Source of the DNA: Chloroflexota bacterium
GTDB taxonomy: Bacteria > Chloroflexota > Dehalococcoidia > Lucifugimonadales > UBA3495
Direction of reading: 5' to 3'
Assembly (NCBI GenBank): GCA_022573285.1
Contig: JACZUF010000008.1
Span: 9,962-73,961 of the forward strand
Length of the DNA: 64,000 nucleotides
Part shown: piece by piece, positions 1-64,000 of the stretch
How positions within the stretch are numbered: the first letter of the stretch is position 1
How the letters are laid out: each line of letters opens with the position of its first letter
Translations under genes and position numbers: made by a program
Notes under the pieces: generated by a model
What the model was told of the DNA's origin: nothing
Database searches by the model: none
The model's input: the letters and a program-made list of their open reading frames with translations, nothing else

Positions 1-780
1 ATCGAAAACCTCGCGGCCGCATTCCATTAATTGATAATGCACGACCCAGCGGTCGCCGGAGCGTTCGAGACGGCGTACTGAAACCTTGGTGAATATCTCC
101 GCGCCGTGGTTCTTGGCGTCCGGCAAGTAATTCATGAGGACCGTGTTCTTGGCCCCATAGTTGCACCCAGACATGCAGTCGCCGCAGAGGGTGCAGGCTG
201 CTTGCTGTACGCCTACGTGATTGACGCGATCGGCGAAATTCACGTTGATCGGCGGCCGGTAAAATTTCTCTTGCATCCGGTCTGCCGACAACTGGTGGGC
301 GTTTAACTTAGCCAATTGAGGAAAGTCATCGGGGTACGGGGTAGGCTTGAGCATCTCCTCGGCTCGTTGGTACCCGTCCTCTAGCGATCCCGACAAGTCG
401 TTACGAAGCTCGCCGGGCCACCGAGGGTCCTCGAACACGCGAGTTTCGGCCCGAATCGAGACGTTGGCGTTCACCAGCGAGGTGCCACCCAAACCACATC
501 CCAGAAAAACGTTGATGTCATTGTTCACCCGGATGTCATACAGCCCCGTGGGCGAGCCAATGTGCCGGCCGGCCAAGGTCACTTGCACTTCCGGCAGGGC
601 GGTGCGCAAACTGTTGGGGTATTCGCCAGGCTGCATTTCTTTGCCCCGCTCCAGCAAGCACACCTGCTGACCAGCCCTGGCCAGCCGCGAGGCAGCGATT
701 CCGCCCCCATAGCCGGAGCCGATAACCACTACCGAATAGTGGTCCTTGAGGTCCCCGATGGACGACGACAACCTAGGCAT
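1..780 (-). CDS. GMC-family FAD oxidoreductase, cholesterol-oxidase-like (N-terminal part; gene runs off the window start)
   Basis: Own translation of the minus strand from ATG 780..778 gives MPRLSSSIGDLKDHYSVVVIGSGYGGGIAASRLARAGQQVCLLERGK... (GSGxGG FAD fold) and later ...CTLCGDCMSGCNYGAKNT.... The frame is open to position 1. It is absent from the ORF track because it is truncated by the window edge. Confidence 0.8.
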   Translation of the reverse strand, partial: MPRLSSSIGDLKDHYSVVVIGSGYGGGIAASRLARAGQQVCLLERGKEMQPGEYPNSLRTALPEVQVTLAGRHIGSPTGLYDIRVNNDINVFLGCGLGGTSLVNANVSIRAETRVFEDPRWPGELRNDLSGSLEDGYQRAEEMLKPTPYPDDFPQLAKLNAHQLSADRMQEKFYRPPINVNFADRVNHVGVQQAACTLCGDCMSGCNYGAKNTVLMNYLPDAKNHGAEIFTKVSVRRLERSGDRWVVHYQLMECGREVFD

Positions 781-1333
781 ATCATCACCCTCTTGCCAAC
801 GCTAAATCCACCCAGCAATTCACCAGATAATCAATATCTTTCAAAACGCTGCGGGCAGCCTTGCTCTCAAGCAGAAGGAGTACCCGAGAGCTATATGTCC
901 CGAAAGGCTGGGCCTTTTGCTCCGGCGTCCCAATCCCCCGGTCCTACTCTCATCCGTGACCTCAACCCTCGCAGATTGAGGGGATACTTAATAAGGAGGC
1001 GAATCTCCAAGTTGAAGACCGCATAAACTAACCGCAAGTTTATAAATTGGTAATTTTTTTGTCAACAGGCATGATACCGTGAATGATTTGACCTGTCCCA
1101 CTCCTCCTTACAAAGCAATCCTTCCCGGGAAGGACGCGAATTATAGGAGCAGGACCCTAACTTAGCTATCTATCTGATTTTCCGGGGCCACCTCAGAATT
1201 AGAAGCGAACATGTGGAATCAAAGAACCAACGGTAAGTACCGCTTAGTAGCGTCGGACAATTGCAAGGAGGGCTAAGTCAGTGGCTCTTGATGAGGCCGT
1301 CTAGTAGGGCGGCCGCGCCGCCCGCCGGAGGAA

Positions 1334-4300
1334 CTACTCTACGTACCCATTTTTGAGGTCCCAGTCCAGTGCCGCTTGGCTGCGCTCGGACGGGTTGCCG
1401 TAGCCGCCTCCCCCGGACGACAGGCAGTAGACGTGGTCGCCGGGGTTGACCACCACCTCGGTCTCTTTGGATCGCAGGACCCGCTCCGTCCCGTTGGAGA
1501 TGATCTTGTAGAGATGGGGGAGCCCGTCCTCACCGTCGAATAGTCCAAAGGGCGGCACCACGATGCCGTCGCCGGCGGTGTTCAGCAGGGCCGGGCCTTC
1601 CCCCTCGTAAATTAGGTCGCAGACCCCGCCCAGTCCGCCGCGCCAGGCGCCTTTGCCGCCCGAGTTGGGCCGCAGCTCATGCCTCCTGATGAAGAAGGGG
1701 AACCGCTCCTCGGTGACCTCGATGCTGGGGCTGCGGATGCCGCCCGCCACGTTCACCTCGCCCACGCCCGGCCAGCCGTCATAACCGTAGGACGCGCCCC
1801 CACCGCCCCGGGCCAGGAAGAAGTGCCAGATGAACTGCCGGCCGGTCCGCGGGTCCTTCCCGGTGATGGCGTAGCGCAGGCGGCGGGAGAAGCCGGCGTT
1901 CACCGCGTGGGGCACCGCCAGGGACAGGGCCTTGAATATCGCCTCCACGATCTCCTCGGCGCAGTGGTTGGTGCTCATGCAGACCGGGGCCGGCGGGTTG
2001 GCGTTAACGATCAGGCCCTTGGGGGCGATGATCTCCACCGGCCGCATCGAGCCCTCGTTCTTGGCCACGTCGGCCGGGGCCACGTACATGATGGCGGCGT
2101 GGGCCAGGGAGCGGGTGTTGGCGTAGGCGCTGTTGATGAACCCGGTCACCTGGGGACTGGACTCGCCCAGGTCGATGGTCATGGAATCGCCGGCGATGGT
2201 CACCTTGGCCCGGATCGGTATCAATTTACTGTCGAAGCCGTCGTCGTCCACCAGGGACTCGCCGTGGTACACGCCGTCGGGCCACTCGGATATGAACTGC
2301 CGCACCTGCCGCTCGGTGGCGGCCAATATCTCTTCCACCGTGGCCAACAGCCGGTCGGCGCCGTAGCTCTCCAGCAGTTCGGCAATCCGCTGGGCGGCGA
2401 TCATCACCGAGCCGATCTGGGCGTTCAGGTCGCCCAGGAAATTCTCGGGCTGGCGCACGTTGGCCGCCAGCATCTGCAACACGTCGTCCCGGGGGATGCC
2501 CCGGTCATACAGCTTCAGGGGCGGTATCCGGATCCCCTCCTGGAATATCTCGGTGGCGCGGGCGTTGTAGCCGCCGTGGGTGCCGCCGCCCACGTCGCTG
2601 TGGTGGGCCCGGTTCACGGCGTAGAAGAGCAGGCGTCCCTGGTGAAAGACGGGCCGGATGATGGTGATGTCGGGCAGGTGGCTCCCGCCGAAGTAGGGGT
2701 CGTTCAGGATGAACAGGTCGCCTTCGGCCACCGAATCGCCGAAGTAGTCCCGCACCGCCGCTCCGGCCACCGGCAGGGCGCTGACATGCACCGGGATGCC
2801 CTCTCCCTGGGCCACCAGTTGGCAATCGGCGTCCAGGATGCAGGTGGAGAAATCGCGGCTGGAGTTCAGAATCTGGGACATGGCGGTCCGCAGCATCACC
2901 TCGGTCATCTCCAGGGCGATGGACTCCAGGCGGTGCTCAACCACGGCCAATGTCACCGGGTCGGGGCGGTCCACCGCTCCCAGGTCAGGAACCGACGCCG
3001 TGGATTCCAACGAGACCAGCAGCTCTATACCGCCGTAGGGATCGATCGTCGCCGTATCGCCGGGCTCGACCAACACCGTGGTGAAATCCGATTCCAATAT
3101 GGCCGGGCCGGTCACCGTACTCCCCGGCGGCAGCTCTCCGATCTCATAGACCGGCGCATCAGTCCATCCCCCCAGGTAAATGTTGCGCCGCCCCTTCTCC
3201 TTGACGGCCTTTTTGACGGTCTTCTCCGTGCCACCATCCCCGATGTCCAATTTGGGCGGGTCCATCTTGGGCAGCCGGCCCACCGCGCTCGCCCGCAGGG
3301 TCACCAGCCGTATCTCCTGCTCTGACTGGCTGTAGGAGTAGAGTTCCCGATAGCGTTGGTGGAAATTTTCCGCCCATTGGGCCAACAGCGTCTCGGCGTC
3401 TTGGGCCAGGTCCGGGAGGGGAACGTTGACCTCATAGATCTGGTCGAGGTACCGCATGTCGGCGGACACCGAAACCTCGATATCGGCCTCCGGCACGCCC
3501 TGGCCCAACAGTTTTTTCTCGCCCTCAGACCTCATCCCAGCGACGATGGACCTGACCGAATCCAGGTCTATGCCCAGCAGAGACGCCGGATACGACCGGG
3601 AATAATCGTATCTGAGGTCGGTGGACAGCATACCGTGGGCGGAGAGCACTGCGGCCGCGGCCGGTATGATCACCTTCTCCACTTGGAGTTGTCTCGCCAC
3701 CTTCCCCGCTTGGAGGCCCGCCGCGCCTCCGAAGGCCAACATAGTGAACCGGCGGGGGTCCACGCCCCGCTGGACCGACATCAGCCGTACGCCCTCGGCG
3801 ATGGACGTGGAAACCACCCTTGAGATACCCTCAGCCGCCTCGATCATGGAGAGTTTGAGCGGTTGGGCCACGTGCTCTTCGATGGCTTTCTCGGCCAGGG
3901 CCGGCTCCAGTTTCGCGCTGCCGCCCAGGAAATTGGCCGGGTCCAGGTAACCCAGCGCCAGGTTGGCGTCGGTGACCGTCGGGCGGTCGCCACCCTTTCC
4001 GTAGGAGGCTGGGCCGGGCAGGGCCCCGGCGCTCTCGGGCCCCACCTGCATGATGCCGCCAGGACCGACCGAGGCGATGCTGCCGCCGCCGGCGCCCATG
4101 GTGTGGATGTCGATCATCGGGACCGATATCTTCCACCCGCCTTCAAATTTCTCGGTGGTGAAATGGGGCTCCCCGTTCTCGATCAAGGAGATGTCGGTGC
4201 TGGTGCCGCCCATGTCTAAGGCGATGAGATTGGAGTGGGCGGCCAAGCGGCCGTAGGCTGCCGCGCCGCTGACCCCTCCCGCAGGACCCGACAGTATGGA

Positions 4301-5080
4301 CCGCACGGCCATCCGGCTTGAGTCTTCGATGGGCGCGACGCCTCCATTGGACTGCATGATCAGGAAATCGCCGCCTTGCCGGAACGAGGCCAAACGCTCT
4401 TGGAGCTTTTCCAGATACCGGCCTAGCACCGGGCCCACGTACGAATTGATCACCGTGGTGCTGAGGCGGTCGAACTCCTTTATCTGGGGGATAACCTGGG
4501 ACGAAAGGGAGGTGTACATCTCCGGGAACTTGGCCCGGATGATCTCGCCCACGCGGTCCTCGTGCTCGGAGTTCAGGTAGGAGAACAGGAAGCAGACGGC
4601 CAGGGCCTCCACTCCTTCGCGCTTGAAGTTATCCAACGCCTCGATCAGTGAATATTCGTCCAGGGGGACCATGGCGCTGCCGTCGGCCCGGACCCGCTCC
4701 GGCACGTCGGCCCGCAGGTACCGGGGCACCAACGGCTCAACCGGGGTCATGCGCAGGTTGTAGCGGTCCTCTTTCAGGCCCTCCCGCATCTCCAGCAGGT
4801 CCCTGAAACCATCGGTGGTGATCAGCCCGACTTTAGCGCCCTTGCGCTCCACCAGGGTGTTGGTGGCCACGGTGCTGCCGTGGATGATCATGTCGGCAGA
4901 CGCCAGAAAATCTTCCAAAGACAGGCCGTGAGCGGCGGCCGCGTCGTTGAGGCCGGCCATCAGCCCCTCAGAGGGGTCGTTGGGCGTCGAGGCAGTCTTG
5001 AAATAACGGGGAGGCCGGCCTTCTTGGGCGACCACAAAGTCGGTGAACGTGCCACCCACGTCGATGCCGATCACGTACAC
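1334..5080 (-). CDS. Fused hydantoinase A / hydantoinase B (N-methylhydantoinase / 5-oxoprolinase family)
   Basis: 1248-aa ORF. N-terminus MYVIGIDVGGTFTDFV is typical of HyuA/oxoprolinase. The C-terminal half is HyuB-like (...NDPYFGGSHLPDITI...). The length matches fused oxoprolinase-type enzymes. Confidence 0.9.
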   Translation of the reverse strand: MYVIGIDVGGTFTDFVVAQEGRPPRYFKTASTPNDPSEGLMAGLNDAAAAHGLSLEDFLASADMIIHGSTVATNTLVERKGAKVGLITTDGFRDLLEMREGLKEDRYNLRMTPVEPLVPRYLRADVPERVRADGSAMVPLDEYSLIEALDNFKREGVEALAVCFLFSYLNSEHEDRVGEIIRAKFPEMYTSLSSQVIPQIKEFDRLSTTVINSYVGPVLGRYLEKLQERLASFRQGGDFLIMQSNGGVAPIEDSSRMAVRSILSGPAGGVSGAAAYGRLAAHSNLIALDMGGTSTDISLIENGEPHFTTEKFEGGWKISVPMIDIHTMGAGGGSIASVGPGGIMQVGPESAGALPGPASYGKGGDRPTVTDANLALGYLDPANFLGGSAKLEPALAEKAIEEHVAQPLKLSMIEAAEGISRVVSTSIAEGVRLMSVQRGVDPRRFTMLAFGGAAGLQAGKVARQLQVEKVIIPAAAAVLSAHGMLSTDLRYDYSRSYPASLLGIDLDSVRSIVAGMRSEGEKKLLGQGVPEADIEVSVSADMRYLDQIYEVNVPLPDLAQDAETLLAQWAENFHQRYRELYSYSQSEQEIRLVTLRASAVGRLPKMDPPKLDIGDGGTEKTVKKAVKEKGRRNIYLGGWTDAPVYEIGELPPGSTVTGPAILESDFTTVLVEPGDTATIDPYGGIELLVSLESTASVPDLGAVDRPDPVTLAVVEHRLESIALEMTEVMLRTAMSQILNSSRDFSTCILDADCQLVAQGEGIPVHVSALPVAGAAVRDYFGDSVAEGDLFILNDPYFGGSHLPDITIIRPVFHQGRLLFYAVNRAHHSDVGGGTHGGYNARATEIFQEGIRIPPLKLYDRGIPRDDVLQMLAANVRQPENFLGDLNAQIGSVMIAAQRIAELLESYGADRLLATVEEILAATERQVRQFISEWPDGVYHGESLVDDDGFDSKLIPIRAKVTIAGDSMTIDLGESSPQVTGFINSAYANTRSLAHAAIMYVAPADVAKNEGSMRPVEIIAPKGLIVNANPPAPVCMSTNHCAEEIVEAIFKALSLAVPHAVNAGFSRRLRYAITGKDPRTGRQFIWHFFLARGGGGASYGYDGWPGVGEVNVAGGIRSPSIEVTEERFPFFIRRHELRPNSGGKGAWRGGLGGVCDLIYEGEGPALLNTAGDGIVVPPFGLFDGEDGLPHLYKIISNGTERVLRSKETEVVVNPGDHVYCLSSGGGGYGNPSERSQAALDWDLKNGYVE

Positions 5081-5134
5081 GGTCAGCTACTCTCCGGTTT
5101 TGATTTTCCTGGTTGGTGCCGTTCCGCCGGTATT

Positions 5135-5611
5135 CTAACGGCGGGGAGCGGCGCCGTCCAACCAGAAATCGGGGCAGCCTCGTAGCGTCACTTCCCTGGT
5201 CCCCGGGGTCCGGCCCACGAAGCCCTGTTCCGATAAGAAGGCGGTGACGGCACGGCCCAAGGCCCCGCCCAGGTGATGCCCCCGCTCCGTCCAGTCCAGG
5301 CAGCCAAAGGCGAAATTGCCGGTGGACTTGGCCGCCGCGGCCACATCCACTCCCCGTTCCGCCATCGCCTGGAGGCCTTTGTGGGTGAGGGCGTAACCGA
5401 CCCTGTTTCCGGAGGCGGGCCGCGGTCCCTCTTCCAGCCAGCCCAGGCCGATCATCTTGTCCATCAGCGCCACTCCGGCCACCCCGGCCAGGTGCCCGTA
5501 GCAGGTCCGGGCCCGGCGCAGGCGCGAGTCGCGCCGCACTTCCCGCTTCGCCTGGGAGCTGAGTTTGGGCCGCATCCTGATGGGCTCTTGGCCGATTGTC
5601 TCATTGGACAT
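5135..5611 (-). CDS. ArsR-like winged-helix transcriptional regulator
   Basis: 158-aa ORF with an ...RTCYGHLAGVAGVAL... motif recalled from ArsR/SmtB-like wHTH regulators. It lies 54 nt upstream of, and on the same strand as, the hydantoinase gene. Confidence 0.55.
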   Translation of the reverse strand: MSNETIGQEPIRMRPKLSSQAKREVRRDSRLRRARTCYGHLAGVAGVALMDKMIGLGWLEEGPRPASGNRVGYALTHKGLQAMAERGVDVAAAAKSTGNFAFGCLDWTERGHHLGGALGRAVTAFLSEQGFVGRTPGTREVTLRGCPDFWLDGAAPRR

Positions 5612-5669
5612 GTTCCGCCTCCTCCGTTTTCATGTGACCGCGGGGTTCGACAAGAGTTCGCCTCAAAAT

Positions 5670-5761
5670 TGTCATTCTGAGGCGGTAGCCGAAGAATCTC
5701 GTTGCTGATGTACCAGCGCTGACCGAGAACAAAGAGACCCTTCGCTCCACTCAGGGTGACA
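5670..5761. repeat. MITE/REP-like element with terminal inverted repeats (copy 1)
   Basis: Starts TGTCATTCTGAGG...GAAGAATCTC and ends ...CTCAGGGTGACA. The termini are inverted repeats (TGTCAYYCTGAG). A second copy follows 29 nt later. Confidence 0.7.
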
Positions 5762-5790
5762 AACGAGGAGAGGAACCAGACCCACAACTC

Positions 5791-5878
5791 TGTCATTCTG
5801 AGGAGCGGGCCCCGAAGCGTCGGGGAAGAATCTCCCGTTAGTCACGTCAGCAGACCCCTCGCTACGCTCGGGGTGACA
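5791..5878. repeat. MITE/REP-like element with terminal inverted repeats (copy 2)
   Basis: TGTCATTCTGAGGAGCG...GAAGAATCTC...CTCGGGGTGACA. Same architecture and orientation as 5670..5761. Confidence 0.7.
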
Positions 5879-5897
5879 GCGGTAGGCGTACGTGGAG

Positions 5898-5932
5898 CAA
5901 AAGGCGGGGCCGGCGTTTCCGCAGGCCCCGCC
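5898..5932 (-). terminator. Rho-independent terminator after the Mo-subunit / MoaD-like operon
   Basis: GGCGGGGCC (5903-5911) pairs with GGCCCCGCC (5924-5932). On the minus strand the stem is followed by TTTTG (plus-strand AAAA at 5899-5902). It lies about 35 nt downstream of the stop at 5967. Confidence 0.6.
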
Positions 5933-5966
5933 GCATCTGTGCTGAGTTTAGTCCGGGCGAGGCCTT

Positions 5967-6236
5967 TCAGCCGCCGCCGAGAGCGGGAAGGAAATGCACC
6001 TCGCTGTTCTCCTGCACCCTTTGCAGCATGCCCAATTGACTGGTCTCTCCGTCGACTATCACGGCGATACCGGGGATCAGGTCCTCCTCCGTCTCGTCGC
6101 AGAGGAATTCCTTGACCCCGGGGTACTGCTTCTCCAGGTTGTTGATCACCTGGCGGACGGTGCTACCTTCCACTTGGATTTGCTGCTTACCGCCGGTGAG
6201 CTGTTGCAGCTTGGGCGGTATCCAGACCTCCGGCAT
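5967..6236 (-). CDS. MoaD/ThiS-family beta-grasp sulfur-carrier-like protein
   Basis: 89 aa ending ...FLPALGGG (C-terminal Gly-Gly type tail). Size and pattern fit the MoaD/ThiS/SAMP family. The ATG is 6 nt after the upstream stop, with AGAGGG just before it. Confidence 0.7.
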   Translation of the reverse strand: MPEVWIPPKLQQLTGGKQQIQVEGSTVRQVINNLEKQYPGVKEFLCDETEEDLIPGIAVIVDGETSQLGMLQRVQENSEVHFLPALGGG

Positions 6237-6242
6237 CTGGGC

Positions 6243-8564
6243 TTACTTGCCCTCTTTGGCCCAGAGGGCCTCCAAGACCTTGTCCGGAGACATAGGCAGA
6301 GCGTTCATCCGTACGCCGATGGCATGGTAGATCGCGTTGGATATGGCGGCCATGGGCGGCACGATGGGGACCTCGCCGACGCCCCGGACTCCGTAGGGGT
6401 GAGCGGGATTGGCCACCTCGACGATCACCGTGTCGATCATCGGCAGGTCCAGCGAGGTGGGCATCCGGTAGTCCAGGAAGCTGCTATTCAGCATGACGCC
6501 GTCGTCGTTGTAGACGTACTCTTCGTTGAGCGCCCAGCCGATGCCCTGTACCACGCCGCCCTGGATCTGGCCTTCCACGTAGCTGGGGTGGATGGCCTTG
6601 CCGGCGTCTTGCACGGCGGTGTACCGCAGGATCTCCACTTTTCCGGTGTCGGTATCGACCTCCACGTCCACGATGTGGGCGGCGATGGACGGGCCGGCGC
6701 CGGGAGGATTAACGCCCGCTGCGCCGACGATGGGACCGCCGGTGGGGACCATCCGCGCCGCGATCTGTTTAAAAGTCAGCTTAAGTTCCGGGTCCGACTT
6801 GTGCTGGAGAACGGCATCTACGTACTCCACATCCTCCCCCGGAATCTCCCAGACCTTGGCGGCCCGCTCGATCATCTGCTTTTTCACGCTCTGCGCGGCC
6901 TCGTAACAGGCCCAGCCGGACTTGAAGGTGACGCTGCTGCCGCCGGTGTTGGAGGTGAAGCCGATGGAGTCGGTGTCGCCGACCTGGGGCTTGATGTCCT
7001 CGACGGGAATGCCCAAGACCTCGGCGACGTGCTGGGCCATTGCGGCGCGGCTGCCGCCGATGTCCGGCGAGCCTTCGGTCAGGCTGATGGTGCCGTCGGA
7101 GTTGACCACGGCCACTGCCGAGGCGGGGCCGGTGTTGTTGCCCCAGAACCCGGTTGCAACCCCGCGTCCCCGCAGCTTGCCTTCGAGTTTGGTGTTGTAG
7201 TGCTGGTGGTCCTTCGCCGCCTGCAGGGTTTCGATGTACCCGACCTTCGGGGTCATCGGGCCCGTGACCCGGCGGACGCCCTCTTTGGAACTGTTCAACA
7301 GCCGGAACTCCAACGGGTCCATCCCCAGCTTCTCACAGAGTTCGTCGATGGCGGTCTCCATGCAGAAAGCGGAAGCCGGTGCGCCCGGTGCCCGGTAGGC
7401 CGCCGACTTGGGCCGGTTGACCAGCACGTCTGTGGCTTTCAGGTGGGCGTTGGGGATGTCGTAGTGGCCCATCATGCATTGGGCGCCCGGCGAGACGGGC
7501 GACCCGGGGAAAGCGCCTGCTTCGTAGACCAGGTCGGCCTCGGCGGCGATCAATTTTCCTTCCTTGGTCGCGCCAAGTTTGACCTTGATCCTGGTGGCCG
7601 AAGTGGGGCCGGTGGCCTCGAATACCTCGGTCCGGGACATCTGGACCTTCACCGGCCGGCCCGATTTGCGGGACAAAAGGGCCGCCACGGGCTCCACATA
7701 TACGATGGTCTTGGCGCCGAAGCCGCCGCCGATCTCCATGGGATAGGCTTTGACGTCGGAAACCGGGATGCCCAGGAAGCGGGCGGTGTGGTCGCGGACC
7801 GTGAACTGCCCCTGGCTGCTGGACCAGATGGTCAGCTTGCCGTCGGCCTGCCAATGGGCGGTGCCGGCGTGGGGCTCGATGTACCCCTGGTGGACCGGCT
7901 TGGTGACCGTCTCTTTCTCCACGATCACGTCGGCGTCTTTGAAACCCTGTTCAACGTCGCCGAGTTTGAATTCGAACTGGTTGGCGATGTTGGTGCGCAG
8001 ACTGTCGGCGTCGTCATCCAGCAGTCCGCCGGGCCGGAGGGCCGGGTTGGAGACGGCGGCCAGCCGCTCGTGCAGGATCGGCGCGTCCGGCTTCATCCCC
8101 TCCTCGGCGCTTAGCACCGGCTTCAGGACCTCATAGTCCACTTTGATCTTGGCCAATGCCTCTTCGGCGACGTGGGAGTTGACGGCAGCCACGGCGGCCA
8201 AGGCATGACCCTTGTAGAGCACCTTGCCTCTGGCCAGAACGTTCATGCTGAGAAACCCCAGGTTTTGGATAGCGCCCTCAGCCAGGTCGGAGAGCTTCAT
8301 GGAGGTCTCCGGCCAATCGGCGGAGGTGACCACCGCGTAGACCCCTGGGTGGGCCTCGGCGGCGCTGGTGTCAATGAATTTGATGATTGCGTGAGCGTGG
8401 GGACTGCGAAGAATCTTCCCGTAGAGCAGGCCCGACAAATTGGTGTCCGCGCCGTACCTGGCGCGCCCGGTTACCTTGTCGGCGCCGTCGTGGCGGATCG
8501 GCCTGGTGCCTACCACGTCAAATTCTTCGTTGGAGAGCACCATGTTGGGCTTGTAATCAAGCAT
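6243..8564 (-). CDS. Xanthine dehydrogenase / aldehyde oxidase family molybdopterin-binding large subunit
   Basis: 773 aa. Start ...VVGTRPIRHDGADKVTGRARYGADTNL.. and the overall pattern are typical of CoxL/XdhB-type subunits. No adjacent FeS or FAD subunit genes. Confidence 0.85.
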   Translation of the reverse strand: MLDYKPNMVLSNEEFDVVGTRPIRHDGADKVTGRARYGADTNLSGLLYGKILRSPHAHAIIKFIDTSAAEAHPGVYAVVTSADWPETSMKLSDLAEGAIQNLGFLSMNVLARGKVLYKGHALAAVAAVNSHVAEEALAKIKVDYEVLKPVLSAEEGMKPDAPILHERLAAVSNPALRPGGLLDDDADSLRTNIANQFEFKLGDVEQGFKDADVIVEKETVTKPVHQGYIEPHAGTAHWQADGKLTIWSSSQGQFTVRDHTARFLGIPVSDVKAYPMEIGGGFGAKTIVYVEPVAALLSRKSGRPVKVQMSRTEVFEATGPTSATRIKVKLGATKEGKLIAAEADLVYEAGAFPGSPVSPGAQCMMGHYDIPNAHLKATDVLVNRPKSAAYRAPGAPASAFCMETAIDELCEKLGMDPLEFRLLNSSKEGVRRVTGPMTPKVGYIETLQAAKDHQHYNTKLEGKLRGRGVATGFWGNNTGPASAVAVVNSDGTISLTEGSPDIGGSRAAMAQHVAEVLGIPVEDIKPQVGDTDSIGFTSNTGGSSVTFKSGWACYEAAQSVKKQMIERAAKVWEIPGEDVEYVDAVLQHKSDPELKLTFKQIAARMVPTGGPIVGAAGVNPPGAGPSIAAHIVDVEVDTDTGKVEILRYTAVQDAGKAIHPSYVEGQIQGGVVQGIGWALNEEYVYNDDGVMLNSSFLDYRMPTSLDLPMIDTVIVEVANPAHPYGVRGVGEVPIVPPMAAISNAIYHAIGVRMNALPMSPDKVLEALWAKEGK

Positions 8565-8739
8565 TCGCTCGCTCCTAGCTCATGATATTTTCAGGCACAG
8601 TTGAAACGCCTGTAGGCGTAATTCGCGTGGGTAAATAGGCAGAACAGATATGCCTTGGCATATATTATCACAATCCCAGCTTCGGCCCCGCGCCTGACCG
8701 GCCCATCAAACAGCCCCAGCCGCAGGCGTTGTATCCATG

Positions 8740-8774
8740 GCATCGACGGGGCATCGACGCGGGCATCGACGCGG
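8740..8774. repeat. Three tandem copies of GCATCGACG(G/C)GG
   Basis: gcatcgacggg / gcatcgacgcgg / gcatcgacgcgg read directly. Located in the divergent intergenic region between the Mo-subunit gene and sat. Confidence 0.8.
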
Positions 8775-9218
8775 CGGCCGCCAAAATGTTATGGCAAGTG
8801 GATTATCCCCACCGTAACGGACACTGTACTGCCCCAGGCAGGTTGAGATATACTGCCAACGGCGATTTACGCGTGGCTGGGGACCACCGGTTGGCCCCCG
8901 CCCGCGATCCAGAACCGGAGTAGACTTGAAGGATGCGCATACCTAAACTACGCGCCCGACGGGCACTGATCGGGCTTATCTTGATCGGAGTAATCCTCAT
9001 GGCCACCACCGCCAGCCATGGGTGCACGGTCAGCGGCTCCAGCCCGGAAAATGGCGGCAGCGCTGCCGTCAGCGGGCCATAGGCCCGGACCCTGGCACCA
9101 GGTTGTCTGGTCCCTTTTTACCCTTCGTTTCCCAGTAATCCCCTCAGGGACAGCTTAACGCCCCATTAATTTTTGCGTGGGGGCCGGGTCCGGCCCGCAT
9201 GAATTTGGAAACAAATTT

Positions 9219-10511
9219 ATGGCAGTAGACAACACCCTGTCGCCCCACGGCGGTGAGCTAATCGAAAGGGTCGCCTCGGCCAACGACGCCGCCCACATTG
9301 CGGCGGGCCTCCCCCGGATTCCCGTGCGCGACAGCATCGCACGAGAGGTGATAAACCTCGCTTACGGTTTCTTTTCTCCCCTCGAAGGGTTCATGGTCCG
9401 CTCTGAAGTGGATTCGGTGGTCCGGAACATGACCCTGAACAACGGGCTGGTTTGGAGCATCCCCATAATTTTCGACATCTCCCGCCGGGCCATGGCGGAG
9501 GCCGGAGTGACCCCCGGAGCGACCCCCGAAGCGACCTCCAGAGTCTCCGTCTTGTTAACCTACCAGGACCAGGCGTTGGCCGTGCTGGAGGTAGCCGAGG
9601 CTTTCTCCTACGACCGGGAATTTATGGCCCAGAACGTTTACGGGACCACGGATCGGGACCACCCCGGCGTAACACGGACCCTGGAGATGGAAGACATGTT
9701 TCTGGGCGGACCGGTGACCCTGGTGAACCCGCCGGTCATCAACCCGCCTTTCGACCGTTTTTGGAAGACGCCACGCCAGTTGCGGGAGCGCTTCTCCGAA
9801 TTGGGTTGGAGCAAGGTGGTGGCCCACCAGACCCGCAACGTGCCCCACGTGGGCCACGAATGGATGATGAAGGGAGCTTTGCTTTCGTCCGAAGCCGATG
9901 GTATCCTTGTCAGCGCTGTAATCGGGGAGAAAAAACCGGGCGATTACATCGATGAGGCCATCGTGCTGGCCCATCACCGGCTGCGGGAGGCCGGATTCTT
10001 CTTGCCCGGCATCCATGAGACCTCCACGCTGATGTGGGACATGCGCTACGCCGGACCGCGGGAGGCGGTGTTCCACGCAATCGTCCGCAAGAACCTGGGT
10101 TGCAGCCATCACATGTTCGGCCGGGACCATGCGGGCGTCGGGAATTACTACGAAACCTACGCCGCTCACAAGGTGTTCGAGAATTTGCCAGACCTAGGAA
10201 TAAAATCCGTGCTGACCCTTGAATGGTGGTACTGCCCGGTGTGTCAGGGAGTCGCCTACGAAGGCCTGTGCGGCCACCGCGACCAGAAGCAGGACCTGGC
10301 GGGCACGGTCATCCGCAGGATTATCGATGGCGGGCAGGAGCCGGCCCCGACAACTTTGAGGTCCGAGATTCTTGAGGTCGTCCGGGAATGCGCCGATAAA
10401 TACAATGCGGGCTCGGCGTTTGTCACCCCGGAATATCTAGAGAACCGGACGCCGGTCATCTCCATGCCTACCCTGGGTTGTTGTACCTGTAGTGAACATC
10501 AGCCTGTGTGA
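9219..10511 (+). CDS. sat: Sulfate adenylyltransferase (ATP sulfurylase)
   Basis: HQTRNVPHVGHEWMM matches the QTRNP-x-HRAH-type motif of ATP sulfurylases. Followed by aprBA. The start is uncertain: ATG 9219 is chosen over GTG 9177 from the track. Confidence 0.85.
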   Translation: MAVDNTLSPHGGELIERVASANDAAHIAAGLPRIPVRDSIAREVINLAYGFFSPLEGFMVRSEVDSVVRNMTLNNGLVWSIPIIFDISRRAMAEAGVTPGATPEATSRVSVLLTYQDQALAVLEVAEAFSYDREFMAQNVYGTTDRDHPGVTRTLEMEDMFLGGPVTLVNPPVINPPFDRFWKTPRQLRERFSELGWSKVVAHQTRNVPHVGHEWMMKGALLSSEADGILVSAVIGEKKPGDYIDEAIVLAHHRLREAGFFLPGIHETSTLMWDMRYAGPREAVFHAIVRKNLGCSHHMFGRDHAGVGNYYETYAAHKVFENLPDLGIKSVLTLEWWYCPVCQGVAYEGLCGHRDQKQDLAGTVIRRIIDGGQEPAPTTLRSEILEVVRECADKYNAGSAFVTPEYLENRTPVISMPTLGCCTCSEHQPV

Positions 10512-10519
10512 TTATTAAT

Positions 10520-10550
10520 CCCCCGCTCCTCAGCCAGCGGGGGTTTTTTT
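10520..10550 (+). terminator. Rho-independent terminator between sat and aprB
   Basis: CCCCCGCT (10520-27), an 8-nt loop, AGCGGGGG (10536-43), then TTTTTTT (10544-50). Begins 9 nt after the sat stop. Confidence 0.8.
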
Positions 10551-10605
10551 ATGAGCGTCTGAGTCTGAAAATCGACTTGAATGACCGGCCGATAGGAGGA
10601 CGGGA

Positions 10606-11052
10606 ATGCCGACCTACGTAGACCCCAACGCATGCAACGCCTGCGAGGGCGAGCACCAGGGTCCGCTCTGCGTTTATATCTGCCCCAACGACCTGATGGT
10701 TTTGGATGTGGACGCCAACAAGGGGTTCAACCAAGAACCGGAGATGTGCTCGGAGTGTTACGCCTGCGTCAAATTGTGCCCTGAAGAGGCCATCCACGTC
10801 CGCGGGTATGCGGACTTTGTCCCCATGGGCGCGGAGGTCCAGCCGCATCGGACCGAAGACGGGCTGCGCTGGAATGTCCGTTTCCGGGACGGGCGCACAT
10901 TCGAGTTTACCTACCAGTCGCGGACCAAGCCCGAGGGCTCGGTGGTCCTGTTCGAGGGATTCACCGAAGACCGGCAAAACGATCTCAGGAACCAGAGCTT
11001 GGCCGGAGACTCCCTGTGGCTGGGCGTCGACAGATTGCCCACGCCCAATTAG
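10606..11052 (+). CDS. aprB: Adenylylsulfate (APS) reductase beta subunit
   Basis: 148 aa starting MPTYVDPNACNACEG...LCVYICPNDLM...CSECYACVKLCP (two ferredoxin-type Cys clusters plus the AprB tail). GGAGG RBS upstream. Confidence 0.9.
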   Translation: MPTYVDPNACNACEGEHQGPLCVYICPNDLMVLDVDANKGFNQEPEMCSECYACVKLCPEEAIHVRGYADFVPMGAEVQPHRTEDGLRWNVRFRDGRTFEFTYQSRTKPEGSVVLFEGFTEDRQNDLRNQSLAGDSLWLGVDRLPTPN

Positions 11053-11096
11053 TGGCCGCCGCATAACCCGGTAATCAAGAGCTTGGAGCGCCTGTT

Positions 11097-12962
11097 TTGA
11101 CCCTTCCTACCACAGAAACCATCGATTGCGACATCCTGATCATCGGCGGAGGAATGGCCGGCTGCGGGGCGGCGTTCGAGGCGAAATACTGGAGCGGCGA
11201 CCTTCGCGTTGTCATGGTGGAAAAGGCCGCCATCGAGCGGAGCGGCGCCACCGGAGAGGGGCTCTCCGCCATCAACTGCTACATGGGCCAGCGCTACGGC
11301 TGGAATACCCCGGAAGACTTCGTCAATTATGTCGTGAACGACATGATGGGACTGGCCCGGGAAGACTTGGTCTACGACGTGGGACGCCACGTCGATAGCT
11401 CCGTCCACCTCCTAGAGGAGTGGGGGCTGCCCGTCTGGAAAAAGGACAATGGCGAATACGAGCGCATCGGCCGGTGGCAGATCCCAATTCACGGCGAGGC
11501 GATCAAGCCCATCGCCGCCGAGCCGGCGCGGAAAGCCATTGGGCCCGAAAACCTTTTCGAACGGGTCTCCGTCACCCATCTGCTGACCGACGCCGACGAC
11601 CCGCAGAAGATCGCGGGCGCGGTCGGATTCGCGGTGCGGGAAAACAAGTTCTACGTCTTCCGGGCCAAGGCCGTCATAGTCGCTTCCGGAGGCGCCTCCA
11701 ACGTCTTTCGTCCCCGTTCAGTGGGCGAGGGGTTGGGGCGGACCTGGTACTCGGTGTTCGCCACCGGGTCCGCCTACGGTCTGATGATTCCCATCGGGAC
11801 CGAAATGACACAGATGGAACACCGTTTCGTGCCCACCCGGTTCAAAGACGGGTATGGGCCCGTGGGAATGTGGTTCCAATATTTCCACGCCAAGGTACTC
11901 AACTCCAAGGGCGAAGATTACACCGTCACCCGTGCCGACGAACTGAAGAAGTACGAGCCCTACGGCTCCGCCATCCCCACTCCCACTCCACTCCGGAACC
12001 ACCAGATGTTCATGGACATCAGAGACGGCCTCGGACCCATGTATATGCGGACCGACGAGGCGATGAAGAAATTGGCCGGCGGCGACCCCGCCAAGATGGA
12101 CAAGGTGCGTGACGAGGCCTGGGAAGACTTCCTGGACATGACCATCGCCCAGGCGCTGACCTGGGCATCCCAAAACATAGCGCCGGAGGAAACGGCGTCC
12201 GAAGTCGTGCTGGCCGAGCCCTACATCATGGGTTCCCACTCCGGGGAGGCGGGCGCATGGTGCAGCGGCCCGGAAGACATCGCAACCGGCGAATATTTCT
12301 GGGGCTACAACCGCATGACGACCATTGACGGCCTGTTCGCCGCGGGCGACGGGGTGGGCGCCGCACCCCATAAATTCTCGTCCGGCTCCTTCACCGAGGG
12401 CCGCATAGCCGCCAAGGCCGCCGTCAGCTACGTGGGCGATAACCCCGGCGCTCCGTCCGTGAGCGACGCCAGCGTCCGCGGCATCCAGGAGACCATCTGG
12501 GCGCCTCTCGAAACCTTTGACAAACACAAGGGCGCCTCCTCGGCGGAAGAGATAAACCCCAACTATATGACGCCGAAACAAGGACTGGTCCGGCTCCAGA
12601 AGATCATGGACGAATACGGCGGGGGCGTATCAGCCTGGTACACCACCAACGGGCCAACCCTCGAAAGGGGCATCGAGTTGATCGAGATGTTTCGCGAGGA
12701 CCTGACCCACCTCGCGGCCCGGAACCGGCACGAATTGATGCGGTGCTGGGAGTTGGTCCACCGGACCTGGGTGGGCGAGGCCCACCTGAGGCATCTGCTG
12801 TACCGCGAAGAAACCCGGTGGCCAGGATATTACTACCGGTCCGACTTCCCCGACCTTGACGACGCCAAGTGGCGGGTATTCGTCAACTCCAAGTTCGACG
12901 CGGCCAACAATAGCTGGAATCTGCTGACTCGGCCCTACAAGAACATCATCACGTCGATCTGA
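11097..12962 (+). CDS. aprA: Adenylylsulfate (APS) reductase alpha subunit (FAD)
   Basis: 621 aa with ...CDILIIGGGMAGCGAAFEA... FAD fold. Size and context directly after aprB fit. Apparent TTG start. Confidence 0.9.
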   Translation: MTLPTTETIDCDILIIGGGMAGCGAAFEAKYWSGDLRVVMVEKAAIERSGATGEGLSAINCYMGQRYGWNTPEDFVNYVVNDMMGLAREDLVYDVGRHVDSSVHLLEEWGLPVWKKDNGEYERIGRWQIPIHGEAIKPIAAEPARKAIGPENLFERVSVTHLLTDADDPQKIAGAVGFAVRENKFYVFRAKAVIVASGGASNVFRPRSVGEGLGRTWYSVFATGSAYGLMIPIGTEMTQMEHRFVPTRFKDGYGPVGMWFQYFHAKVLNSKGEDYTVTRADELKKYEPYGSAIPTPTPLRNHQMFMDIRDGLGPMYMRTDEAMKKLAGGDPAKMDKVRDEAWEDFLDMTIAQALTWASQNIAPEETASEVVLAEPYIMGSHSGEAGAWCSGPEDIATGEYFWGYNRMTTIDGLFAAGDGVGAAPHKFSSGSFTEGRIAAKAAVSYVGDNPGAPSVSDASVRGIQETIWAPLETFDKHKGASSAEEINPNYMTPKQGLVRLQKIMDEYGGGVSAWYTTNGPTLERGIELIEMFREDLTHLAARNRHELMRCWELVHRTWVGEAHLRHLLYREETRWPGYYYRSDFPDLDDAKWRVFVNSKFDAANNSWNLLTRPYKNIITSI

Positions 12963-13111
12963 TTTCGGAGACCGGCAGCCAGCCATATCGCCTCCCCTGA
13001 CACCAGCCGGTACCGCCGGTGACCGGTGAGCCTCCGGCGGTATACAATTGGATGCCACGCAATTGTGCATAGGATCAAGGACACAAGACCGACTTTGGGG
13101 GGTGGACCGCT

Positions 13112-14500
13112 ATGTTCATCGAAACGATTAGGATCGAGAGCCTATCCAACAACAGCTACGTGGTCGGTTCTGAACAATCTGGACGGTGCATCGTCATCGA
13201 CCCAGCCCGGGACGTCGATCAATACGTCCAGATCGCGGCCAACCACGGGACGCGGATCGTCTACGCCTTCGAGACCCACGTCCACAACGACTTCGTCTCC
13301 GGCGCCCGTGAACTGGCCGACCAGACCGGTTGCCAGGTGGGAGCCAGCGCCTCCGGAGGGCTTTTGTTCCCGTCAATCCGCCTTCAGGACAACGACGAGT
13401 TCGACCTGGGCGAGTTCCAGATTCGAATCATGCACACCCCCGGCCACACGCCGGAAAGCATCTCGTTCATCGTAGAAGAGCAGGGCCAGCCCACGGCCAT
13501 CTTCACCGGCGGTGCCCTGTTGATGGGCGGCGCGGCCCGCGTCGACCTGTTGGGCGCCAAGGTCGCGCCCTTCTTGGCCCGGTGGCTGCACAACACCATT
13601 CACGAAAAACTATTGAAGCTGCCCGACGACGTTCAGGTCTACCCGACCCACGGCGGAGGATCTTTCTGCTCGACGGCGGCCGGCGGCGGCACCGTGCCCA
13701 CCACCATCGCCCACGAGCGGCTGACCAACCCCTTCGCCGCCGAAGTTGAAGAGTCCAGCTTTGTAAAGTTCGCCCTCACTGGCCTGGGCTCCTATCCCAG
13801 CTACTACAAATACATGGCCGACATCAACCGCCGGGGCCCGGACATCCTGGGAGGCGTACCCCGGCTGGCTTCCTTGACCGCCCTCTCCGTCCGTAGCCAC
13901 CTGGATGGCGACGCAGTATTGGTCGATGCCCGGCCGGAGCGCAATTTCAACACCGGGCACGTGCCAGGCTCCTACGCCGTGCCCCACGGCAACAGCATGG
14001 CGACCTGGGTCGGCTGGGTGGTGCCCTGGGGAAAGCCCCTGGTGCTGCTTTCCGCCGACGCCAGCCACCACGACGATATGGTGCGGCAGTTGATCCGCAT
14101 CGGCTTTGACCGGCTCCACGGTTTCTTGTCCGGCGGCATCGACGCGTGGGGATCGGCCGGTCTCCCGGTCGAAAAAACCAGCGTGCTGGATTTGGATGAT
14201 CTCAAACAAGCCCAGGACCTGCCGGCCGCGCCAATGATTATTGACGTCCGTCAACGCAACGAGTACGCCGGAGGCCATATCCCCGGCGCGCTGAACATCG
14301 AACTGGGCGAGCTCCAGGACCACCTGGACGGCCTGCCCCGGGAACTCCCCGTGGTGACGGTGTGCGCCGCCGGGATGCGGGCCACCACCGCAGGCAGCAT
14401 CCTGCAGCGGGACGGCCGGGAGAACGTGCAGGTGGTGGACGAAGCCGGCACCCCGGCCTGGATCGAGCGCGGTTACCCGTCGGAGACCGGCGAAGAATAA
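13112..14500 (+). CDS. MBL-fold metallo-hydrolase fused to two rhodanese domains (persulfide-dioxygenase/sulfurtransferase-like)
   Basis: N-terminal metallo-beta-lactamase motif ETHVHNDFVSG...HTPGHTPES. C-terminal rhodanese with active-site loop VCAAGMRAT. Confidence 0.8.
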   Translation: MFIETIRIESLSNNSYVVGSEQSGRCIVIDPARDVDQYVQIAANHGTRIVYAFETHVHNDFVSGARELADQTGCQVGASASGGLLFPSIRLQDNDEFDLGEFQIRIMHTPGHTPESISFIVEEQGQPTAIFTGGALLMGGAARVDLLGAKVAPFLARWLHNTIHEKLLKLPDDVQVYPTHGGGSFCSTAAGGGTVPTTIAHERLTNPFAAEVEESSFVKFALTGLGSYPSYYKYMADINRRGPDILGGVPRLASLTALSVRSHLDGDAVLVDARPERNFNTGHVPGSYAVPHGNSMATWVGWVVPWGKPLVLLSADASHHDDMVRQLIRIGFDRLHGFLSGGIDAWGSAGLPVEKTSVLDLDDLKQAQDLPAAPMIIDVRQRNEYAGGHIPGALNIELGELQDHLDGLPRELPVVTVCAAGMRATTAGSILQRDGRENVQVVDEAGTPAWIERGYPSETGEE

Positions 14501-14537
14501 CCGTCTCCGGTTTCCAGCCGCGGGAGACGAGGCGCGC

Positions 14538-14564
14538 AGGGGCACGGCATTGCCGTGCCCCTAC
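14538..14564. repeat. REP-like palindrome (GTAGGGGCACGGC-AAT-GCCGTGCCCCTAC family, inverted copy)
   Basis: aggggcacggcattgccgtgcccctac lies between the convergent MBL-rhodanese and rhomboid genes. Same palindrome as at 24832. Confidence 0.8.
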
Positions 14565-14613
14565 ATACCAAAGATCAGCCTCTCTGAGGTCCAGAAAAAC
14601 ATTGGCCGGCCGG

Positions 14614-15408
14614 TTAGTCTCTGGGCCGGCCGGCTTGGTACCAGTGGTCCCATGGGTTGCCTCCCGAACGTCCCCTTCCAGGGAACAGCGGTTCCCTGAC
14701 GGCCAATTTGTATAACACGGCCAACGCCATGCCCGCCACGAAGCCGCCGATGTGGGCGAAGAACGCCACGCTTACCGAGTCCGCCAGACCCACCGACAAA
14801 CTTCCTTGTATCAACTGCCAGACGAACCAGGCCCCCAGGAGCCACACGGCCCGCATCTCCACCACCGTGATCAGATAGAAGATTATCAGGGCCTTGACCT
14901 TGTTATTGGGGTAGATCATCAGGTAGGCGCCCAACACCCCGGATATGGCGCCGCTGGCGCCGATCAAGGGGACCTGAGAATCGGTACTGATGGCCCACTG
15001 GCTCAGGGTGGCGGCGGCACCGACCAGCAGATAGAAAACCAGGTACTTGACGTGGCCCAGACGGTCTTCGATGTTGTCGCCGAACACCCAGAGGAACATC
15101 ATGTTGCCGGCCAGGTGTATGAAGCCGCCGTGGATGAACATCGACGTGAAGATGGTTGCCTCCGTAGGAACCGGCGTCTCGATGTCCACGATCCGTGAGA
15201 TAAAAGGTTCTCCGGAAGTCAGCTCCTGAGCGATGAACCCCCATTTGAAGAAAAACACGTCCAGGTTCAGCCCGCCGCCGCCGGTGAGAGTCCCGAGGCC
15301 GCCCAGGGAAATCTCGTAGAGAAATACCAGGACACTGATGCCGATGAGGGCTGCGTTTACGTAGGGAAAGGTCTGGTGGCGGACGCTGGCGTCGGAAAAA
15401 GGAAACAA
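14614..15408 (-). CDS. Rhomboid-family intramembrane serine protease
   Basis: Multi-TM 264-aa ORF with GASGAISGVLGAY (GxSG catalytic Ser) and HIGGFVAG (catalytic His) motifs. Confidence 0.85.
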   Translation of the reverse strand: MFPFSDASVRHQTFPYVNAALIGISVLVFLYEISLGGLGTLTGGGGLNLDVFFFKWGFIAQELTSGEPFISRIVDIETPVPTEATIFTSMFIHGGFIHLAGNMMFLWVFGDNIEDRLGHVKYLVFYLLVGAAATLSQWAISTDSQVPLIGASGAISGVLGAYLMIYPNNKVKALIIFYLITVVEMRAVWLLGAWFVWQLIQGSLSVGLADSVSVAFFAHIGGFVAGMALAVLYKLAVREPLFPGRGRSGGNPWDHWYQAGRPRD

Positions 15409-15509
15409 CTATAGGCCACCATTCCGGCCAAAATTATCAAAATTATCAATAGGGGAACGGGCGACACCCGTTCCCCTATTGGCCGGTCTCCGGTTTGGCC
15501 TGCCCAAGA

Positions 15510-16211
15510 TCAAGAGGTCAGGTCACCTGCTGCGCGGGTGATAACCTCCGCCGCGGTTTTGGTAGTCATCTTTCCCATGTTCAACATCATGTGGTAATGA
15601 CTGGCCTCATTGGGATGGACCTTCCAGAACTTCTGCACGAAGTCCTCCCGGGCCCGTTCCAACTCCACCACGTGGATCTCGGCCTCTTCCCGTTCGAAGT
15701 GCTCCCGGGCAATCAAGGTCTCGACCCGCACCTCCAGGGGCGCCAGCAAACCAACGTGCAGGGTCTGGGGCGCGTCGGCCAGAATCTGGTTGGCGCCGCG
15801 GCCAATGATCACTGCGTTGCCCTGTTTGTGGATGTCCTTCACGACCTTGGTCATGGCCTCGATGAAGGTCTTGTCGTCCACCTTTTGGGTCACGCCGCCT
15901 CCCTCGCCGGTCAGGTCCATGTAGGTCTCGGGAGGCAGGTTCTCGATGCCCCGGCCGAAGTAGGGCTCGCCGCTCACGCCGGACATAGCGGAGCGTTCCA
16001 GCATGGTCTGAACGAACCGGCCCAAGCGGTCGCGGAACCGGTCCACTCGCTGTTCCTTGGCGATGAGGGCGCCCACCGGGGTGCCGACTATGCGCGCCGC
16101 CTCGGTGAAAATCATGCGGTCAACGAAGTTCAGTTTCAGTTCTTCGGCTACCATCTGGCCGATGGTGACCGCTCCGCATCCAATGGGGCCGTTAATGGTA
16201 ATTACTGGCAT
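15510..16211 (-). CDS. Cytidylate-kinase-like family protein (P-loop NTPase)
   Basis: MPVITINGPIGCGAVTIGQMVAEEL... plus the 233-aa length match the cytidylate kinase-like (Cytidylate_kin2) family as I recall it. Confidence 0.65.
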   Translation of the reverse strand: MPVITINGPIGCGAVTIGQMVAEELKLNFVDRMIFTEAARIVGTPVGALIAKEQRVDRFRDRLGRFVQTMLERSAMSGVSGEPYFGRGIENLPPETYMDLTGEGGGVTQKVDDKTFIEAMTKVVKDIHKQGNAVIIGRGANQILADAPQTLHVGLLAPLEVRVETLIAREHFEREEAEIHVVELERAREDFVQKFWKVHPNEASHYHMMLNMGKMTTKTAAEVITRAAGDLTS

Positions 16212-16278
16212 TACTGGTCCCTCCGAATATTCAGGTTGGCGTGCCCTGCAGGAGGCCGGACCGTTGATATTAAGGGGC

Positions 16279-16860
16279 CTAACTGACTGTGGTCTCCATC
16301 AGCCTGGCACGGCGTCTGGGATATTCGTCAGCCAGCAGACCGAGAATGGCGGAGTCGTACCACTCGTTATTCTTGCGGTGGGTCTTGCGCAGATGCCCTT
16401 CCAGAACGAATCCCACGTGTTGGGCCATCTGCATGCCGGGCTCGTTATACTCGGGGATATCGACCCAGACGCGGTGGAGCCCCAAGGGGCCGAAGGCATG
16501 GTCCAACAGGCCAATGAGCGCGCTGGTGCCGTAATGATGGTGCCAAAGGTCCTTGCGGCCCACCAAGAGGTCGGCTCGGGCCTCCAGCAGCGGCCGTTCG
16601 ACCAGCAGTTGCCCTTCTCCTATGTGCTCGCCGTCTGCCGTGTAAACGGAGAAGATGGTGCGGTTCTCGTCATTGAAGACCTGGTCCCATTCATCGGGAC
16701 CTCCGGCTAGGACAGCTTCCGGAGTGTAACCGGTATGGAGGGGTTTGCCGTCATCCCCAACGCCGTACCAGACCGCATTAACCTCGGGATCGTTGAGCCA
16801 TTCAGCCAGGCGCTGAACATCTTCACGAGTGGGCGTTACCAGTGTCACCTCTGGGAACAT
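16279..16860 (-). CDS. GNAT-family N-acetyltransferase (RimJ/RimL-like)
   Basis: 193 aa with ...GLHRVWVDIPEYNEPGMQMAQHVGFVLEGHLRK... typical of the GNAT acetyl-CoA binding core. Confidence 0.7.
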   Translation of the reverse strand: MFPEVTLVTPTREDVQRLAEWLNDPEVNAVWYGVGDDGKPLHTGYTPEAVLAGGPDEWDQVFNDENRTIFSVYTADGEHIGEGQLLVERPLLEARADLLVGRKDLWHHHYGTSALIGLLDHAFGPLGLHRVWVDIPEYNEPGMQMAQHVGFVLEGHLRKTHRKNNEWYDSAILGLLADEYPRRRARLMETTVS

Positions 16861-17048
16861 ATCGCACCCCCAAAATTAATGGGCGAAATTGAGATTCCTG
16901 CAGGTGCCGCCGAGCCTATCCCTCACTATCACCTTTCGGGATAATCATCATTATAACAACGCCTGGTTATGGACGCAATTTGCAAATTTCGGCCTGTCCA
17001 GGCCCCGCTCCGCTGCCGCCTGCAATTGGCTGGTCACTCCGTAATTTG

Positions 17049-17069
17049 CCGCGTAGTATACTCCTGTGA
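17049..17069 (+). promoter_or_regulatory. Conserved 21-nt motif CCGCGTAGTATACTCC(T/A)GTGA (copy 1), containing the palindrome AGTATACT
   Basis: Identical 16-mer plus GTGA also occurs at 18875..18895. This copy is 65 nt upstream of the methyltransferase ATG. Confidence 0.45.
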
Positions 17070-17133
17070 TTCTCGGATGCAATCGGATGAGGATACCCAA
17101 TGCGGGAGAAAAACCCGAAGGGAGGCTGCCTTA

Positions 17134-17988
17134 ATGGCACTGGAACGTGAACCGTCGTCCGAGAAGCAGATAGACGACGATGCCGTCAAGCGCTATTTCG
17201 ATGGCGCCGGCGGTACGGCTCCCGCCGCGATGAGCGTGATGTCCCATGAGCACAATCTGCCATCGAGTGCCGTTGAGTATCGGCTAAGCAAGGAATTAGG
17301 AACGATCGGCCCATGGCTCGACACAGTGGCCCAATCCGGGCGAGTGCTTGACGTCGGTTGCGGCGCCGGAGCGTGGGTCGAAATTTTCGCCCACCGTTAC
17401 CGGTCCGCCGTAGGGGTCGAGCGCAGCCCCCTGATGGTCGAAGCCGCCAAAGAGCGGGTGGCCCACCTGTCGAACGCTGAGGTTTACCAAGGGGACGGCC
17501 GGCAAGACCTGCCGGACGGGCCCTTTGAACTGATCTTCCTGGGCGGTCTCATGATGTACCAGGGGGACACCGATGTGGTGGAGCTACTGCACAGCTTGAA
17601 ATCGCGTCTCAGCGACGGGGGCACGATCATTCTCCGGGAGTCCACGGTGAGAAGAGGGGCGCTAGCTCTCAAAGGCGATTACCAGGTGGTCTACCGCAGC
17701 GTTGACGTGTACCAAAAGCTGTTTGAGGAGGCCGGGATCCAAAACGTGGAAGTACGTCGAAACTTCGGATACACCTGTTTGGTGATAGCCGAGGAGCTGA
17801 TCGACCTCCGCCGCAAATGGCTGCCGTTCTTGCCCAAGGACTCTCTTCTGCTCGGCTCTGTTACCTGGTCGGCGCTGAGAGCGGCCACCCCAATCAGCTT
17901 CTGGGCGTTACCGCAAGCGCTTTCCCGCCTGAATGTCCCCTGGCCTAAACTTCAAAACCACTTCTTTAGGCTACAGCCTCTGGACTAG
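17134..17988 (+). CDS. Class I SAM-dependent methyltransferase
   Basis: VLDVGCGAGAWVEIFA (motif I). ATG 17134 is preceded by GGGAGG, so the track start at 16969 is probably too far upstream. Confidence 0.75.
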   Translation: MALEREPSSEKQIDDDAVKRYFDGAGGTAPAAMSVMSHEHNLPSSAVEYRLSKELGTIGPWLDTVAQSGRVLDVGCGAGAWVEIFAHRYRSAVGVERSPLMVEAAKERVAHLSNAEVYQGDGRQDLPDGPFELIFLGGLMMYQGDTDVVELLHSLKSRLSDGGTIILRESTVRRGALALKGDYQVVYRSVDVYQKLFEEAGIQNVEVRRNFGYTCLVIAEELIDLRRKWLPFLPKDSLLLGSVTWSALRAATPISFWALPQALSRLNVPWPKLQNHFFRLQPLD

Positions 17989-18098
17989 CGCTTAAACCTG
18001 TGATCGGATGTCCCCGGCAACGCTGCAGCCCTGGTGCCGGTGCGCCGATGGCCGTCGCTGAATTTCCCGCACCTGCGGACTTCCCGGAAGCGGTTAAG

Positions 18099-18782
18099 CT
18101 ATTGGGTCCACAGGATATAAGAGTAACCGCCGGTCGCCATCACCGCATAGACCGTAAAGACGTAGTACCAGATTCGGCCCACCTTGCGGGTGCGGAACGG
18201 CGCTACATGTAAGAACGCCATTACCACGATGGCAACGTAGAGAGTAGCCACAAAGGCATTGTGGCTCAGGAAACTCTCCAAGAAGAAGACCATCGAAACC
18301 ACGATCGGTGAATTGTCTATCGTTATCCCTGCATAGGTGCCGTTACTATCCACGCCGAACACGTCGAAGTACGCCAGACGAAGCACGCCAGCCATGATGA
18401 TCGCCAATGCTCCCGGATAGGCCCAGGCGCTGAAATCCGAAATACTAAGTAGGAGGATCGCCGGACCCACCGCAGAGGTGACGAGGTCCACCAGAGAATC
18501 CATGTGGGCCCCGATCGATTTGTAGGCCTCGCTTCTTCCCGGCATCGCGCGGGCGACCACCCCGTCGTACCAATCGAAGATAACGGCCCAGAGCATCGCG
18601 ATAATCGCTGCCGGGTAATTCTGTTCCAGCGCGAAGAATATTCCGAGAACCCCGCTGCAAAGCCCCAACAGGGTAACGATGTTGGCCCAGTCGACAACGA
18701 AAGAAAGGATGACGGGCATCTGAGAATCGCCAGACTCAGGCCCGACTCGGCTCTCCCTCAATTCTGAATCAATGTCATCCAT
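18099..18782 (-). CDS. CDP-alcohol phosphatidyltransferase family protein
   Basis: FDWYDGVVARAM...GAHMDSLVDLV fits D-x2-DG-x2-AR...G-x3-D-x3-D. Polytopic membrane protein. Confidence 0.8.
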   Translation of the reverse strand: MDDIDSELRESRVGPESGDSQMPVILSFVVDWANIVTLLGLCSGVLGIFFALEQNYPAAIIAMLWAVIFDWYDGVVARAMPGRSEAYKSIGAHMDSLVDLVTSAVGPAILLLSISDFSAWAYPGALAIIMAGVLRLAYFDVFGVDSNGTYAGITIDNSPIVVSMVFFLESFLSHNAFVATLYVAIVVMAFLHVAPFRTRKVGRIWYYVFTVYAVMATGGYSYILWTQ

Positions 18783-18874
18783 CTTCCGCCTTTCTTTCGT
18801 CTGTCTTCAGTCCGGCTCCTGCGTTTGAACCGGCAGAATTCCAACCCGTGGTCCATTGGGCGCTCCGCAATATC

Positions 18875-18895
18875 CCGCGTAGTATACTCCAGTGA
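18875..18895 (+). promoter_or_regulatory. Conserved 21-nt motif CCGCGTAGTATACTCC(T/A)GTGA (copy 2)
   Basis: Same motif as 17049..17069. It ends 32 nt upstream of the aldolase ATG at 18928. Confidence 0.45.
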
Positions 18896-18927
18896 AAATT
18901 AGGCGCGGTCCAGTATGGAGAGGCCCA

Positions 18928-19710
18928 ATGCGGAAGAATACCCTAAAACAGAAATTGAATGAAGGAAAGGCGGTTTTCGGCACCATGATCACCTTTCCCT
19001 CAGCCACGATGGTTGAGATGCTAGGGTGTTTGGGCTACGACTGGATATTGATCGACAACGAGCATGGTTCCATAACGGTGGACAATTCGGAAGATATGAT
19101 CCGGGCGGCCGAGTTAACGGGCATGGCGCCCATCGTACGCCCCGTCGGCAACGAGTTGGAGTTCATCTGCCCCTTCTTGGACCGCGGCGCCTGGGGCGTA
19201 CAGGTACCCCACGTCAACACGGCCGAAGAGGCCCGGAACGCCGTCGAGGCCGTCAAGTATTATCCCCTGGGCACCCGGGGCATATTCAGCCGCAGCCGCC
19301 CCGCCGGATTCGGCTTTTCCGGCTCCACCGGAGATTACGCGGAAGAGGCCAACAAGAACACCCTGGTCTGCCTGATGTTGGAAGAGGTGGAAGCCATCGA
19401 AAACCTGGAATCCATGGTCCAGGTGGAGGGGGTGGACGTGTTCTTCATCGGCTCCGGGGACCTGTCCCAGTCCATGGGCTACGTGGGCCAGCAAACCCAC
19501 CCGGAGGTCCAAGAGGTCATGGAGGAGGGAGTGGAGATCATCCGCAAGGCGGGCCGGATCGCCGGGGTTAGTTGCCCGGAGAATCTGGTGCCCAAATTCC
19601 TGGGCCTGGGTGTCCAGTATTTCCACGGCACGGTCCAGACCCTGATCCAATCATCCAGCAACGCATACCTGGACACCATGAGAAAAGCCGCGGGAGCGGC
19701 CGGGCTTTAG
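18928..19710 (+). CDS. HpcH/HpaI-family aldolase (2-keto-3-deoxy-acid aldolase)
   Basis: MRKNTLKQKLNEGKAVFGTMITFPSATMVEMLGCLGYDWILIDNEHG is the typical N-terminus of this family. GGAGAGG RBS before ATG 18928. Confidence 0.8.
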   Translation: MRKNTLKQKLNEGKAVFGTMITFPSATMVEMLGCLGYDWILIDNEHGSITVDNSEDMIRAAELTGMAPIVRPVGNELEFICPFLDRGAWGVQVPHVNTAEEARNAVEAVKYYPLGTRGIFSRSRPAGFGFSGSTGDYAEEANKNTLVCLMLEEVEAIENLESMVQVEGVDVFFIGSGDLSQSMGYVGQQTHPEVQEVMEEGVEIIRKAGRIAGVSCPENLVPKFLGLGVQYFHGTVQTLIQSSSNAYLDTMRKAAGAAGL

Positions 19711-19906
19711 GTAACAATTAATAAGCTCATCTCCAACTCCCACGCCTCGGCGGCGAAAGTGCGGCCGAATGAGGTTGACACACCGCCCGTTGGCCGGGAA
19801 AATGGGCCACAAGATTTGAAATATCATGGCGAACCGCCGGGAGAACGAGTGCAACGCATGCACTAGGCCGTTTTTCCGGACGCATGATTCTTGCGGAGTT
19901 GACGCG

Positions 19907-21307
19907 ATGGCCAATGAAAGCATCGATCTGATGGCCCATCTAATGCGGCGCGCCGGGTTTGGCGCCGATCGAGACGAGTTGGAACGGCGGGCCGCCAAGG
20001 GGTATGAGGCCACGGTGGAGGAACTGCTCAATCCCGTGGGAGAACGGGCCGACCGGGAGCACTTCCTCCGGTATCATCCAGGCTTCCGGCGCCCTATTAC
20101 CTCGCCGGGCATGGGGGGCTCAGCCTGGCTCTACGACATGATACATACCGGGCTGCCCCTGGAAGAAAAGATGGTCCTCTTCTGGCATCAGATATTCGCC
20201 ACCGGTCAGTCCAAGGTGGACCATTGGCACGAGTTGATCGCCCAAGTCGACATGTTCCGTGAAAAGGGGATGGGCAGCTACCGGGACATGCTGGTGGCGC
20301 TGGCCAAGAACCCGGCCATGATCTATTGGCTGGATAACTGCGACAACCACGGGTCCGGCGTCAACGAGAACTGGGGACGGGAACTGCTGGAGCTCTTCAG
20401 CATGGGTGTGGGCAACTACACCGAAGACGACGTCATGGAATGCTCCAGGGCCTTCACCGGGTGGACCATTTCCACCGTGCCTCCCCGGAATTACTACAGC
20501 AGGTTCGACTGGGAGTTCGAATACCAGGAGGAGGACCACGACGACGGTGAAAAGACCTTTTTGGGCCATACCGGGCGGTTCAACGGCGAGGACATCATCG
20601 ACATCATCTGCCAGCAGCCGGCCACGGCCGAATTCATAGCCCGGCACCTCTATAATTTCTTCGTGGCCGACGAGCCCCAAGTCCCCGCCTGGTCCGTGAC
20701 TCCTCCCAATGACCCCCAGGCCATTGAAGCCTTGGCCAAGGCGTTCACCGAATCCAACTACGACATCCGCTCGGTCCTGCGGGTGCTGTTCCTTTCCGAT
20801 TTCTTCAAGAACGCCCGCTTCACCAAGATCAAGAGTCCCGCCGAGATAGTGGTGGGCACGTTGCGCCTGGTGGGCCAGGATAAATTGCCCGCCCCCGGGA
20901 TCGGCGATCTTTCCAAACAAGCCGGATACATGGGGCAAGAGTTGCTCAACCCGCCCAGCGTGGAGGGTTGGCACACCGGCGTCGAGTGGATAAACAGCGG
21001 CTCACTGATGAAGCGGATCAACTTTGTCGCCGACATGTTGGGCGACACCAGCAGGCCCGGAGTCCGGCGGATAGTGGACCGGCTGCAAGCCCAGGGCAAC
21101 CTGGGGCCCGAGGCGCTGGTGGACAGTTGCCTGGACTTGGTCGGGCCGGTGAAAGCGGGCGCGGCCACCCACCAACAATTGGTGGAGCACGCCGCCCAAC
21201 GGGGCGAACTACGTTGGAACACCGAAGAAGACGCAGCCGCGTCCACCGAAAGGGTGGGGGAACTGCTTCAACTGATTGCATCGACCAAGGAATATCAGTA
21301 CGGCTAA
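19907..21307 (+). CDS. DUF1800 domain-containing protein
   Basis: HLMRRAGFGADRDELERRA... signature start of DUF1800. Followed by DUF1501, the usual pairing. GGAG RBS before ATG 19907. Confidence 0.75.
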   Translation: MANESIDLMAHLMRRAGFGADRDELERRAAKGYEATVEELLNPVGERADREHFLRYHPGFRRPITSPGMGGSAWLYDMIHTGLPLEEKMVLFWHQIFATGQSKVDHWHELIAQVDMFREKGMGSYRDMLVALAKNPAMIYWLDNCDNHGSGVNENWGRELLELFSMGVGNYTEDDVMECSRAFTGWTISTVPPRNYYSRFDWEFEYQEEDHDDGEKTFLGHTGRFNGEDIIDIICQQPATAEFIARHLYNFFVADEPQVPAWSVTPPNDPQAIEALAKAFTESNYDIRSVLRVLFLSDFFKNARFTKIKSPAEIVVGTLRLVGQDKLPAPGIGDLSKQAGYMGQELLNPPSVEGWHTGVEWINSGSLMKRINFVADMLGDTSRPGVRRIVDRLQAQGNLGPEALVDSCLDLVGPVKAGAATHQQLVEHAAQRGELRWNTEEDAAASTERVGELLQLIASTKEYQYG

Positions 21308-21329
21308 GTTCGGTCATTAGGAGAAATCA

Positions 21330-22463
21330 ATGACTACGGTCAAGAAAGACCCGGTGCTGGTGGTTCTCCAGCTTTCCGGCGGCAATGACTACCTGAATAC
21401 GGTCATACCCTACACCGACCCTATATACCGGGACAGCCGTCCCGCGGTGGGCATTCCAGAGGGCCAAGTCTTGGGTATCGACGGCGACGTCGGGTTGCAT
21501 CCGGCCATGGGGCCGGTCAAGGACCTGTACGACCAAGGTAAGGTGGCCATCGTGCACGGCGTAGGCTACCCCGACTCGCCCCGCTCCCACTTCCGGTCCA
21601 TGGACATCTGGCACACCTGTGAGCCGGAGAAGCTGGGCACCGAGGGCTGGCTGGGACTGGCCACCAGAGACCTGGACCCTCGGAAAGAGAACATCGTCAC
21701 CACTGTCAGTTTCGGCCCCAGCCTGTTCCGGGCTTTGGTGTTGCCTGGCGTACCGGTGGCCTGCGTGGACAATCTGGAATCCTACGGCCTGCTGACGGGA
21801 ATCTCCGGAGAACAACAACGGGAACAGATTCTGGACCGCTTCTCCCGCATGTACGCCCCCGAGTTGGGCGCCGACGTGGTGACCGAATACCTCGGGCAAA
21901 CGGGACTCGAGGCCATGAAGGGAGCCGACATCCTGAAGGCCGCCCCCGAGCGTTACTCCTCCAGCATCGAATACGCTGAAACGACCATCGCCCAGAAGCT
22001 GAGGGGAATCGCCCAAATTCACCTGGCTGGGCTGGGCACCCGGATCTTCTACTGCGACCACGGCAGCTTCGACAGCCACGCCAACCAGACGGGGATGCAC
22101 GCCACGCTGTGGACCGATGTTTCCCAAGCCATCGACGACTTCTTCGCCGACCTCCGGGCACACGACGCCGCGGACAACGTGGTCATGCTGCTGTTTTCCG
22201 AGTTCGGCCGACGGGTCCGTGACAACGGCTCGGGCACCGACCACGGGGCTGCCGGGGCCGCATTCATGATAGGCGACGCCATCAAGGGCGGGCAGTACGG
22301 CGAGTACCCCTCCAGAAAAGCCGGCGACCTGCAACAGGGCGACTTGGTGCCCAATCTAGACTTCCGGGGTCTGTACACCACCGTTTTGGAGGACTGGCTC
22401 GGTCTGGACGCCAAGCCCATCGTCAAAGGAACCTTCGAGGCGCCAAAGTTTATTCATGCGTGA
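21330..22463 (+). CDS. DUF1501 domain-containing protein (sulfatase-fold)
   Basis: ...FSEFGRRVRDNGSGTDHGAAG... typical DUF1501 C-terminal motif. The N-terminus has no twin-arginine leader. Confidence 0.75.
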   Translation: MTTVKKDPVLVVLQLSGGNDYLNTVIPYTDPIYRDSRPAVGIPEGQVLGIDGDVGLHPAMGPVKDLYDQGKVAIVHGVGYPDSPRSHFRSMDIWHTCEPEKLGTEGWLGLATRDLDPRKENIVTTVSFGPSLFRALVLPGVPVACVDNLESYGLLTGISGEQQREQILDRFSRMYAPELGADVVTEYLGQTGLEAMKGADILKAAPERYSSSIEYAETTIAQKLRGIAQIHLAGLGTRIFYCDHGSFDSHANQTGMHATLWTDVSQAIDDFFADLRAHDAADNVVMLLFSEFGRRVRDNGSGTDHGAAGAAFMIGDAIKGGQYGEYPSRKAGDLQQGDLVPNLDFRGLYTTVLEDWLGLDAKPIVKGTFEAPKFIHA

Positions 22464-22469
22464 CGGCCC

Positions 22470-22540
22470 CCCCATCCTAACCTTCCCCCGGGACGGGGGA
22501 AGGGGTGATTCTCTCCCCCTTGAGGTGGAGAGTTAGAGCG
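22470..22540. repeat. REP-like double hairpin
   Basis: CCTTCCCCC-gggac-GGGGGAAGG (22482-22504) and CTCTCC...GGAGAG (22512-22533), lying immediately after the DUF1501 stop. Confidence 0.6.
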
Positions 22541-22603
22541 GGGGTGAACTGCCTGCCACCACCCAGTTTCACCAAGTCGTAGCGATACCGGACAAGGAAA
22601 AAT

Positions 22604-23668
22604 ATGCAAACGCAGATAGCAGCAGGCCGGGTGTTCGATTTCAGCCACGCCGTTGGCCGGTCCGCAGCCTCGGGAATGGGATTCAGGGTCCCCGTTGCCG
22701 TGGCTATAGGAACCGGCGCCGGGGCCGACGCCACTTATGTGGTGAACCGTGGCTATGAGATGGTCTCCAATGTGCCGTGGAACCGGACGGCCCTGGGCGT
22801 CCGCATCTCCAAGGTTGTTCTGGGCGGGGTGTCGGGAGAAGAGGAGTTCGTGACGGATTTCAGCACTTACGGAGACGCCCCAGGGCAGGTCATATGGCCG
22901 GCCGGGGTGGCGGTGGACAGCCAGGGAATGGTCTACGTTACCGACGAATGGTTGAACCGTATATCCGTCTTCGACGGCGACGGCAATTTCTTGAAGTGCT
23001 GGGGGGCCTCCGGGGATGGGAATGGCGAACTAAACGGCCCTTCGGGCATAGTTATTGATCCCCAGGACGACCTCTACATCGCGGACACCCGCAACCACCG
23101 GGTCCAGAAATTCTCCAAGGAGGGGGCCCACTTGGCCACCTGGGGAGGGTTCGGCAGTGGTGAAGGCCAACTCGATTCACCATGGGGCATCGCGTCCGAC
23201 TCCGATGGGTACATCTACGTGGCCGACCACATGAACCACCGGGTGCAGAAATTCACTCCGTCGGGCGAATTCGCGGCGTCCTTTGGCAGCCAAGGCACGG
23301 GCACGGGCCGGGGCGAGTTGGGCCGCCCGTCCGGTGTTGCTGTGGACTCCGACGGCGACGTTTATGTATGCGATTGGTCCAATGACCGGGTCCAGGTGTT
23401 CGGGCCGGACGGACGGTTCGTCACCAGCCTGCTGGGAGACGCCCATGAACTGTCCCACTGGGCCAAGATGACGGTTTCGACCAACCCAGACTTAGTAAGA
23501 CGCCGCCGCGAGGTCAAAGACCCCCAGGTTGAGTGGCGGTTCTCTCTGCCCGCCGACCTGGTCTTCGATACGGTCCATCAGCGCCTGATCGTCGTCGATA
23601 CCCAACGCATGCGATTACAGATCTACAACAAGCTGAAGGACTACACGATTCCCTCCCGCACGCTTTAG
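22604..23668 (+). CDS. NHL-repeat beta-propeller protein
   Basis: Repeated ...YIADTRNHRVQKFS / YVADHMNHRVQKFT / YVCDWSNDRVQVFG... blades. Confidence 0.85.
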   Translation: MQTQIAAGRVFDFSHAVGRSAASGMGFRVPVAVAIGTGAGADATYVVNRGYEMVSNVPWNRTALGVRISKVVLGGVSGEEEFVTDFSTYGDAPGQVIWPAGVAVDSQGMVYVTDEWLNRISVFDGDGNFLKCWGASGDGNGELNGPSGIVIDPQDDLYIADTRNHRVQKFSKEGAHLATWGGFGSGEGQLDSPWGIASDSDGYIYVADHMNHRVQKFTPSGEFAASFGSQGTGTGRGELGRPSGVAVDSDGDVYVCDWSNDRVQVFGPDGRFVTSLLGDAHELSHWAKMTVSTNPDLVRRRREVKDPQVEWRFSLPADLVFDTVHQRLIVVDTQRMRLQIYNKLKDYTIPSRTL

Positions 23669-23709
23669 GTCCTTTCAGTAAACTGAATCCCCGGATAAAA
23701 GGTGGGCTC

Positions 23710-24789
23710 ATGGCAAGTGTATTTCTTGGGATAAACGACCGCACGTTCACCTACGAGTCGACTGCGGCCCGCGCCGAGCATGTCGGGGCCGGGGTGCGCT
23801 ATCCCATCGACTTCGCCCTGACATCGGAAGACGTCGCCTACATCGTGAACCGGGGCCGCGAAGACCGGCCCGACGGCACCCGGCTGACCGTGATCAGACT
23901 GGGCGAAGAAGGCGAAGAATACGTCACCGAGTTCGGCTCCTACGGCGAAGGAGATGGCCAATTCATCTGGCCCGTCGGCATCGCCCTAGACCAAGACACC
24001 AACGTCTACGTCACCGACGAGTGGCGCCACCGGATCACCAAGTTCAACAAGGACGGCGAGTACGTCTCCCACTGGGGAGTCCACGGCTCCGCGGATGGCG
24101 AGCTAGACCGGCCCGCCGGAATCGCCATCGGCCAAGACCAAACCGTATACATCGTGGACAGCCGCAACAACCGGGTGCAGAAATTCAGCCTGGACGGCAA
24201 GTTCCTGGGGAAGTTCGGCTCGGCCGGGACGGCCGACGGAGAGTTCAACCTGCCCTGGGGTATCTGCCTGGACCACCAGGAGAACGTGTTCGTCGCCGAT
24301 TGGCGCAACGACCGGGTCCAGTCGTTCACCTCCGATGGGAAATGGCTGGCCACCTTTGGCAAACCGGGCCCCGTCGGCAAGCCGGGCACCGGCGGCGACT
24401 GCTCCATCATCAAGGAGCAGGGCGGCATCATCCGCTCCAACGTCCCCGTGGGCCAGTTCAACCGGCCCACGGGTGTCTGCGTAGATCAGGACGGCGACAT
24501 CTACATCGCCGACTGGCTGAACAACCGGGTGCAGGTGCTGACCCCGGACGGACGGTTCATCACCGAATTCACCGGTGACGGCGGTCTCTCCACCATGGGC
24601 ATCGCCAAGCTAAGGTCCAACCCCGAGATGATCCGGCAGCGCAACGGCATCCGGAACTTCACCCCGGAGAGGGTTCTCTGGGCGCCCTGCGCCGTGAAGA
24701 TCGGCCAAAACAACCGGGTGATAATCGCCGACACCACCCGCCACCGCTTCCAGATCTACCGCAAGAACACAGAGCCGGTGCTGGTCTAG
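23710..24789 (+). CDS. NHL-repeat beta-propeller protein (tandem paralog)
   Basis: Repeated YVTDEWRHRITKFN / YIVDSRNNRVQKFS / FVADWRNDRVQSFT / YIADWLNNRVQVLT. ATG 23710 is chosen because the track start at 23533 overlaps the previous gene. Confidence 0.85.
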   Translation: MASVFLGINDRTFTYESTAARAEHVGAGVRYPIDFALTSEDVAYIVNRGREDRPDGTRLTVIRLGEEGEEYVTEFGSYGEGDGQFIWPVGIALDQDTNVYVTDEWRHRITKFNKDGEYVSHWGVHGSADGELDRPAGIAIGQDQTVYIVDSRNNRVQKFSLDGKFLGKFGSAGTADGEFNLPWGICLDHQENVFVADWRNDRVQSFTSDGKWLATFGKPGPVGKPGTGGDCSIIKEQGGIIRSNVPVGQFNRPTGVCVDQDGDIYIADWLNNRVQVLTPDGRFITEFTGDGGLSTMGIAKLRSNPEMIRQRNGIRNFTPERVLWAPCAVKIGQNNRVIIADTTRHRFQIYRKNTEPVLV

Positions 24790-24831
24790 CCCCAGGGTCG
24801 CATCCTTCATCTGTTGAACCCTGAAAATAAT

Positions 24832-24869
24832 GTAGGGGCACGGCAATGCCGTGCCCCTACGTGCGAATC
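24832..24869. repeat. REP-like palindrome GTAGGGGCACGGC-AAT-GCCGTGCCCCTAC followed by GTGCGAATC
   Basis: 13-bp perfect stem read directly. Located between convergent genes. The tail GTGCGAATC is shared with the copy at 37211. Confidence 0.8.
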
Positions 24870-24898
24870 ACCCTCCTATCATGTGCCCGCCTGGCGTG

Positions 24899-25618
24899 TT
24901 ATGCGGGCTGGGCGACCGCGCCCTGGAAACGGGCCTCCAGGTCTTCCAGCAGGGCCTGTTCCGCTGGGTCCAGTTCGGAGTGCACCCAGTCGATGACCCA
25001 GCGGGGGTCTTCGGCGGTATCGTCGATGAGCAGCCGCCTGACGATATATAGCTGCCCGGCTTCGTCTATTTCGTCGCGCACCAGGGGGCAGACGAAGGCC
25101 TCTTCGTTCTCGAAGTGGTCCAGCTCCAGGATACGGACACCCAGCAACCGGCTGTGGATGTGGCGGATGGTGCGGGCGGTCACCTTCTTCTCGCCCAAGA
25201 CTTCCTTCAGGGCATCTTCCACCTCGTGTGACCGCTCCTCAAACTCTTTATGTTGTTCCTCTTCCAGGGTAAAGAGCGCCTGCCGGACGCTTTCTTCCAG
25301 TCCCGCGGCTTTGCCCTTGGCGATGAATTCGGCCAACTCACCGGCTTTTCCGGCCAGTTCCGCGTGCTCGGCCTCGTTGTCACGGGCCGGCTGGCTGTCT
25401 TCCAGCGGGCCGGTCATCACTTCGTCCTCGACAGTCGCATGGTAGAGGATCTGCTTGACCTAGAAACCGAACGCCTCGTTCAACTCGGCTATGTCTTCAA
25501 CGGTCGACGCATCGGCGGCCAAGGCCTCGGTCCGGTCGGACACCGCCCGGAAAGCCTTGTGCATCAGCGGCATTACGTCGATGGGGTGTTCCAGCTTGCT
25601 GATCCTTTCTGCGGCCAT
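24899..25618 (-). pseudogene. Hemerythrin-like (HHE cation-binding) protein interrupted by an in-frame TAG (pseudogene, recoding or base-call error)
   Basis: ATG 25618 with a GAGGTGAGG RBS gives MAAERISKLEHPIDVMPLMHKAF...LNEAFGF, then TAG (25462..25460), then VKQILYHATVEDEVM..., continuing in frame into the track ORF 24899..25420. HHE-type H/E motifs occur on both sides of the stop. Confidence 0.65.
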
Positions 25619-25651
25619 ATCCTCACCTCTCGTATCGTCTGGACGTCGGCC

Positions 25652-26298
25652 CTACTGGGCCACCAGTAGGGCTTGGTTGATACGGGACTCCAGCGCCAGC
25701 AGCAGTTCGTTCTCTTTGGTGGTAAGGTCCTGGGATATCCAGTCGATCACCCAATGCCGGTCATCGGCGTCGCGGTCGACCAACAGCCCGCCAACGACCT
25801 CCAACTGGCTCTTTCTGGAGAGGTATTCCCTGAGCAAGGGAGTCACCATGGCCTCCTCGGTTTCCAGGTGGTCTTCTTGGGCCACGCGAAGGGCTATCAC
25901 CTGACCGTAGAGGTGCTGCTTGGTGCGGGAGATGACGCTGGTGGTCCCAATGTCCTCTCCAGCACAGTCATGACGTCGTGAACACCATCAAGGAGCCTCA
26001 TGTATTCGGCGTCTTCTTTTTCCAGGAGGGCCCATTTGACCCGTTCGACCGGGTCATGCGACGAGGACAGGCGGGACTCGTCCACGAACTTGGACATCTC
26101 GGTGCCCACCTCTTTCTCGGCGTGGTACATGAGGGCGGTGGCCCAGGCGGTGAACGCCAACTTGAAAGCCTGGAGGCTACACCCGTTTTCGAGGCTACGG
26201 GCCAGCTCGACGGTCCGGTCAGCCTCGCCCCGCAGGGCTTTGTGGATCAGATACATCGCGTCGATGGGTTGCTCGAGGGTGGTGATCTCGGCGGTCAT
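25652..26298 (-). pseudogene. Hemerythrin-like protein, tandem paralog, interrupted by a 1-nt frameshift
   Basis: ATG 26298 with a GGGAGG RBS gives MTAEITTLEQPIDAMYLIHKAL...DVMTVL. Homology to the neighbour then continues in the -1 frame (GEDIGTTSVISRTKQHLYGQVIALRVAQEDHLETEEAM...), which is the track ORF 25652..25900. The junction is at gtgctggagagg, about 25925. Confidence 0.65.
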
Positions 26299-26493
26299 GC
26301 CAGTCCTCCCAATGTAGCTATTCGCCTGAAAGTAATTATCGCGTGAGCTTATTATATTTGTCAATACTAAGTGATTGCTATTATTACTATTCGATATACA
26401 AATGATACTAGACGAGGCGCAACCCTGCCCAGTGCGTCTCGACCCTGACCAACAGCGCCAAGGGTAACTTTCAACGCAGTCCAAAAAGGGGCC

Positions 26494-26525
26494 AATAAAA
26501 AAGGGAGGGCCGTCGCCCTCCCTTT
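26494..26525 (-). terminator. Rho-independent terminator after DAHP synthase
   Basis: GGGAGGGC-cgtc-GCCCTCCC (26503-26522). On the minus strand the stem is followed by TTTTTTATT. Confidence 0.75.
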
Positions 26526-26547
26526 CGATTCCAACGTGCGGGGTAGG

Positions 26548-27570
26548 TTAGCTGGCGGTTACCGGCTGCTTCCTCACCGAGGCAATGGCGTTGACCTGCT
26601 CCATCAGCATGTCGAAATTCTCGAAGGTGAGGGACTGGGGGCCGTCGCACTTGGCCAGGTCCGGATTGGGATGGACCTCGATCAGCAACCCGTGGGCCCC
26701 GGCAGCCACCGAAGCCAGGGCGACGGGGGTGACCAGGTACCACTTGCCGGTGCTGTGGCTGGGGTCGGCCACTATGGGCAGGTGGCTGAGCCGCTTGATG
26801 ACAGGCACGGCGGCCACGTCCAGAGTGAACCGGGTGAAGGTCTCGAATCCGCGGACGCCCCTTTCACAGAGGATCACCTGCTCGTTGCCCCCGGCCATCA
26901 CGTACTCGGCGGCCAGCAGCCATTCTTCGTAGGAGGCGGAAAGACCACGCTTGACCATCACCGGCTTCCCGACCACGCCGACCTCGTCCAACAGGCTGTA
27001 GTTCTGCATGTTCCGGGCGCCGATCTGCAGGATGTCGGCGTACTTGGCCACGGTGTCCACGTCGGCCGGGGACATGACCTCGGTGATAATCGGCAGGCCG
27101 GTTTCCTGCTTGGCCAGTTGGAGGAGTTTCAGGCCGTCTTCGCCCATTCCGCGGAAGCTGTAGGGAGACGTCCTTGGCTTGAATGCGCCGCCCCGCAGCA
27201 CGGTGGCGCCGGCGGCCTTCACCGCCTTGGCGGTGGAGACCATCTGCTCCTCGTCTTCGACGGAGCACGGGCCGGCCATGATCACGGGATCGGGCCCGCC
27301 GATCACGGCGTCTCCGACCTTGATGATGGTGTCACTGGGATGGAATTCCCTGCTGGCCAGCTTGTAGGGCTTGGAGATCATCACCACTTCGATGACTCCG
27401 TTCAGCAGTTCCACCTCGTCCTTAAAGTCCGGGGGAATAGACCCAAGGACGCCCACAACGATTCTCTCCAATCCCTGGAAAATCTGGGCCTTCAAGCCGC
27501 GGGCTTCGATGCGCTCCCGGACGACGCCCAAGTCTTCCTGGGCGGTATCTCGCGCCATTACGACAATCAT
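26548..27570 (-). CDS. 3-deoxy-7-phosphoheptulonate (DAHP) synthase, type I-beta with N-terminal regulatory domain
   Basis: MIVVMARD...KPYKLASREFHP...IMAGPCSVE...LRGGAFKPRTSPYSFRGMGEDGL...QIGARNMQN...ADPSH is colinear with the Thermotoga-type enzyme as I remember it. The start is moved to ATG 27570. Confidence 0.9.
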   Translation of the reverse strand: MIVVMARDTAQEDLGVVRERIEARGLKAQIFQGLERIVVGVLGSIPPDFKDEVELLNGVIEVVMISKPYKLASREFHPSDTIIKVGDAVIGGPDPVIMAGPCSVEDEEQMVSTAKAVKAAGATVLRGGAFKPRTSPYSFRGMGEDGLKLLQLAKQETGLPIITEVMSPADVDTVAKYADILQIGARNMQNYSLLDEVGVVGKPVMVKRGLSASYEEWLLAAEYVMAGGNEQVILCERGVRGFETFTRFTLDVAAVPVIKRLSHLPIVADPSHSTGKWYLVTPVALASVAAGAHGLLIEVHPNPDLAKCDGPQSLTFENFDMLMEQVNAIASVRKQPVTAS

Positions 27571-27730
27571 TTCAGAACTCACCTTTTGATACGTGGATTT
27601 AACCGTATTTCGCTTGGTCTTTGGGAGGAACTGGGACAGACCTTAAACGAAATACCTCACCACACCAAAGTGCCTGCGGCTTTGCCAGCCGCAGGCCCCC
27701 CTCACGCTCATCCGGGGCTTTCCCAGCGCT

Positions 27731-28084
27731 CTAGGAACGTAGGTCCTTGGCCCCTTTTAGATATCTGTATACCAGGTCTTTTGGCTCCTTATCCGTATTC
27801 ACTAGTATAAGTATCCTGATACAGCGGGGCAAGCTGCCAGCCACGACCACCTGGGTGGAGTCCATGAGCGGGACGTTGGGCCAGGCCGATTTTCGGGCGG
27901 CCGTGGCTGGCCAGGCAGCGTCAAGGTCCGGGGTCATGGTGAAAAAGACCGCCGCCAGAGAGTCCTCTTCCAGACCGTTGGCGTCGATCAATGCCTGGAC
28001 CAACTCGGAGGTGGCCGTGTGTATGGCCTCTTCGGTGTTGGCGTCGGCGGTCGTCGCTCCCCTTATTCCGCGGCAAGCTGTCAA
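27731..28084 (-). CDS. aroH: Chorismate mutase, AroH class
   Basis: 117 aa starting ..CRGIRGATTADANTEEAI.. (RGIRGAT motif of AroH). AAGGAG RBS before a TTG start. Confidence 0.8.
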   Translation of the reverse strand: MTACRGIRGATTADANTEEAIHTATSELVQALIDANGLEEDSLAAVFFTMTPDLDAAWPATAARKSAWPNVPLMDSTQVVVAGSLPRCIRILILVNTDKEPKDLVYRYLKGAKDLRS

Positions 28085-28134
28085 CTGGATTGCTCCTTAG
28101 GGACTGGATCGCTCCTTGAGGATTAGAGCGCTTC

Positions 28135-28941
28135 TTAGGTTGGGAGCGAGACACCCGCCAGTCCAGCGATGAACCGGCTGGCCCGCTCGACCAGGTCTTC
28201 CCTTGGCGACTCTAGCATCACACTGACCAGGGCGCTGCCGACCACGGCGGCGTCCGCCTTCTTCCCCACCTCCTCCACATGGCCTCTGTTGGATATCCCG
28301 AATCCCACGGCCAAGGGAAGATTCGTGTGGGCCTTCACCCGGTCCAACAGCTCAAAGCTCCGCTCGGACACCCGATCGCGGGCGCCGGTGACTCCGGTGA
28401 CGCTGATGCAGTAGATGAACCCGCTGGCCCCGGCGCAGGCGTCTTTGATGCTCTCGCTGGTGCTGGTCGGCGCCAATAGCGGGATCACTGAGATGTCCCG
28501 CAACCGGCATTCCGAGATCAAGGGAGCAGACTCGAATCCGGGAAGGTCCACGGCGATGACCCCATCGACGCCCGCTTGGTGGCACCGCTCGGCGAACGGC
28601 GCCAGTCCGTAGCTGTGGATGGGGTTGTAATAGCCCATCAGGACCAGCGGCGTTTCCGCGATCTTGTCCCGCAGGGCCTCGGCGGCGTTCAGGCAGTCTC
28701 CCAGGGTGGTGCCGTTCTGTAGGGCCCGGAAGCTGGACTCTTGGATCACCGGTCCCTCGGCCAGGGGATCGCTGAAGGGCACCCCTAACTCCACGGCGTC
28801 GGCACCGGCCGCAACCAGGGCTGGGACCAACTCCAGAGTAGCCTCCATGTCGGGGAAACCGGCGGTCAAAAACACAATTAATCCGGGACGCTTCTGCTCC
28901 CGGATTGAATCGAACATCCGCCTGATTCGAGCTTCGCCCAT
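28135..28941 (-). CDS. trpA: Tryptophan synthase alpha subunit
   Basis: ...RPGLIVFLTAGFPD...VELGVPFSDPLAEGPVIQ...GFGIS... canonical TrpA motifs. 268 aa. Confidence 0.9.
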   Translation of the reverse strand: MGEARIRRMFDSIREQKRPGLIVFLTAGFPDMEATLELVPALVAAGADAVELGVPFSDPLAEGPVIQESSFRALQNGTTLGDCLNAAEALRDKIAETPLVLMGYYNPIHSYGLAPFAERCHQAGVDGVIAVDLPGFESAPLISECRLRDISVIPLLAPTSTSESIKDACAGASGFIYCISVTGVTGARDRVSERSFELLDRVKAHTNLPLAVGFGISNRGHVEEVGKKADAAVVGSALVSVMLESPREDLVERASRFIAGLAGVSLPT

Positions 28942-29044
28942 ACCTGGGACCTGGAGTCCTCCCGGCCCGGATTCGACAAGAATCCCCGGCCTGTGGTTCA
29001 GGCAAATTTAACGTACAACCCCTCTGGTGTCTACCCCTTAGAGT

Positions 29045-29926
29045 CTACCCCCCAAGGGCCTGCACGCCCAATGCCAGGGCGTTCTGGCCGGCATGAGCGC
29101 CGATGGCCGCCCATAGGGAACCGGTCCGCCAGTATAGCCAGGCCAACAGGAACCCGGTGATGAAGATGGGAATGACCACCCCGAAGGAGAGGTGGAACGC
29201 GCTGAAAACCAAAGCGCTGGCCACGATGGCACGCCACGGTCCCAGCCGTGGCAGCAGGCCGCCGTAGACGAACCCCCGGAAGAATATCTCTTCGCTGAAA
29301 GGCGTGATGAGAGCAAGGGCCTGGAAAGTCAGCAATACCGCCGGGCCGTCGAAGATGATGTCCGAGTCAACGTCCGGCGGGGAAAGTATCTCCACCTCCA
29401 GCCAATCCACGATGCCGGCGTACAGGGATGTGGCGACCAAACTGGTGGCCAACACCCCCACCATCAGCAGGACCGTCCGTTTCTGGGGCAGCCGTATCCT
29501 GCTGAGCCGCAGCACGGCCAAGGGATATCTGGAGTGCCGCAATCCGAGGAACCAGATGATGGAAACGATGGCCAGGGCCATCAGATGAACACTGATCCAG
29601 GTGGCTAGGGCGTCTTCCTGCTCCGGATACAGCGAGGCGATGATCGAGGCCAGCAACGCCGACGTGAATAGGGAGAGCAGGACCAGGATTATTCCGGCGA
29701 TGATCTGCCCGCCGCCCCAGGTCACCCCTCCCTTTCGGCGAATCACGCGCCCGGCGGAGCGGCCCGCGGCGGTGGGTTCGACTTCAGAGGCGCCAATCTC
29801 AGGGGCGCCGGACGACCGGCCGAAATCATATCCGCAACCGGCACAGGAGTTCTGTCCATTCTCCAAATGACGGCCACAGCCGGGACAATGTTGCAAGGCC
29901 TCGCTCTCGCCGGAGGGTTCACCCAC
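29045..29926 (-). CDS. CPBP-family intramembrane glutamic endopeptidase (CAAX protease-like) with N-terminal zinc-ribbon
   Basis: HCPGCGRHLENGQNSCAGCGYDF at the N-terminus. TM segments. PFSEEIFFRGF and FSAFH motifs of the CPBP/Abi family. Confidence 0.8.
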   Translation of the reverse strand: MGEPSGESEALQHCPGCGRHLENGQNSCAGCGYDFGRSSGAPEIGASEVEPTAAGRSAGRVIRRKGGVTWGGGQIIAGIILVLLSLFTSALLASIIASLYPEQEDALATWISVHLMALAIVSIIWFLGLRHSRYPLAVLRLSRIRLPQKRTVLLMVGVLATSLVATSLYAGIVDWLEVEILSPPDVDSDIIFDGPAVLLTFQALALITPFSEEIFFRGFVYGGLLPRLGPWRAIVASALVFSAFHLSFGVVIPIFITGFLLAWLYWRTGSLWAAIGAHAGQNALALGVQALGG

Positions 29927-30220
29927 TGTCTGCTCCGGCCGGTGTTGGCCGGGTTCGCTCCATCATCACGGCAATTTTTACGGCCGGACTACAGTTGGGG
30001 TCAGCATATACACCTCAATCGATGATCAATCACCGGCTTAAAGTATATCAACATGGCCCTATCTCCAAGCCCGTGATTAACGCCTGGCAATAGCGGCGAT
30101 TTCCCTTCCATCAGGGCGTAATCGCCAGACATCCGGGTGTGATTGCCAGACAATGCAACCTCGGCCATAATGACTGCGGCTCCGGCCGGCGGCAACCGGC
30201 CGGCCAAGGGAGGCGCTCCT

Positions 30221-30430
30221 ATGGCTTCAGACCGGCAACCGGGCAACGGGCAACTCACCCGGGAAGAGTTCGACCGCCTGGCGGAACAGCTTGGTGTCAC
30301 CGGAGACCCGGCCTACATCGATGAACTCTACTCCCAGGTGCGCGGGGTCTTCATCGGCGCCAAGACCGTCCGGGAGATCGACGTGTCCGGCGCCGAGCCG
30401 GACATGGCATTTATTCCCAGGGTTACTTAA
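30221..30430 (+). CDS. Small GatC/AtzG-like protein (putative amidase accessory subunit)
   Basis: 69 aa from ATG 30221 (AAGGGAGG RBS): MASDRQPGNGQLTREEFDRLAEQLGVTGDPAYIDELYSQVRGVFIGAKTVREIDVSGAEPDMAFIP. Directly upstream of an amidase-signature gene. Confidence 0.5.
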   Translation: MASDRQPGNGQLTREEFDRLAEQLGVTGDPAYIDELYSQVRGVFIGAKTVREIDVSGAEPDMAFIPRVT

Positions 30431-30527
30431 ACCGGGGGCCGGCTGAACCGGCCATCACGACTGCGGCCAGGCCGAATATCCGATCGACTATTCGGCCAAC
30501 CACACAGAACCGGGAGGCAACGCCCTT

Positions 30528-31940
30528 ATGGATACACTGGAAATCTGCTACATGAGCGCCGGGGACCTCTCAAAGCTGGTCCAGAAAAAAGATATCTCCC
30601 CGGTTGAGATAATCGACGCCCATCTGGCCAGGATCGAGGCCACTGAGCCGGTGCTGAACTCGTTCATCACCCTTTTGGCAGACGCGTCCCGTGCCGCCGC
30701 CCGCCAGGCCGAGAAGGACATCCAGGCCGGAAGGTACAAGGGCCCGCTCCACGGCATTCCCGTGGGACTGAAAGACCTGTACAACACCGGCGGGGTGCGC
30801 ACCACCTCGGGCTCCAAGATCTTCGACACCTTCATCCCCGCCGAAGACTGCACCGTGGCCGCCAAATTCCACCAGGCTGGGGCCATCCTTCTGGGCAAGC
30901 TGAACATGCACCAGTTCGCCTACGGGCCCACGGGGGAAAACCCCGACTACGGCCACATGCATAACCCTTGGAACCCAGACATGGTCACCGGCGGCTCCAG
31001 CGGGGGCTCCGGCTCCGCCGCCGCGGCAGGCCAGTGCACCATCACCACCGGCAGCGACACCGGCGGGTCCATCCGCATCCCCGCCGCCCTCTGCGGCATC
31101 GTCGGCCTTAAGCCCACCTACGGGCTGGTCAGCCGCCACGGCCTAACGGCCCTGTCTTGGTCGCTGGACCACCCCGGACCCATGGTGCGCACCGTGGAAG
31201 ACGCCGCCATCACCATGAACGTCATAGCCGGCCACGACCCCAAGGATGTGGCGTCGGCCAAGGTCGATATCCCCGACTACACGTCCGCCCTGACCGGCGA
31301 CGTCCGGGGCCTCCGAATCGGCCTGCCCAAGGAGTACTTCGAAGCGCCGCTTGACCCCCAGGTGAGGAAGGCCGTGGAGGACGCCGTCAGTCTACTGGAG
31401 AGCATGGGAGCGGAGGTGAAAGAGGTCTCGTTCCCGATGTTCAACCAGTCCCAGGCCATATCCAGCACCGTGCTCATGGCCGAGGCGAGCGCCTACCACC
31501 GTGACCTGCTGGAAAAAGACGGCCACCAGCTCTACGAGCCGGTGCGCCAGCGGCTGGAGGCGGGGTTGTTCATCAGCGCCGTCGACTACCTGCGGGCGCA
31601 GCAGGCCCGGACCCTCCTGGACCAGGAATGCCGGCGTCTTCTGGACGACGTTGACCTGCTGGCTGGTCCCACCGAGCCCGTGACCGCCCCGGAGATATTG
31701 GCCTCGAAGGTGATGGCCGGAGAACAAGAAATCGGCGTCGTGGGCGCTCTGACCCAGTACACCCGGCCCTATAACATCAACGGATTCCCCGCCATATCGG
31801 TGCCCTGCGGCTTCTCCGACGCCGGACTGCCCATCGGTCTGCAACTGGCGGGTAGGCCCTTCGACGAGTTGACGGTGTTGCGCGCCGCCCACGCCTACGA
31901 ACAGGCCACCGATTGGCACACCCGCCGCCCGCCGCTCTAG
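30528..31940 (+). CDS. Amidase-signature family amidase (GatA/AtzE-like)
   Basis: GGSSGGSGSAAAAG amidase signature, with upstream ...GIPVGLKDLY... Lys region. 470 aa. Confidence 0.9.
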   Translation: MDTLEICYMSAGDLSKLVQKKDISPVEIIDAHLARIEATEPVLNSFITLLADASRAAARQAEKDIQAGRYKGPLHGIPVGLKDLYNTGGVRTTSGSKIFDTFIPAEDCTVAAKFHQAGAILLGKLNMHQFAYGPTGENPDYGHMHNPWNPDMVTGGSSGGSGSAAAAGQCTITTGSDTGGSIRIPAALCGIVGLKPTYGLVSRHGLTALSWSLDHPGPMVRTVEDAAITMNVIAGHDPKDVASAKVDIPDYTSALTGDVRGLRIGLPKEYFEAPLDPQVRKAVEDAVSLLESMGAEVKEVSFPMFNQSQAISSTVLMAEASAYHRDLLEKDGHQLYEPVRQRLEAGLFISAVDYLRAQQARTLLDQECRRLLDDVDLLAGPTEPVTAPEILASKVMAGEQEIGVVGALTQYTRPYNINGFPAISVPCGFSDAGLPIGLQLAGRPFDELTVLRAAHAYEQATDWHTRRPPL

Positions 31941-32119
31941 GCGGCCCGCCGCGCCCAAGCCCCGGACCCAGTCGGGACAGGTGGCAACCCTACCGCGAGC
32001 ATTGCACCATGGCCGCTCGACCGGGCTGCTAAAATTGCCCGGATTTCGTGTAGAATCCAGGTACGGCCCGGACGCGGTATCGATCATATGGGGCCGGTAT
32101 ATCTGGAGGGCCGGCAGCA

Positions 32120-32893
32120 TTGGCGGAGATCACCACCGTAACCTTCGACCTCTGGCAGACCCTGTTGCTGGACGACCAGGACCTGGGACAGGCCCGCGCC
32201 CTGGTCCGGCTTGAGGGCGCCCGGTCGGCCCTGACCAGGTACGGCGAGGACTATGACCTGGAGCACATCCGCGAAGCCTACCAGTCTTGCTTCCGGCAAT
32301 GCCAAGCGATACGGGACGGCGGTCTGGACGTGGATTTTCGGGAGCAGGTGTCAATCTTCGTCAACAACATCGCTCCTGGCCTGGCCGGCCGCCTGGACCG
32401 CGGCGTCATGGATGAGATTGCCTGGAGCTATTCGGATTCCTTCTTGGTCCACCCGCCCCCGGCCCACGTGGACGCGGTCCAAGTCCTCCAAGGGGTCAAG
32501 GACATGGGCCTGAGGATGGGGCTGATCTCCAATACGGGAATGACCCCGGGGTTCACCTTCCGCTCCTACATGGAAGAGCGGGGGATGCTGGGCTACTTCC
32601 ACACCCTGACATTCTCCGATGAGGTCAAGCTGGCCAAACCTTCCAGCGAGATATTCAAGATGGCCCTGCGGTCGTTGGGCGCATCCCCGGAGCAGACGAT
32701 CCATGTGGGCGACCACGTGCTGAACGACGTGGTGGGCGCCAAGCGCTGCGGACTGAAGACGGTCTGGATCACCGGGTTCTACGAACGAGAGGACCCCGAC
32801 GATCCAGAAACAGAGCCAGACGTTACCGTGTCCGGACTGGCCGAGGTGGTACCCGCCATCGCCAAACTGGCCGGACGGGCGCCGGCGGGCTGA
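32120..32893 (+). CDS. HAD-superfamily hydrolase (subfamily IA-like)
   Basis: VTFDLWQTLL (motif I variant), ISNTG (motif II), HVGDHVLNDVVGAKRCG (motifs III/IV). TTG start with GGAGGG 8 nt upstream. Confidence 0.7.
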   Translation: MAEITTVTFDLWQTLLLDDQDLGQARALVRLEGARSALTRYGEDYDLEHIREAYQSCFRQCQAIRDGGLDVDFREQVSIFVNNIAPGLAGRLDRGVMDEIAWSYSDSFLVHPPPAHVDAVQVLQGVKDMGLRMGLISNTGMTPGFTFRSYMEERGMLGYFHTLTFSDEVKLAKPSSEIFKMALRSLGASPEQTIHVGDHVLNDVVGAKRCGLKTVWITGFYEREDPDDPETEPDVTVSGLAEVVPAIAKLAGRAPAG

Positions 32894-33114
32894 GAACCGG
32901 CGGCCGGCCTCCATCTTGACAATGGGAATCTGCCGGTGATAGTGTCGGCTTGCCTGCACTTCCTGGTAAAACATAAGGCCAATTTGCTCACCTCCGGCCA
33001 TATGGCTGAGGATTCGTTTAAGGCAAATGGCTATTCAGGGCAAATCAGCCACGGCTGAATATGTCTCTGACATTGGTGACGGGATGCTAAAAAGGGTCCT
33101 GACAGGAACGCAGC

Positions 33115-34614
33115 ATGGCTGATCCAGCCGAACTTCACGAGCTTTGCAAAGCCGTTTTCTCGCAGCGGCCACTGATCCTGGTGAGCAACCGAGGCCCGGT
33201 TGAGCACCAGATGTCCAGCGACGGCCGCCCGGAAGCCCGCCGCGGCAGCGGCAGCGTGGTCACTGCCTTCAGTTCACTGGCCCAGAAATTCGAGTTCACT
33301 TGGGTGGCCAGCGCCATGGGTGAAGGCGACCGGGTCGTCTCCAACAACGGCCAGGGGCCCCATCTAAAATCTCCCCTCCCCGGACACAAGATCAACCTAC
33401 GTTACGTGGTGACCCCCCGGCGCGTTTACCACAAGTATTACAACATCCTCTGCAATCCGCTGCTCTGGTTCCTGCAGCACTACATGTGGAACCCGCCCTA
33501 CAATCCCAACGTCGACGCCGCCGTGCATGACGCCTGGGAAACCGGCTACATACCGGTGAACCAGGCCTTCGCCAACGCCGTGATCGATGAGGCCCGGGCC
33601 TTGGAGCAGGCCCCCATAGTAATCGGCCACGATTATCACCTCTACCTGTTGCCCGAGTTCGTGCGCCAAGGAGTGCCGGAGGCCGTCATCCAGCACTTCA
33701 TTCACATACCGTGGCCCACGCCCCAGTACTGGCACATGATTCCCGACTACATCACCCGGCGCATCTGCGAGTCGCTCTGCGCCACCGACCTGCTGGGCTT
33801 CCAGACCATCGGCGATGTCCGATGCTTCTTGGACACGGTTGACGAGTTCGTCCCGGAGGTATCCGTGGACCGGAACAACCACACCGTGGAACGGAACGGC
33901 CACACCACCTCGGTCAAGGTCTACCCCATCTCCATCAACGTGGAGGAAGTGCAGCGCATCGCCAACTCCCCTCGCGCCCTGGACTATGAGACCAAGCTGG
34001 CTGCGGACACCGGAGAAGTCACTATCGTCCGCATCGACCGCGCCGAGCCCAACAAGAACATCGTCCGCGGCTTCCGGGCCTACGAACTGATGCTGACGCG
34101 CTATCCCGAACTCAAAGGCAAGGTCAAGTTCCTGGCCTTCCTGGTGCCTTCCCGCACCCACATACGCCAGTATCAAAGGTACATGGACGAGATACAGCAG
34201 GTTGTCCAGCAGATCAACAAAAACCACGGGACCGAGGACTGGCAGCCCATCGTTCCGTTCATAGAAAACAACTACACCCAGGCCATCGCCGGCATGAAGC
34301 TGTACGACGCGCTTCTGGTGAACACGATCATTGAGGGCATGAACCTGGTGGCCAAAGAAGGCCCGGTGGTCAACACCCGTGACGGCGTATTGGTCTTGTC
34401 CCACAGTAGCGGTGTGCACCGTCAGCTTGCCCACGGCGCCCTCAGCGTGTCCCCCACCGACATCGAGGGCACCATGGAGGCGCTGCACCAAGCGATCACC
34501 ATGTCCGCTGAAGACCGCAAAGACCGGGCCGCGCGCCTGTTCGAGTCGGTCTGCCGCGAGGACATCAACCATTGGCTCCACCAGCAGATGCAGGACATCT
34601 CGGACCTGCTGTAG
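33115..34614 (+). CDS. otsA: Alpha,alpha-trehalose-phosphate synthase (GT20)
   Basis: LILVSNRGPVEH..., ...HDYHLYLLP..., ...VRIDRAEPNKNI..., ...INTIIEGMNLVAKE... GT20/OtsA hallmarks. 499 aa. Confidence 0.85.
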   Translation: MADPAELHELCKAVFSQRPLILVSNRGPVEHQMSSDGRPEARRGSGSVVTAFSSLAQKFEFTWVASAMGEGDRVVSNNGQGPHLKSPLPGHKINLRYVVTPRRVYHKYYNILCNPLLWFLQHYMWNPPYNPNVDAAVHDAWETGYIPVNQAFANAVIDEARALEQAPIVIGHDYHLYLLPEFVRQGVPEAVIQHFIHIPWPTPQYWHMIPDYITRRICESLCATDLLGFQTIGDVRCFLDTVDEFVPEVSVDRNNHTVERNGHTTSVKVYPISINVEEVQRIANSPRALDYETKLAADTGEVTIVRIDRAEPNKNIVRGFRAYELMLTRYPELKGKVKFLAFLVPSRTHIRQYQRYMDEIQQVVQQINKNHGTEDWQPIVPFIENNYTQAIAGMKLYDALLVNTIIEGMNLVAKEGPVVNTRDGVLVLSHSSGVHRQLAHGALSVSPTDIEGTMEALHQAITMSAEDRKDRAARLFESVCREDINHWLHQQMQDISDLL

Positions 34615-34795
34615 CGCGTTCCCGCCCAAGGCGGTCTTCCCGGCGGGAATCATCCTCCACACGGCTGCCGGCCTGAAACCGAGGCTGGATAATTGGCGGG
34701 GCCGGGGTTAAAGTACTAGAGTGGCGGCCCAGTCTGCCCCACATAGTTCTTCTTCACCTCTTAACGACGCTCTGGGCGTGGAGAAAACGGACCAC

Positions 34796-35371
34796 ATGGA
34801 ACAGTTGTTCAACCCACAATTGCCTGGCGGCGGGCGTCCCGACATCCAGCTTTGCATCTTCCCACACCTGCCTGAATTCCTGGTGATCGACTCCCGGGAA
34901 GGGAACCCTCGGGTGTTGCTTCTCAGCACCGACGACGTTTTTGACGAGGAGTTCTACCGGGCGGTGGAATCCGAGTTCTCCGAGGCGCTGCGCTCGTCCA
35001 GCGAATTCCTCTTTTCCCACTTCATCAACCTGCCGATCACCATCGAGGAAACGGTGCGGGACATCGCCATGAGCTTCATCCTCGACCGGCTTGGGGTGCA
35101 GGTGGACCAAGAAGACGAGCTTCCGTCGGTGGTTGTCTACGTGGTCAGTGGCGGCGCCCTGGCCGCCCACGCCAAAAAGATCCTTGAGGGCCTGAAGGAC
35201 CTGATCCACGCCAGCTTCAAAGGCTCCGAGGCAGACCGGTGGGGAGACACCATCGCCGACTTGGTCGAGCGGGAAACGGTCATCATGCAGAAATTGAACG
35301 AGCGGCAGGTGGCGGAAGCCTTCAAAGGTGACTCGCCCGACTACTTCACCCTCTGGGAAAGCCGCAACTGA
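34796..35371 (+). CDS. Hypothetical protein (acidic, no family recognised)
   Basis: Protein-like composition in the plus frame, whereas the overlapping minus-strand ORF 34754..35542 is Gly/Arg/His-rich and looks antisense. The start is uncertain (34721 GTG or 34796 ATG). Confidence 0.5.
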   Translation: MEQLFNPQLPGGGRPDIQLCIFPHLPEFLVIDSREGNPRVLLLSTDDVFDEEFYRAVESEFSEALRSSSEFLFSHFINLPITIEETVRDIAMSFILDRLGVQVDQEDELPSVVVYVVSGGALAAHAKKILEGLKDLIHASFKGSEADRWGDTIADLVERETVIMQKLNERQVAEAFKGDSPDYFTLWESRN

Positions 35372-35477
35372 CCACCCCTTTCCTGGCGCGCCTCTCCCCC
35401 TCTCCCCTATAATTTCAAGGACTTTCCCCCAAGCGGCCCAGTAAGCCGACAAAGAAGCCTCGCCTAAGGAACGCTCG

Positions 35478-36503
35478 ATGAACGAAATAGGTTTCTTTCT
35501 CAACGCCAGCCGGGAAACCTCCGACGAAGACCTGATCTCCATCGCGCAACAGGCCGACAGGCTGGGCTATCACTCCTTCTGGACCGGAGAATCGTGGGGA
35601 CGGGATGCTTTCACGGTGCTGACCATGGTGGCCTGCCACACCGAGAACCTGCGTCTGGGCACCGGCATCGTCACCGTGTTCAGCAGGACACCCGCGATCA
35701 TCGCCCAGACCGTCGCTTCCCTGGACATCTTGTCCAAGGGACGGGCCATCCTGGGCTTGGGCAGCAGCGGGCGGGTGGTGGTAGAGAACTGGCACGGCGT
35801 GCCCTTCGATTCCCCCCTGGCCCGCACCCGGGAATATATCGACATCATCCGGAAGGCGCTGGCCGGTGGGCCCGTCAATTACCAAGGGCGTTTCTACCAA
35901 ATGGACCGGTTCCGGATGATCTCCCCGCCGGTGCAAGAGCGCGTCCCCATATACGTCGCCAGTTTGGGACCCAAGAACCTGGCCTTGACCGGGGAACTGG
36001 CCGACGGGTGGCTGCCCGTCTGGGCAAACCGGGAACGATTGCCCGGCCTGAAGGAACAGATCGGCCTCGCCGCGGCCAAGGCCGGTAGAAACATCGCCGA
36101 TGTGACTGTTGCTCCCTACATATTTTGCTATACCGCCAGCGGTCCCCAGGACTTGGCCCACGGGGAGCAACTGCTGCGGGCCCACATGGCCTACTATATC
36201 GGCGGCATGGGGACCTTTTACTTCGAAAGTTTCAGCCGCGCCGGTTTCGCCACCGAAGCCCGGGCAGTTCGGGACGCCTGGAGTTCCGGAAACCGGGACC
36301 AGGCCGCCGCCGCGCTGTCGGACCGGATGCTGGAGAGTGTGGTGGTGTTGGGCGATCCCCAGCAGTGCCGCGACCAGTTGGCCAAGTTCCGGCAGGCGGG
36401 GGCCGACATGCCCATCGCCAACTTCCCCCACGGGACCGACCTGGCCACCATCCGCCGCACCATCGAGGCCTTGGCTCCCCAGGCAGGCGCCGGTGACGGT
36501 TAA
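35478..36503 (+). CDS. Luciferase-like (LLM class) flavin/F420-dependent oxidoreductase
   Basis: ...ADRLGYHSFWTGESWGRDAFTVL...LGTGIVTVFSRTPAIIAQ... typical LLM TIM-barrel N-terminus. 341 aa. Confidence 0.8.
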   Translation: MNEIGFFLNASRETSDEDLISIAQQADRLGYHSFWTGESWGRDAFTVLTMVACHTENLRLGTGIVTVFSRTPAIIAQTVASLDILSKGRAILGLGSSGRVVVENWHGVPFDSPLARTREYIDIIRKALAGGPVNYQGRFYQMDRFRMISPPVQERVPIYVASLGPKNLALTGELADGWLPVWANRERLPGLKEQIGLAAAKAGRNIADVTVAPYIFCYTASGPQDLAHGEQLLRAHMAYYIGGMGTFYFESFSRAGFATEARAVRDAWSSGNRDQAAAALSDRMLESVVVLGDPQQCRDQLAKFRQAGADMPIANFPHGTDLATIRRTIEALAPQAGAGDG

Positions 36504-37062
36504 GATCGGCGTGATATCGGACACCCACTCAGCGGGCAGCGGAAGGGACCTGCCGGTGAAGATTTTGGACGCCCTGCGCGGGGTGGACCTGATCCTCCAC
36601 TGCGGCGACCTTGAGTGCCTGGGAGTCCTGGATTACCTGGAAGAGGTGGCCCCGTTGCTGGCGGTCCGCGGCTACGAGGACCCTTTGGAAGAGGGAGACC
36701 GGCTGGCCCTTACAACCCGAGTGGTCAAGGCTGAGGGCGTGTCCATCGGCATGGTCCACGACATCCAATGGCCGGGCCCCAAGATTCCCACCAGCCCCGA
36801 CGGCACAGGGTTGGTTTTCCCCAACGGCAACGGCCGCGAGATCATGGCCCGCAAGTTCAAAGAGCCGGTGGACGTCGTCCTTTTCGGCGACACCCACGAG
36901 GAGCTGGTCATCCACTGGGACGGGGTCTTGATCATGAACCCCGGTAGCCCGACCTATCCCGGAAGACGCCACAAGCGAGGAGTCTTGGGCACCATCGGGA
37001 TGCTGGAGGTGGAAGGAGAAGACGCCACCGCCCGGATCATCGACCTGGAATCGATTAACTAG
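36493..37062 (+). CDS. YfcE/MJ0936-type metallophosphoesterase
   Basis: VKIGVISDTHS...LILHCGDL...VLFGDTHE...NPGS motifs. GTG 36493 overlaps the LLM stop by 11 nt. The track start 36109 lies inside the LLM gene in another frame. Confidence 0.75.
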   Translation: MTVKIGVISDTHSAGSGRDLPVKILDALRGVDLILHCGDLECLGVLDYLEEVAPLLAVRGYEDPLEEGDRLALTTRVVKAEGVSIGMVHDIQWPGPKIPTSPDGTGLVFPNGNGREIMARKFKEPVDVVLFGDTHEELVIHWDGVLIMNPGSPTYPGRRHKRGVLGTIGMLEVEGEDATARIIDLESIN

Positions 37063-37108
37063 TCTTCGAATATTGATAGCGCGTCATTCATGACCAGGCT
37101 AAATCAAC

Positions 37109-37505
37109 GTCTTTCCGGCCCATCCGTGGATGGGGAATCCAGAAAGACCGCAATGAGACATTTCTTCTCGAAACCTCTCCCCTTGCACTATTGAGTAACC
37201 CTCCACCTGCGTAGGGGCACGGTCCCGATGGAATCGGGATGCCCCTACGTGCGAATCCGGTTATTCCCGCTGGTCGATAGCCCGCCATTCCATCGATGAC
37301 GTTGTCTAAATTGAACCAGGGCGGGTCACAGACCCGCCCCTACGTAACGTGACGGACGTCGTGGAAGGCAAACTGCGAACGAGGTTTGCGTTGTGCGGGC
37401 GTAGGAGCGGGTTTCAAACCCGCCCTGTTTGTGTTCAACCGAGCCCGAGGAAATACACCAATGCTACTGCTCTGGATTCCCATTCAGCGGAAGGGCCGGA
37501 ATGAC
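37109..37505. repeat. BIME-like composite of REP hairpins bounded by an inverted pair
   Basis: 37109-37143 GTCTTTCCGGCCCATCCGTGGATGGGGAATCCAGA matches the reverse complement of 37471-37505 at about 30 of 35 positions. Between them lie hairpins at 37211-37258 (GTAGGGGCA...TGCCCCTACGTGCGAATC), 37319-37344 (GGGCGGGTcacagACCCGCCCCTACG) and 37401-37425 (GTAGGAGCGGGTTTCAAACCCGCCC). Confidence 0.75.
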
Positions 37506-37522
37506 AGGGTTGGCGCAGAACC

Positions 37523-37554
37523 AAAAAGGGCCGATCGATTGACCGGCCCTTTTC
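37523..37554 (-). terminator. Bidirectional-looking intrinsic terminator after the pyrophosphatase gene
   Basis: AAAAA-GGGCCG-atcgattgac-CGGCCC-TTTTCTTT. The stem is flanked by an A-run and a T-run and lies 16 nt beyond the stop at 37570. Confidence 0.6.
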
Positions 37555-37569
37555 TTTACTTGGTTGCGC

Positions 37570-39600
37570 CTACGTGATCTTTTCGATCAGCGGGGTGACC
37601 TCCAGGAACACCGGAGCGAACACCAGAGACACGATGGCCATCAACTTCAACAGGATATTCAGCGACGGGCCGGAGGTGTCTTTGAAGGGGTCGCCAACGA
37701 CGTCTCCCTCCACCGCCGCCTTGTGGGCGTCCGAGCCCTTGCCGCCGTAGTGGCCCAATTCCACGTATTTCTTGGCGTTGTCCCACGCGCCGCCGGCCGT
37801 GGCCATCATGATGGCCAGCATGAACCCAGACCCCACCGCGCCGATTAGCATGCCGCCCAAGGCCTCAACCCCCAAGATGAAGCCGGTGGCCAGGGGCGCC
37901 GCCACCGCCATCAGGCCGGGGACAATCATCTCCTTCAGCGCACCTTTGGTGGCGATGTCCACACATTGGTTGTAATCGGGATCGGCGGTCCCCTCCATCA
38001 GACCGGGTATCTCCCGGAACTGGCGGCGTATCTCTTCCACGATGGACATTGCCGCGCGGCCCACGGCCTTCATGGTGAAGGCCGAGAACAGGAATGGCAG
38101 CATGGCGCCGAAGAGAATACCCACGATGGTCGTGTGTTGCAACAGGTTGATCGTGTCGATATTGGCCGCGATGGCGAAGGCCGCCAACAGCGCCAGCGAG
38201 GTCAATGCGGCCGAGCCGATGGCAAATCCCTTGCCGGTGGCCGCCGTGGTGTTGCCCAAGGCGTCCAGGGCGTCGGTGCGTTGCCTTACCTCGGGGTCGA
38301 GTTGGGCCTGCTCGGCGATGCCCCCAGCGTTGTCGGCCACGGGACCGTAGGCGTCGGTGGCCAGTGTGATGCCCAAGGTGGACAGAAGGCCCACCCCGGC
38401 CAGGGCGACCCCGTAGAAGCCGGCCAATTCGAAGGCGATGATTATGGTGAAGCCCACCGCGACCAAGGGAACCACCGTGCTGATCATGCCGGTGGCGATA
38501 CCGCTGATCATCACCGTCGCGGCGCCGGTCTGCGAAGACTCCGCTATCTGCTGGGTCGGGCCGTAGTCGTAGGAGGTGTAGTACTCAGTGGACAGGCCGA
38601 TTATGATGCCTGCCACTAGACCCGTGATGATCGCCCAGAACCATACGAACTCCATGTCCATGGTGATGGTAATCACCAAGGCGAAAACCGCCAGCAAGAC
38701 CGCAGCGGTAAAGATGCCCCGCCGCAGCGCCCACAATAGCTGTCCGAAAGAGGCCTGTTCGCCGCTCCGCACCACAAAGGTGCCCAATATGGAGGCCACG
38801 ATCCCGGCGCCGGCCAGCATCAGGGGCAAGACCGCCTTGTTGCCATCCCAAGCGACGGCTGCACCAGCGGTGGCCAGAGCGATGGCGGCGATGATCGAAC
38901 TCACGTAGGACTCGAACAGATCGGCCCCCATCCCGGCTACGTCGCCCACGTTGTCACCCACGTTGTCGGCAATAACTCCCGGGTTCCGCGGGTCGTCTTC
39001 GGGGATGCCCGCTTCGATCTTTCCGACCAGGTCGCTGCCCACATCGGCGGCCTTGGTGAAGATTCCTCCGCCGACCCTGGCAAACAGCGCTATCGAACTG
39101 GCGCCAAATCCGAATCCGGCCACCACCGTGATGTTCTGGAAGATCATGTAGAGGATCGTCACGCCCAACAGCCCGATGCCCACTACGGTGATGCCCATGA
39201 CCGAGCCGCTGGAGAAGGCGATCCGCAGGGCCGGGTTGAGCCCGTGCATGGCTGCGGCAGCGGTCCGCACGTTGGCCCTAACGGCAACGCTCATGCCGAT
39301 GAATCCGGCGGTGGCCGAGCAGAGCGTGCCCGCCAGATAGGCGATGGCCGTCTCCGGGACCTTGTTATCCAGGGTCCACCAATCGATCAGCGCCCAGAGC
39401 CCGGCGGCCACCACGATGACGAATGGAGCCAGAACCATGTATTCCCGGCGCAAGAATGTCCCAGAGCCATCGCGTATCGCGTCGCCAATGGCCCGCATGC
39501 GCTGGTTTCCGGGGTCAGCGCGCAGCACCAGGATGGCGGTGATAGCAGCAAATAAAAGGGCAACGCCGCCTGCGGCGAGGGCAACGATGATGGATTCCAT
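37570..39600 (-). CDS. hppA: Membrane-bound ion-translocating pyrophosphatase
   Basis: 676-aa polytopic protein with ...DNVGDNVGDVAGMGADLFESY... and ...GNTTAATGKGFAIGSA.... The Ala in GNTT(A/K)A suggests the K+-dependent subfamily (recalled rule). Confidence 0.9.
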   Translation of the reverse strand: MESIIVALAAGGVALLFAAITAILVLRADPGNQRMRAIGDAIRDGSGTFLRREYMVLAPFVIVVAAGLWALIDWWTLDNKVPETAIAYLAGTLCSATAGFIGMSVAVRANVRTAAAAMHGLNPALRIAFSSGSVMGITVVGIGLLGVTILYMIFQNITVVAGFGFGASSIALFARVGGGIFTKAADVGSDLVGKIEAGIPEDDPRNPGVIADNVGDNVGDVAGMGADLFESYVSSIIAAIALATAGAAVAWDGNKAVLPLMLAGAGIVASILGTFVVRSGEQASFGQLLWALRRGIFTAAVLLAVFALVITITMDMEFVWFWAIITGLVAGIIIGLSTEYYTSYDYGPTQQIAESSQTGAATVMISGIATGMISTVVPLVAVGFTIIIAFELAGFYGVALAGVGLLSTLGITLATDAYGPVADNAGGIAEQAQLDPEVRQRTDALDALGNTTAATGKGFAIGSAALTSLALLAAFAIAANIDTINLLQHTTIVGILFGAMLPFLFSAFTMKAVGRAAMSIVEEIRRQFREIPGLMEGTADPDYNQCVDIATKGALKEMIVPGLMAVAAPLATGFILGVEALGGMLIGAVGSGFMLAIMMATAGGAWDNAKKYVELGHYGGKGSDAHKAAVEGDVVGDPFKDTSGPSLNILLKLMAIVSLVFAPVFLEVTPLIEKIT

Positions 39601-39797
39601 GAAGAGACTCTCTTAAAGGGACAGGTGTGGCCCGTATTTCTATTAGAAACCGGCCTGTTTTTAGGCGTGCGCAACTTATCATATACCCCTAGGGGTGTCA
39701 AGAGGATTTAGACGCCGCATACGCCTGGTTCGCACGCGTCTCGCCGCGACTCGGCAGCCATCCGGTGGCGCCCGTGCCGGTGGGATTACCGGACACT

Positions 39798-41057
39798 TTA
39801 CCGGTTGGTTTTAGGGTTGTAGATCTCGATATCCGGGAAGGCGATGGCCACCGCGAACCAGAGTGACCGGCGGGTGCTCACCCGGTCCAAGCGGCTGCCC
39901 GTCAAAGGCCCGTCTTGGGCCCGGCCGGCAAAGTCCCAGGTGCTTCCGGTCTCCCGGTCGACAAAAGCCCCGTCTTCCTCCCGGTAATCAAAGGTCAGCG
40001 CCTGTCCCCCTATAGCACCGGAGGCCGGAGGACCAGGCGACGGGGAACGGGAGAACGCGCCCACCGACCGGCCGCCCGAGGTCGTAAACACGACGATTGG
40101 CAGTCCGCCTACTTCCGCGTTCACCGCGCCGTCGCCAATGACCCCCAAGGGGAACGCGGTAACGCGGCCGCCGGTCTCCACCGTCAGCACGATCTCACCG
40201 GCGGAGAGCCGTCCGTCGAGTTTGTCTTCGTCCACCGGAAAGGCGAACTGCCCGCGGTTGATACGGTCTTGATACCCGGCGCCGAAGCCGCTGGCGTAAC
40301 GCGCCGCGGTAAAAAGGGACCGTCGTCCCTCGGTCCCGGTGATTAGTAGGGTGCCGGGATGCAGCCCCTTCCAGTCTCCCCAGGGCATGGTTGCCGAAGG
40401 CAACGGCTTCAGGCGCGACCCGGTCAGGGTCCCAACCACGGCCTCCCCGGCCACCTGGAACCAGTAGGACCCGGTCTGGTGGTCGTACATCACCAAATCC
40501 GACTGATATAAGGCGCTGGTGTTGCCGAAGGTTAGGGTCTCGCCGCCAACGTCCCGGCTGAAAACCACGCCGCTGAAGCACAGGGGACAGTAGGTGATCA
40601 GGACCGGAACGCCGCCGATGGTGTCGTTGACGATCTCGTGAAAGTTGAGGACCTTTATGGGAAAGGCAAAGGCCTCGGCGCCCGACTCGTACCCGATGAT
40701 TAAATCGTCGTCGGTCAACCACGGCAGCGCGTCTGAGCCGCCGTATGCCGGTCGGCCCACCGGCATGATGGCGTCCCGGAGGCCGGTTTGCAGTTCGTCC
40801 GAGATCTCGCTCAGGGGCACGAATCGGGCTCTGGTCCTGCCGAAAGTGTCGAAGAGGATGTCCGCAAGGGGCACGCTGTGGATGCTCCGGTCCAGGTCCG
40901 GAACACTTTGCGGCGCCACGGCAGAGCCTTCCGGTGTGCCTGATTGCGTGGCCGCGCCTGTTTGCGCCGCAGTTGGGCCGGCTCCGCCACAGGCGACTGC
41001 CAGGGCCAACAGCCCTGCTGCGAGTGCGGTCCAACGGTTTATCCTTAACCGCTTCAC
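39798..41057 (-). CDS. DUF3179 domain-containing lipoprotein
   Basis: Signal peptide plus lipobox (LALAVACGG). ...EIVNDTIGGVPVLITYCPLCFSGVVFSR...LTFGNTSALYQSDLVMYDHQTGSYWFQ is the DUF3179 core as I recall it. Confidence 0.7.
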   Translation of the reverse strand: MKRLRINRWTALAAGLLALAVACGGAGPTAAQTGAATQSGTPEGSAVAPQSVPDLDRSIHSVPLADILFDTFGRTRARFVPLSEISDELQTGLRDAIMPVGRPAYGGSDALPWLTDDDLIIGYESGAEAFAFPIKVLNFHEIVNDTIGGVPVLITYCPLCFSGVVFSRDVGGETLTFGNTSALYQSDLVMYDHQTGSYWFQVAGEAVVGTLTGSRLKPLPSATMPWGDWKGLHPGTLLITGTEGRRSLFTAARYASGFGAGYQDRINRGQFAFPVDEDKLDGRLSAGEIVLTVETGGRVTAFPLGVIGDGAVNAEVGGLPIVVFTTSGGRSVGAFSRSPSPGPPASGAIGGQALTFDYREEDGAFVDRETGSTWDFAGRAQDGPLTGSRLDRVSTRRSLWFAVAIAFPDIEIYNPKTNR

Positions 41058-41163
41058 GAGGCGGCCTCTGCTCGAAAATCAAGTTACAGTTATTAGTTCG
41101 ATGCCGCCAACCGTCATTCGGATACACTCCGCCGTTCCAGACTCATTCCAAGGATCGTATCCG

Positions 41164-41194
41164 TTGCCTGTTAGCATGAACCCAATGCTATAAT
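41164..41194 (+). promoter_or_regulatory. Candidate sigma70-type promoter with extended -10 (TGcTATAAT)
   Basis: TATAAT at 41189-41194 preceded by TGc. TTGCCT at 41164-41169 (19-nt spacer). About 78 nt upstream of ATG 41272. Confidence 0.4.
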
Positions 41195-41271
41195 GCGGCG
41201 CGGGCGGGGCCCGCGTGCCGATGCCACCCGGCCCCGTCCAGAATAGCAGTCCAGATCGAAGGAATTGTTCC

Positions 41272-42564
41272 ATGTTTATCGGATACTTCACTGAACGGCC
41301 TTACCAAGACCCCGAGTCGGGATTCTTCGGCGCCACGGGCAAGCCCATCAAGGACTTGACCCTCAGCAACGGCTCGTATAACCCCGAACTGGGCGCTAAT
41401 CTGTACAACCGCTATCTGGACGAGAAGATCTACGCCGAGGAGATGGGCTTCGACGGCCTGGTGCTGAACGAGCACCACAGCACCCCGTTCTGCATGGGCG
41501 GCGCGATGAACGTCGAAGCTTCCATCCTGGCCCGCATCACCAAACGGGCGAAGATTGTCCTCTTGGGCAATATTCTGCCGATCTGGGACGACCCTCTATG
41601 GCTGGTCGAGCAACTCGCCATGATCGACCTCATCTCCCATGGCCGCCTGGTCTCGGGATGGGTCCGGGGCACCGGGCGCGAAAGCGTGGCCCACAACTCG
41701 CCGCCGCCCTACAACTGGGAACGGTTCAAAGAAGCCCACGAGTTCATCATCAAGGCCTGGACCACTCCCGGCCCCTTCCGCTGGGAGGGCAAGCACTACC
41801 AGTACCGCCACGTAAACCCCTGGGTCCGCCCTTACCAGAAGCCGCATCCGCAGATCTGGCTCCCCGGCGTGGTCAGCCGCGACTCGCTGATGTGGGCCGC
41901 CGAGCAGCGCATCCCCTACATCATGCTCTCAACCGAGATGGAACCCACCCGGCAGGCGTTCCAGCTATACCACGACGCCGCAGCCGAGCAGGGATATGAG
42001 TCCGGCCCTCAGAACCTCGGTTATCTATGGAAGGTCCATGTGGACGAGACCGAGGAATTGGCCGAGCAGACCGCCCGAAAATTCATCCAGGGTCCCAGCA
42101 ATCCATTCTTGGCGGGCAACGAAGGCACCATGAACCCGGCCCTACTCGCCCTGCCGGGGCTATCCTCCCGCCACCGGGTGCTGCCCACCCAGTCAGTGGC
42201 CACCGCAGCCCGGGGCGGAGCGGGCGGCGTCCTGGGCCGGCCCTTCGAACAGCAGATCAAGGACTACACCATCATCACCGGGACTCCCAAGACCGTGATC
42301 CCCAAGATCCGCCACGTCCTGGAGTACATCCGGCCCGGCAGCGTGTTCTTCTGGGACGGCGACGGCGCCATGACCCACGACGACGCCATGCGCAGCCTGA
42401 GGCTCATGGGCGAAGAGGTCATACCCGCGGTCCGCGAGATCGCCGACGACCTGGAACTGCCCGGCTCCTTCGAGGTGGACACGGCCACCGGCAAACCCAT
42501 CGAAGAATCCCCAGAGACACCGCAGGCCCCGTTGGTTGCCGAAGACAGCCAAAGCCAGGACTAG
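41272..42564 (+). CDS. Luciferase-like (LLM class) flavin-dependent oxidoreductase
   Basis: MFIGYFTERPYQD...AEEMGFDGLVLNEHHSTPFCMGG...LLGNILPIWDDP... LLM pattern. ATG 41272 is used rather than GTG 41215. Confidence 0.8.
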   Translation: MFIGYFTERPYQDPESGFFGATGKPIKDLTLSNGSYNPELGANLYNRYLDEKIYAEEMGFDGLVLNEHHSTPFCMGGAMNVEASILARITKRAKIVLLGNILPIWDDPLWLVEQLAMIDLISHGRLVSGWVRGTGRESVAHNSPPPYNWERFKEAHEFIIKAWTTPGPFRWEGKHYQYRHVNPWVRPYQKPHPQIWLPGVVSRDSLMWAAEQRIPYIMLSTEMEPTRQAFQLYHDAAAEQGYESGPQNLGYLWKVHVDETEELAEQTARKFIQGPSNPFLAGNEGTMNPALLALPGLSSRHRVLPTQSVATAARGGAGGVLGRPFEQQIKDYTIITGTPKTVIPKIRHVLEYIRPGSVFFWDGDGAMTHDDAMRSLRLMGEEVIPAVREIADDLELPGSFEVDTATGKPIEESPETPQAPLVAEDSQSQD

Positions 42565-42595
42565 TCCCGTACCGGCGTTCGCAACCAAGCGATCT

Positions 42596-42640
42596 GATCC
42601 CCCCTGGCTTAATCAAGAATGGCCAGGGGGATCTTTGATT
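42596..42640 (+). terminator. Rho-independent terminator after the LLM gene
   Basis: GATCCCCCCTGGC-loop-GCCAGGGGGATC followed by TTTGATTTG. Confidence 0.7.
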
Positions 42641-42688
42641 TGACCACCGGCTACCCACGGGCTACTCACCGGCGCATAATATGTCGCT

Positions 42689-44338
42689 ATGAACAACCAT
42701 GACGCGAGCGCGGACCTCAGCGCCGACGTTATCGTGATCGGAGGCGGTCCCGCCGGTAGCGCCGCGTCCACCATGCTGGCGCGCAAGGGCTGGCAGGTGA
42801 CGGTCTTGGAGCGGGAACGGTTCCCCAGGGACCATGTGGGGGAATCGTTGCTGCCTGCATCGATCCCGGTGCTGGAGGAGTTGGGCGCGCTGCCCGCCGT
42901 GGAAAGCGCCGGTTTCCTGCCCAAGTACGGGGCCACCATGGTCTGGGGCAGCGGCGACAGCCCATGGAGTTGGTACTTCAAAGAGACCAGCCAGCGTTAC
43001 CCCCATTCCTATCAGGTCTGGCGTCCTCAATTCGACCAGATCCTGCTGGACAACGCCAAGGCCCAAGGGGTCACCGTGCTGGAGGGCCACCAGGTTACCG
43101 GCGTTATCTTCGACGATGGGGAAGCGGTCGGAGTGGAGTTCACCAACGGCGAGGGCGTCTCCGGTGAGGCGCAATGCCGTTTCGTAGTCGATGCCAGCGG
43201 ACAGTCGACGCTGCTGGCGCGCCGCCTAAAGTTGAAACAGTGGGACCCATTCTTCCAGAACCTGGCGGTGTACGCCTACTTCACCGGGGCCCAACCGCTG
43301 CCCGAGCCCGACCAGAACAACATCTTCATCGTGTCCTATCAGCACGGTTGGCTCTGGAGCATTCCGCTGCATACCGGGCGCACCAGCGTCGGCGCGGTGG
43401 TGGACGCCAAGACCGGGCAGGAAGGCATCCAACGCAACGGCGCCAAGGCGTTCTTGGAAGCCCAGTTGGCCCAGAGCGGCCACCTGCAGGTCATGCTGGA
43501 GAACGCCAAGATGGACTCTGAGCCCACCGTGGTGCGGGACTGGTCCTACACCGCCGAAAAGATGTTCGGGCCCGGCTACATCCTGGCCGGAGACGCCGCC
43601 TGTTTCGTCGATCCGTTATTCTCTTCCGGGGTCCATCTTGCGCTGATGTCCGGGGTGCTGGCGGCGGCCTACGTGACCACGGCTCTCAACGACCCGTCGA
43701 TGGCCGGCGAAGCCGGTCAGGTGTACCAGGAACTGTACCTGCAAGAGTACAACCAGTTCCGCGAGATGGCCCGGCTGTTCTACTCCAGCAACCTCTCCGC
43801 CGAGTCCTATTTCTGGGAGGCCCGGCGCATCACCAACAGCGGCGAGTACTCGCCGCGCCACAGCTTCATACAGGCGGTGGCGGGACAGCCGCCGCGGGGC
43901 TACGAGCGGGTGGTGTTGGACCGGGGCCAAGCGCCGGAAGAATTCATCGAGAGCGTCCGCACCGTGGAATCGGAACGCCGGTCCCGGACCCAATGGTTGG
44001 CCGCCCTGGCCGCCGATCCCCAGCGCAACCAGGTGCTAAACGCGGTCCCCCGCCTGGCCGAGGGCGTGCAGGTCCAGCGCAAACCGGTGCTGGCCGAGGG
44101 GGAATTCGTCCAGGGACATGTGCTGAACACCGTCTCCCAACCGGAGGGCACGCCTTGCAGCCCCCTGGTGGCCGCCGTAATCGGCGCGGTTGACGGTCAG
44201 AAGTCCGTCGCCGACATCGTGGACGGTCTGGGACAGCATCTGGACCAAGCCGGTCACGCCCAGCTCGAAGAAGCCGTTTCCCGCACTATCGAGATACTCT
44301 ACGTCGACGGCACCGTGGCCGGGCTGGTCACGGAGTGA
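42689..44338 (+). CDS. Flavin-dependent halogenase-like FAD enzyme with C-terminal PqqD/RRE-like extension
   Basis: DVIVIGGGPAGSAAS (GxGxxG), LPKYGAT (conserved Lys region), HGWLWSIPL (WxWxIP), FVDPLFSSGVHLAL (Fx.Px.Sx.G). The last ~100 aa contain ...SPLVAAVIGAVDGQKSVADIVDGLGQHL...EEAVSRTIEILYVDGTV.... Confidence 0.7.
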   Translation: MNNHDASADLSADVIVIGGGPAGSAASTMLARKGWQVTVLERERFPRDHVGESLLPASIPVLEELGALPAVESAGFLPKYGATMVWGSGDSPWSWYFKETSQRYPHSYQVWRPQFDQILLDNAKAQGVTVLEGHQVTGVIFDDGEAVGVEFTNGEGVSGEAQCRFVVDASGQSTLLARRLKLKQWDPFFQNLAVYAYFTGAQPLPEPDQNNIFIVSYQHGWLWSIPLHTGRTSVGAVVDAKTGQEGIQRNGAKAFLEAQLAQSGHLQVMLENAKMDSEPTVVRDWSYTAEKMFGPGYILAGDAACFVDPLFSSGVHLALMSGVLAAAYVTTALNDPSMAGEAGQVYQELYLQEYNQFREMARLFYSSNLSAESYFWEARRITNSGEYSPRHSFIQAVAGQPPRGYERVVLDRGQAPEEFIESVRTVESERRSRTQWLAALAADPQRNQVLNAVPRLAEGVQVQRKPVLAEGEFVQGHVLNTVSQPEGTPCSPLVAAVIGAVDGQKSVADIVDGLGQHLDQAGHAQLEEAVSRTIEILYVDGTVAGLVTE

Positions 44339-44394
44339 GCGGGCAATGCCCGTTCCTCTTTCGTCCGTTCTTCTTTCTTGTAGGATACGAGTCC

Positions 44395-44480
44395 AGAGTC
44401 AGGGCGGGTTTGAAACCCGCCCCTACGTCCATAAAAGGGGATTAAAAAGTCCGTTCGTCCTGAGCTTGTCGAAGGACCCA
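44395..44480. repeat. REP-like elements (GGGCGGGTTTGAAACCCGCCCCTAC plus CCGTTCGTCCTGAGCTTGTCGAAGGAC)
   Basis: 44402-44426 is the inverted form of the 37401-37425 hairpin. 44451-44477 is a second repeat type. It translates as ...FVLSLSKD..., a peptide I recall from spurious ORFs, here seen in the 44190..44507 track ORF. Confidence 0.65.
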
Positions 44481-44516
44481 TATCAGTCAGCAAACCAGCA
44501 AAAATAGAAGGGGACC

Positions 44517-45368
44517 ATGGCGACCAAGCAGATACCCACGGAAGAACAGGTGATCGGTTGGATGGACTCGCTCAGCAACTGGGGACGCTGGGGCGACGAC
44601 GACCAGATGGGCACTCTGAACCTGATTACCGACGCCAAACGGGCCCAGGCGGCCGGCCTGGTGAAAGAGGGCATCAGCGTCACCTGTTCCCGGCTGATCG
44701 TCCCGGAGCACGCCGCCGATGTCACATCGATCCCACCTCTGCACTACATGATCCGGGCCGGCGACACGGTCCCCGCCCAGGGTGGCGGCGGGACCTCCGA
44801 CTTCCTGGGATTCTCTTACCACGGTCTGACCATCACCCACATAGACGCGCTGTGCCACCAGGCCTGGAACGGCAAGCTCTACAACGGCAAGGACGCGTCC
44901 TTGGTCGGCAGCGAGACCAAGGCCACGGTGCTGGACATCGACCGGGCCCAGAACGGCATCATCACCCGGGGCGTCATGTTGGACATCGCCAAGGTGCGCG
45001 GCGTCGACTGGCTGGAGGCCGGCGAAGGCGTGTTCACCGAGGACCTGGAAGCCGCCGAGAAGGCTCAGGGCGTCCGGTTGGAAGAGGGCGACGCCCTGAT
45101 GCTGCGGCTGGGCTGGTACAAACGGCGGCTGGAGAAGGGCGCCCCCGCATCGGGCCGGCCCGGTCTCCACGCCGAAACCTTGCCGTGGCTGAAAGAGCGC
45201 GGCATCTCGATCGTCGGCATGGGACTATGGCTGATAGACGCCGCCAACTGCGAGGAACTGGCGGCAGTCTGCGAACGCCTGAACCGCTACGAGTTCATGT
45301 TCATCGTGGCCCCGCGGCGGTTCAAGAACGCCACCGGCTCCCCCACCAATCCCCTGGCCCTCTTCTAG
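44517..45368 (+). CDS. Putative cyclase family protein (kynurenine-formamidase-like fold)
   Basis: ...WGRWGDDDQMGTLNLIT... and ...SYHGLTITHIDALCH... resemble the HxGTHxDxPxH region of cyclase-family proteins. 283 aa. Confidence 0.7.
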   Translation: MATKQIPTEEQVIGWMDSLSNWGRWGDDDQMGTLNLITDAKRAQAAGLVKEGISVTCSRLIVPEHAADVTSIPPLHYMIRAGDTVPAQGGGGTSDFLGFSYHGLTITHIDALCHQAWNGKLYNGKDASLVGSETKATVLDIDRAQNGIITRGVMLDIAKVRGVDWLEAGEGVFTEDLEAAEKAQGVRLEEGDALMLRLGWYKRRLEKGAPASGRPGLHAETLPWLKERGISIVGMGLWLIDAANCEELAAVCERLNRYEFMFIVAPRRFKNATGSPTNPLALF

Positions 45369-45391
45369 GCCACCGGCCCGCCGGAGTAAAG

Positions 45392-45425
45392 AAGGGCTGC
45401 GGGTTTGACCCGCAGCCCTTTTTTG
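45392..45425 (+). terminator. Rho-independent terminator after the cyclase gene
   Basis: GGGCTGCGGG-tttga-CCCGCAGCCC followed by TTTTTTG. Confidence 0.8.
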
Positions 45426-45999
45426 TTTGGTCACCCTGCAAGTCGAGGTTTTGCAAAGAGTCCCCGTATATTTCTGCGATTTGGATCCGTATTGGGGAAG
45501 ACTTGGTCACCATGACGGATAGCTCTGCACAAAGGCGTCATCAACCGGGTTTGTAGCAGCCCAACAGCACGGCATTTAATAGACGTGAAGTTTCGTGACG
45601 ATTCCCCAGTCCTGGCATAGGTCCTTCGCTACGCTTACCATAGTCCGGAGATTGCGGTTCCCTCATTCCTCATAGCCTTGTCACCACGTTTTTGATAAAC
45701 TCCGCGGCCCCGCGGATATTCTCGTCCTGGACTCCACCGTGCCCTCCGCCAACAGACTCTTAGCCTTACCGTTTGACAAGTAACTTCCTTTTATGGTTAT
45801 ATCCTGACCTAAATAGTAAGGAAGCCGCCGATCACATAATGATCTCTGGACTCTTAGGCTGAAAGTTGCATCGCGTCATCTACTGTCAAAGCGCTTCGAG
45901 TAAATCTCGCCCGGCACTGACGAATAGCAGGAGGGGCGCTGTACTACCGATTTGTTGGCCTTGCATGAAGTCTGAACAACGACAATGCTAGGGGAAAAG

Positions 46000-47334
46000 A
46001 TGAAACAGGACAACGCAGGAATCAGCGGGAGATTTACGATTATCGCCATATCATTGTCGTTGGCGATAGGCATTTTTATGTCCTTAATGTTGCTCGGCAC
46101 CGTTTCAGCGAAGTCTGGATCTGACGCCACTTCCCAACTCGCTTTTTCGACGATAATGGCCAAGTTGACCGCCAACCAGGTATTGGAGAACCCCAGATCC
46201 AGCGCCACGCAGGCGAAGGTAACGACTGCCCCCACCGGATCGGCCACAGTCAAGGTTCCATTACTGTTTGAATTCACACTTAGTGTCACTGGAGCATCGG
46301 TGGCGTCTGTTCCTGTAACCGTGCTTGATACTCCACTTGGTGAACTAGGCGCTTACCAACTTAAGGTGAGCTACAATCCTGCCGTTATTCGGGCCACCAG
46401 CGTCTTGGGAGGCGCCTCACCGTTCGACGGAATAACCGCATTCAACGTCACGAGCCCAGTGACCGGAACCGAAGTTGTGGAATGGAACCATTTCCAAGGC
46501 GGGTCTGTGACCGTCCCAGCCTCAATCGACGTGGCGAATATTGTTTTTACTGCGGTAGGCGCGGCAGGAGAATGCAGCACCCTAGACCTAACGATAGTTG
46601 AACTGGTGGACAATTCCGCGGTATCTATCCCCAGCGTTGCGGAAGACGGCCAAGTCTGCCTTTTGGAGGCCTTCGCGAACGCCGAAACTTCCCTAATCGG
46701 GACTCAGGATGGAGACGACGCGGCCTTGCCTACAGGCGTTAAAGCAACGATTGACCAAATCAAGGATGCGGGATCTGGCGATCCCTTGCCTGGACGGCTG
46801 ATCGGAAGTTATAAGGCTGCACTCACCTTCCCCGCCTCCCTAGCCGAAGCCACTGATTGCCGGCTCAAGTCTCCTATTGACCAGAGCCCTACTAATTGCT
46901 CGATCAGTGCGGGCCTTGTCCAGCTTCAAGCCACGGCCGGCGTCACCGGCTCAGGGGTAACGGCGCCCATTGATCCATTGGCTTTCGTTGCGCTGCGGCT
47001 GATAGGTGCGAACAACTCGTTCACCACCGTGAACCTAAACTTTACGGAGATCAAGGATGACCTCGGAAATCTAATGCCTCAAATTTCTCCCCCAGACACC
47101 CGAACATTCCTGAGAGGTGATGCTCTGGCCGACGGCGGCATCTCGATAGGCGATGCGCTCTTCATCGGACAACACCTCGTGGCGGCTCGCCCCGTCGGGG
47201 AAGGTCCGGGTGAGGTTAACCCGGTCAATGCTGGAAGTGTGAAACACGACTCACCAAACGACTTTATCAGCCTCGCAGATGCGATTCTGATCGCCCAATT
47301 CTTGGTTGGTAACGTCGATGAGTTGTTCCAGTAG
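46000..47334 (+). CDS. Secreted protein with two cohesin-like domains and a C-terminal dockerin-like module
   Basis: Signal peptide/anchor (IIAISLSLAIGIFMSLMLLGTVSA). LGAYQLKVSYNPAVIRATSVLGG...IVFTAVGAAGECSTLDL... is a cohesin-type pattern, present twice. C-terminal GDALADGGISIGDALFIGQHLV ... NDFISLADAILIAQFLVG looks like a duplicated dockerin F-hand. Confidence 0.7.
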   Translation: MKQDNAGISGRFTIIAISLSLAIGIFMSLMLLGTVSAKSGSDATSQLAFSTIMAKLTANQVLENPRSSATQAKVTTAPTGSATVKVPLLFEFTLSVTGASVASVPVTVLDTPLGELGAYQLKVSYNPAVIRATSVLGGASPFDGITAFNVTSPVTGTEVVEWNHFQGGSVTVPASIDVANIVFTAVGAAGECSTLDLTIVELVDNSAVSIPSVAEDGQVCLLEAFANAETSLIGTQDGDDAALPTGVKATIDQIKDAGSGDPLPGRLIGSYKAALTFPASLAEATDCRLKSPIDQSPTNCSISAGLVQLQATAGVTGSGVTAPIDPLAFVALRLIGANNSFTTVNLNFTEIKDDLGNLMPQISPPDTRTFLRGDALADGGISIGDALFIGQHLVAARPVGEGPGEVNPVNAGSVKHDSPNDFISLADAILIAQFLVGNVDELFQ

Positions 47335-47404
47335 GGATAAAGGGTACTCAGCCACGTAGTGTAAAGGCTGAAGCACCGGACCCATTCACTACCAAGACTA
47401 GAAG

Positions 47405-47445
47405 CTCCGGCGAGGCAACCGCGAAACACGGTTGCCTCGCCGGAG
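47405..47445 (+). terminator. 17-bp perfect hairpin between the two cohesin genes (terminator or attenuator candidate, no U-tract)
   Basis: CTCCGGCGAGGCAACCG-cgaaaca-CGGTTGCCTCGCCGGAG read directly. It lies 70 nt after the stop at 47334. Confidence 0.5.
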
Positions 47446-47630
47446 GTACCTCAGACAAAGAGGCCACTCGAGTGTTCAGCGGTTATCGAACTAACGATTC
47501 CAACCCTCCTGCCGCCAGTCTTTCCACCCTGGACTTGGATTTCGTTGATATCAAAGAGAAATCAAAGATGGAATAGGAAGGCGTTATCCCGCCTTGGCCT
47601 GGAATTCTCGTATTAAACCCGGCCCGAAAT

Positions 47631-49289
47631 ATGAATCGGAGTGTTCTCTTGAATCTACAATCTTGGATTGGCGTAGTGCTTCTGGCGGCCTTCCTCTCAT
47701 TCGTCGTAGCGGGCTCTAATTTGCGAGTGGTCAGCGCCAACCACACGTACTTAGAAATATCCCCCAATCCGTTGTTTCTGACACCTGGTGGAAACGATGT
47801 ACTGGACCTTTGGGTGCGAGGCTTGGATGATTCCGATCAGCTAGGGAGTTACAACCTTACGTTGTCGTTTGATCCAAACGTGATCAGGATCGACAGTGTG
47901 GTCGGAGGCGATGCGCCGTTTGACAGTACACCGGACTTTACGGTGGACACCACCAAAGGGGAAGTCACGGTGATCGCGACTCCATCAACAGGAGAGCCCA
48001 GCAAAGAAGCACGAATCGCCCGGCTCAACGTAACTGCTGTGGGCGCATTAGATGACTCTTCACCGATCACGTTTACATCCGCTGAGTTGACCGACGGGAC
48101 CAATCAACCGATCAGCGCGGCCGCCGGAGACGGTGGGTCAGTAAACATTGCTAGTACGGTGGTACGCGTAGGCAGCGCGTCCGTCGCCCAAGGGCGCTCT
48201 ACCACCGTCCCCGTCACGGTTTCTTTCAGCCCCAGCGGTGGGCTCGCCGGATACAATATTTCCATAGACTATGATTCGGCAATTATCAAGATCGATGGAA
48301 TTCTGTCCGGCGATGCCCCATTCGGTGGTACCCCAATTTTCAACATAAACGAAGCCGAATCATTCGTTAATGTTGTTGGGTTCCACGGCGACCGCCCGGG
48401 CCCGGTTGGCCGTACTGTCGTGATGAATATGACGGTAACGGGCATTGCCAAGGGGACAAGCGGCTTGGGTCTCACAGTTAAAGACCTGGTCGATGCGGAA
48501 AATGCCGACAGTTGGACGGCAGCTGCCGTCGATGGCTTGGTACGGGTTCTAGCTGCCTCGTCCAATGTGGGCTCAACAGTGGAATCCGCTCTGGCATCTT
48601 CTTCATCTGAAACCGGAAAACCCGTGGTGCTTGAAGGAGCTGTGCTCGTAGATCTGACGCCCGGAGTTCTTTCGCAACTCAGTTTGCCGAATCAAAAAGC
48701 GACCCTGACTTTTCCAATTGGTTCGGTGACCGAGCGCGGCTTCGCGGCGATGAAACAGATTGATGCGGAGGCAACACCTTCCCCACCTTCGGGATTCAGT
48801 CACGGAACGGTTATCGAAGTTAACATGCTTGATTTGTCCGGAAATCTCTTATATGACGTATTCCTGTCCAAGCAAGCCACAATCAGCATGTCATTACCTG
48901 ATGCAAGTCGTATCACATCAGATATCGTCAATATCTCGATCCAGCGCTACGAGCCGGTCCTCGGTCGATGGCTTGCCTTACCCACCACAGTCGACCACGA
49001 GAATATGGTCGCGATAGCGGAGGTGGACCGATTAAGCATCTTCGCTCTAACGATAGATGGAACTATCGCGGCGGAAGCGTCGTCATCAACCACTTCGGAT
49101 GGGTCCGCGGTATCAGGTGATTCGCCGGCAACCCCTTCGGATGATTCTGCACCGTTGGGAGGAACGGACCAACCTGACGGAGGCGGAATTCCCGCTTGGG
49201 TCATAGTTCTGATAGTTGTAGGGATAGTGGCCCTGAGTGCGACTGGCTATTTCGTGTCACGCCCTAAGCGCATTCAGAGTCGGAGGTAA
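47631..49289 (+). CDS. Membrane-anchored protein with two cohesin-like domains, Ser-rich linker and C-terminal TM anchor
   Basis: N-terminal signal (WIGVVLLAAFLSFVVAGS). LGSYNLTLSFDPNVIRIDSVVGGDAPF... and LAGYNISIDYDSAIIKIDGILSGDAPF... cohesin patterns. C-terminal ...GGIPAWVIVLIVVGIVALSATGYFVSRPKRIQSRR. Confidence 0.7.
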   Translation: MNRSVLLNLQSWIGVVLLAAFLSFVVAGSNLRVVSANHTYLEISPNPLFLTPGGNDVLDLWVRGLDDSDQLGSYNLTLSFDPNVIRIDSVVGGDAPFDSTPDFTVDTTKGEVTVIATPSTGEPSKEARIARLNVTAVGALDDSSPITFTSAELTDGTNQPISAAAGDGGSVNIASTVVRVGSASVAQGRSTTVPVTVSFSPSGGLAGYNISIDYDSAIIKIDGILSGDAPFGGTPIFNINEAESFVNVVGFHGDRPGPVGRTVVMNMTVTGIAKGTSGLGLTVKDLVDAENADSWTAAAVDGLVRVLAASSNVGSTVESALASSSSETGKPVVLEGAVLVDLTPGVLSQLSLPNQKATLTFPIGSVTERGFAAMKQIDAEATPSPPSGFSHGTVIEVNMLDLSGNLLYDVFLSKQATISMSLPDASRITSDIVNISIQRYEPVLGRWLALPTTVDHENMVAIAEVDRLSIFALTIDGTIAAEASSSTTSDGSAVSGDSPATPSDDSAPLGGTDQPDGGGIPAWVIVLIVVGIVALSATGYFVSRPKRIQSRR

Positions 49290-49473
49290 AAAGGCATCAC
49301 CCAGGAATGGCGTGTGAACGTCACTGATCGGACCAACGATTTCCGCGCCGCAGGAACAACCCCGGCTCTTCTCCGGGCAGGTAAAAGAAATTCGGACCCC
49401 CTGCTCCTTAAAGGGAGAAGGGGGTCTTAAGTAGTCATGACTCACCACGCTATCGGAGATGGGAGCGAGCCCC

Positions 49474-51027
49474 CTACTTCCCCTCTTTAATCCAGTCGGA
49501 TATCCGCTCGCCGATCATCATGGTGGTCACGTTGGTGTTGGCGCGGATGCAATCGGGCATTATGGAGGCGTCCACAATCCGGAGTCCCTCCAGCCCATGG
49601 ACCTTGCCGTACTGGTCGACCACGGCCATGGGGTCGGAGTCCGGGCCCATCTTGCAAGTGCAGGAGATGTGCTGCGAGGTGGTCACTTCACGGTACAGGT
49701 ACTCGTCCAGCGCCTCATCCGAAGCCAGTTCGGCGTCGGTTGGCTCGATGCGCTCTTGAATGATGTCCTTGAAGGCCGGGTCCTCGCCCAGGGCCACGCA
49801 GATGCGTATCGTCTCCCGCAGGCGCTCCCGGTCGAACTCCTCCTCCAGGTAGCGGTAGTCCAAGAAGGGCTGCTCCGTTGGGTCGGCGGACTGGAGCCGC
49901 AGCTCTCCGGCGCCGGCAGCCAGCTGGATGCCGCTGGTCATCCGGATGCCCACGGGCTCCATCCGGTTGCCGCCCCGGTTGACCCGCTGGGTGGCGAATG
50001 ACTGCATGGAAACCTTCATGTCGTTGCGCAGGTTGGACCCGCCCGCGGTGTAGCGCAGGGTTGCCTGCATCCGGGGAGCGTTGCCGTCCAACTCAACCCC
50101 CGGCTTGGTGCGCCAGGTCACCCACACCAGCGGGTGGTCGCGCATGTTCTGGCCCACTCCGGGTGCGTCGTGGACCACCGGGATGCCGAACTCCTGTAGA
50201 TGTGCCGCCGGTCCGACGCCGGACAGCATCAGGATATGGGGCGAGCCGATGGCCCCGGAACTCAAGATTATCTCCGAGCCTTCGACCACGAAGTGCTCGC
50301 CGCCGCTCTCCACTTCGACGCCCGTGGCCCTCTTCCCGTCGAACAAGATGCGGCGGACGTGGCAGTTAGGCCGGATGGTCACGTTGAGACGGTGTCTGAT
50401 CTGGTCCAGATAGCCCAAAGCCGTGCTCATGCGGATGCCGTTGGGGTTATTCAGCGGCGTCGGGCCCACGCCGGTCGAATCGGGGTGGTTGTGGTCGGGG
50501 GAATCGGGGTAACCGGCGGCCCGGCAGGCCAGATAGAAGGCCTCGGTGGCTGGATGCCAGGTGTCCCGGGCGAAGCGGTGCATCATGATGGGCCCTTCCG
50601 TGCCGTGAAAGTCGTCGCTAAAGTCCGTGTCGGTCTCTATCTTCCGGAAATAGGGCAGGCAGTCCTGGTATCGCCACTCGTCGTTGCCCATCTCCGCCCA
50701 GGAGTCGTAGTCCTCGGGCACGCCCCGGAGGAAGACCTGACCGTTGATGGCGCTGGAGCCGCCGGTGACCTTGCCCCTGGGCACCAGCATCTCCGGGGCC
50801 TTTTCCGTGGCCTTGCCAATGAACTGCCAGTTGTGGTCGCTGACCATGATGTCGATCTCGGTTGCGTAGCCGAACTTCACCTCCTCTGGCAGGTGCTCGA
50901 AATCCGGGTAGTCCGGTCCCGCCTCGATCAGTAAGACGTTGTTGTTCGGGTCTTCGGAAAGCCGGGTCGCCACGATGGAACCGGCTGAACCGGCGCCCAA
51001 AACTATGTAGTCGTATTTCATGTCCAC
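49474..51027 (-). CDS. GMC-family oxidoreductase (choline/alcohol dehydrogenase-like)
   Basis: [27 protein letters not shown]...[10 protein letters not shown]...[14 protein letters not shown]... and the C-terminal ...[10 protein letters not shown]...VDASIMP... GMC signatures. Confidence 0.9.
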   Translation of the reverse strand: [517 protein letters not shown]

Positions 51028-51117
51028 TCCGGTAAAAGTGCAGTCCTTCCGCGGTGCACTCGTTGCGCTGCGGAAGGACTGAGGTTCTTGATCGGGCCGG
51101 AATATTCCGGCGGAGTT

Positions 51118-51879
51118 TTAGATCAACGCCTCTGGAGTTTGGATACCCTCCAGGTCCGCCTCGGTGGCCGGGTCCTGGAGCGTGAGGTCCAAGCCGGTCT
51201 GCATGTAATGATAAACCTGCTTAAGGTGGTGGGTGCTGTGGCTCAAGATGATGTTAAGCAACTCCAACACCGTAACCTCGCCGCCGTAATGGGCGGGCAC
51301 CTCGAGGTCGAAGGCCTCTTGATTGCCGCTGTTGAGGAAGGCCACGATGTCGCGGCGCACCTTTTCGCCATACTCGGCCATCTGAGTGGCGGTATGTACG
51401 TCTTTCAAGCGCTCGTCGGAAGCCCGCATGTCCTCTTGGCTCATGCTGCCCACCTTATGGCTCAGGTAGGCCACCTCGGGGAAAGACATGATGTGGAGAA
51501 CGGTGCGCCGCAGGGTCCAGGGCCGCCACGGCACGTCGGTGTCCAATTGCTCCTGGGTGAACTGGGCGGTGGTGCGGACCGCCGCGCCCAGGACCTTGTC
51601 GTATTTTCCGGCCAGCCAGTCGGTCTTGCCCGAGAGGTCGATCTGGACGTTGAGCTTGAGCGCGGGAATCAGCTTCTTGGGGAAGTAGCCGATGATGACC
51701 TCTTCGTCGTCGATGATGGTCACGGGAAGCGACTTTATCCCCCTGCGGCGCAGGTCTTCGACAGCTTGTTGGTCTTCCAGTACGTTGTGGTGCTCATACT
51801 GAACACCGTTGGACTTCAGGAATTCTTCCACCGTCCGGCAACTGAATCAACCAGGTTGCGTGTAAACGTGGACGTTCAT
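51118..51879 (-). CDS. Glutaredoxin-like / DinB-like fusion protein, candidate selenoprotein (UxxC; in-frame TGA at 51849..51847)
   Basis: ATG 51879 with GGAGGG 4 nt upstream gives MNVHVYTQPG-TGA-FSC-RTVEEFLKSNGVQYEHHNVLED...LPVTIIDDEEVIIGY (Grx/NrdH fold), then a DinB-type C-terminus (...LLNIILSHSTHHLKQVYHYM). The track ORF begins only at GTG 51831, in the same frame. Confidence 0.6.
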
Positions 51880-52107
51880 GGCACCCTCCAATCGCTGTAG
51901 CCCAGGCGTTTTAGAACGGGAAAGCCCGGACAGGGCCTCAAAAACCATGGATATCCTAACACGAGTTTAGGCCTAAAGTTCGTGACACGAGTTTTGGCCG
52001 GCAGGCGTGCTTGCCCTATAAATGCCCCTGTGACAGACTAGATAAATTGCTGTCATGCCGACAACACCAACCACAACCCGTAGCCCCAGCACCACGGCGG
52101 CCACTCT

Positions 52108-53994
52108 TTGAAGCTAACCGCAGCGTATTCTGTCGCGGCAGCCCTTCTGTTGGCGTTGGCTGCCTGCACTCAGTCCGGTGGGCGGGACGTTCCGGCAACC
52201 ATCCCAATCGCCGCCGATCCTCCGGTTGCGGCCGCGACCCCCACCCCGCCGCCCACCACCGTTTCCCAGCCAACCCTGGCCCCTCTGACCACGGCGAAAG
52301 CGACGGCCACACCCATTCCAACTGCCACACCAGCGCCGCCCACCGCCACCCCGCAGCCAACGGCCACGCCAGCACCAACAGCAACACCCACGCCGGTTCC
52401 CACGGCAACCCCTTTACCGACCCCACAGGCGACTCCCACGCCGGTCCCACCTGCCTCTGGCTCTGCCGTGTTCGACCTGGGTGGCGGGATCTTCTTGAGC
52501 GTCACACCAGAGGACCCCTTCGCGGGCCGCGACGTCTCTTTCGTCCTGTCAGGCCTGACCCCGTGGCAACCGGTGACGGTCTCGTTCATAGACCCACAGG
52601 GCGTCGCCGCTGCCTGGATCACGGCCGACGACCTGCGCCTGGTGGGCCGGGACGGAGCAGTAGCCACCTCCTTCCTCATGTACCCAACGGCTTCGGGACA
52701 GTTGGACTGGGACCGCTACGGCATCCAAGACGAGGCGGGCGCCTGGTCGGTGGACATCGACCTGGACGGCAGCGTGTCCTCGACCACCTATACTCTGGGC
52801 GAGCTGCACCTGGGCGGCCAGGAACCGGTGTCGGTGGGAGCGGAGTTGACCCGCAATTCCGGCTCAGGCTCAACTGTTTACTACTCGGACCTGGTTCCAA
52901 CGGCTTTGGTGGTCGACCTCCAAGAATACCTGAGCGACTCCGCCTTGCTGCTGGAGCGCCGGACCGGGACGGAGATGGGCCAGCTCCCCGACCTCTACCT
53001 GTTGGCCAACCGGGATGTGATGGACCAGGTCGGCGCCGCAACCGGAGTCGATCTGGGTTTCGAAGACGGGTATTACAAGAGCTTTGGGACCCGGCCCGGC
53101 ATCTACATGCGGACCGACCTGCTGACCACCGAGGTGCGCCGTTTGTTGGTCCACGAGTACGTGCACCTGGTGTTCGACGACCTGGCCAACCAGAGGTCTC
53201 TGCCGGCCTGGCTGGCCGAGGGGCTTTCCCGTTATTACGAATTCGACATCGTGTTGTCGGGTCCCCGCGCCAATGCCACTCTGCTGCGGAAATATTCGGC
53301 CTCTGACTTAGCGCGCACGGCGGCCCAGTCAGACGGACTGTTCAGCCTCGCTACCCTTGAGAGTCAGTCGGACTGGAATTCCCCCATCGATCAGGACCAA
53401 CTATCCCTCCAGTATGCCGAAGCCTACATGGCCGTCCGTTATTTGAACGAGACCTACGGCCCTCTGTCCGGTAAAGAGGCGGTGGTGGACATCGGCCTCG
53501 GGTTCGGTTTGTCCCATGCCATCGAGACCGTTACCGGACTAAACTTTGACACCTTCGAGTCCGAGTTCCGCCGTTGGCTGGGGAAGTGGGAAGACCCAGT
53601 TCGGGCATCCATCGCCGAATATCTCGCGTCCTTGGAACCCATTCTGGCCGACCAAGAGGCTATCTTGGACCAGCGGACGAATGACCTCTCAACTCGAATG
53701 ACCGCCAGTGAGGCGGCCATCAGGCGCGTTTCCCGGCTTACGTCCACAGAGGCTCTGGTCGATCGCACGCAGAGCCTCTCCCCGCCGGAAGGCGCCTTGG
53801 AACTCCACCAAGAAGCCGAGGAATACCTCGGCCGGGTCCTGGTTTGGCTCAACCTGGAGTTCCAGTACGCCGACACTGTGGACGACTTCTACCTGGTTGC
53901 CGGCAATGCAATGATTCCAGAGATCAATGCCAGGGGACTTCTGCTCCAACGCAATATGTCCGACCTGCAGTTCCTCCTCCATCTAGGAGAGTAG
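52108..53994 (+). CDS. Lipoprotein with Pro/Thr-rich linker and HExxH (peptidase MA-like) domain
   Basis: MKLTAAYSVAAALLLALAAC lipobox. About 90 aa of (A/T)TP repeats. LLVHEYVHLVFDDL...WLAEGLSRYYE zinc-metallopeptidase motif. TTG start. Confidence 0.7.
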   Translation: MKLTAAYSVAAALLLALAACTQSGGRDVPATIPIAADPPVAAATPTPPPTTVSQPTLAPLTTAKATATPIPTATPAPPTATPQPTATPAPTATPTPVPTATPLPTPQATPTPVPPASGSAVFDLGGGIFLSVTPEDPFAGRDVSFVLSGLTPWQPVTVSFIDPQGVAAAWITADDLRLVGRDGAVATSFLMYPTASGQLDWDRYGIQDEAGAWSVDIDLDGSVSSTTYTLGELHLGGQEPVSVGAELTRNSGSGSTVYYSDLVPTALVVDLQEYLSDSALLLERRTGTEMGQLPDLYLLANRDVMDQVGAATGVDLGFEDGYYKSFGTRPGIYMRTDLLTTEVRRLLVHEYVHLVFDDLANQRSLPAWLAEGLSRYYEFDIVLSGPRANATLLRKYSASDLARTAAQSDGLFSLATLESQSDWNSPIDQDQLSLQYAEAYMAVRYLNETYGPLSGKEAVVDIGLGFGLSHAIETVTGLNFDTFESEFRRWLGKWEDPVRASIAEYLASLEPILADQEAILDQRTNDLSTRMTASEAAIRRVSRLTSTEALVDRTQSLSPPEGALELHQEAEEYLGRVLVWLNLEFQYADTVDDFYLVAGNAMIPEINARGLLLQRNMSDLQFLLHLGE

Positions 53995-54109
53995 ATCCCG
54001 AATAAACTCATCCTAGAGATGCCGCTGCCGGTCTGATATGCGATAATGCCGTCGGCCTGCCAAGGGGCCCGGACAGACAGGACCTTCCAGGTTTGGCGGG
54101 CGTGGAAAC

Positions 54110-54283
54110 GGCATCTTACTGGGATTCATCCAGATCGGCCGCCAGTTCCATGCCTACCGGAGCGCGGACCGCGCCTTCATGGACTACACCTCCCACCGTT
54201 ACAAGAAGGACGCCGCCCAACTGTCTTGGCCAGGGAAGCTCGACTTTTTCGCGGCCCATCTAAAGGGCGCCGCCAACCGCTAG
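54110..54283 (+). pseudogene. Possible C-terminal relic of a dienelactone-hydrolase-family gene
   Basis: Frame ending at TAG 54281 reads ...GILLGFIQIGRQFHAYRSADRAFMDYTSHRYKKDAAQLSWPGKLDFFAAHLKG. This resembles the DLH C-terminus with the catalytic His position changed. The frame is closed by a stop at 54044, there is no start, and there is no room for the rest of the gene. Confidence 0.3.
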
Positions 54284-54320
54284 AGAAAATCCCAGAAACT
54301 TTGTAGAAGGAGCGGACCCA

Positions 54321-55862
54321 ATGAAATACGACTACATCATCGTCGGCGCCGGCTCCGCTGGCTGCGTCATCGCCAGCAGGCTTTCGGACGACCCCGGCAA
54401 GTCCATATTGCTGTTGGAGGCGGGGCCGGACTATCCGGAATTCGAACATTACCCCGACGACCTGAAATTTGGTTACAACCAGACGGCATCGGCCGTGGAC
54501 GCGCCTCATAATTGGTCTTTCCAGGGGAACACGACCCCAGAGCAGCCCGATCCCATGCCCGTCCCCAGGGGCCGGGTGGTAGGCGGCTCCAGCGCCATCA
54601 ACGGCCAGATGCTGCTGCGGGGAATCCCGGAGGACTACGACGGATGGGCCGCCATGGGCAACGACCAATGGGGTTTCACCGACGTGCTGCCCTATCTGAG
54701 AAAACTGGAGACCGACACCGACATCCACGACGATTTCCACGGGTCGGAGGGGCCGATCCCGGTGCGCCGCTTCAAAGAGGACACCTGGCTGCCCGCCCAG
54801 AAGGCCTTCCATGCGGCCTGCCGCGCCCAAGGCCATCCCCACGATCCGGACATGAACCACCCCGAGTCGGGCGGCGTTGGGCCGATACCCATGAATAACC
54901 CCAACGGCATCCGCATGAGCACGTCACTGACCTATCTGGCCGCTTGCCGGCACCGCTTGAACCTGACCGTCAAGCCCGACGTTGTCACCCACCGGGTTAT
55001 CTTTGAAGGCAAGCGGGCCACCGGGGTCGAGGTGGAGAGCAATGGCGAACGCTTCATGGTCGAGGGCTCGGAGATAATCCTAACCTGCGGCGCCATCGGC
55101 TCCCCGCAACTGCTGATGCTATCCGGGGTCGGTCCTGCCGCGGTGCTGAATGGCCTGGGAATACCAGTGGTCCTCGAAGCGCCCGGAGTGGGACAGAACT
55201 TGAGAGACCATCCGAACATCCGCGTGCCCGTAGAGGTCCTAGACGATTTCCCCCTCAACCCGGAGGACCCACGGACCCAGGTGGCCGTCCGGTACACCGC
55301 CGCGGGCTCTGACCTTAGAAACGACATGCAGATCATGGCGTCCTCGTTCTCGTCTCCGATCTCCGGAGACCCCTTGGAGGCCGAGGGCATCCGGTTCACC
55401 TGTATCTTGGAGTTGGCCTATGGCTCCGGCCACCTGAAGATCACCTCCACCGACCCCAACGTTCAGCCCGAACTGAACTACAACTACTTCCAAGACGACC
55501 CCCGGGACCTCGCCCGGCTCCGGGAGGCGGTCAGGAAGTGCGTTCAGGTCTTGGAACACGACGACTACAAGCCCATAGTGAAAAGGCTCTTGGAGCCCGA
55601 GCCCGGCGAGTTGGAATCGGACGAGGCCTTGGACAACTGGCTGAAACGGAACGTCACCACGTCCCAACACATATCCGGCACCTGCAAGATGGGGCCCGAC
55701 GACGACCCCATGGCGGTGGTGGACCAGCAGTGCAGGGTCAAAGGACTGGAAGGCCTGCGCGTGGCCGACGCGTCCGTCATGCCCAACTGCATCCGGGCCA
55801 ATACCAACTGCACCACGATCATGATTGCCGAGCGGGTGGCCGACTGGATCAATCAGGCTTAA
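54321..55862 (+). CDS. GMC-family oxidoreductase (close paralog of 49474..51027)
   Basis: [25 protein letters not shown]...[23 protein letters not shown]...[14 protein letters not shown]...[10 protein letters not shown]... Confidence 0.9.
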   Translation: [513 protein letters not shown]

Positions 55863-55873
55863 CAGGAGCATCG

Positions 55874-56914
55874 ATGCGTTTCGGCAGCTTCGTTTTCTCG
55901 ATCAGCGCCGACCCGAACGCCGACCATGAGGTGATCGCCCAGACCCTCCGCGAGATAGAACTTGCCGAGGAGGTGGGTTTCGACGCCGTTTGGCTCACCG
56001 AGCACCACTTCGACGGCGCGGTGGCCTACGCCGACCCCGTGGTCTTCGGGGCCGCCGTGGCCGTCCGGACCAAACGGGTCAAGATCGGCTTCGCGGTGGT
56101 TGAGATGGCGCTGCACCACCCGGTGCGCCTGGCGGTGCAGACATCACTGCTGGATAACCTGAGCAATGGCCGGCTCATCGTGGGCACCGGCCGGGGCTCG
56201 GCCTTCAACGAATACGAGTACATCGGTTTCGGCATCACCCTGGAACAGGGCCGGGAGATGCTGGACGAGGCAGAGGAACTGTTGGTGAAGGCCTGGACCG
56301 GCAAAGACGTGGTGCATAAAGGCCGCTTTTGGGACCTGTCGTTCCCCGGCCTGCGGCCCCAGCCCTACCAGAAACCCCATCCGCCCATCGTCCGGGCCTG
56401 CATCTCCGAGGAATCAATGGTCGAAATGGGCCAGGCCGGAAGGCCGGTGTTGATCGGCGTCCAGACCCTGGACACCCTCCGCCACCGGTTTGGCCGCTAC
56501 CGGAGTGCGCTGGAAGAATCGGGGCTGAGCGAGACCCAGGTGGAGGATGTCCTGGACCAGACCTGGGCCCAACGGTTGCTATTCGTCTGCGACAGCGACC
56601 AGCAGGGGCTGGAGGTGGCCGAGGAAGCCCTGGCCCGGTACCGGGCCCACCTGCTGGACGCCCGGGTCCGGTTCAATCCCGGTGGCGCGCCGCCTCGTCC
56701 TCCAGGGACCCCTCCCCCAGCGGGCGAAGTGGTGGAACATGCCTTCTTGGCCGGGACGCCGGCCACCGTGGCGGGCAAGCTGGAGGAGCTGCGGGACATC
56801 GGCGTCCGCAATATTCTGCTGAACCCGAACGTGGGCCAGATACCGGCGCAGCAGGTGGAGCGGTCAATGCGGCTGTTCGGTGAAAAAGTGATGCCCAGGT
56901 TCCGGGACGACTAA
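55874..56914 (+). CDS. Luciferase-like (LLM class) flavin-dependent oxidoreductase
   Basis: AGGAG RBS plus ATG 55874: MRFGSFVFSISADPNADHEVIAQTLREIELAEEVGFDAVWLTEHHF.... The track start 55538 lies inside the GMC gene. Confidence 0.85.
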   Translation: MRFGSFVFSISADPNADHEVIAQTLREIELAEEVGFDAVWLTEHHFDGAVAYADPVVFGAAVAVRTKRVKIGFAVVEMALHHPVRLAVQTSLLDNLSNGRLIVGTGRGSAFNEYEYIGFGITLEQGREMLDEAEELLVKAWTGKDVVHKGRFWDLSFPGLRPQPYQKPHPPIVRACISEESMVEMGQAGRPVLIGVQTLDTLRHRFGRYRSALEESGLSETQVEDVLDQTWAQRLLFVCDSDQQGLEVAEEALARYRAHLLDARVRFNPGGAPPRPPGTPPPAGEVVEHAFLAGTPATVAGKLEELRDIGVRNILLNPNVGQIPAQQVERSMRLFGEKVMPRFRDD

Positions 56915-56916
56915 AC

Positions 56917-57730
56917 GTGACTAAACAGAGCCAATTTGACCTAACGGGCAAAGTAGCCGTCGTCACCGGCGGCAACGGCGGGCTTGGCCTGGGCATCGCC
57001 TGGGACTGGCCGGCGCTGGGGCCAACATTGTGATCGCCGCCCGCAGCGTCGAGAAGACCGCTCAGGCCCTGGAGGACATCCGGGCCCTGGGCGTCGAGGC
57101 CCGCAGCATCACCGTCGATATCACCCAGGAGCCGGCGGTCCAGCGCATGGTCGCTGACACGATGGACCATATGAGCCGGCTGGATATCCTGGTGAACAAC
57201 GCGGGCATCGCCATCAGGGCCCAGCCCCAGGAGTTGACCGCCGCCCAGTGGGACTCGGTGGTCGACGTGAACCTGCGGTGGGCATTTCTGGCATCCAAAG
57301 AGGCCTATCCCCACATGGTCAAGGCCGGCGGCGGCAAGATCATCAACGTGGGTTCCATGTATTCGGTCTTCGGCAGCGATTGGGGCGCGCCCTACGCCGC
57401 CAGCAAGGGCGGCCTGGTCCAACTGACCAAGAGCTCCGACCGGAGTCGACCCCGACGCGTCGGGGGATGAAATCGGACCTGGCGGTGGCCTGGGCCAAGG
57501 ACAACATCCAGGTGAACGCCGTCCTTCCCGGCTGGTTCGTAACCGACCTGACCCGGGGCATCCCCGACGCCGACCCGGAGCGCTACGACAACATCAACCG
57601 CCGGATACCCACCGGCCGCTGGGGCGAACCGTCGGAACTCGGCGGCGCCGCCGTCTTTCTAGCCAGCCAAGCCTCGAATTATGTCACCGGCGCGGTGCTG
57701 GCGGTGGACGGGGGCTATTCCGCGGCTTAG
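56917..57730 (+). pseudogene. SDR-family oxidoreductase split over three frames (1-nt frameshift plus 44-nt insertion)
   Basis: Frame 1: VTKQSQFDLTGKVAVVTGGNGGLGLGIA. The frame changes near 57000. Frame 2: LGLAGAGANIVIAARS...NNAGIA...YAASKGGLVQLTKS. After the insertion 57435-57478, frame 3: LAVAWAKDNIQVNAVLPGWF...VDGGYSAA. Confidence 0.8.
57435..57478. other. 44-nt palindrome-bearing insertion inside the SDR gene
   Basis: TCCGACCGGAGTCGACCCCGACGCGTCGGGGGATGAAATCGGAC. Contains the perfect 16-nt palindrome CCCCGACGCGTCGGGG and inverted ends TCCGA/TCGGA. Deleting it restores ...QLTKSLAVAWAKDN.... Confidence 0.75.
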
Positions 57731-57754
57731 ATGTGGGCGGTACCTTGGCGGCCT

Positions 57755-58447
57755 CTATTCGATCTTGGCTGCTTTTTCCAAATTATGGCGGGCACAAAGA
57801 ATCCGAACGTTTTCGGGAAGAACACTCGTTCCGCCTTTCGAGAATGGGAACTCGTGGTCAAAATGAAGCTGATCTACGGCGTCACATATCACACATTTGC
57901 CCTTGTCACGTTTATACACCAACTGCTTGACCCACGAGGGGATTTGCCGCGAAACGACCATATTAATCTCTGATGACTCTTGAGCGGAGGTAGAATCAAA
58001 TCCCGCCGATTCCATCCAAAATTTGAAAACCTTCCGCGGCCCATCTTGTTGATAACTGAAGTCAACAAGACGATATAAGCCGCGATCCGTCCAAACCCCT
58101 GGGCGCATCTTCTCGTAAGTCCGAAAAATCGCCGCATCTGCTCCGTTTCCCTTAAAATTCTTCACGGCGCCAGCGAACAATCCGTTTTGAGATGGCTTGT
58201 CGTTAGTCTCAAAAAACGGTTGATCAATAACCTTCGGATCAGGTGTTTCAGAGTTGCGTCGAACGTCGTGACCTTCGTATATGAGAATTGACTCATCCTC
58301 ACTCATTTCGTCAGCGTAGGGGGCGTTCCTACGGCGTGACATCAAAATTACTCCGTGAGAAGGCGCATTTTTGAAATACATTCCTCTTTGCAAAGCCATA
58401 CCCTGGCGGCCGCACATTTCCCAATAGGTAAGAATTTCATCTTTCAT
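57755..58447 (-). CDS. HNH endonuclease with an N-terminal uncharacterised (possibly SRA/PUA-like modified-base reader) domain
   Basis: C-terminus CVICDAVDQLHFDHEFPFSKGGTSVLPENVRILCARHN is an HNH motif. The N-terminal ~160 aa include ...LQRGMYF...VILMS...LIYEGHD...GLYRLVDF...FKFWME. The gene and its flanks are visibly A+T-richer than the surroundings. Confidence 0.75.
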   Translation of the reverse strand: MKDEILTYWEMCGRQGMALQRGMYFKNAPSHGVILMSRRRNAPYADEMSEDESILIYEGHDVRRNSETPDPKVIDQPFFETNDKPSQNGLFAGAVKNFKGNGADAAIFRTYEKMRPGVWTDRGLYRLVDFSYQQDGPRKVFKFWMESAGFDSTSAQESSEINMVVSRQIPSWVKQLVYKRDKGKCVICDAVDQLHFDHEFPFSKGGTSVLPENVRILCARHNLEKAAKIE

Positions 58448-58579
58448 AATTTAGAACCCCCATCACCATCCATCTCACTAAAGAGCCGAACTTGCTCGGT
58501 CAATTTATCTAGATGTTGATCCTAAAGTTTGCGACAGATTCATTACATAGTAAAACATAGTAAGCTGGCCGCCCGAACC

Positions 58580-59533
58580 TCAGCTCCCCTCGAAGAACCG
58601 CCGCGGGTTCAGGACCATTATCTGGTGGATGACTTCATCTGAGACGCCCAGTTCCCTTAGGCGGGGGAGCACCTTCCGGGTGATGAAGTTGTAACCATCG
58701 GGGTTGTATTGGAACCGCTCTTCCTGTACCGCCGCCCCGTACCGGGCCTTGGGCACCGAGTGGTCGTGGGAGAGCATGATCCGGCCGGCGCGGCCCGCGT
58801 CGATCAGCTTCTTCGCCAGTTCGGTCCGCTGCTCCCACCGGGGTGTGCCGGGGCGGCGTCCACCGGGGAAGCGGTCCAGTCCCAACCAGACACCCCGGTC
58901 CAGAAGGCCTAGCAGGTACTCCATGTTGAAATCATCGTTGCTGTGGCCGATATAGACCCGGTCCATATCAACACCCTCTTCCATGAGGACCTGCACCTGC
59001 CGGTCCCCCACGCGGTCCGGCGACCAGGTGTGGGTTGATATTGGGACGCCGGTGCGGACCTGAGCCTGGCCCGCGGCGCGCAGCACGATCTCCTGCGCCT
59101 GCGTGACACCTCCCGCGTCGCTGGCAACCTTGATGATGCCCGCTTTTATCCCGGTCCCCTCGATCCCTTCCTCAATCTCCCTGACGTAGAGGTCGGCAAT
59201 GACCTCGGGGGCCAGTTCCTCGAACGGGCGGGGCACCGCCAGGTGGTTGCCGGTGGCGGCGACTATCTGCACGCCGGTGGCCTGGGAAACCTCCCTCATC
59301 ATCTCGACGTCCCGCCCCAGGTCGATGGTGCTAACGTCGATGATGGTGCGGAGTCCTTCATCATAGGCTTCCTTCAAAGTCGCTTTGGCCTGCTCGATGA
59401 TCCCCGGACGGTCGATGAGTTCGGGAAAGGTGCGGAGAATGCCGGCGGCGTTGGTGGCCAGGTGTTCGTGACTCAGGGTGAAGCCCAGGTCCGCAGTCGC
59501 CACCGGTCCCAATACTGTGTTCACGATCGACAT
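58580..59533 (-). CDS. Phosphotriesterase-family (PTE/PHP) amidohydrolase
   Basis: ...DLGFTLSHEHL... start motif and TIM-barrel metal ligands (...STHTW..., ...IGHSND..., ...LSHD...). GAGGGGG RBS before ATG 59533. Confidence 0.8.
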   Translation of the reverse strand: MSIVNTVLGPVATADLGFTLSHEHLATNAAGILRTFPELIDRPGIIEQAKATLKEAYDEGLRTIIDVSTIDLGRDVEMMREVSQATGVQIVAATGNHLAVPRPFEELAPEVIADLYVREIEEGIEGTGIKAGIIKVASDAGGVTQAQEIVLRAAGQAQVRTGVPISTHTWSPDRVGDRQVQVLMEEGVDMDRVYIGHSNDDFNMEYLLGLLDRGVWLGLDRFPGGRRPGTPRWEQRTELAKKLIDAGRAGRIMLSHDHSVPKARYGAAVQEERFQYNPDGYNFITRKVLPRLRELGVSDEVIHQIMVLNPRRFFEGS

Positions 59534-59678
59534 CAGGTTGTCCCCCCTCAAGTTTTCTGCTCAGACATTCTATCCCACCGGCGCCGGCGCAGCCGGGTTT
59601 TCTGGGCACCCTCCATGACAGACGCTTTGGCGACGCGGATTATAATTGCGGCGTTCAATGCAAGAGCATGAGGTTTCC

Positions 59679-61208
59679 ATGAAATACGACGTGATTATCG
59701 TTGGCGGCGGTTCCGCCGGCTGCGTACTGGCCGCCCGATTGTCCGAAGACGCGGACCGGTCGGTCCTCCTCCTAGAGGCCGGACCAGACTACCCGGACCT
59801 GGACCGGATGCCGGACGAGATCAAACATGACCACAACCAGCGGGCGTCCGAGGCCGGCGCCCAGCACAATTGGTCGTTTCAGGGTGCCACCGGCCCACAA
59901 GGCGGCAGGACCGCCGCAGTGGCCAGGGGCAAGGTCCTTGGGGGCACCAGCGCCATCAACCACCAGATTTTCCTCCGGGGATTGCCGGGGGATTTCGACC
60001 ACTGGGCCGAACTCGGCAACGACGAGTGGTCCTACGCCAAGGTGCTTCCGTATTTCCGGAAATTGGAGACCGACCTGGACATATCAGGCGATTTCCATGG
60101 AACATCGGGCCCAATCACGGTTAAGCGGCACAAGCCGGAGGATTGGCTGCCATTGCAAAGAATCTTCCACTCGGCCTGCTTGGCGGCCGGCTACCGGGAC
60201 GACCCGGATATGAACGACCCGGACGGTGAGGGCGCCGGGGCAATTCCTCTGAATTATGTCGAAGGCGTCCGGATCAGCACCGCCATCGGATACATTGACC
60301 CCTGCCGAAACCGGCTCAACTTGACCATCAAGCCCAACGTCACTGTCCACAGGGTAGTATTCGAGGGAAAACGGGCGGTGGGGGTAGAGGCGGAGAGCGG
60401 CGGGGAGGTATTCGATCTTTCTGGAGAAACAATCATCTTGAGCGCCGGGGCCATCGCCTCTCCCCAACTATTGATGCTCTCGGGCGTCGGGCCGAAGTCG
60501 GCTCTGGACCGCTTGCGGATTCCAGTGGTCCACGAATCGCCCGGTGTGGGCCGGAACATGAAGAACCATCCGGCGGTCACGCTGCGGTTCCAACCGGTGG
60601 ATGGATACACCCTGGAAAGCGGCTCGCCGAGGAACCAGGTCGGCCTGCGCTTCACCGCCAAGGGTTCCACGGTTAAAAACGACATCCAGATTCAGCCGCT
60701 TACGTCCGGGCCTTTCGGCCACGAAGCCGACGAGATACGCGTCGGCTGCCGGTTGGAGTTTCCCCGAGGAGCAGGCGAACTGACCATCACTGCGGCCGAC
60801 CCGAACGTCCAACCCGACTTGGATTACCGGTTTCTGGAAGATGCATCAGACAGGGAGAGGCTGCGCGAGGCCGTCCGTGAATGCGTCCGGCTATTCGAGA
60901 ACCAAAGGTTTAAAGCGGTCATAAGCGGCCGCATCGCACCCACGGAAGAAGAAGTCGGCTCCGATGCTTTGCTGGACAGTTGGATCGCCGGTAATCTGTC
61001 CATCGCCGGCCACACCTGCGGCACCTGCCGGATGGGCCCGGCATCCGACCCCGATGCGGTGGTCGATCAATGGTGCCGGGTGCGCGGGGTGGACGGACTG
61101 CGGGTGATCGACGCATCGGTGATGCCGGAGATTCCCCGGGCCAACACCAATGCCACGGCCATCATGATCGCTGAAAGGGCGTCTGATCTCATCATTGGAA
61201 TCCCGTAG
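59679..61208 (+). CDS. GMC-family oxidoreductase
   Basis: [40 protein letters not shown]...[14 protein letters not shown]...[10 protein letters not shown]...IDASVMP... Confidence 0.9.
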   Translation: [509 protein letters not shown]

Positions 61209-61296
61209 CTGGGGAAACCCGTGGCTGGCCGGAGGGCGGTCGTTTTCAAGCGGACCCAAGCACCATAGCTTGTGCCGCACCGCGCCCAATACCATA

Positions 61297-62400
61297 ATGT
61301 GGAGCATGGACGCCCCAATCCAATACGCCAGGACCGCCGACGGAGTTGGCATCGCGCTGTGGACGCTGGGGACTGGGGAGCCCCTGGTGTACATGGCCGG
61401 GTCCCCTTGGTGCCACGTTGAATTACTCCAGGTCCCGGAGTGTGTCCGCTGGTACGAGAGCCTGGCGGAGAATCGGATGTTGGTCCGGTACGACGTCCGG
61501 GGCACCGGGTTCTCAGACCGGGAAGTCGATGACCATTCGTTGGCGGCGCAGATCTTGGACTTGGAGGCGGTGGTCGAGTCCCTTGGTCTCCAACGATTCG
61601 CGTTATTTGCCGCCGCCAACGCCGGGCCGGTGGCGATAGCTTACGCGGCATCCAACCCGGACCGGGTATCCAGTCTGGTCCTGTGGTGCTCGTGGTCCAA
61701 GGGGGCCGAGATTTTTTCTCCCAGGCTAGACGCTTGGCGGGGATTGCTGGACCACGATTGGCAGTTGATGACCGACACCTGCGCCCATCTGGCTCTGGGG
61801 TGGTCTGAAGGGGAGGTCGGACGCATGGCCGCGGAAAACCTCCGGGAGAGCGTTACACCAGAGGTCATGAGGGCGGCCTTGGATGCCGTGAAGGATATCG
61901 ATGTTTCAGCGATGCTGCCGAATGTCGAAGCTCCCACATTGGTTTTCAGCCGCCCGGAAATATCTTGGATTCCGGGTGAAGCTGCGCGAAACCTGGCCTC
62001 ACGCATCCCCAACGCCCGGTTATCCATCCTGGAAGGCGAGTCGACGGCGCCGTACCTGGGCGATACTGAAGCCGTGATCAATTCCCTTCGTCAATTTCTA
62101 AGCTCAGAAGATTCAGCAACGGTGACCGGTCCCGACGGGGATGCGCCGGGCGGAGATGTCATTAACGCAAATGCCGGCGGCCCGCGAGGCCACGCTAAGG
62201 CCCCGCCGGCGGGACTAACCCCCCGGGAAACTCAGGTGCTGCGGTTGGTGGCCAGCGGAAAGACAAACAACGAGGTCGCCGAAGAATTGGTTTTGAGCAT
62301 CAGGACGGTGGAGCGTCACATCGGCAACATCTATTCGAAGATTGGGGCCCGTGGCCGCGCCGACGCCACGGTATTTGCTCTGAAACAAGGTGTCTTGTAA
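61297..62400 (+). CDS. Alpha/beta-hydrolase-fold domain fused to a C-terminal LuxR-type HTH
   Basis: N-terminal ...RYDVRGTGFSDRE...FALFAAANAGPVAIAYA... (hydrolase fold with the nucleophile elbow degenerate). C-terminal LTPRETQVLRLVASGKTNNEVAEELVLSIRTVERHIGNIYSKIG. Start uncertain (61297 or 61306). Confidence 0.7.
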   Translation: MWSMDAPIQYARTADGVGIALWTLGTGEPLVYMAGSPWCHVELLQVPECVRWYESLAENRMLVRYDVRGTGFSDREVDDHSLAAQILDLEAVVESLGLQRFALFAAANAGPVAIAYAASNPDRVSSLVLWCSWSKGAEIFSPRLDAWRGLLDHDWQLMTDTCAHLALGWSEGEVGRMAAENLRESVTPEVMRAALDAVKDIDVSAMLPNVEAPTLVFSRPEISWIPGEAARNLASRIPNARLSILEGESTAPYLGDTEAVINSLRQFLSSEDSATVTGPDGDAPGGDVINANAGGPRGHAKAPPAGLTPRETQVLRLVASGKTNNEVAEELVLSIRTVERHIGNIYSKIGARGRADATVFALKQGVL

Positions 62401-62579
62401 CCCGGACTAGGGATATCTAAGTGTTCTCCGCCAACCGGGGGCGCGCCAGCGCCCTTTTTTATTGCCATATTTACGTGGTTACCCGGATGGCCGGCCCACG
62501 TAAACTCGCTAATCTTCATCCATTGGATTCGCGGGGCAACCGTATCTCCCGGGATTCATCAAATAAGTTGAGGCAAACC

Positions 62580-63266
62580 ATGACCGCCATCGAATCAAAG
62601 AGCGAGAGCCCAAGTATCGAAGAGATCGCAAAGAACCTTAACGATGCGGGCATCCCACCAGATTTCGGGGATGACAACTCACGGCTTCTGATCAAAATGT
62701 GGCGTACTCTCGGACAAGGCCAACCAGTCACCCAGCAGATGACCGCCCAGATCGCCGAGGGCTTGGGAATCCCCTTTGAAAGGGCCGACGAGTTTCTGCG
62801 GCAAATCACCGAAAGGGATTCCAATGACAATATCATCGGATTGGTCGGACTGTCGCTGAACCAGGAATGGGCCCACCGGTTAATCGTTAACGGCAGACCC
62901 CTCCGGACCTGGTGTGCCTGGGACACCCTGTTCTTGCCCGCGATGCTCGGCGAAACCGTGGTGGTTGAATCGGAGTCGCCGCTCAGCGGCACGCTGGTCC
63001 GCCTTACGGTCACTCCGAACGAAGTTGAAAACTCCACACCTGAGACCGCGGTGGTCTCCGTAGCAACAATCGACCCCAAAGTCCACGATGTGTCGTCGGT
63101 CGAGGCGATCTGGAGTAATTTCTGCCATCAGGTGTACTTCTTCCCATCCGTCGAAGAAGCCCAGGAGTGGGCCCGGGGCAAGAGCAATATCGCTATCTTG
63201 ACTGTGCAAGAAGGGTACGAGTTGGGGAAATTGGCCTTCTCCAATCTACGCCGATTCGCTCAATAA
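62580..63266 (+). CDS. merB: Organomercurial (alkylmercury) lyase family protein
   Basis: ...RTWCAWDTLFLPAML... (Cys-x2-Asp) and ...WSNFCHQVYFFPSVEEAQEW... (second catalytic Cys) align with the MerB C96/D99/C159 regions as I recall them. Confidence 0.75.
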   Translation: MTAIESKSESPSIEEIAKNLNDAGIPPDFGDDNSRLLIKMWRTLGQGQPVTQQMTAQIAEGLGIPFERADEFLRQITERDSNDNIIGLVGLSLNQEWAHRLIVNGRPLRTWCAWDTLFLPAMLGETVVVESESPLSGTLVRLTVTPNEVENSTPETAVVSVATIDPKVHDVSSVEAIWSNFCHQVYFFPSVEEAQEWARGKSNIAILTVQEGYELGKLAFSNLRRFAQ

Positions 63267-63295
63267 CGGTCCAGGAAATCAGGAGGAAAACCAGT

Positions 63296-63496
63296 ATGGA
63301 AACAATCACTAAAGCGACGTTGGCCTGTCCTCAATGCGGGCATTATCAGACTGCGGACATGCCAACGGACGCGTGCCAGTTCTTCTACGAATGCGTAAAC
63401 TGCAAGACTGTGTTGAGACCCAAAAAGGAAGACTGTTGTGTCTTTTGCTCTTACGCAAACGAGCGGTGCCCGATGAAGCAAGCGGAAGCGATCTGA
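63296..63496 (+). CDS. Small Cys-rich GDCCVxC-type protein
   Basis: AGGAGG RBS plus ATG 63296: METITKATLACPQCGHYQTADMPTDACQFFYECVNCKTVLRPKKEDCCVFCSYANERCPMKQ. CxxC...CxxC zinc-ribbon plus the DCCVFC motif. The track ORF start 63167 is inside merB. Confidence 0.7.
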   Translation: METITKATLACPQCGHYQTADMPTDACQFFYECVNCKTVLRPKKEDCCVFCSYANERCPMKQAEAI

Positions 63497-63539
63497 GCAA
63501 ACCGGCCAACCCGGTAGAAGGTTCCAGTGTGGAGTAGAC

Positions 63540-64000
63540 ATGCACGAGAGCGCGGTCGAAAATTTGCTTATCAACGATTGGGCGTCGGGGCTGCGTATCA
63601 CCACCGTTCCTCAAGCCATGCACCGGCTCGGTTTGGCCGATGACTTGGAGGTCCGGTGGGAAATGGCAAACCGCATGGACGCGCTGTGGCACAGCACGTT
63701 GGAAACCGCGGAAAAGATACAGGCAGTCAATTCGGCCATTGGGATCATGACCGATGAGGAGCGCGCAGACCTTGCGCAACATTGGCGCGATCAAGTTGCC
63801 ACCTGGGACCGGGCGACCATACTGCTAACCGACAGCGAGAAGCTGATGGCACGGCAGATATTATGGTGCCGACAAAGCGGTTTACTTCGGTCATCGCCTG
63901 AAGACATCGAGGCTGCGGTGAACATCGGACCCGAAGAAACGGCCAACGGGATCCGAATGTTGACCTGGCTCGGCTTCTTGGCTCTTCCCGATGGCCAACC
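63540..64000 (+). CDS. Hypothetical protein (5' part; runs off the window end)
   Basis: GGAG plus ATG 63540: MHESAVENLLINDWASGLRITTVPQAMHRLGLADDLEVRWEMANRMDALWH.... By my own translation the frame is open to position 64000. No family recognised. Confidence 0.5.
   Translation, partial: MHESAVENLLINDWASGLRITTVPQAMHRLGLADDLEVRWEMANRMDALWHSTLETAEKIQAVNSAIGIMTDEERADLAQHWRDQVATWDRATILLTDSEKLMARQILWCRQSGLLRSSPEDIEAAVNIGPEETANGIRMLTWLGFLALPDGQ

Follow-up and report, generated by a model that had tools for sequence, protein, structure and literature searches.

Organization of the locus

The window, the whole 64,000-nucleotide stretch of DNA that was analysed, carries on its forward strand a halogenase gene (P0001; 42689..44338) whose open reading frame encodes 549 residues. 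Upstream on the same strand lies a luciferase-like monooxygenase (LLM) of 430 residues (41272..42564; Pfam PF00296, 6.5e-31), its length counted from Met20 of a GTG-initiated frame that starts at 41215. Downstream, again on the forward strand, is a cyclase-family gene (44517..45368; Pfam PF04199) that bears an in-frame 26-codon deletion. Both neighbours had been named as such in the initial annotation of this DNA, and both identities are borne out. The LLM has only distant solved relatives, all of the luciferase type, and is 68% identical to the LLM that adjoins the G348 halogenase.

The spacer between the LLM and the halogenase contains a forward-strand hairpin at 42594..42633 (fold of 42585-42650, -26.1 kcal/mol, z -2.8), and two more forward-strand hairpins follow the halogenase stop at 44337-44355 and 44402-44422 (z -4.1), the first of which is terminator-like. 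No credible small ORF was found in the halogenase flanks within the window, in agreement with the earlier remark that these short flanks hold no obvious precursor.

The catalytic domain

Residues 1-400 (42689..43888, forward strand) were assigned to a FAD-binding and halogenase catalytic domain by alignment to CndH and FasV, Foldseek matches and motifs. Pfam Trp_halogenase (PF04820) scores 143.6 bits on this protein against a cut-off of 21, and FAD_binding_3 matches it at 1.2e-21. Four elements had been claimed as a halogenase signature, and all are present on the forward strand: GxGxxG (GGGPAG, residues 18-23; 42740-42757), a lysine within GFLPKYGATMVWG (Lys79; codon 42923-42925), WxWxIP (GWLWSIPL, residues 220-227; 43349-43366) and FVDPLFSSG (residues 306-314; 43604-43630). 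Each is at least 96% conserved among 77 relatives; in these diverged sequences Lys79, WxWxIP and FxDPxFSxG reach 99-100%, with 99% for Lys79 itself and for W221, W223, I225 and P226 of WxWxIP. The catalytic lysine of such halogenases is Lys79 in PrnA and Lys76 in CndH. Lys79 of the present protein aligns with CndH Lys76, and the residue whose absence had been named as one ground for refutation is thus in place.

Among solved structures, CndH (3e1t, 8e-84), FasV (8zop) and CmlS (3i3l) match best, and an AF2 model of the whole protein (pLDDT 85.3, pTM 0.86) likewise has halogenases as its top Foldseek matches (FasV, CmlS, CndH, PltA and Bmp2). More than 7000 homologues are present in the database, the best 120 of which, from SAR202/Dehalococcoidia MAGs, share 88-98% identity with the halogenase. 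The ORF is predicted from its sequence to encode a genuine halogenase-type flavoenzyme of the CndH/FasV/CmlS variant-B clade.

It is quite improbable that the protein is instead a flavin monooxygenase, that is, a hydroxylase retaining ancestral halogenase motifs. QhpG/LodB-type relatives do hydroxylate on the same scaffold and keep the WxW motif, but in true QhpG hydroxylases the lysine that is conserved across the 77 diverged sequences here is replaced by Ser or Pro, and the full WxWxIP by WFWGAP. Furthermore, the nearest relatives by both sequence and fold are proven halogenases.

The C-terminal domain and linker

A second domain occupies residues 449-549 (44033..44335, forward strand), as delimited by AF2, profiles and Foldseek. 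In the AF2 model it comprises strands at residues 453-456, 461-469, 472-480 and 488-490, helices at 492-500, 507-514 and 520-540, and a final strand at 543-547. Modelled alone, the domain reaches a pLDDT of 95.8, with strands at 14-17, 22-30 and 33-41, helices at 53-61, 68-75 and 81-101, and two further short strands in its own numbering. The initial annotation had read this C-terminus as PqqD/RRE-like and had weighed that reading against the C-terminal lid of PltA/PrnA-type halogenases; the domain is a winged helix and does not correspond to the helical lid of those enzymes.

For a single sequence, the resemblance to PqqD falls below the family cut-offs, both for PF05402 (E 0.034, 14.9 bits against 23.4) and for NCBIfam PqqD TIGR03859 (17.8 bits against 46). 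PF05402 gives sub-threshold matches in 22 of 50 members of the halogenase family, the best at 1.3e-4. The assignment that the single sequence misses is recovered at the level of profiles: hhalign matched the domain profile to a PqqD alignment at 97.8% (E 1.2e-12, 88 columns), the latter consisting of 11 members drawn from weak matches of the same domain profile, 9 of which pass PF05402. Against the PDB, the domain profile ranked PqqD 3g2b (0.016) and PqqD 5sxy (0.085) at the top, with QhpG at 0.14. The ranking of 3g2b and 5sxy is independent of the alignment used in hhalign. Judged from these profiles, the resemblance to PqqD is real, if sub-threshold for a single sequence.

Foldseek of the domain alone returned GdmN, a polyketide carbamoyltransferase, as the top match, together with the TbiB1 and TfuB1 RREs, QhpG and CmlS. 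The leader-bound RREs TbiB1 (5v1u/5v1v) and TfuB1 (6jx3) matched with probabilities of 0.92-0.99, TM-scores of 0.54-0.57 (query) and 0.67-0.69 (target), and E-values of 0.085-0.35. The best fold matches other than GdmN, namely the lasso B1 RREs, QhpG, PKMT and Rv2067c, all have peptides or proteins as their targets. The hhalign result, the PDB profile search, AF2 and Foldseek agree that the C-terminal domain is a PqqD-superfamily winged helix. How it sits relative to the catalytic domain is predicted by the AF2 model, with a pTM of 0.86.

The linker AGQPPRGYERVVLDRGQAP (residues 396-416; 43874..43936, forward strand) is conserved at 12 positions to at least 97% in 77 sequences and is predicted to be disordered, with pLDDT below 50 at residues 401-416. 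The wing loops GEFxWG and PEGxPxS are, like the linker, unusually conserved. The linker is a candidate loop for partner or substrate binding.

Residues 487-544 also matched the giant NHL-repeat proteins P0142, P0208 and P0214 in 11, 5 and 4 repeats, respectively, of which P0142 and P0208 were recognized as NHL/beta-propeller surface proteins in a Pfam scan of these two. Kinship with them was rejected as compositional likeness (VDGxxxVAD).

Conservation of the locus across related genomes

Related loci were gathered with an 11-sequence alignment from 80 species-level genomes, comprising SAR202 and other Dehalococcoidia, Entotheonella, Tepidiformaceae and one Myxococcota MAG. As to how often homologues carry the C-terminal extension, the winged helix is fused to the halogenase in all 80. 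The halogenase was present in 40 of 301 sampled Dehalococcoidia genomes, and the family is vertically conserved in streamlined marine bacteria at one or two copies per genome. A single PqqD-like domain is found in the whole source genome.

An LLM ortholog lies upstream of the halogenase on the same strand in 72 of the 80 loci, usually adjacent to it, and on the opposite strand in one further locus. Identity ranges from 64 to 97% for the LLM and from 53 to 96% for the halogenase catalytic domain, the LLM being the higher in all but one locus. Further companions are a cyclase as the downstream cassette member (35/80), an alpha/beta-hydrolase (32/80) and a MOSC protein (7/80); loci L025, L030 and L032 follow the same pattern. 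The genes that intervene between LLM and halogenase are mobile or defence genes in many genomes, and the inserted ORFs include Uma2, MmeI, ParA-like, PaREP1-like or a second LLM. The hydrolase-LLM pair also occurs in four FDH-less genomes with readable flanks, three of them from one genus, where the LLM and hydrolase are 77-79% identical; the contig of a fifth such genome ends too soon to judge. The halogenase is thus an optional third member of a cassette of the form [alpha/beta-hydrolase]-LLM-halogenase-[cyclase or MOSC]. Because LLM and hydrolase occur in several genomes without any halogenase, the LLM does not need it. Membership of the cassette is linkage, and is not evidence of a common substrate.

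The fusion to an RRE had been taken to imply a RiPP-like peptide substrate. The 80 genomes do not bear this out: they show neither a precursor-like conserved small ORF nor a RiPP gene, and the constant partners are the LLM and hydrolases, not RiPP enzymes. Neither a conserved small ORF nor a protease, a radical-SAM enzyme or an exporter turned up around the 80 loci, and clustering of their 4476 small ORFs yielded only clusters that resemble alternative-frame shadows of neighbouring genes. With none credible in the flanks either, small ORFs were rejected as precursors.

A classical RiPP tailoring halogenase, its RRE binding the leader of a precursor peptide from another part of the genome, would nevertheless fit the PqqD/RRE fold and homology of the domain. 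Among the weak matches of the domain profile in the phylum are also bona fide RRE fusions (to radical-SAM, M50 peptidase, HPr-kinase-like and glycosyltransferase proteins). Such an enzyme would be new, since MibH, SrpI and ChlH are not reported with an RRE in the literature found. Likewise, none of the publications that we found describes a halogenase to which a PqqD-like recognition domain is fused, and the accessible part of the supplement of a 2025 RRE paper lists no entry for PF04820 or halogenase. Several findings stand against this reading. Within ~8 kb, the examined loci showed no precursor and no protease, nor an exporter or another RiPP enzyme; the genome has a single PqqD-like domain; and the vertical conservation at one or two copies per genome differs from the patchy distribution of RiPP clusters. 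We regard it as very unlikely.

Discussion

Our leading interpretation, held tentatively and at somewhat less than an even chance, is that the protein is a CmlS/CndH-type halogenase whose substrate is a metabolite of the LLM pathway, and that its winged helix serves as a pocket lid or recognition module. It would be a working two-component flavin-dependent halogenase. By the established chemistry of halogenases, an unlinked flavin reductase would supply FADH2, whose reaction with O2 and halide would yield hypohalous acid. The acid would move through the tunnel lined by WxWxIP to Lys79, which would pass the halogen to an electron-rich substrate carbon. The winged helix would lie over the catalytic domain, as in CmlS and QhpG, and form the substrate pocket or a recognition surface. 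The three cassette enzymes may act on one shared conserved metabolite, in which case the winged helix would be a lid or recognition module and would not receive the leader peptide of a nearby RiPP cluster.

Several observations count against a metabolite. To our knowledge, all PqqD-family domains characterised so far are peptide binders. The best fold matches other than GdmN are peptide- or protein-acting, and the conserved wing loops and disordered linker would suit a fixed macromolecular partner. The winged-helix fold itself does not settle the substrate, because CmlS, QhpG and GdmN share it across differing substrates. A peptide or protein substrate is, in our view, a rather unlikely outcome, albeit one with an appreciable chance.

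Such a substrate could be met in the manner of the QhpG, LodB and GoxB maturases. The winged helix would then dock a ribosomal polypeptide, either the LLM or a small protein whose gene lies elsewhere, and the enzyme would halogenate its Trp or Tyr residues. Halogenation of Trp or Tyr in such a scheme is perhaps a step towards a protein-derived cofactor. The catalytic domain matches the QhpG model at 6.8e-64, LodB at 5.7e-41 and GoxB at 1.6e-30; the catalytic-domain plus winged-helix architecture is shared with QhpG; and the domain is homologous to PqqD. Moreover, the gene almost constantly adjoins one very conserved protein, the LLM, the linker is conserved yet disordered, and high conservation at one or two copies per genome is more readily explained by a macromolecular target that is itself conserved than by a natural product that varies.

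However, the equivalog scores all miss their NCBIfam cut-offs (QhpG 216.3/240, LodB 140.8/400 and GoxB 106.4/400 bits), the domain profile had no significant hhalign match to the one QhpG winged-helix sequence compared, and no QhpC/QhpD, LodA or GoxA operon genes were found around the halogenase locus. Halogenase-free genomes keep the LLM and hydrolase at 77-79% identity, and mobile genes separate LLM from halogenase in many others. A maturase of this kind is judged unlikely. The existence of the hydrolase-LLM pair without the halogenase also weakens the narrower idea of an obligate LLM maturase. QhpG orthology was rejected on the sub-cut-off score, the presence of Lys79 and the absence of qhp context.

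It is doubtful that this is the first flavin-dependent halogenase to dock a ribosomal peptide or protein through a built-in PqqD/RRE-type domain. If true, the halogenation would be post-translational and site-specific, perhaps connected with the LLM pathway, and conserved in abundant deep-ocean SAR202 bacteria and Entotheonella sponge symbionts, not confined to one rare cluster.

Flavin-dependent halogenases are wanted biocatalysts, and substrate recognition is the chief limit on their use. The host of the present enzyme is a deep-ocean SAR202 bacterium, and the gene belongs to a conserved cassette of oxygenase and hydrolase genes, not to a cluster for a peptide natural product. SAR202 bacteria have been linked to the oxidation of recalcitrant marine organic matter. 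The halogenase family is large and strongly conserved, and stands beside an LLM of the kind expanded in SAR202. The identity of the substrate would reveal whether abundant ocean bacteria routinely halogenate metabolites or proteins, and would also show the purpose of the winged helix in CmlS-type and QhpG-type enzymes.

Comparison with known systems

CmlS, the chloramphenicol halogenase of Streptomyces venezuelae (PDB 3I3L), has the same order of a FAD/halogenase catalytic domain followed by a C-terminal winged helix. Foldseek aligns all 549 columns (E 3.6e-37), and phmmer matches it at 7.4e-77 across residues 12-404. CmlS has the catalytic Lys and WxWxIP as well, and is not known to have a peptide substrate. 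It differs in several respects. Identity is 29%; on the NCBIfam CmlS equivalog NF033113 the present protein reaches 314.6 bits where 900 are required, with only model positions 3-380 matched; the C-terminal domains have no sequence match (fold match E 0.57, TM 0.45); and CmlS belongs to an antibiotic cluster whereas the present gene lies in an LLM-hydrolase cassette.

The closest catalytic domains are those of CndH (3E1T) and FasV (8ZOP), at 8e-84 and 3.6e-83, respectively, and 37-38% identity. CndH and FasV come from polyketide or hybrid natural-product clusters. In contrast to the present protein, FasV, at 412 residues (408 in the solved chain), is without a C-terminal domain, and the C-terminus of CndH gave no match to the profile of the winged-helix domain.

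QhpG, a peptidyl-tryptophan dihydroxylase (7CTQ), also combines a halogenase-like catalytic domain with a winged helix. Foldseek aligns 547 columns, although the C-terminal domain matches weakly (Foldseek 0.066, hmmsearch 0.14). In QhpG the pocket lies between the catalytic domain and the C-terminal winged helix, and CmlS was named as the closest structure (PMC7876137). A genuine QhpG from locus L113 is 31% identical to the halogenase (E 2e-38), but adjoins a radical-SAM/SPASM gene. Besides the motif substitutions described above, QhpG differs in adjoining the radical-SAM gene for QhpD and in hydroxylating rather than halogenating.

PqqD (3G2B/5SXY) and the RREs of TbiB1 (5V1U/5V1V) and TfuB1 (6JX3) share the LxDGxxTVxEI-type turn. 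Unlike them, the halogenase domain adds the conserved wing loops and a terminal strand, and its locus has no cognate peptide or nearby RiPP enzymes.

MibH, SrpI and ChlH, likewise flavin-dependent halogenases, modify ribosomal peptides, the function first proposed for the present enzyme. They were absent from its sequence matches and from its best 50 Foldseek matches. In the literature found, substrate peptides are recognised by SrpI and ChlH through means other than an RRE. All three are of the Trp-halogenase (variant-A-like) type and reside in clear RiPP clusters.

Halogenase gene and locus

The open frame at 42689..44338 (+) encodes a protein of 549 aa (P0001), which ends in the C-terminal text quoted in the initial annotation. 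The halogenase signature read from the DNA was confirmed: GGGPAG (residues 18-23), GFLPKYGATMVWG with Lys79, GWLWSIPL (residues 220-227) and FVDPLFSSG (residues 306-314) are all present, and Pfam Trp_halogenase reaches 143.6 bits (cut-off 21). The NCBIfam CmlS model matches at 1.2e-93, yet with 314 bits where its cut-off is 900, and the QhpG model at 6.8e-64 with 216 bits against 240. The best matches among PDB sequences, CndH (3e1t, 8e-84), FasV (8zop, 3.6e-83) and CmlS (3i3l, 7.4e-77), are confined to residues ~11-404, and Lys79 aligns with the catalytic Lys76 of CndH. P0001 has more than 7000 homologues, the best 120 of which are 88-98% identical and named SAR202/Dehalococcoidia, the group to which the source bacterium belongs. 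Across 77 full-length members from different species, Lys79, W221, W223, I225, P226 and the entire FxDPLFSSGVHLA block are 97-100% conserved.

The gene order in the window is H+-pyrophosphatase (-), DUF3179 (-), luciferase-like monooxygenase (LLM, 41272..42564, +), halogenase (+), cyclase (+), a variable, A+T-richer cohesin island and a GMC oxidoreductase (-). The three plus-strand genes are set apart from each other by hairpins. The stable hairpin upstream of the halogenase gene (42594-42633, z -2.8, 13-bp G+C-rich stem) is possibly REP-like and not a terminator; further stable hairpins lie downstream (44337-44422, z -4.1). Compared with an 85%-identical homologue in the related locus L002, the cyclase gene (44517-45368) carries an in-frame 26-codon deletion at the junction 45209|45210. 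Because the missing text, VIAGDASQDCEPSGYPGIGLPVHRVG, probably holds a conserved cyclase motif, this copy may lack activity; alternatively, the deletion may reflect an assembly collapse at this point.

The C-terminus is a fused PqqD-superfamily winged helix

The AF2 model of P0001, built from a 64-row alignment (pLDDT 85.3, pTM 0.86), has a low-confidence linker (401-416), a long helix (417-441) and then the C-terminal domain (residues 449-549; 44033..44335). The domain comprises strands 453-456, 461-469, 472-480 and 488-490, helices 492-500, 507-514 and 520-540, and a final strand, 543-547; modeled alone, it reaches a pLDDT of 95.8. Leading Foldseek matches of the whole model were FasV, CmlS, CndH, RadH, ChlB4, Bmp2 and PltA, with alignments covering all 549 columns for CmlS and 547 for QhpG (7ctq). 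CmlS reportedly also has a C-terminal winged-helix-type domain at the same place. The domain alone matched the carbamoyltransferase GdmN domain (8e-4), the winged helix of the protein methyltransferases Rv2067c and PKMT1, QhpG (0.066, probability 0.91), CmlS (0.57) and the leader-bound lasso RiPP recognition elements (RREs) TbiB1 and TfuB1 (probability 0.92-0.99, TM 0.54-0.57 and 0.67-0.69). The C-terminus is therefore not a helical lid of the PltA/PrnA type. In the linker AGQPPRGYERVVLDRGQAP (43874-43936, residues 396-416), 12 positions show at least 97% conservation among 77 sequences, yet the segment is predicted to be disordered (pLDDT below 50); it is a candidate induced-fit binding loop.

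The PqqD resemblance proposed from the sequence was recovered by HMM searches with the last 101 aa, though only below threshold (PF05402, E 0.034; TIGR03859, PqqD, 0.0022); the RiPP-binding protein ApyI matched at 0.024. A 50-domain alignment (A1) has two invariant positions, F473 and S491, and conservation of 90% or more at G471, D502, G503, L537 and G541. The A1 profile ranks PqqD structures first in the PDB (3g2b, 0.016; 5sxy, 0.085), followed by the winged-helix segment 356-419 of QhpG (0.14); 22 of the 50 members have sub-threshold PF05402 matches and 10 match the PKMT winged helix. Weak A1 matches in 401 Chloroflexota genomes include PqqD-type domains, some of them stand-alone proteins of ~90 aa and others fused to an HPr-kinase-like protein, a glycosyltransferase, a B12/radical-SAM enzyme or M50 peptidases. 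Eleven PqqD-type matches were aligned (A3), nine of which pass PF05402 (best 1.2e-18). Aligning A1 with A3 in hhalign gave 97.8% probability (E 1.2e-12, 88 columns), a figure somewhat inflated because A3 was chosen from weak A1 matches; the independent PDB ranking is consistent with it. The C-terminus of P0001 is thus a fused PqqD-superfamily winged helix.

Residues 401-549, searched against 1.8 billion representatives, returned only 95 proteins, nearly all C-termini of P0001's own halogenase family and many on short contigs. Three giant proteins also matched and were rejected as spurious; the two scanned with Pfam are NHL-repeat surface proteins. Three metagenome proteins, P0127 (260 aa), P0122 (246 aa) and P0182 (141 aa), join the winged helix to other N-termini, namely that of an LLM, an unidentified N-terminal segment and an AMP-binding-like fragment; they probably arose by deletion or chimeric assembly, though genuine alternative fusions are conceivable.

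Other halogenases were also seen. The weak A1 matches include a group from other Chloroflexota (L012, L014, L017, L026 8660-10573) whose open frames reach 683 aa and combine a PqqD-like domain with a SEC-C metal-binding motif at the C-terminus. The L026 locus has no LLM; the halogenase gene there adjoins genes for an ABC transporter and a pterin-4a-carbinolamine dehydratase-domain protein. Several Dehalococcoidia genomes (G627:C9, G578:C22, G445:C16, G523, G591, G480, G565, G639) hold a second halogenase paralogue (570-612 aa), whose C-terminus gave no match to the domain profile at E 1e-10.

A conserved hydrolase-LLM-halogenase cassette

An 11-row domain alignment, used to scan species-representative genomes, yielded 80 loci, most of them Dehalococcoidia/SAR202; the rest include six Entotheonella/Tectimicrobiota, three Tepidiformaceae, one Myxococcota MAG and one MAG labelled Gammaproteobacteria. 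All 80 encode the winged helix C-terminal to the catalytic domain. With neighbours assigned by tblastn, 72 loci have an upstream LLM ortholog in the orientation of the halogenase, one more has the LLM on the opposite strand, and an alpha/beta-hydrolase precedes the LLM in 32; downstream of the halogenase are a cyclase (35/80) or a MOSC protein (7/80). Three related loci (L025, L030, L032) follow the same pattern. The hydrolase-LLM-halogenase cassette is conserved. LLM identity (64-97%, typically 80-85%) exceeds that of the halogenase catalytic domain (53-96%) at every LLM-bearing locus except one, and that of the winged helix (36-97%) with three exceptions. Conservation of the LLM is unusually high, at about 81% identity between SAR202 and Entotheonella; its subfamily has up to five paralogues per genome (62-72% identity), and its solved relatives are distant.

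Of 301 sampled genomes in this class, 66 encode the LLM subfamily (E <= 1e-100), often as 2-5 paralogues, 40 the halogenase catalytic domain and 38 a detectable winged helix. Every halogenase frame uncut by a contig end is 534-712 aa long, so no close homologue lacking the extension was seen in this set. Genomes of one genus have the LLM at 77-79% identity and no halogenase. In the four halogenase-less genomes with readable flanks (three of that genus and one other), the hydrolase still lies upstream of the LLM; a fifth contig was too short. Since these genomes keep it, the hydrolase-LLM pair is the core and the halogenase an optional add-on, almost never found away from that pair. This fits an extra step on the LLM pathway.

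Substrate of the halogenase

The initial annotation took the fused RRE to imply a RiPP-like peptide substrate. The fusion stood, but the gene context did not support a RiPP. In long LLM-halogenase spacers, the ORFs scanned are genes for Uma2 endonuclease, MmeI-type restriction-modification, a ParA-like ATPase or a PaREP1-like protein, or else a second LLM; Pfam returned nothing for three further ORFs, and no candidate precursor was present among the spacer ORFs examined. When 4476 small ORFs from all loci were clustered, every cluster resembled alternative-frame shadows of neighbouring genes. No RiPP context was found around the 80 halogenase loci, whose cassette partners are the hydrolase and LLM, and a classical RiPP encoded elsewhere is improbable. 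The spacer is also an insertion hot spot in relatives (L037, L063, L076, L082, L108, L111, L112).

A protein or peptide modified in the manner of QhpG or LodB is somewhat less remote, although still unlikely: every characterised PqqD domain has a peptide-binding record, the wing loops GEFxWG and PEGxPxS are strongly conserved, and the linker combines conservation with predicted disorder. The LLM itself could be such a partner, but an obligate role of the halogenase in its maturation is weakened because the hydrolase-LLM core persists without a halogenase; facultative modification is conceivable. We tentatively suggest instead a conserved metabolite common to the LLM and hydrolases. FADH2 would be supplied by an unlinked reductase and hypohalous acid passed on to Lys79, with the substrate perhaps lodged between catalytic domain and winged helix, as proposed for QhpG.

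Comparison with known halogenases and QhpG

Full-text literature searches turned up no description of a halogenase carrying a PqqD/RRE domain, and no RRE-type domain is reported in the peptide halogenases MibH, SrpI and ChlH. In the sections of the 2025 RRE survey considered here, RREs are fused to carbamoyltransferases and many uncharacterised domains, with no mention of halogenases; SAR202 papers mention halogenases in passing only.

QhpG has a winged-helix-type domain at the same place as P0001 (PMC7876137). For comparison, we used two genuine QhpG genes above the model cut-off, L113 (322 bits), which adjoins a radical-SAM/SPASM gene, and L114 (310 bits). The L113 protein is 31% identical to P0001 (E 2e-38). 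Where P0001 has FLPKYGATMVW, QhpG has FLRSQQAIVHW or FLRPNRAVVRW, placing Ser or Pro at the position of Lys79, and WxWxIP becomes WFWGAP. Because Lys79, WxWxIP and FxDPLFSSGVHLA are conserved in the P0001 family, while the first two are altered in QhpG, there is good evidence from sequence that halogenating chemistry is kept, and there is little chance that P0001 is a hydroxylase instead.

Follow-up and report, generated by a model that had tools for sequence, protein, structure and literature searches.

Two adjacent genes, gene 1 (46000-47334) and gene 2 (47631-49289), are computationally inferred to encode a cohesin-dockerin surface module in a SAR202-type Chloroflexi genome. The reading we prefer, to which we give a probability of roughly 0.58, is that gene 2 supplies an anchoring scaffoldin and gene 1 a monovalent adaptor for a non-cellulosomal surface assembly. 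This reading draws on the domain identities of the two proteins, on the conservation of the gene pair, and on the recurrence of the C-terminal modules of gene 1 on other proteins. Both genes exist and, since two further independent assemblies (L017 and L018) carry the same arrangement, the pair is not an assembly chimera. Positions (Table 1) are those of the window, i.e., the whole 64-kb stretch of DNA that was analysed.

Table 1. Features of the gene pair and its borders in the window
Feature	Position	Strand	Basis or remark
Intrinsic terminator of the upstream cyclase gene	45388..45424	+	17-bp stem, T-run; dG -30.7, z -7.0
Promoter-like motif, TTGACA - 18 nt - TGnTTATAT (extended -10)	45773..45802	+	Read from the sequence; putative function
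Conserved block AATCTCGCCCGGCACTGACGAATAGCAGGAGGGGCGCT in the putative 5' leader	45903..45940	+	Conserved with L015
Gene 1 residues 1-38, signal peptide or signal-anchor	46000..46113	+	AF2 helix 10-38; V-S-A|K motif after it
Gene 1 residues 39-80, poorly conserved disordered linker	46114..46239	+	pLDDT <50 for residues 35-78
Gene 1 residues 81-224, cohesin domain, two invariant Cys	46240..46671	+	Profile and structure matches
Gene 1 residues 225-371, "domain 2", β-sandwich, two invariant Cys	46672..47112	+	pLDDT 75-93
Gene 1 residues 372-444 and stop, dockerin-like module	47113..47334	+	Duplicated loop-helix, GDALADGGISIGDALFIGQHLV and HDSPNDFISLADAILIAQFLVG
Perfect 17-bp intercistronic hairpin without T-run	47405..47445	+	dG -38.4, z -7.0
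Gene 2 residues 1-36, signal peptide with V-S-A|N at its end	47631..47738	+	AF2 helix 4-26
Gene 2 residues 37-175, cohesin 1	47739..48155	+	AF2 pLDDT 75-95; 47% mean pairwise identity
Gene 2 residues 176-312, cohesin 2	48156..48566	+	63% mean pairwise identity
Gene 2 residues 336-478, third β-sandwich	48636..49064	+	AF2 pLDDT about 60-87; invariant IQRYEP and W motifs
Gene 2 residues 479-552 and stop, Ser/Asp/Pro-rich linker, TM helix, and tail	49065..49289	+	AF2
Hairpin between convergent gene 2 and GMC oxidoreductase gene	49394..49427	.	dG -25.4 on +, -23.1 on -; z -3.4

Domain architecture of the two proteins

The first-pass annotation had described gene 2 as a signal sequence, two cohesins, a Ser-rich linker, and a TM anchor with a basic tail, and this description stands: Pfam Cohesin matches two stretches of the protein (E 8.5e-14, the best at residues 67-173), and AF2 supports the remaining parts. 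In Foldseek searches, cohesins were the top matches for the models of both gene 1 and gene 2; the gene 2 model matched the cohesin dyad 3l8q with an E of 1.4e-14 and the single cohesins 2xdh, 3ul4_A, and 1ohz_A with target-normalised TM-scores of 0.76-0.81. Conservation within gene 2 is highest in cohesin 2, which has invariant GLAGY, VGFH, RPGP, and D285-L286-V287 motifs and a nearly invariant K284, and which we infer to be the best candidate for the site at which a partner docks. Between the cohesins and the Ser-rich linker lies a third β-sandwich, which the earlier description lacked and which is unrelated to cohesin by hhalign and has no Pfam or PDB family match. The AF2 model of the C-terminus is disordered from 478 to 521 and helical from 522 to 539 (TM at about 521-540), followed by a predicted basic cytoplasmic tail, RPKRIQSRR. 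This linker-TM-tail architecture is conserved in homologues, as is an A/V-x-A motif ahead of the first cohesin; gene 2 contains neither an SLH nor a sortase motif, and no sorting-signal model of NCBIfam or Pfam matched it. An alternative start would be the TTG at 47649, which is preceded by GGAG and is where P0031 starts.

For gene 1, the start at 46000 is favoured over the ATG at 45985 because the homologues begin with MKQDN and this start codon has an AGGGG motif ahead of it. In the AF2 model, a hydrophobic helix at the N-terminus is followed by a disordered linker, a pair of β-sandwiches, and a segment of two helices at the C-terminus. Mean pairwise identity is only 26% in the N-terminal region of signal helix and linker (residues 1-85 of the 449-aa form), where a "TVSAxSG"-type motif is nonetheless conserved among the homologues. 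The hydrophobic helix is long and could be an uncleaved anchor. The signal-type N-termini and four invariant Cys of gene 1, and the TM helix and basic tail of gene 2, support a probable extracellular location for the two.

The architecture originally proposed for gene 1 survives in part. Its signal or anchor, its first cohesin, and, at profile level, its C-terminal dockerin are confirmed. The Pfam Cohesin match of the first domain (E 0.0017) falls under the curated cut-off; the domain aligns with both gene 2 cohesins by hmmsearch (E 1e-13 to 1e-15), and all three cohesins are mutually homologous (hhalign probability 98%). The second sandwich, which had been taken for another cohesin, is X-module-like and, with an hhalign probability of 63% and an E of 7e-5, would be at best a remote cohesin relative. 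For domain 2, neither a PDB family nor a match in the whole-protein Pfam scan was found. It always precedes this type of dockerin, and its C-terminal half is present on stand-alone dockerin ORFs. The best multi-domain Foldseek matches of the gene 1 model were the CohI9-X-DocII structures of CipA (4fl4 and 3kcp).

The dockerin and its possible partners

All six PDB matches to the family profile of the gene 1 C-terminus are dockerins, the best being 5m2s_B (E 2.2e-5). Pfam Dockerin_1 matches 5 of 15 members of the gene 1 family (best E 0.013), and a relative with the same cohesin-domain 2-dockerin triad, P0156, passes the Pfam thresholds for both Cohesin and Dockerin_1 (the latter with 27.1 bits). 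The segment in the window has no Pfam match of its own and reaches an E of only 0.07 in a single-sequence search, and AF2 gives it two helices at low confidence (pLDDT 31-41). In loop 1 (D-A-L-A-D-G-G-I-S-I-G-D), position 3 is Leu and position 9 is Ser, whilst loop 2 is one residue short and has an 11-residue D...D...D spacing.

One alternative explanation of these features is that the dockerin is degenerate and binds neither Ca2+ nor a cohesin, so that the two genes would encode surface proteins (adhesin-like or of the envelope) that are expressed together but act independently; the conserved C-terminus would then serve, for example, in folding, as a secretion or sorting signal, or in wall-polymer binding. 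The missing Pfam match and the low AF2 confidence speak for it, as do the Ca loops, which are non-canonical across the whole gene 1 family, whereas distant members of the clade have kept canonical ones (P0077, D-T-N-N-D-G-V-V-N-I-V-D; P0105, D-A-N-G-D-G-Q-V-T-I-T-D). Moreover, in L001-L004 and L013 a G9 run interrupts gene 2, and in L006 and L014 a frameshift within domain 3 does so, with gene 1 intact in each case; gene 1 may thus not strictly depend on gene 2, which is broken in these two lineages. However, no other part of the gene 1 family is as conserved as the dockerin-like module (78% mean pairwise identity), which argues for a strongly constrained interaction surface, and positions 1, 5, and 12 of the repeat 1 loop are still acidic or amide residues. 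Gene 1 is also strictly adjacent to a cohesin-bearing gene: the six-module order cohesin-domain 2-dockerin and then cohesin-cohesin-domain 3 was found in every related locus examined, across three different genomic neighbourhoods, by HMM mapping in L001-L006 and L011-L014 and by gene calls in L015 and L016. In a distant genome (L009), the gene immediately downstream of a stand-alone dockerin ORF encodes a protein whose N-terminus is weakly cohesin-like (E 6e-6). A degenerate dockerin is therefore unlikely, and the conservation of the pair fits a docking between the two proteins.

Docking need not take place between the two genes only. Gene 1 holds both partner modules, a cohesin and a dockerin, without cargo, and it could assemble with itself, head to tail, into an extendable surface filament or lattice seeded on the gene 2 cohesins; this corresponds to the extendable scaffold of the first-pass annotation. 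The window contains one type of dockerin, in a single copy, for three related cohesins, whose mutual homology makes a shared specificity possible, and a six-frame hmmsearch of the 64 kb found no further dockerin or cohesin, in agreement with the first-pass annotation, which had noted no dockerin-bearing enzyme nearby. In addition, a strict pattern search matched four species-representative genomes, with a single locus in each. Such a homopolymer is nevertheless quite unlikely. The cohesin of gene 1 is less conserved (59% identity) than its dockerin, and the wider family points to display rather than polymerization. Gene 1 matches 402 representative clusters, many of them large proteins whose C-terminus aligns to residues of about 225-443, as one unit of domain 2 and dockerin, or of about 95-443. 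Many large secreted proteins, including subtilases, β-propellers, β-helix proteins, and PKD proteins, end in this dyad or in the triad of cohesin, domain 2, and dockerin. Among 31 large relatives, Peptidase_S8 was the cargo domain in 9, with PKD, SBBP, and β-helix domains in others, and Dockerin_1 was matched in 6; some homologues of gene 1 have N-terminal β-propellers (P0026 and P0022). With the dyad or triad on hundreds of other cargo-bearing proteins, a display system is the better fit.

Composition, borders, and origin of the locus

The segment had been described as richer in A+T than its surroundings, which is confirmed. GC is 0.53-0.57 across 45-49 kb, compared with about 0.62 in the flanks. 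It is the synonymous sites that carry the difference: GC3 is 0.591 in gene 1 and 0.553 in gene 2, against a mean of 0.794 for 33 neighbouring genes in the window (sd 0.055, minimum 0.677; z -3.7 and -4.4, respectively), and the leave-one-out codon-usage score has a z of -3.3 and -4.2. The long non-coding start of the segment and the hairpins at its two ends are likewise real. The 574 nt upstream of gene 1 (45426-45999) have a GC of 0.50, and the ORFs listed within them are out-of-frame or antisense and lack a coding signature. The cyclase terminator, which occurs once in the window, marks the left boundary of the two-gene unit; the hairpin beyond gene 2, which has a T-rich tail on the minus strand, marks the right one. 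The two genes annotated on each side encode a Trp-halogenase-like FAD enzyme and the cyclase, and the GMC oxidoreductase and a DinB protein.

The promoter-like motif, which the consensus scanner did not call, would imply a leader of ~190 nt ahead of gene 1. It is conserved in L015, and "TTTGACA" recurs 5' of the gene 1 homologues in L015, L016, L001, L005, and L011. The leader block is conserved in L015 but not in more distant relatives, and has no Rfam match. The intercistronic hairpin starts 71 nt past the gene 1 stop, has a stem base conserved in L015, and is possibly an attenuator or an mRNA-stability element. From this motif and this hairpin, the two genes appear to form one transcription unit.

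Whether the pair was recently imported by horizontal transfer from a donor of lower GC is a question of origin, and an import is compatible with any of the functional models. An import would account for the deviant GC3 and codon usage, the occurrence of the pair in at least three different genomic neighbourhoods across lineages, and a second low-GC ORF, HNH-nuclease-like, 8 kb away; it is, however, very unlikely, since the GC3 dip is common to orthologous pairs (0.58/0.55 vs. about 0.72 in L001, 0.69/0.69 vs. about 0.81 in L005, and 0.67/0.57 vs. about 0.75 in L006), synteny is shared, and a mobility signature is lacking, which makes the dip a long-standing trait. The GC3 offset of these pairs tracks the GC of each host. 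The pair has the same syntenic setting (DLH hydrolase ... aminotransferase) in three lineages, including L001 and L005, two of those in which GC3 was compared. L001-L005 and L016 share it, although the proteins of each have only about 57-61% identity to gene 1 of the window. The family is confined to SAR202/Dehalococcoidia-type MAGs. No tRNA was found in the window, no direct or terminal inverted repeats flank the pair, and no integrase or transposase is present among the two annotated genes on each side. The earlier suggestion of a likely horizontal acquisition is thus not upheld.

Known systems and the proposed working of the module

Adaptor scaffoldins such as ScaC of Ruminococcus flavefaciens have one cohesin and one dockerin. 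Like gene 1, ScaC-type adaptors are small, secreted proteins that combine a single cohesin with a dockerin at the C-terminus, and they plug into a larger scaffoldin and offer a new socket, as is proposed here; the ScaC cohesin-dockerin complex 5lxv was among the Foldseek matches. Unlike ScaC, gene 1 has an additional β-sandwich between cohesin and dockerin and non-canonical Ca loops, no glycoside hydrolase partners were seen for the gene pair, and the host is of an aerobic marine or lake Chloroflexi type rather than a rumen fibre degrader. The C-terminus of Clostridium thermocellum CipA (CohI9, X module, type II dockerin), which has been solved bound to SdbA (3kcp, 4fl4), has the same order of cohesin, β-sandwich, and dockerin as gene 1 and is its best multi-domain structural match; in both, β-sandwich and dockerin travel as a dyad, and the partner is a cell-bound cohesin protein (proposed to be gene 2 here). 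No sequence homology was found between domain 2 and the cellulosomal X module, however, and the gene pair is without a CBM or an enzyme-bearing cohesin array. Cellulosomes have anchoring scaffoldins that carry SLH repeats (SdbA, OlpB, and Orf2p) or LPXTG (ScaE); these are cell-bound, and their cohesins receive the dockerin of another scaffoldin. Gene 2 resembles them in its Ser/Pro-rich linker between cohesins and anchor and differs in its extra β-sandwich and in its anchor, a basic-tailed TM helix at the C-terminus in place of the SLH repeats of SdbA or a sortase motif.

Cohesin and dockerin modules are also known outside cellulosomes (Peer et al. 2009, as cited in PMC6461901). The pair of Archaeoglobus fulgidus (2xdh; Voronov-Goldman 2011, as cited in PMC9705933) was shown to bind and has been used for surface display (PMC9705933). 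Here too, cohesin and dockerin occur in an organism making no cellulosome, and one of the closest structural matches at single-domain level is 2xdh (target-normalised TM-score 0.80); the present system belongs to a different lineage, and in it the predicted partners are encoded as a conserved unit of two genes, one of them for a dedicated two-cohesin protein with a TM anchor. The "Planctosome" hypothesis for freshwater Planctomycetes (Nemodlikiaceae) proposes, in silico, an anchoring protein and a dockerin/cohesin adaptor that display peptidases rather than cellulases (PMC6461901). Both systems are in silico, and the subtilases of the wider gene 1 family recall this cargo; the phylum and the domain sets differ (LTD, P-domains, and hyaline repeats in the Planctosome), and so does the anchor, which is an outer-membrane tether in the Planctosome.

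In the scaffoldin-adaptor model, the pairing of modules, its Ca dependence, signal-peptide cleavage, the operon structure, and the cargo in this genome are predictions. Gene 2 would be exported by Sec and cleaved by signal peptidase; its C-terminal TM helix would then retain it in the membrane, the basic tail pointing into the cell, and the flexible Ser-rich stalk and the third β-sandwich would keep the two cohesins off the membrane. The C-terminal dyad of gene 1 would plug into a gene 2 cohesin, most likely cohesin 2, although docking would be unnecessary for cell attachment if the gene 1 helix were an uncleaved anchor. The gene 1 cohesin would then be a further socket for other proteins ending in the same dyad, candidates for which, going by the wider family, would be subtilases and proteins with β-propellers, β-helices, or PKD repeats whose genes lie elsewhere. 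The non-cellulosomal character originally proposed for the system is borne out, and the module is a non-cellulose version of a known protein-assembly system rather than a new kind of system.

Domain architecture of the two proteins

The gene 2 product contains two cohesins, matched by Pfam Cohesin (PF00963) over two stretches (E 8.5e-14; 52.4 bits, cut-off 24.1). In its AF2 model, built from a 12-sequence alignment (mean pLDDT 70), an N-terminal helix (4-26) is followed by two β-sandwiches (34-173 and 176-307); a disordered linker then leads to a third one (338-476), after which come a Ser/Asp/Pro-rich disordered segment (478-521), a TM helix (522-539) and the sequence RPKRIQSRR. The first-pass annotation of this protein, with two cohesins, a Ser-rich linker, a TM anchor and a basic tail, is therefore borne out by the Pfam match and the modelled TM helix. 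A V/A-x-A motif lies immediately N-terminal to cohesin 1 and is kept across the gene 2 family, which is consistent with cleavage by signal peptidase. No NCBIfam model matches the protein of either gene; therefore, no known C-terminal sorting-signal model fits gene 2.

A cohesin folds as a nine-stranded β-sandwich of the jelly-roll type, and the predicted models of both proteins can be superposed on solved cohesins (pLDDT 75-95 over the β-sandwich domains). With Foldseek, the top match of gene 2 is the cohesin dyad 3l8q (E 1.4e-14), and target-normalised TM-scores of 0.76-0.81 were obtained to the single cohesins 1ohz_A, 2xdh, 3ul4_A and 1aoh, of which 2xdh is a non-cellulosomal cohesin of A. 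fulgidus. The third β-sandwich of gene 2 (domain 3) has no relative in Pfam or the PDB by profile search and no kinship with cohesins by hhalign. Profile searches of the PDB with this domain and with the second domain of gene 1 gave chance-level matches only (phosphotransacetylase, E 0.027; FlgK, E 0.2).

In the model of gene 1, from a 31-sequence alignment (mean pLDDT 68), a disordered linker joins a long N-terminal helix (10-38) to two confident β-sandwiches at 82-223 and 226-371 (pLDDT 75-93). The first-pass annotation had read both as cohesin-like, a claim that is supported for domain 1 only. Taken alone, domain 1 reaches 19 bits against PF00963 (E 0.0017), below the cut-off; hhalign relates it to both gene 2 cohesins with 98% probability, the best Foldseek matches of gene 1 are cohesins (target-normalised TM-scores 0.64-0.73), and a precomputed PF00963 match is on record for several homologues of gene 1. 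Judged from these profiles and the predicted fold, domain 1 is a cohesin. Domain 2 (225-371) scores E 4.3 to 29 against cohesin HMMs, hhalign pairs it with the cohesin of the same protein at 63% probability (E 6.9e-5, 93 columns), and it finds neither a PDB family by profile nor, in a whole-protein scan, a Pfam match in that region; from its sequence, domain 2 is not demonstrably a cohesin. Four Cys are invariant in the gene 1 family, two per β-sandwich, a pattern that would suit an extracytoplasmic protein.

The homologues of gene 1 vary at their N-termini around a constant cohesin-domain 2-dockerin part (L005 8241-9992, protein P0015; L006 7536-9788, protein P0021; also P0022 and P0026, L and P denoting related loci and proteins). 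One has an insertion of ~140 aa and another an extension of ~300 aa, neither with a Pfam match; others, such as P0026 and P0022, bear N-terminal β-propellers of the YNCE/lactonase type or other kinds.

A dockerin is a tandem duplication of a ~22-residue segment, each copy being a loop followed by a helix. Such a duplication is present at the C-terminus of gene 1, in the repeats GDALADGGISIGDALFIGQHLV and HDSPNDFISLADAILIAQFLVG, which share the loop-helix pattern (…D-A-L-F-I-G-Q-H-L-V and …D-A-I-L-I-A-Q-F-L-V). In the AF2 model, two helices span 383-394 and 425-437, with low confidence over the module (pLDDT 31-41 over 371-444; same alignment). Conservation in the gene 1 family is highest over the last ~80 residues, with a mean pairwise identity of 78% compared to 59% for the two sandwiches.

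Alone, the window's dockerin segment has no Pfam match, and phmmer relates it to the R. flavefaciens dockerin 5m2s_B at E 0.07. A profile of the 15-sequence family, by contrast, matches six PDB entries, all dockerins (5m2s_B at E 2.2e-5, then 0.005, 0.02 and weaker); Dockerin_1 is matched by five of the 15 members (best E 0.013), and larger relatives with the same module exceed its Pfam cut-off of 22.9 (P0156, 27.1 bits; P0186, 23.2 bits). When 5.8 billion proteins were searched with a profile, another 63 dockerin-like ORFs emerged, most of them short and three with a precomputed PF00404 match; the few with a named source are annotated as Chloroflexi or Dehalococcoidia. Since the family profile and the relatives match dockerins while the window's segment has no Pfam match of its own, these comparisons support dockerin homology at the level of the family and not for the single sequence; the HMM evidence for the dockerin proposed at first pass thus holds in part.

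The canonical Ca2+ loop of a dockerin has Asp or Asn at positions 1, 3, 5, 9 and 12 in both repeats, a set that is incomplete in gene 1. In repeat 1, the loop D-A-L-A-D-G-G-I-S-I-G-D gives D1, L3, D/N5, S9 and D12, with L, Q, S or K at position 3 across the family. In repeat 2, the loop H-D-S-P-N-D-F-I-S-L-A-D is one residue short between the conserved Asp, which stand as D...D...D at an 11-residue spacing; counted as 12 residues, it has His at position 1. The duplicated dockerin-like C-terminus described earlier is therefore real as two loop-helix repeats but non-canonical in its Ca-loop residues, and Ca2+ binding may be weakened or lost. Because canonical loops are retained by more distantly related members of the clade (e.g., D-T-N-N-D-G-V-V-N-I-V-D), the gene 1 family is, to judge by its residues, a derived dockerin subfamily of uncertain Ca dependence.

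Locus, composition and conservation of the gene pair

The window has a GC content of ~0.62, which falls to 0.53-0.57 across the pair. At third codon positions, where the shift sits, GC3 is 0.591 for gene 1 and 0.553 for gene 2, compared to 0.794±0.055 for 33 window genes (z -3.7 and -4.4), and the codon-usage scores deviate likewise (z -3.3 and -4.2). The low-GC observation is therefore statistically solid: the less G+C-rich, two-gene segment noticed at first sight does differ from its flanks in both windowed GC and codon usage, and it does begin with non-coding DNA (574 nt before gene 1). On each side lie two annotated metabolic genes, which together encode a Trp-halogenase-like FAD enzyme, a cyclase, a GMC oxidoreductase and a DinB protein. 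The arrangement is reproduced in two other independent assemblies (L017 and L018). In database annotation, P0031, identical to the gene 2 product, is from 'Chloroflexi bacterium' and the gene 1 homologue P0015 from 'SAR202 cluster bacterium'.

Features of the gene pair and its surroundings (positions in the window)
Feature	Position	Strand	Remarks
Intrinsic terminator of the cyclase gene (left boundary)	45388-45424		dG -30.7, z -7
Conserved block just upstream of the promoter-like -35	45714-45754		Conserved with L015 (78% identical), not with more distant relatives
Promoter-like TTGACA-18 nt-TGnTTATAT	45773-45802		Conserved in the closest relative, L015
Conserved block in the putative leader, 60-95 nt before gene 1	45903-45940		Conserved with L015, not with more distant relatives
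Gene 1	46000-47334	+	
Intercistronic perfect 17-bp hairpin after gene 1	47405-47445		dG -38.4, z -7; stem base conserved in L015
Gene 2	47631-49289	+	
Right-boundary hairpin	49394-49427		Folding analysis
230-aa ORF	57755-58447	-	GC 0.47; GC3 0.49, z -5.5

Of the ORFs compared, the one of 230 aa is lowest in GC3; it has no Pfam match. It carries a C-terminal HNH-nuclease-like motif (C-x2-C … H-F-D-H … N … C-A-R-H-N) and is probably of foreign origin, a gene for a nuclease or for defence with no relation to the cohesin-dockerin pair.

The first-pass annotation took the segment for a likely horizontal acquisition, a claim that the comparison with related loci does not sustain. In L001, L005 and L006, GC3 of the orthologous pair falls below that of the respective flanks in the same way, the offset tracking the GC of the host; three lineages, L001-L005 and L016, are syntenic, with the pair between DLH hydrolases and an aminotransferase. 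There is no tRNA anywhere in the window, a repeat search found no direct or inverted repeats bracketing the pair, and no mobility gene is among the two annotated genes on each side. As to an empty site in a close relative, the exact flanking cyclase protein has no other database record, and the only other contigs with an identical gene 2 share the context of the window. The upstream terminator hairpin, considered as a dispersed repeat, is unique in the window. A recent acquisition of the pair into this genome is thus not supported. Because orthologous pairs share the deficit, lineages are syntenic and mobility signatures are absent, low GC3 is a persistent trait of the gene pair; possible causes are that codon selection is relaxed or otherwise different in genes for surface proteins, or that exchange recurs within the clade.

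The pair is conserved as a unit. In all ten loci run (L001-L006 and L011-L014), module HMMs give the same six-module order, cohesin, domain 2 and dockerin, then cohesin, cohesin and domain 3, and the gene calls of L015 and L016 contain the same cohesin-bearing pair. Its position differs: in L006 and L014, it lies between an ABC transporter and acetyl-CoA synthetase, and in the window, between the cyclase and GMC genes. A strict pattern search found the module in only 4 of 185,579 species-representative genomes, all Dehalococcoidia/Chloroflexota MAGs with one locus each.

In some relatives, the gene 2 homologue is interrupted. In one lineage, a run of nine G splits it within the first cohesin, in L001 (11661-11669), in the same way in L002-L004, and in L013 (1498-1506); this is the sole G-run of at least 7 in these loci and is identical in five of five independent assemblies. 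Removal of one G restores a full-length homologue of 534 aa that has the signal peptide, both cohesins, domain 3 and the TM anchor. From its sequence, the run could reflect phase-variable slippage, a pseudogene that has become fixed, or a systematic error of assembly. In another lineage, L006 (10982-11409; L014 9470-9897), the homologue is frameshifted in domain 3 at a site without a homopolymer run, leaving P0042 (369 aa) without a TM anchor; gene 1 is intact there and has a large Pfam-less N-terminal extension.

Upstream of gene 1, 'TTTGACA' recurs before homologues in five further lineages, and the full promoter-like motif ends 200 nt (L015) and 169 nt (L001) before the start codon. A promoter/terminator scanner reported no more sites than in shuffled sequence and did not call the TTGACA-18-TTATAT motif. 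From these elements, we infer that the pair has a single putative promoter and a long leader, with an attenuator or stabiliser between the two genes. The GG/GC spacing of the conserved leader block does not suit sigma-54, and that reading was dropped. Rfam (45300-49600, E≤1) returned no family, its sub-threshold chance matches being ylbH over the terminator (33.9 against 50 bits), sraA and a miRNA.

The domain 2-dockerin dyad in larger proteins

A full HMMER scan with gene 1 over 1.84 billion representatives gave 402 clusters at E≤1e-3, of which 174 were at ≤1e-10. Among the best 150 of the 402 clusters, many are long proteins (600-2,500 aa) that align at their C-terminus with residues ~225-443 of gene 1 (domain 2 and dockerin) or with ~95-443 (cohesin, domain 2 and dockerin). 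The ~225-443 match recurs as one C-terminal unit on otherwise unrelated proteins in many of these 150; the C-terminal half of domain 2 is retained on short dockerin ORFs, and in L008, a domain-2-like segment directly precedes the dockerin. Among 31 large relatives with the dyad or the full triad, Pfam found Cohesin in 11, Peptidase_S8 in 9, PKD in 8 and Dockerin_1 in 6, together with SBBP or NHL propellers, β-helix/NosD, CarboxypepD_reg and PhoD_N; no GH family is among their 25 most frequent families. P0109, for example, joins a fervidolysin-type prodomain and a subtilase to a C-terminal triad, and the triad of P0156 scores 28.3 bits for Cohesin alongside its above-threshold dockerin. Gene 1 of the window has this cassette in its smallest form, with no cargo.

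Because domain 2 and the dockerin recur together on large proteins, domain 2 appears, by analogy, to play the part of the X module in the X-Doc dyads of cellulosomes. Among multi-domain Foldseek matches, gene 1 fits CipA CohI9-X-DocII structures best (4fl4_L and 3kcp_A; E ~1e-10, with high rmsd); profile searches of the PDB found no sequence match between domain 2 and cellulosomal X modules. The 64 kb window itself contains no GH, no CBM and no second dockerin, in agreement with the first-pass view of a non-cellulosomal system with no glycoside hydrolase or other dockerin-bearing enzyme nearby.

Stand-alone dockerin-like ORFs of 98-165 aa occur in four loci of more distant relatives (L007 6001-6297, L008 5491-6297, L009 6001-7050, L010 6001-6498), directly following large surface proteins (CBM96/Calx-β, Pel9A-like β-helix). 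In L009, such an ORF directly precedes a cadherin/Big_9 protein, in which the N-terminus matches cohesin weakly (E 6e-6). Some of these ORFs may be C-termini severed by frameshifts. Transposases lie close by in L007-L009, which are metagenome contigs; L010 is from a Chloroflexi MAG.

A proposed two-tier assembly and its precedents

The interpretation of the locus as a cohesin-dockerin surface module stands, the cohesins through Pfam, hhalign and Foldseek and the dockerin at the level of the family profile. The best-supported model, based on sequence, predicted structure and analogy, is a two-tier, non-cellulosomal assembly in which gene 2 would be a TM-anchored scaffoldin and gene 1 a monovalent adaptor that would dock onto it via its X-Doc-like dyad and present one more cohesin. 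Within gene 2, cohesin 2 is the candidate partner of the gene 1 dockerin because it is more conserved than cohesin 1 (mean pairwise identity 63% versus 47%) and the dockerin is equally constrained.

Precedents exist for both tiers in cellulosomes, where anchoring scaffoldins resemble gene 2 and adaptor scaffoldins the ScaC-like, monovalent gene 1. Outside cellulosomes, the precedents are the hypothetical 'planctosome' (PMC6461901) and the cohesin-dockerin pair of A. fulgidus (PMC9705933 and its reference 16); a catalogue of non-cellulosomal modules is that of Peer et al., as cited in PMC6461901. The present system differs from the scaffoldins, the A. fulgidus pair and the planctosome in its TM anchor, domain 3, degenerate Ca loops, strict two-gene unit and host group. 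A literature search found no paper tying SAR202 or Chloroflexi to a cohesin-dockerin system.

A far broader reading, which as a whole we consider unlikely, is that cohesin-dockerin display is general in SAR202-type Chloroflexi and their relatives. Gene 2, with its two cohesins, would then be the membrane socket, and the dyad of β-sandwich and Ca-loop-degenerate dockerin would be a universal C-terminal address tag borne by subtilases, phosphatases and adhesin-like proteins. The bare gene 1 would be a chain extender, polymerising head to tail and multiplying sockets, and the persistently low GC3, together with the slippage-prone G9 run that disables gene 2 in one lineage, would mark a variable, possibly phase-switched surface organelle.

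At present, the two-tier model amounts to a well-supported annotation and a testable proposal rather than to a new principle. Non-cellulosomal cohesin-dockerin pairs have been catalogued and seldom explained; here, one occurs in SAR202-type Chloroflexi as two genes conserved together, one for a membrane anchor and one for an adaptor. These uncultured bacteria are abundant in deep ocean and lake water and are among the most abundant bacterial groups of the deep ocean. If the predicted binding is true, the pair would be compact and orthogonal, and possibly Ca-independent, for use in protein engineering. It would also give monoderm-like cells a route to tether exo-enzymes and adhesins with neither sortase nor SLH anchors, which, if true, would bear on how dissolved and particulate organic matter is processed.

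What the first reader, a model, noticed from the sequence alone, without database searches (positions are those of the whole stretch)
51804..51879. In-frame UGA at the first Cys of a glutaredoxin CxxC motif: candidate Sec-containing Grx-like/DinB fusion protein
- The ORF track starts this gene at GTG 51831.
- 48 nt upstream, in the same frame, there is an ATG (51879..51877) with GGAGGG 4 nt before it.
- Reading from that ATG gives MNVHVYTQPG-[TGA]-FSC-RTVEEFLKSNGVQYEHH.... This is exactly the beta1-CxxC-alpha1 start of a glutaredoxin/NrdH fold, with TGA (51849..51847) replacing the first Cys, i.e. UxxC.
- Without the extension the protein would be a Grx fold lacking its redox motif.
- From 10 nt after the UGA the mRNA can form a hairpin: lower stem UGCCG/CGGUG (including a G-U pair), a 3-nt bulge, GAC/GUC, an internal loop, then GGAA-GAA-UUCC.
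- This puts the G-starting apical loop about 25 nt after the UGA, compatible with a bacterial SECIS.
- The C-terminal half is DinB-like, and I do not recall that fusion for a selenoprotein.
- The gene lies head-to-tail upstream of a GMC oxidoreductase.
Basis: partly seen in the sequence, partly recalled or inferred. Interest (0 to 1): 0.8.

Follow-up and report, generated by a model that had tools for sequence, protein, structure and literature searches.

The report
Selenocysteine glutaredoxin-DinB fusion protein gene
This gene of a deep-ocean SAR202/Dehalococcoidia bacterium almost certainly reads an in-frame UGA as selenocysteine in the active site of a glutaredoxin domain fused to a DinB-type metal domain; databases record it almost everywhere as a truncated "DinB family protein".

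Summary
On the minus strand, ATG 51879 (preceded by GGAGGG) opens a 253-codon frame whose codon 11 is TGA (51849..51847). That codon sits where the first Cys of a glutaredoxin CxxC motif belongs.

- TGA is at this codon in 107 of 108 related loci (45-96% identity). The one exception (CGA) is on a 2x-coverage contig.
- The codons before the TGA are under the same purifying selection as those after it (pN/pS 0.22 against 0.23; 0.92 just 5' of the start).
- Distant full-length homologs carry Cys at this column (QPG-C-SSC). Four other subfamilies carry TGA.
- The closest solved structure of the N-terminal domain is cGrx1 of Clostridium oremlandii, a natural selenoprotein whose Sec aligns with this TGA.
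- The proposed hairpin fits the published bacterial SECIS model. 50 of 66 orthologs pass, against 19% of control positions and 0 of 3 Cys-form genes. Covariation is modest.
- The C-terminal domain is a DinB/YfiT fold that keeps the three-His metal site. A GMC oxidoreductase gene follows in 19 of 23 genomes.

Sec-machinery genes could not be checked for this genome. The fusion is absent from a 2026 catalogue of 119 prokaryotic selenoprotein families. I rate it a new variant of a known kind, of moderate interest.

The parts
51883..51888 (-). Ribosome-binding site GGAGGG, 4 nt before the true start codon
   Evidence: Read directly. An RBS-like motif is present in 103 of 105 orthologous loci.
51877..51879 (-). 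True start codon ATG
   Evidence: ATG at this position in 101 of 106 orthologs. pN/pS drops from 0.92 just upstream of it to 0.22 downstream.
51850..51876 (-). Codons 2-10 (NVHVYTQPG): strand beta1 of the glutaredoxin fold, missed by gene callers
   Evidence: Pfam Glutaredoxin starts at residue 3. The model has beta1 at residues 3-7. Codons 2-10 have pN/pS 0.22.
51847..51849 (-). In-frame TGA, codon 11: predicted selenocysteine, first position of the UxxC redox motif
   Evidence: TGA in 107 of 108 related loci. Cys at this column in distant homologs. Aligns with the native Sec position of cGrx1.
51838..51840 (-). TGC, Cys14: resolving cysteine of the U-F-S-C motif
   Evidence: Invariant in all 24 genome orthologs. 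Aligns with the second Cys of CPHC in cGrx1.
51829..51831 (-). GTG (Val17): the start used by the ORF caller; not a real start
   Evidence: Codon 17 is ATG, GTG or TTG in only 35 of 106 orthologs, and is otherwise CTG, CTT, CTA, TTA, GTA or CTC.
51804..51840 (-). Hairpin 1, candidate bacterial SECIS: lower stem UGCCG/CGGUG, GGAC/GUCC, upper stem GGAA/UUCC, apical loop GAA (51825..51823) 21 nt after the UGA
   Evidence: Fits the published bSECIS model at -9.6 kcal/mol. 50 of 66 orthologs pass, against 35 of 180 control positions and 0 of 3 Cys-form genes. Pair 18-35 covaries: GC 28, UA 23, UG 3. Same-position stems of unrelated sequence occur in L028, L026 and L110.
51789..51807 (-). Hairpin 2: GGUGUUCA-GUA-UGAGCACC, 40-61 nt after the UGA; role unknown
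   Evidence: 95% of cells paired, with one compensatory G-C to A-U change. It explains the near-invariant GGU and GUU codons. z is about -3 against synonymous recoding in 8 of 10 sequences. It is kept in L024 and L028 and lost in the KKNGVE subgroup.
51655..51879 (-). Glutaredoxin/NrdH-like domain, residues 1-75
   Evidence: Pfam PF00462. The model shows b1-a1-b2-a2-b3-b4-a3. Foldseek TM 0.92-0.96 to cGrx1 7c10/7c12. Pro52 is invariant.
51196..51633 (-). DinB/YfiT-type helical bundle, residues 83-228, with His129 (51495..51493), His214 (51240..51238) and His218 (51228..51226)
   Evidence: Pfam DinB_2 and DinB. Foldseek matches to YfiT 1rxq, 3dka, 6iz2, 3gor and mycothiol S-transferase 8f5v. 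The three His are invariant or nearly so and align with YfiT His67, His160 and His164.
51118..51120 (-). Stop codon TAA of the 253-codon gene
49474..51027 (-). GMC oxidoreductase gene, about 90 nt downstream on the same strand; likely functional partner
   Evidence: Pfam GMC_oxred_N and GMC_oxred_C. Found directly downstream at 78-96% identity in 19 of 23 genomes.

Best explanation
The gene at 51879..51118 (minus strand) encodes a 253-residue selenoprotein. Translation starts at ATG 51879. UGA at codon 11 is decoded as selenocysteine by SelB and Sec-tRNA(Sec), directed by a stem-loop in the coding sequence that starts about 8-10 nt after the UGA and has its apical loop 21 nt downstream. The product has an N-terminal NrdH/YruB-type glutaredoxin domain whose redox motif is U-F-S-C, fused to a C-terminal DinB/YfiT-type helical bundle that keeps the three-His metal site.

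Inferred mechanism. The DinB domain binds a metal and a substrate, as the thiol S-transferases of this fold do. The selenolate of Sec11 is the attacking nucleophile, and Cys14 resolves the resulting selenenylsulfide. Together they form a self-contained thiol/selenol-dependent reductase or transferase. It probably deals with reactive products (peroxide, quinones, aldehydes) of the GMC flavoenzyme encoded directly downstream.

What is shown here: the recoding signature, the folds, the conserved residues and the synteny. What is inferred: Sec insertion itself, the chemistry and the substrate.
For: Conserved recoding site:
- TGA is at codon 11 in 23 of 23 species-level genomes and in 105 of 106 loci once metagenomes are added.
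- It is also TGA in the 45%-identity, AT-rich L024 and in two entries that databases show as Trp.

Both sides of the TGA are coding:
- pN/pS is 0.22 for codons 2-10, 0.23 for codons 12-60 and 0.92 for the triplets 5' of the ATG.
- The ATG and RBS are conserved, and no start codon is conserved after the TGA.

Sec/Cys pair:
- Distant full-length homologs have QPG-C-SSC at this column.
- Sec forms occur in at least four further subfamilies: L026, L027, L028 and L110.

Standard genetic code:
- Six Pfam-supported window genes end in TGA, and the L018 ortholog itself ends in TGA.

Fold:
- AF2 model with pLDDT 93 and pTM 0.86, residue 11 at the N-cap of helix alpha1.
- The best PDB match for the N-terminal domain is cGrx1 (TM 0.96, 38% identity). 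cGrx1 is a native selenoprotein with U(C)PxC (PMC7642778), and its Sec position aligns with this TGA.

SECIS:
- The window hairpin meets the four published criteria.
- 76% of orthologs pass, against 19% of control positions and 0 of 3 Cys-form genes.
- Pair 18-35 covaries.
- Synonymous sites are frozen exactly at the paired codons CGG, AAG and UCC.

Lineage: BSepDB lists Dehalococcoidia MAGs with 49 and 46 selenoprotein genes (PMC13326102).

DinB domain: Pfam and Foldseek hits to YfiT and mycothiol S-transferase, with the His triad aligned.

Operon-like synteny with the GMC oxidoreductase gene.
Against: - No selA, selB, selD or tRNA-Sec could be shown for this genome. None lies in the 64-kb window or in any fetched locus, and the rest of the genome is not available.
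- The SECIS evidence is statistical rather than decisive. The model passes at 19% of control positions, and 16 of 66 orthologs fail my implementation of it.
- The covariation at pair 18-35 may reflect only one or two evolutionary events, and the window sequence itself has G.A at that pair.
- The Glu-Glu-Phe-Leu codons are self-complementary by nature.
- The H1 region of the window sequence is no more stable than synonymously recoded versions (z -0.25).
- There is no experimental evidence for Se incorporation.
- The proposed chemistry and the link to the GMC enzyme rest on analogy and gene order only.
- I could not measure the distance from Sec11 to the His triad in the model.
Confidence: 0.88

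Rival explanations
1. The TGA is a real stop. The functional protein starts downstream, at GTG 51831 or later, and is a DinB protein with a remnant glutaredoxin fold lacking beta1 and the redox motif. This is how databases annotate it.
For: All but one of the 120 best database homologs are called this way, at 201-238 aa. The ORF tool also starts the gene at GTG 51831.
Against: Gene callers pick many different starts (237, 233, 221, 220, 214, 203 and 201 aa), because none is conserved. Codon 17 is a start codon in only 35 of 106 orthologs. The 10 upstream codons, the ATG and the RBS are conserved with pN/pS 0.22. A glutaredoxin fold without beta1 and the CxxC would not fold or function normally, and the invariant PG-TGA-FSC would have no explanation.
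Confidence: 0.04
2. UGA is read as a standard amino acid (Trp, Gly or Cys), either through a reassigned code or a suppressor tRNA, rather than as selenocysteine.
For: Two database entries translate the codon as Trp (P0142 and P0214). When selenium is scarce, the Sec machinery of some bacteria can insert Cys at Sec codons (general knowledge).
Against: The two 'Trp' entries have TGA in the DNA, so they are gene-caller artefacts. TGA ends six Pfam-supported genes in this window and also the L018 ortholog itself. The column is Cys in homologs and native Sec in cGrx1, which is the classic Sec signature. Trp or Gly at the catalytic position of a CxxC motif would abolish redox activity. A conserved hairpin follows the codon only in the TGA forms.
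Confidence: 0.04
3. The gene is a pseudogene, or the TGA is an assembly or sequencing error in a gene that really has TGC or TGT.
For: One ortholog (L025, P0100) has CGA at this codon.
Against: 107 independent assemblies from many projects share the TGA. The gene is otherwise intact, with strong purifying selection. The one CGA sits on a contig labelled 2x coverage whose neighbouring luciferase-like gene is split into four fragments, so that contig is the likely error.
Confidence: 0.01
4. Sec is inserted, but the element that recruits SelB is the second hairpin (51807..51789), or a combined two-hairpin structure, rather than the hairpin the reader proposed.
For: Hairpin 2 is the part most clearly favoured by codon choice (z about -3). 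It has a GU-containing apical loop and one compensatory pair. It is kept in relatives at 42-45% identity, including one with 69% GC where GGT and GTT are unusual codons.
Against: Its loop lies about 47 nt after the UGA, outside the 16-37 nt range of the published model. It is absent from the KKNGVE subgroup and from L026, L027 and L110, all of which still have TGA and a hairpin-1-type stem-loop.
Confidence: 0.15

Closest known systems
cGrx1, the selenoprotein glutaredoxin 1 of Clostridium (Alkaliphilus) oremlandii OhILAs (PDB 7c10, 7c12; PMC7642778)
   Same: Same small NrdH/YruB-like glutaredoxin fold (TM 0.92-0.96, 38% identity). Sec is at the first position of a UxxC motif at the N-cap of helix alpha1, and it aligns with the TGA here. 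The conserved (T)V(K/E)EFL helix follows in both.
   Different: cGrx1 is a stand-alone protein of 84 residues with the motif U-P-H-C, from an anaerobic Firmicute. It is proposed to reduce selenoprotein MsrA. The protein here has U-F-S-C, carries a 170-residue DinB domain, and comes from marine Chloroflexota.
DinB/YfiT-fold thiol S-transferases: YfiT/BstA bacillithiol S-transferase (1rxq) and mycothiol S-transferase (8f5v)
   Same: Helical-bundle fold (Foldseek probability 1.00, TMt 0.60-0.82). Three His at the positions of YfiT His67, His160 and His164. Pfam DinB_2 and DinB score above their cut-offs.
   Different: Sequence identity is only 11-19%. NCBIfam YfiT scores 17 bits against a cut-off of 160. 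The known enzymes are single-domain and use a diffusible low-molecular-weight thiol. Here a redox domain with Sec is fused on, which may replace or recycle that thiol.
Canonical glutathione S-transferases with a catalytic Cys (Omega and Xi classes)
   Same: Same domain logic: an N-terminal thioredoxin-fold domain carrying the nucleophile, followed by an all-helical C-terminal domain. Foldseek returns many GSTs as weak whole-chain matches.
   Different: The match is poor (TMq 0.26-0.35, rmsd 13-17 A). The helical domains are unrelated folds. This is an analogy of architecture, not homology.
Cys-form Grx-DinB fusion proteins (for example P0199, P0251, P0237; sources name them only 'glutaredoxin' or 'hypothetical protein')
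   Same: Same two-domain architecture, same conserved Pro52 and His triad, and a CxxC where this protein has UxxC.
   Different: 20-25% identity to the orthologous lead sequence P0100 in the family alignment. They have Cys instead of Sec and no SECIS-like hairpin after the Cys codon. Their gene neighbourhoods differ. They are also uncharacterised.
Uxx-star glutaredoxin-like selenoproteins (NCBIfam NF041212, NF041114, NF041211)
   Same: A glutaredoxin-like fold that contains Sec, with weak profile similarity (39 bits).
   Different: The score is below the cut-off (39.4 against 66). Judging by the family name, the Sec in those families sits three residues before the stop codon rather than in the N-terminal CxxC position, and they have no DinB domain.

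Membership tests
Bacterial selenoprotein gene (Sec-UGA recoding) | In-frame UGA conserved at the same codon in orthologs, with protein-coding conservation on both sides | tested here: met
   TGA in 107 of 108 loci. pN/pS 0.22 upstream and 0.23 downstream, against 0.92 in the 5' UTR.
Bacterial selenoprotein gene (Sec-UGA recoding) | Homologs with Cys aligned to the UGA, in a redox motif | tested here: met
   QPG-C-SSC in at least 17 distant full-length representatives. CPHC of cGrx1 also aligns.
Bacterial selenoprotein gene (Sec-UGA recoding) | bSECIS stem-loop just downstream: 3-9 nt loop with G in its first two positions, 4-16 bp upper stem, 16-37 nt from the UGA, MFE <= -7.5 kcal/mol (PMC13188914) | tested here: met
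   The window has loop GAA, a 4-bp upper stem, 21-nt spacing and -9.6 kcal/mol. 50 of 66 orthologs pass, against 35 of 180 controls and 0 of 3 Cys forms. Specificity is limited and covariation is modest.
Bacterial selenoprotein gene (Sec-UGA recoding) | selA, selB, selC (tRNA-Sec) and selD in the same genome | not testable with these tools
   None in the window or in the fetched loci. Indirect support: Dehalococcoidia MAGs with 46-49 selenoprotein genes in BSepDB.
Bacterial selenoprotein gene (Sec-UGA recoding) | Selenium demonstrated in the protein | not testable with these tools
   Needs 75Se labelling or mass spectrometry.
Glutaredoxin fold family (Pfam PF00462; NrdH/YruB-like) | Profile match above the curated cut-off, covering the whole domain | tested here: met
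   PF00462 at 42.9 bits against 22.9, residues 3-60 on profile positions 1-59 of 60.
Glutaredoxin fold family (Pfam PF00462; NrdH/YruB-like) | Thioredoxin-type fold with the C/UxxC at the N-terminus of alpha1 and a conserved Pro before beta3 | tested here: met
   Model secondary structure and residue 11 at the helix N-cap. TM 0.96 to cGrx1. Pro52 is invariant. That this Pro is cis is inferred.
Glutaredoxin fold family (Pfam PF00462; NrdH/YruB-like) | Membership of a named equivalog (NrdH, YruB, Grx3) | tested here: not met
   NCBIfam YruB 62.2 bits (cut-off 88.55), NrdH 50.6 (85.75), GRX_bact 28 (90). It has the glutaredoxin fold but belongs to none of these named families.
DinB/YfiT superfamily | Profile match above the cut-off and the helical-bundle fold | tested here: met
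   DinB_2 at 37.4 bits against 24.8, and DinB at 32.1 against 23. Foldseek matches to 1rxq, 3dka, 6iz2, 3gor, 2p1a and 8f5v at probability 1.00.
DinB/YfiT superfamily | Three-His metal-binding site | tested here: met
   His129, His214 and His218 are invariant or at least 90% conserved. They align with YfiT His67, His160 and His164. That those three are the YfiT metal ligands is recalled from the YfiT structure paper and was not checked here.
DinB/YfiT superfamily | Thiol S-transferase activity with a low-molecular-weight thiol | not testable with these tools
   Biochemistry is needed. NCBIfam YfiT equivalog scores 17.1 bits against a cut-off of 160, so this protein is not a YfiT ortholog.
Uxx-star glutaredoxin-like selenoproteins (NF041212) | Profile score above the curated cut-off | tested here: not met
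   39.4 bits against 66.

The most novel reading that the evidence does not exclude
This is an uncatalogued selenoprotein family, widespread in deep-ocean SAR202. A selenocysteine-bearing glutaredoxin domain is hard-wired to a DinB metal centre. The tethered selenol would take the place of the diffusible thiol cofactor (bacillithiol, mycothiol or glutathione) that DinB-fold transferases normally need. That would give a GST-like enzyme built by convergence. It would work with the adjacent GMC flavoenzymes during oxidation of recalcitrant organic matter.
Probability: 0.25. Interest if true: 0.65.

Novelty: new variant of a known kind. Interest (0 to 1): 0.5.

Why it matters
SAR202 bacteria are among the most abundant microbes of the dark ocean. 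This gene was found in every one of the 23 species-level genomes the scan retrieved, and in about a thousand database entries.

- **Annotation.** Nearly all of those entries are mis-annotated as truncated "DinB family proteins" lacking their active site. Correcting the gene model restores a complete redox enzyme.
- **Selenoproteome.** It adds a domain architecture (UxxC glutaredoxin plus DinB) that is absent from the 2026 catalogue of 119 prokaryotic selenoprotein families. This fits the recent finding that marine Dehalococcoidia are unusually rich in selenoproteins.
- **DinB function.** It gives a concrete, testable lead on the poorly understood DinB superfamily. A covalently attached selenol/thiol redox partner implies that the DinB domain performs thiol-dependent chemistry.
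- **Physiology.** The conserved pairing with a GMC oxidoreductase suggests a substrate context.
- **Method.** It shows how scattered start-codon calls among homologs can flag a missed Sec codon.

Tried and rejected
- **Rfam:** a scan of the whole window at gathering thresholds found nothing.
- **tRNA-Sec:** ARAGORN found none in the window or in L001-L025, only a tmRNA in L018.
- **RNAalifold:** on 24 close orthologs, and again on 71 sequences, it gave only a weak consensus with a covariation term of about 0. The sequences are too similar and two pairing registers coexist.
- **Register A of the upper stem** (GGAA/UUCC, triloop): 93% paired, but no covariation beyond shuffles.
- **All-against-all column pair listing**: uninformative.
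- **Synonymous-recoding test:** the H1 region of the window sequence is not unusually stable (z -0.25), and other windows in the gene reach z -2.5 to -2.9, so stability alone does not identify the SECIS.
- **Other TGA-interrupted ORFs in the window:** a scan for those with Cys/Sec-type motifs found no credible candidate besides this gene.
- **Sec machinery in the window:** Pfam annotation of 46 further window ORFs found no SelA, SelB or SelD domains.
- **Literature:** no paper in the library combines 'selenoprotein' with 'DinB' in a relevant way. SAR202 plus selenocysteine gave nothing specific. Supplements of the deep-Sep paper do not mention DinB or Dehalococcoidia, and no supplements of the BSepDB paper are held. 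Peng et al. 2016 does not mention Chloroflexi.
- **Missing DNA:** no DNA was available for P0134 or P0183.
- **Single-sequence PDB search with the DinB domain:** only marginal hits. The profile and fold searches were needed.
- **Considered and rejected:** a genetic-code reassignment, a pseudogene, and reinitiation at GTG 51831 (see the rival explanations).
Full report
**1. The observation**

On the minus strand the sequence reads GGAGGG (51888..51883), then 4 nt, then ATG (51879..51877). The next codons are AAC GTC CAC GTT TAC ACG CAA CCT GGT, followed by TGA (51849..51847), then TTC AGT TGC CGG ACG GTG GAA GAA TTC CTG and so on. The ORF tool starts the gene at GTG 51831 and gives 237 aa.

With the extension and Cys in place of the TGA, Pfam Glutaredoxin aligns from profile position 1 at residue 3 (42.9 bits, cut-off 22.9). 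DinB_2 covers residues 101-222.

**2. Is the TGA conserved, and is the upstream part translated?**

A protein search found 995 homologs. Of the best 120 (at least 67% identical), all but one are N-terminally truncated calls of 201-238 aa named 'DinB family protein' from Dehalococcoidia or SAR202. The scatter of predicted starts was the first sign that no real start follows the TGA.

I fetched DNA for 23 species-level genomes and 80 metagenome contigs.

- Codon 11 is TGA in 105 of 106 orthologous loci.
- It is also TGA in a 45%-identity relative from an AT-rich genome (L024).
- Two database proteins that show Trp at this column have TGA in their DNA.
- The one exception is CGA in L025. It lies on a contig labelled 2x coverage whose neighbouring gene is broken into four pieces, so it is probably a read error.

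The upstream codons show synonymous variation with conserved amino acids.

| Region | pN/pS |
|---|---|
| Codons 2-10 (before the TGA) | 0.22 |
| Codons 12-60 | 0.23 |
| Codons 61-250 | 0.38 |
| Nine triplets 5' of the ATG | 0.92 |

The ATG is present in 101 of 106 loci and an RBS-like motif in 103 of 105. Codon 17, the annotated GTG, is a possible start in only 35 of 106. TGA is an ordinary stop codon in this organism. Six Pfam-supported genes of the window end in TGA, and the L018 ortholog itself ends in TGA.

**3. The Sec/Cys pair**

An exhaustive search of 1.84 billion representatives found a small family of 158 representatives. Its distant full-length members (250-276 aa) read V[YF]WQPG-C-SSC-LKTKEFL, with Cys exactly at the TGA column.

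Other distant members are again truncated calls that begin right after the motif. Every one I could check has an in-frame TGA at that column with its own start codon and RBS:

- L026: VG-U-FTC
- L027: PA-U-TSC
- L028: PG-U-FSC
- L110: PG-U-FTC

Sec and Cys therefore alternate across the family at the catalytic position of a CxxC motif. This is the standard signature of a selenoprotein.

**4. Fold and closest relatives**

An AlphaFold2 model was led by the full-length ortholog P0100 with 44 aligned sequences. It is confident, with pLDDT 93.1 and pTM 0.86. It shows b1(3-7), a1(12-23), b2, a2, b3, b4, a3, which is a classic glutaredoxin fold with residue 11 at the N-cap of a1. A helical bundle follows (helices 83-105, 123-143, 148-182, 204-228).

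- **N-terminal domain.** Foldseek against the PDB gives cGrx1 of Clostridium oremlandii as the best match (7c12 and 7c10; TM 0.96 and 0.92, rmsd 0.7-1.1 A, 38% identity). The paper on these structures states that cGrx1 is a native selenoprotein with a U(or C)PXC motif, and that the Sec was replaced by Cys for crystallography (PMC7642778). In the sequence alignment the first Cys of its CPHC falls on our TGA column.
- **C-terminal domain.** It matches YfiT (1rxq), YjoA (3dka), DR0053 (6iz2), 3gor, 2p1a and mycothiol S-transferase (8f5v).
- **Metal site.** His129, His214 and His218 are invariant or nearly so in the family. They align with YfiT His67, His160 and His164. I recall these as the metal ligands of YfiT.
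- **Other conserved residue.** Pro52 is invariant and sits at the position of the thioredoxin-fold cis-Pro.
- **NCBIfam.** No model reaches its cut-off, including the selenoprotein-specific Uxx-star models. No curated family covers this protein.

**5. The RNA element**

Synonymous variation is suppressed at specific codons: CCT-GGT before the TGA, then CGG (Arg15), AAG (Lys22), TCC (Ser23), GGT-GTT-CAG (residues 25-27) and CAC-CAC (residues 30-31). The codons in between vary freely.

Two hairpins explain this pattern.

It pairs GGAC with GUCC, which uses the frozen CGG, AAG and UCC positions, and has an upper stem GGAA/UUCC with a GAA loop.

- In other orthologs the same region forms a fully paired 11-bp stem (L067, L107, L024).
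- In L028 (42% identity, 69% GC) a 12-bp stem of unrelated sequence sits at the same place.
- L026 and L110 have a perfect ACGAAAGA-GUU-UCUUUCGU stem-loop.
- On 65 distinct sequences, pair 18-35 covaries (G-C 28, U-A 23, U.G 3). This links a synonymous Thr third position to the second base of codon 22.
- Cells with double changes exceed all 500 shuffles (38 against 22 +/- 2.9), and 86% of cells are paired against 36-54% for slid controls.

Caveats: these changes may trace to very few events. The window sequence itself has G.A at that pair. The alternative triloop register shows no covariation.

I applied the published bSECIS criteria from PMC13188914, Fig. 2 legend.

| Sequence set | Result |
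|---|---|
| Window hairpin (nt 8-42 after the UGA) | passes: -9.6 kcal/mol, 4-bp upper stem, loop GAA, spacing 21 nt |
| Orthologs | 50 of 66 pass |
| Arbitrary in-frame control positions | 35 of 180 pass |
| Distant Sec forms L026, L027, L109, L110 | pass |
| L028 | fails on the loop rule only |
| Cys-form genes (which encode the same KEFL helix) | 0 of 3 pass |

*Hairpin 2* (51807..51789, GGUGUUCA-GUA-UGAGCACC) is the part most clearly favoured by codon choice, with z about -3 against synonymous recoding in 8 of 10 sequences. It has one compensatory pair and is kept in L024 and L028. However, it lies about 47 nt from the UGA. It is also lost in a subgroup (KKNGVE) that instead extends the lower stem of hairpin 1. 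Its role is unexplained.

**6. Sec machinery**

The window and all fetched loci lack tRNA-Sec and SelA, SelB or SelD domains. That is uninformative for 64 kb of a genome of several megabases, and the tools did not let me read the rest of any genome.

The indirect evidence is as follows. The BSepDB paper lists 'Dehalococcoidia bacterium UBA1141' with 49 selenoprotein genes and 'Dehalococcoidia bacterium 10f4566d-...' with 46. Both are among the richest bacteria in that database (PMC13326102). The second name has the same style as several MAGs that carry this gene. This remains the main gap.

**7. Context and likely function**

- A GMC oxidoreductase gene follows about 90 nt downstream on the same strand in 19 of 23 genomes. 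A second GMC paralog lies upstream on the opposite strand in many of them.
- The window holds three GMC oxidoreductases, two luciferase-like monooxygenases, an SDR and a phosphotriesterase-family gene, along with other genes.
- DinB-fold enzymes with the three-His site include bacillithiol and mycothiol S-transferases. A glutaredoxin domain with UxxC is a disulfide or selenenylsulfide exchanger.

I therefore infer a two-domain thiol/selenol-dependent reductase or transferase. Sec11 attacks a substrate or a mixed disulfide held at the DinB metal site, and Cys14 resolves the intermediate. The enzyme probably handles reactive products of the neighbouring flavoenzyme. This part is inference from folds, conserved residues and gene order. 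I put it at about 0.4, against about 0.9 for the selenoprotein call itself.

**8. Novelty**

Sec-containing glutaredoxin (PF00462, UxxC) is an experimentally verified selenoprotein family. A 2026 review tabulates 119 prokaryotic selenoprotein families and subfamilies, and none involves a DinB domain (PMC13188914). No paper in the library links selenoproteins with DinB fusions. Sources name the Cys forms only 'glutaredoxin' or 'hypothetical protein'.

Automated resources such as BSepDB may already hold this gene under a generic Grx label, and I could not check that. I class the finding as a new variant of a known kind. The recoding mechanism and the Grx active site are familiar. The fusion architecture, its abundance in SAR202 and its systematic mis-annotation are new.

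**9. Verdict**

Confidence that this is a genuine Sec-encoding gene is 0.88. Interest is moderate (0.5). A specialist would not be surprised by another UxxC thioredoxin-fold selenoprotein. The DinB fusion and the ecological prominence of the host still make it worth reporting and testing.

Noticed in passing
window 51120..51021 (minus strand), between the Grx-DinB stop and the GMC oxidoreductase start: The ~100-nt stretch from the stop codon to the GMC start folds at -44.3 kcal/mol. It contains a palindrome, CCGGAATATTCCGG (51110..51097), and a perfect 12-bp stem, CAGTCCTTCCGC (51081..51070) paired with GCGGAAGGACTG (51052..51041), followed by CACTTTTACC. The long stem is kept at the same place in L001, L007, L013, L020 and L023, and with compensatory changes in L002 and L005 (GUCCGUUCG/CGAACGGAC). 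It is absent in L015 and L017. It could be an attenuator, a terminator or an mRNA-stabilising hairpin between two co-oriented genes.
   Followed up: partly
window 51807..51789 (minus strand): A second conserved hairpin (GGUGUUCA-GUA-UGAGCACC) lies 40-61 nt after the UGA. It is favoured by codon choice (z about -3) and kept in relatives at 42-45% identity. It lies outside the spacing of the SECIS model, and one subgroup lacks it. Its function is unknown.
   Followed up: partly
whole window (33 Pfam-supported genes): TGA is the rarest stop codon (TAG 15, TAA 12, TGA 6) even though the window is 61% G+C. From general experience, TGA is usually the commonest stop at this G+C content. This may be linked to heavy use of UGA for Sec in this lineage, or it may be chance in a small sample.
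   Followed up: no
window about 57000..57730 (+): The short-chain dehydrogenase gene matches only the C-terminal third of the adh_short_C2 profile (positions 156-236 of 236), and the upstream part is out of frame. It is either a frameshifted pseudogene or an assembly error.
   Followed up: partly
window 39798..41057 (-), 62421..63266 (+), 13112..14500 (+): These are uninterrupted ORFs of families that have selenoprotein forms in other organisms according to the 2026 review: DUF3179, a MerB-like alkylmercury lyase, and a metallo-beta-lactamase/rhodanese fusion. No in-frame TGA was seen in them here.
   Followed up: partly
window 49474..51027 (-), 54321..55862 (+), 59646..61208 (+); 41215..42564 (+), 55895..56914 (+): There are three GMC oxidoreductase paralogs and two luciferase-like monooxygenases within 20 kb. 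The arrangement is largely syntenic across the SAR202 genomes fetched.
   Followed up: partly
L025 3001..3762 (P0100) and its neighbours: This is the only ortholog with CGA (Arg) instead of TGA. It sits on a long-read contig labelled 2x coverage, where a luciferase-like gene is split into four ORFs. The CGA is most likely a base-call error rather than a natural Arg variant.
   Followed up: partly
L109 (P0142) and L110 (P0214): Public gene predictions translate the Sec codon as Trp, so these short contigs were evidently called with a TGA=Trp code. Such entries could mislead Sec/Cys homology searches.
   Followed up: yes
window 52108..53994 (+): The Peptidase_MA_2-family protein has a long Pro/Thr/Ala-rich, low-complexity N-terminal region. 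On the opposite strand this region produces many spurious overlapping ORFs.
   Followed up: no
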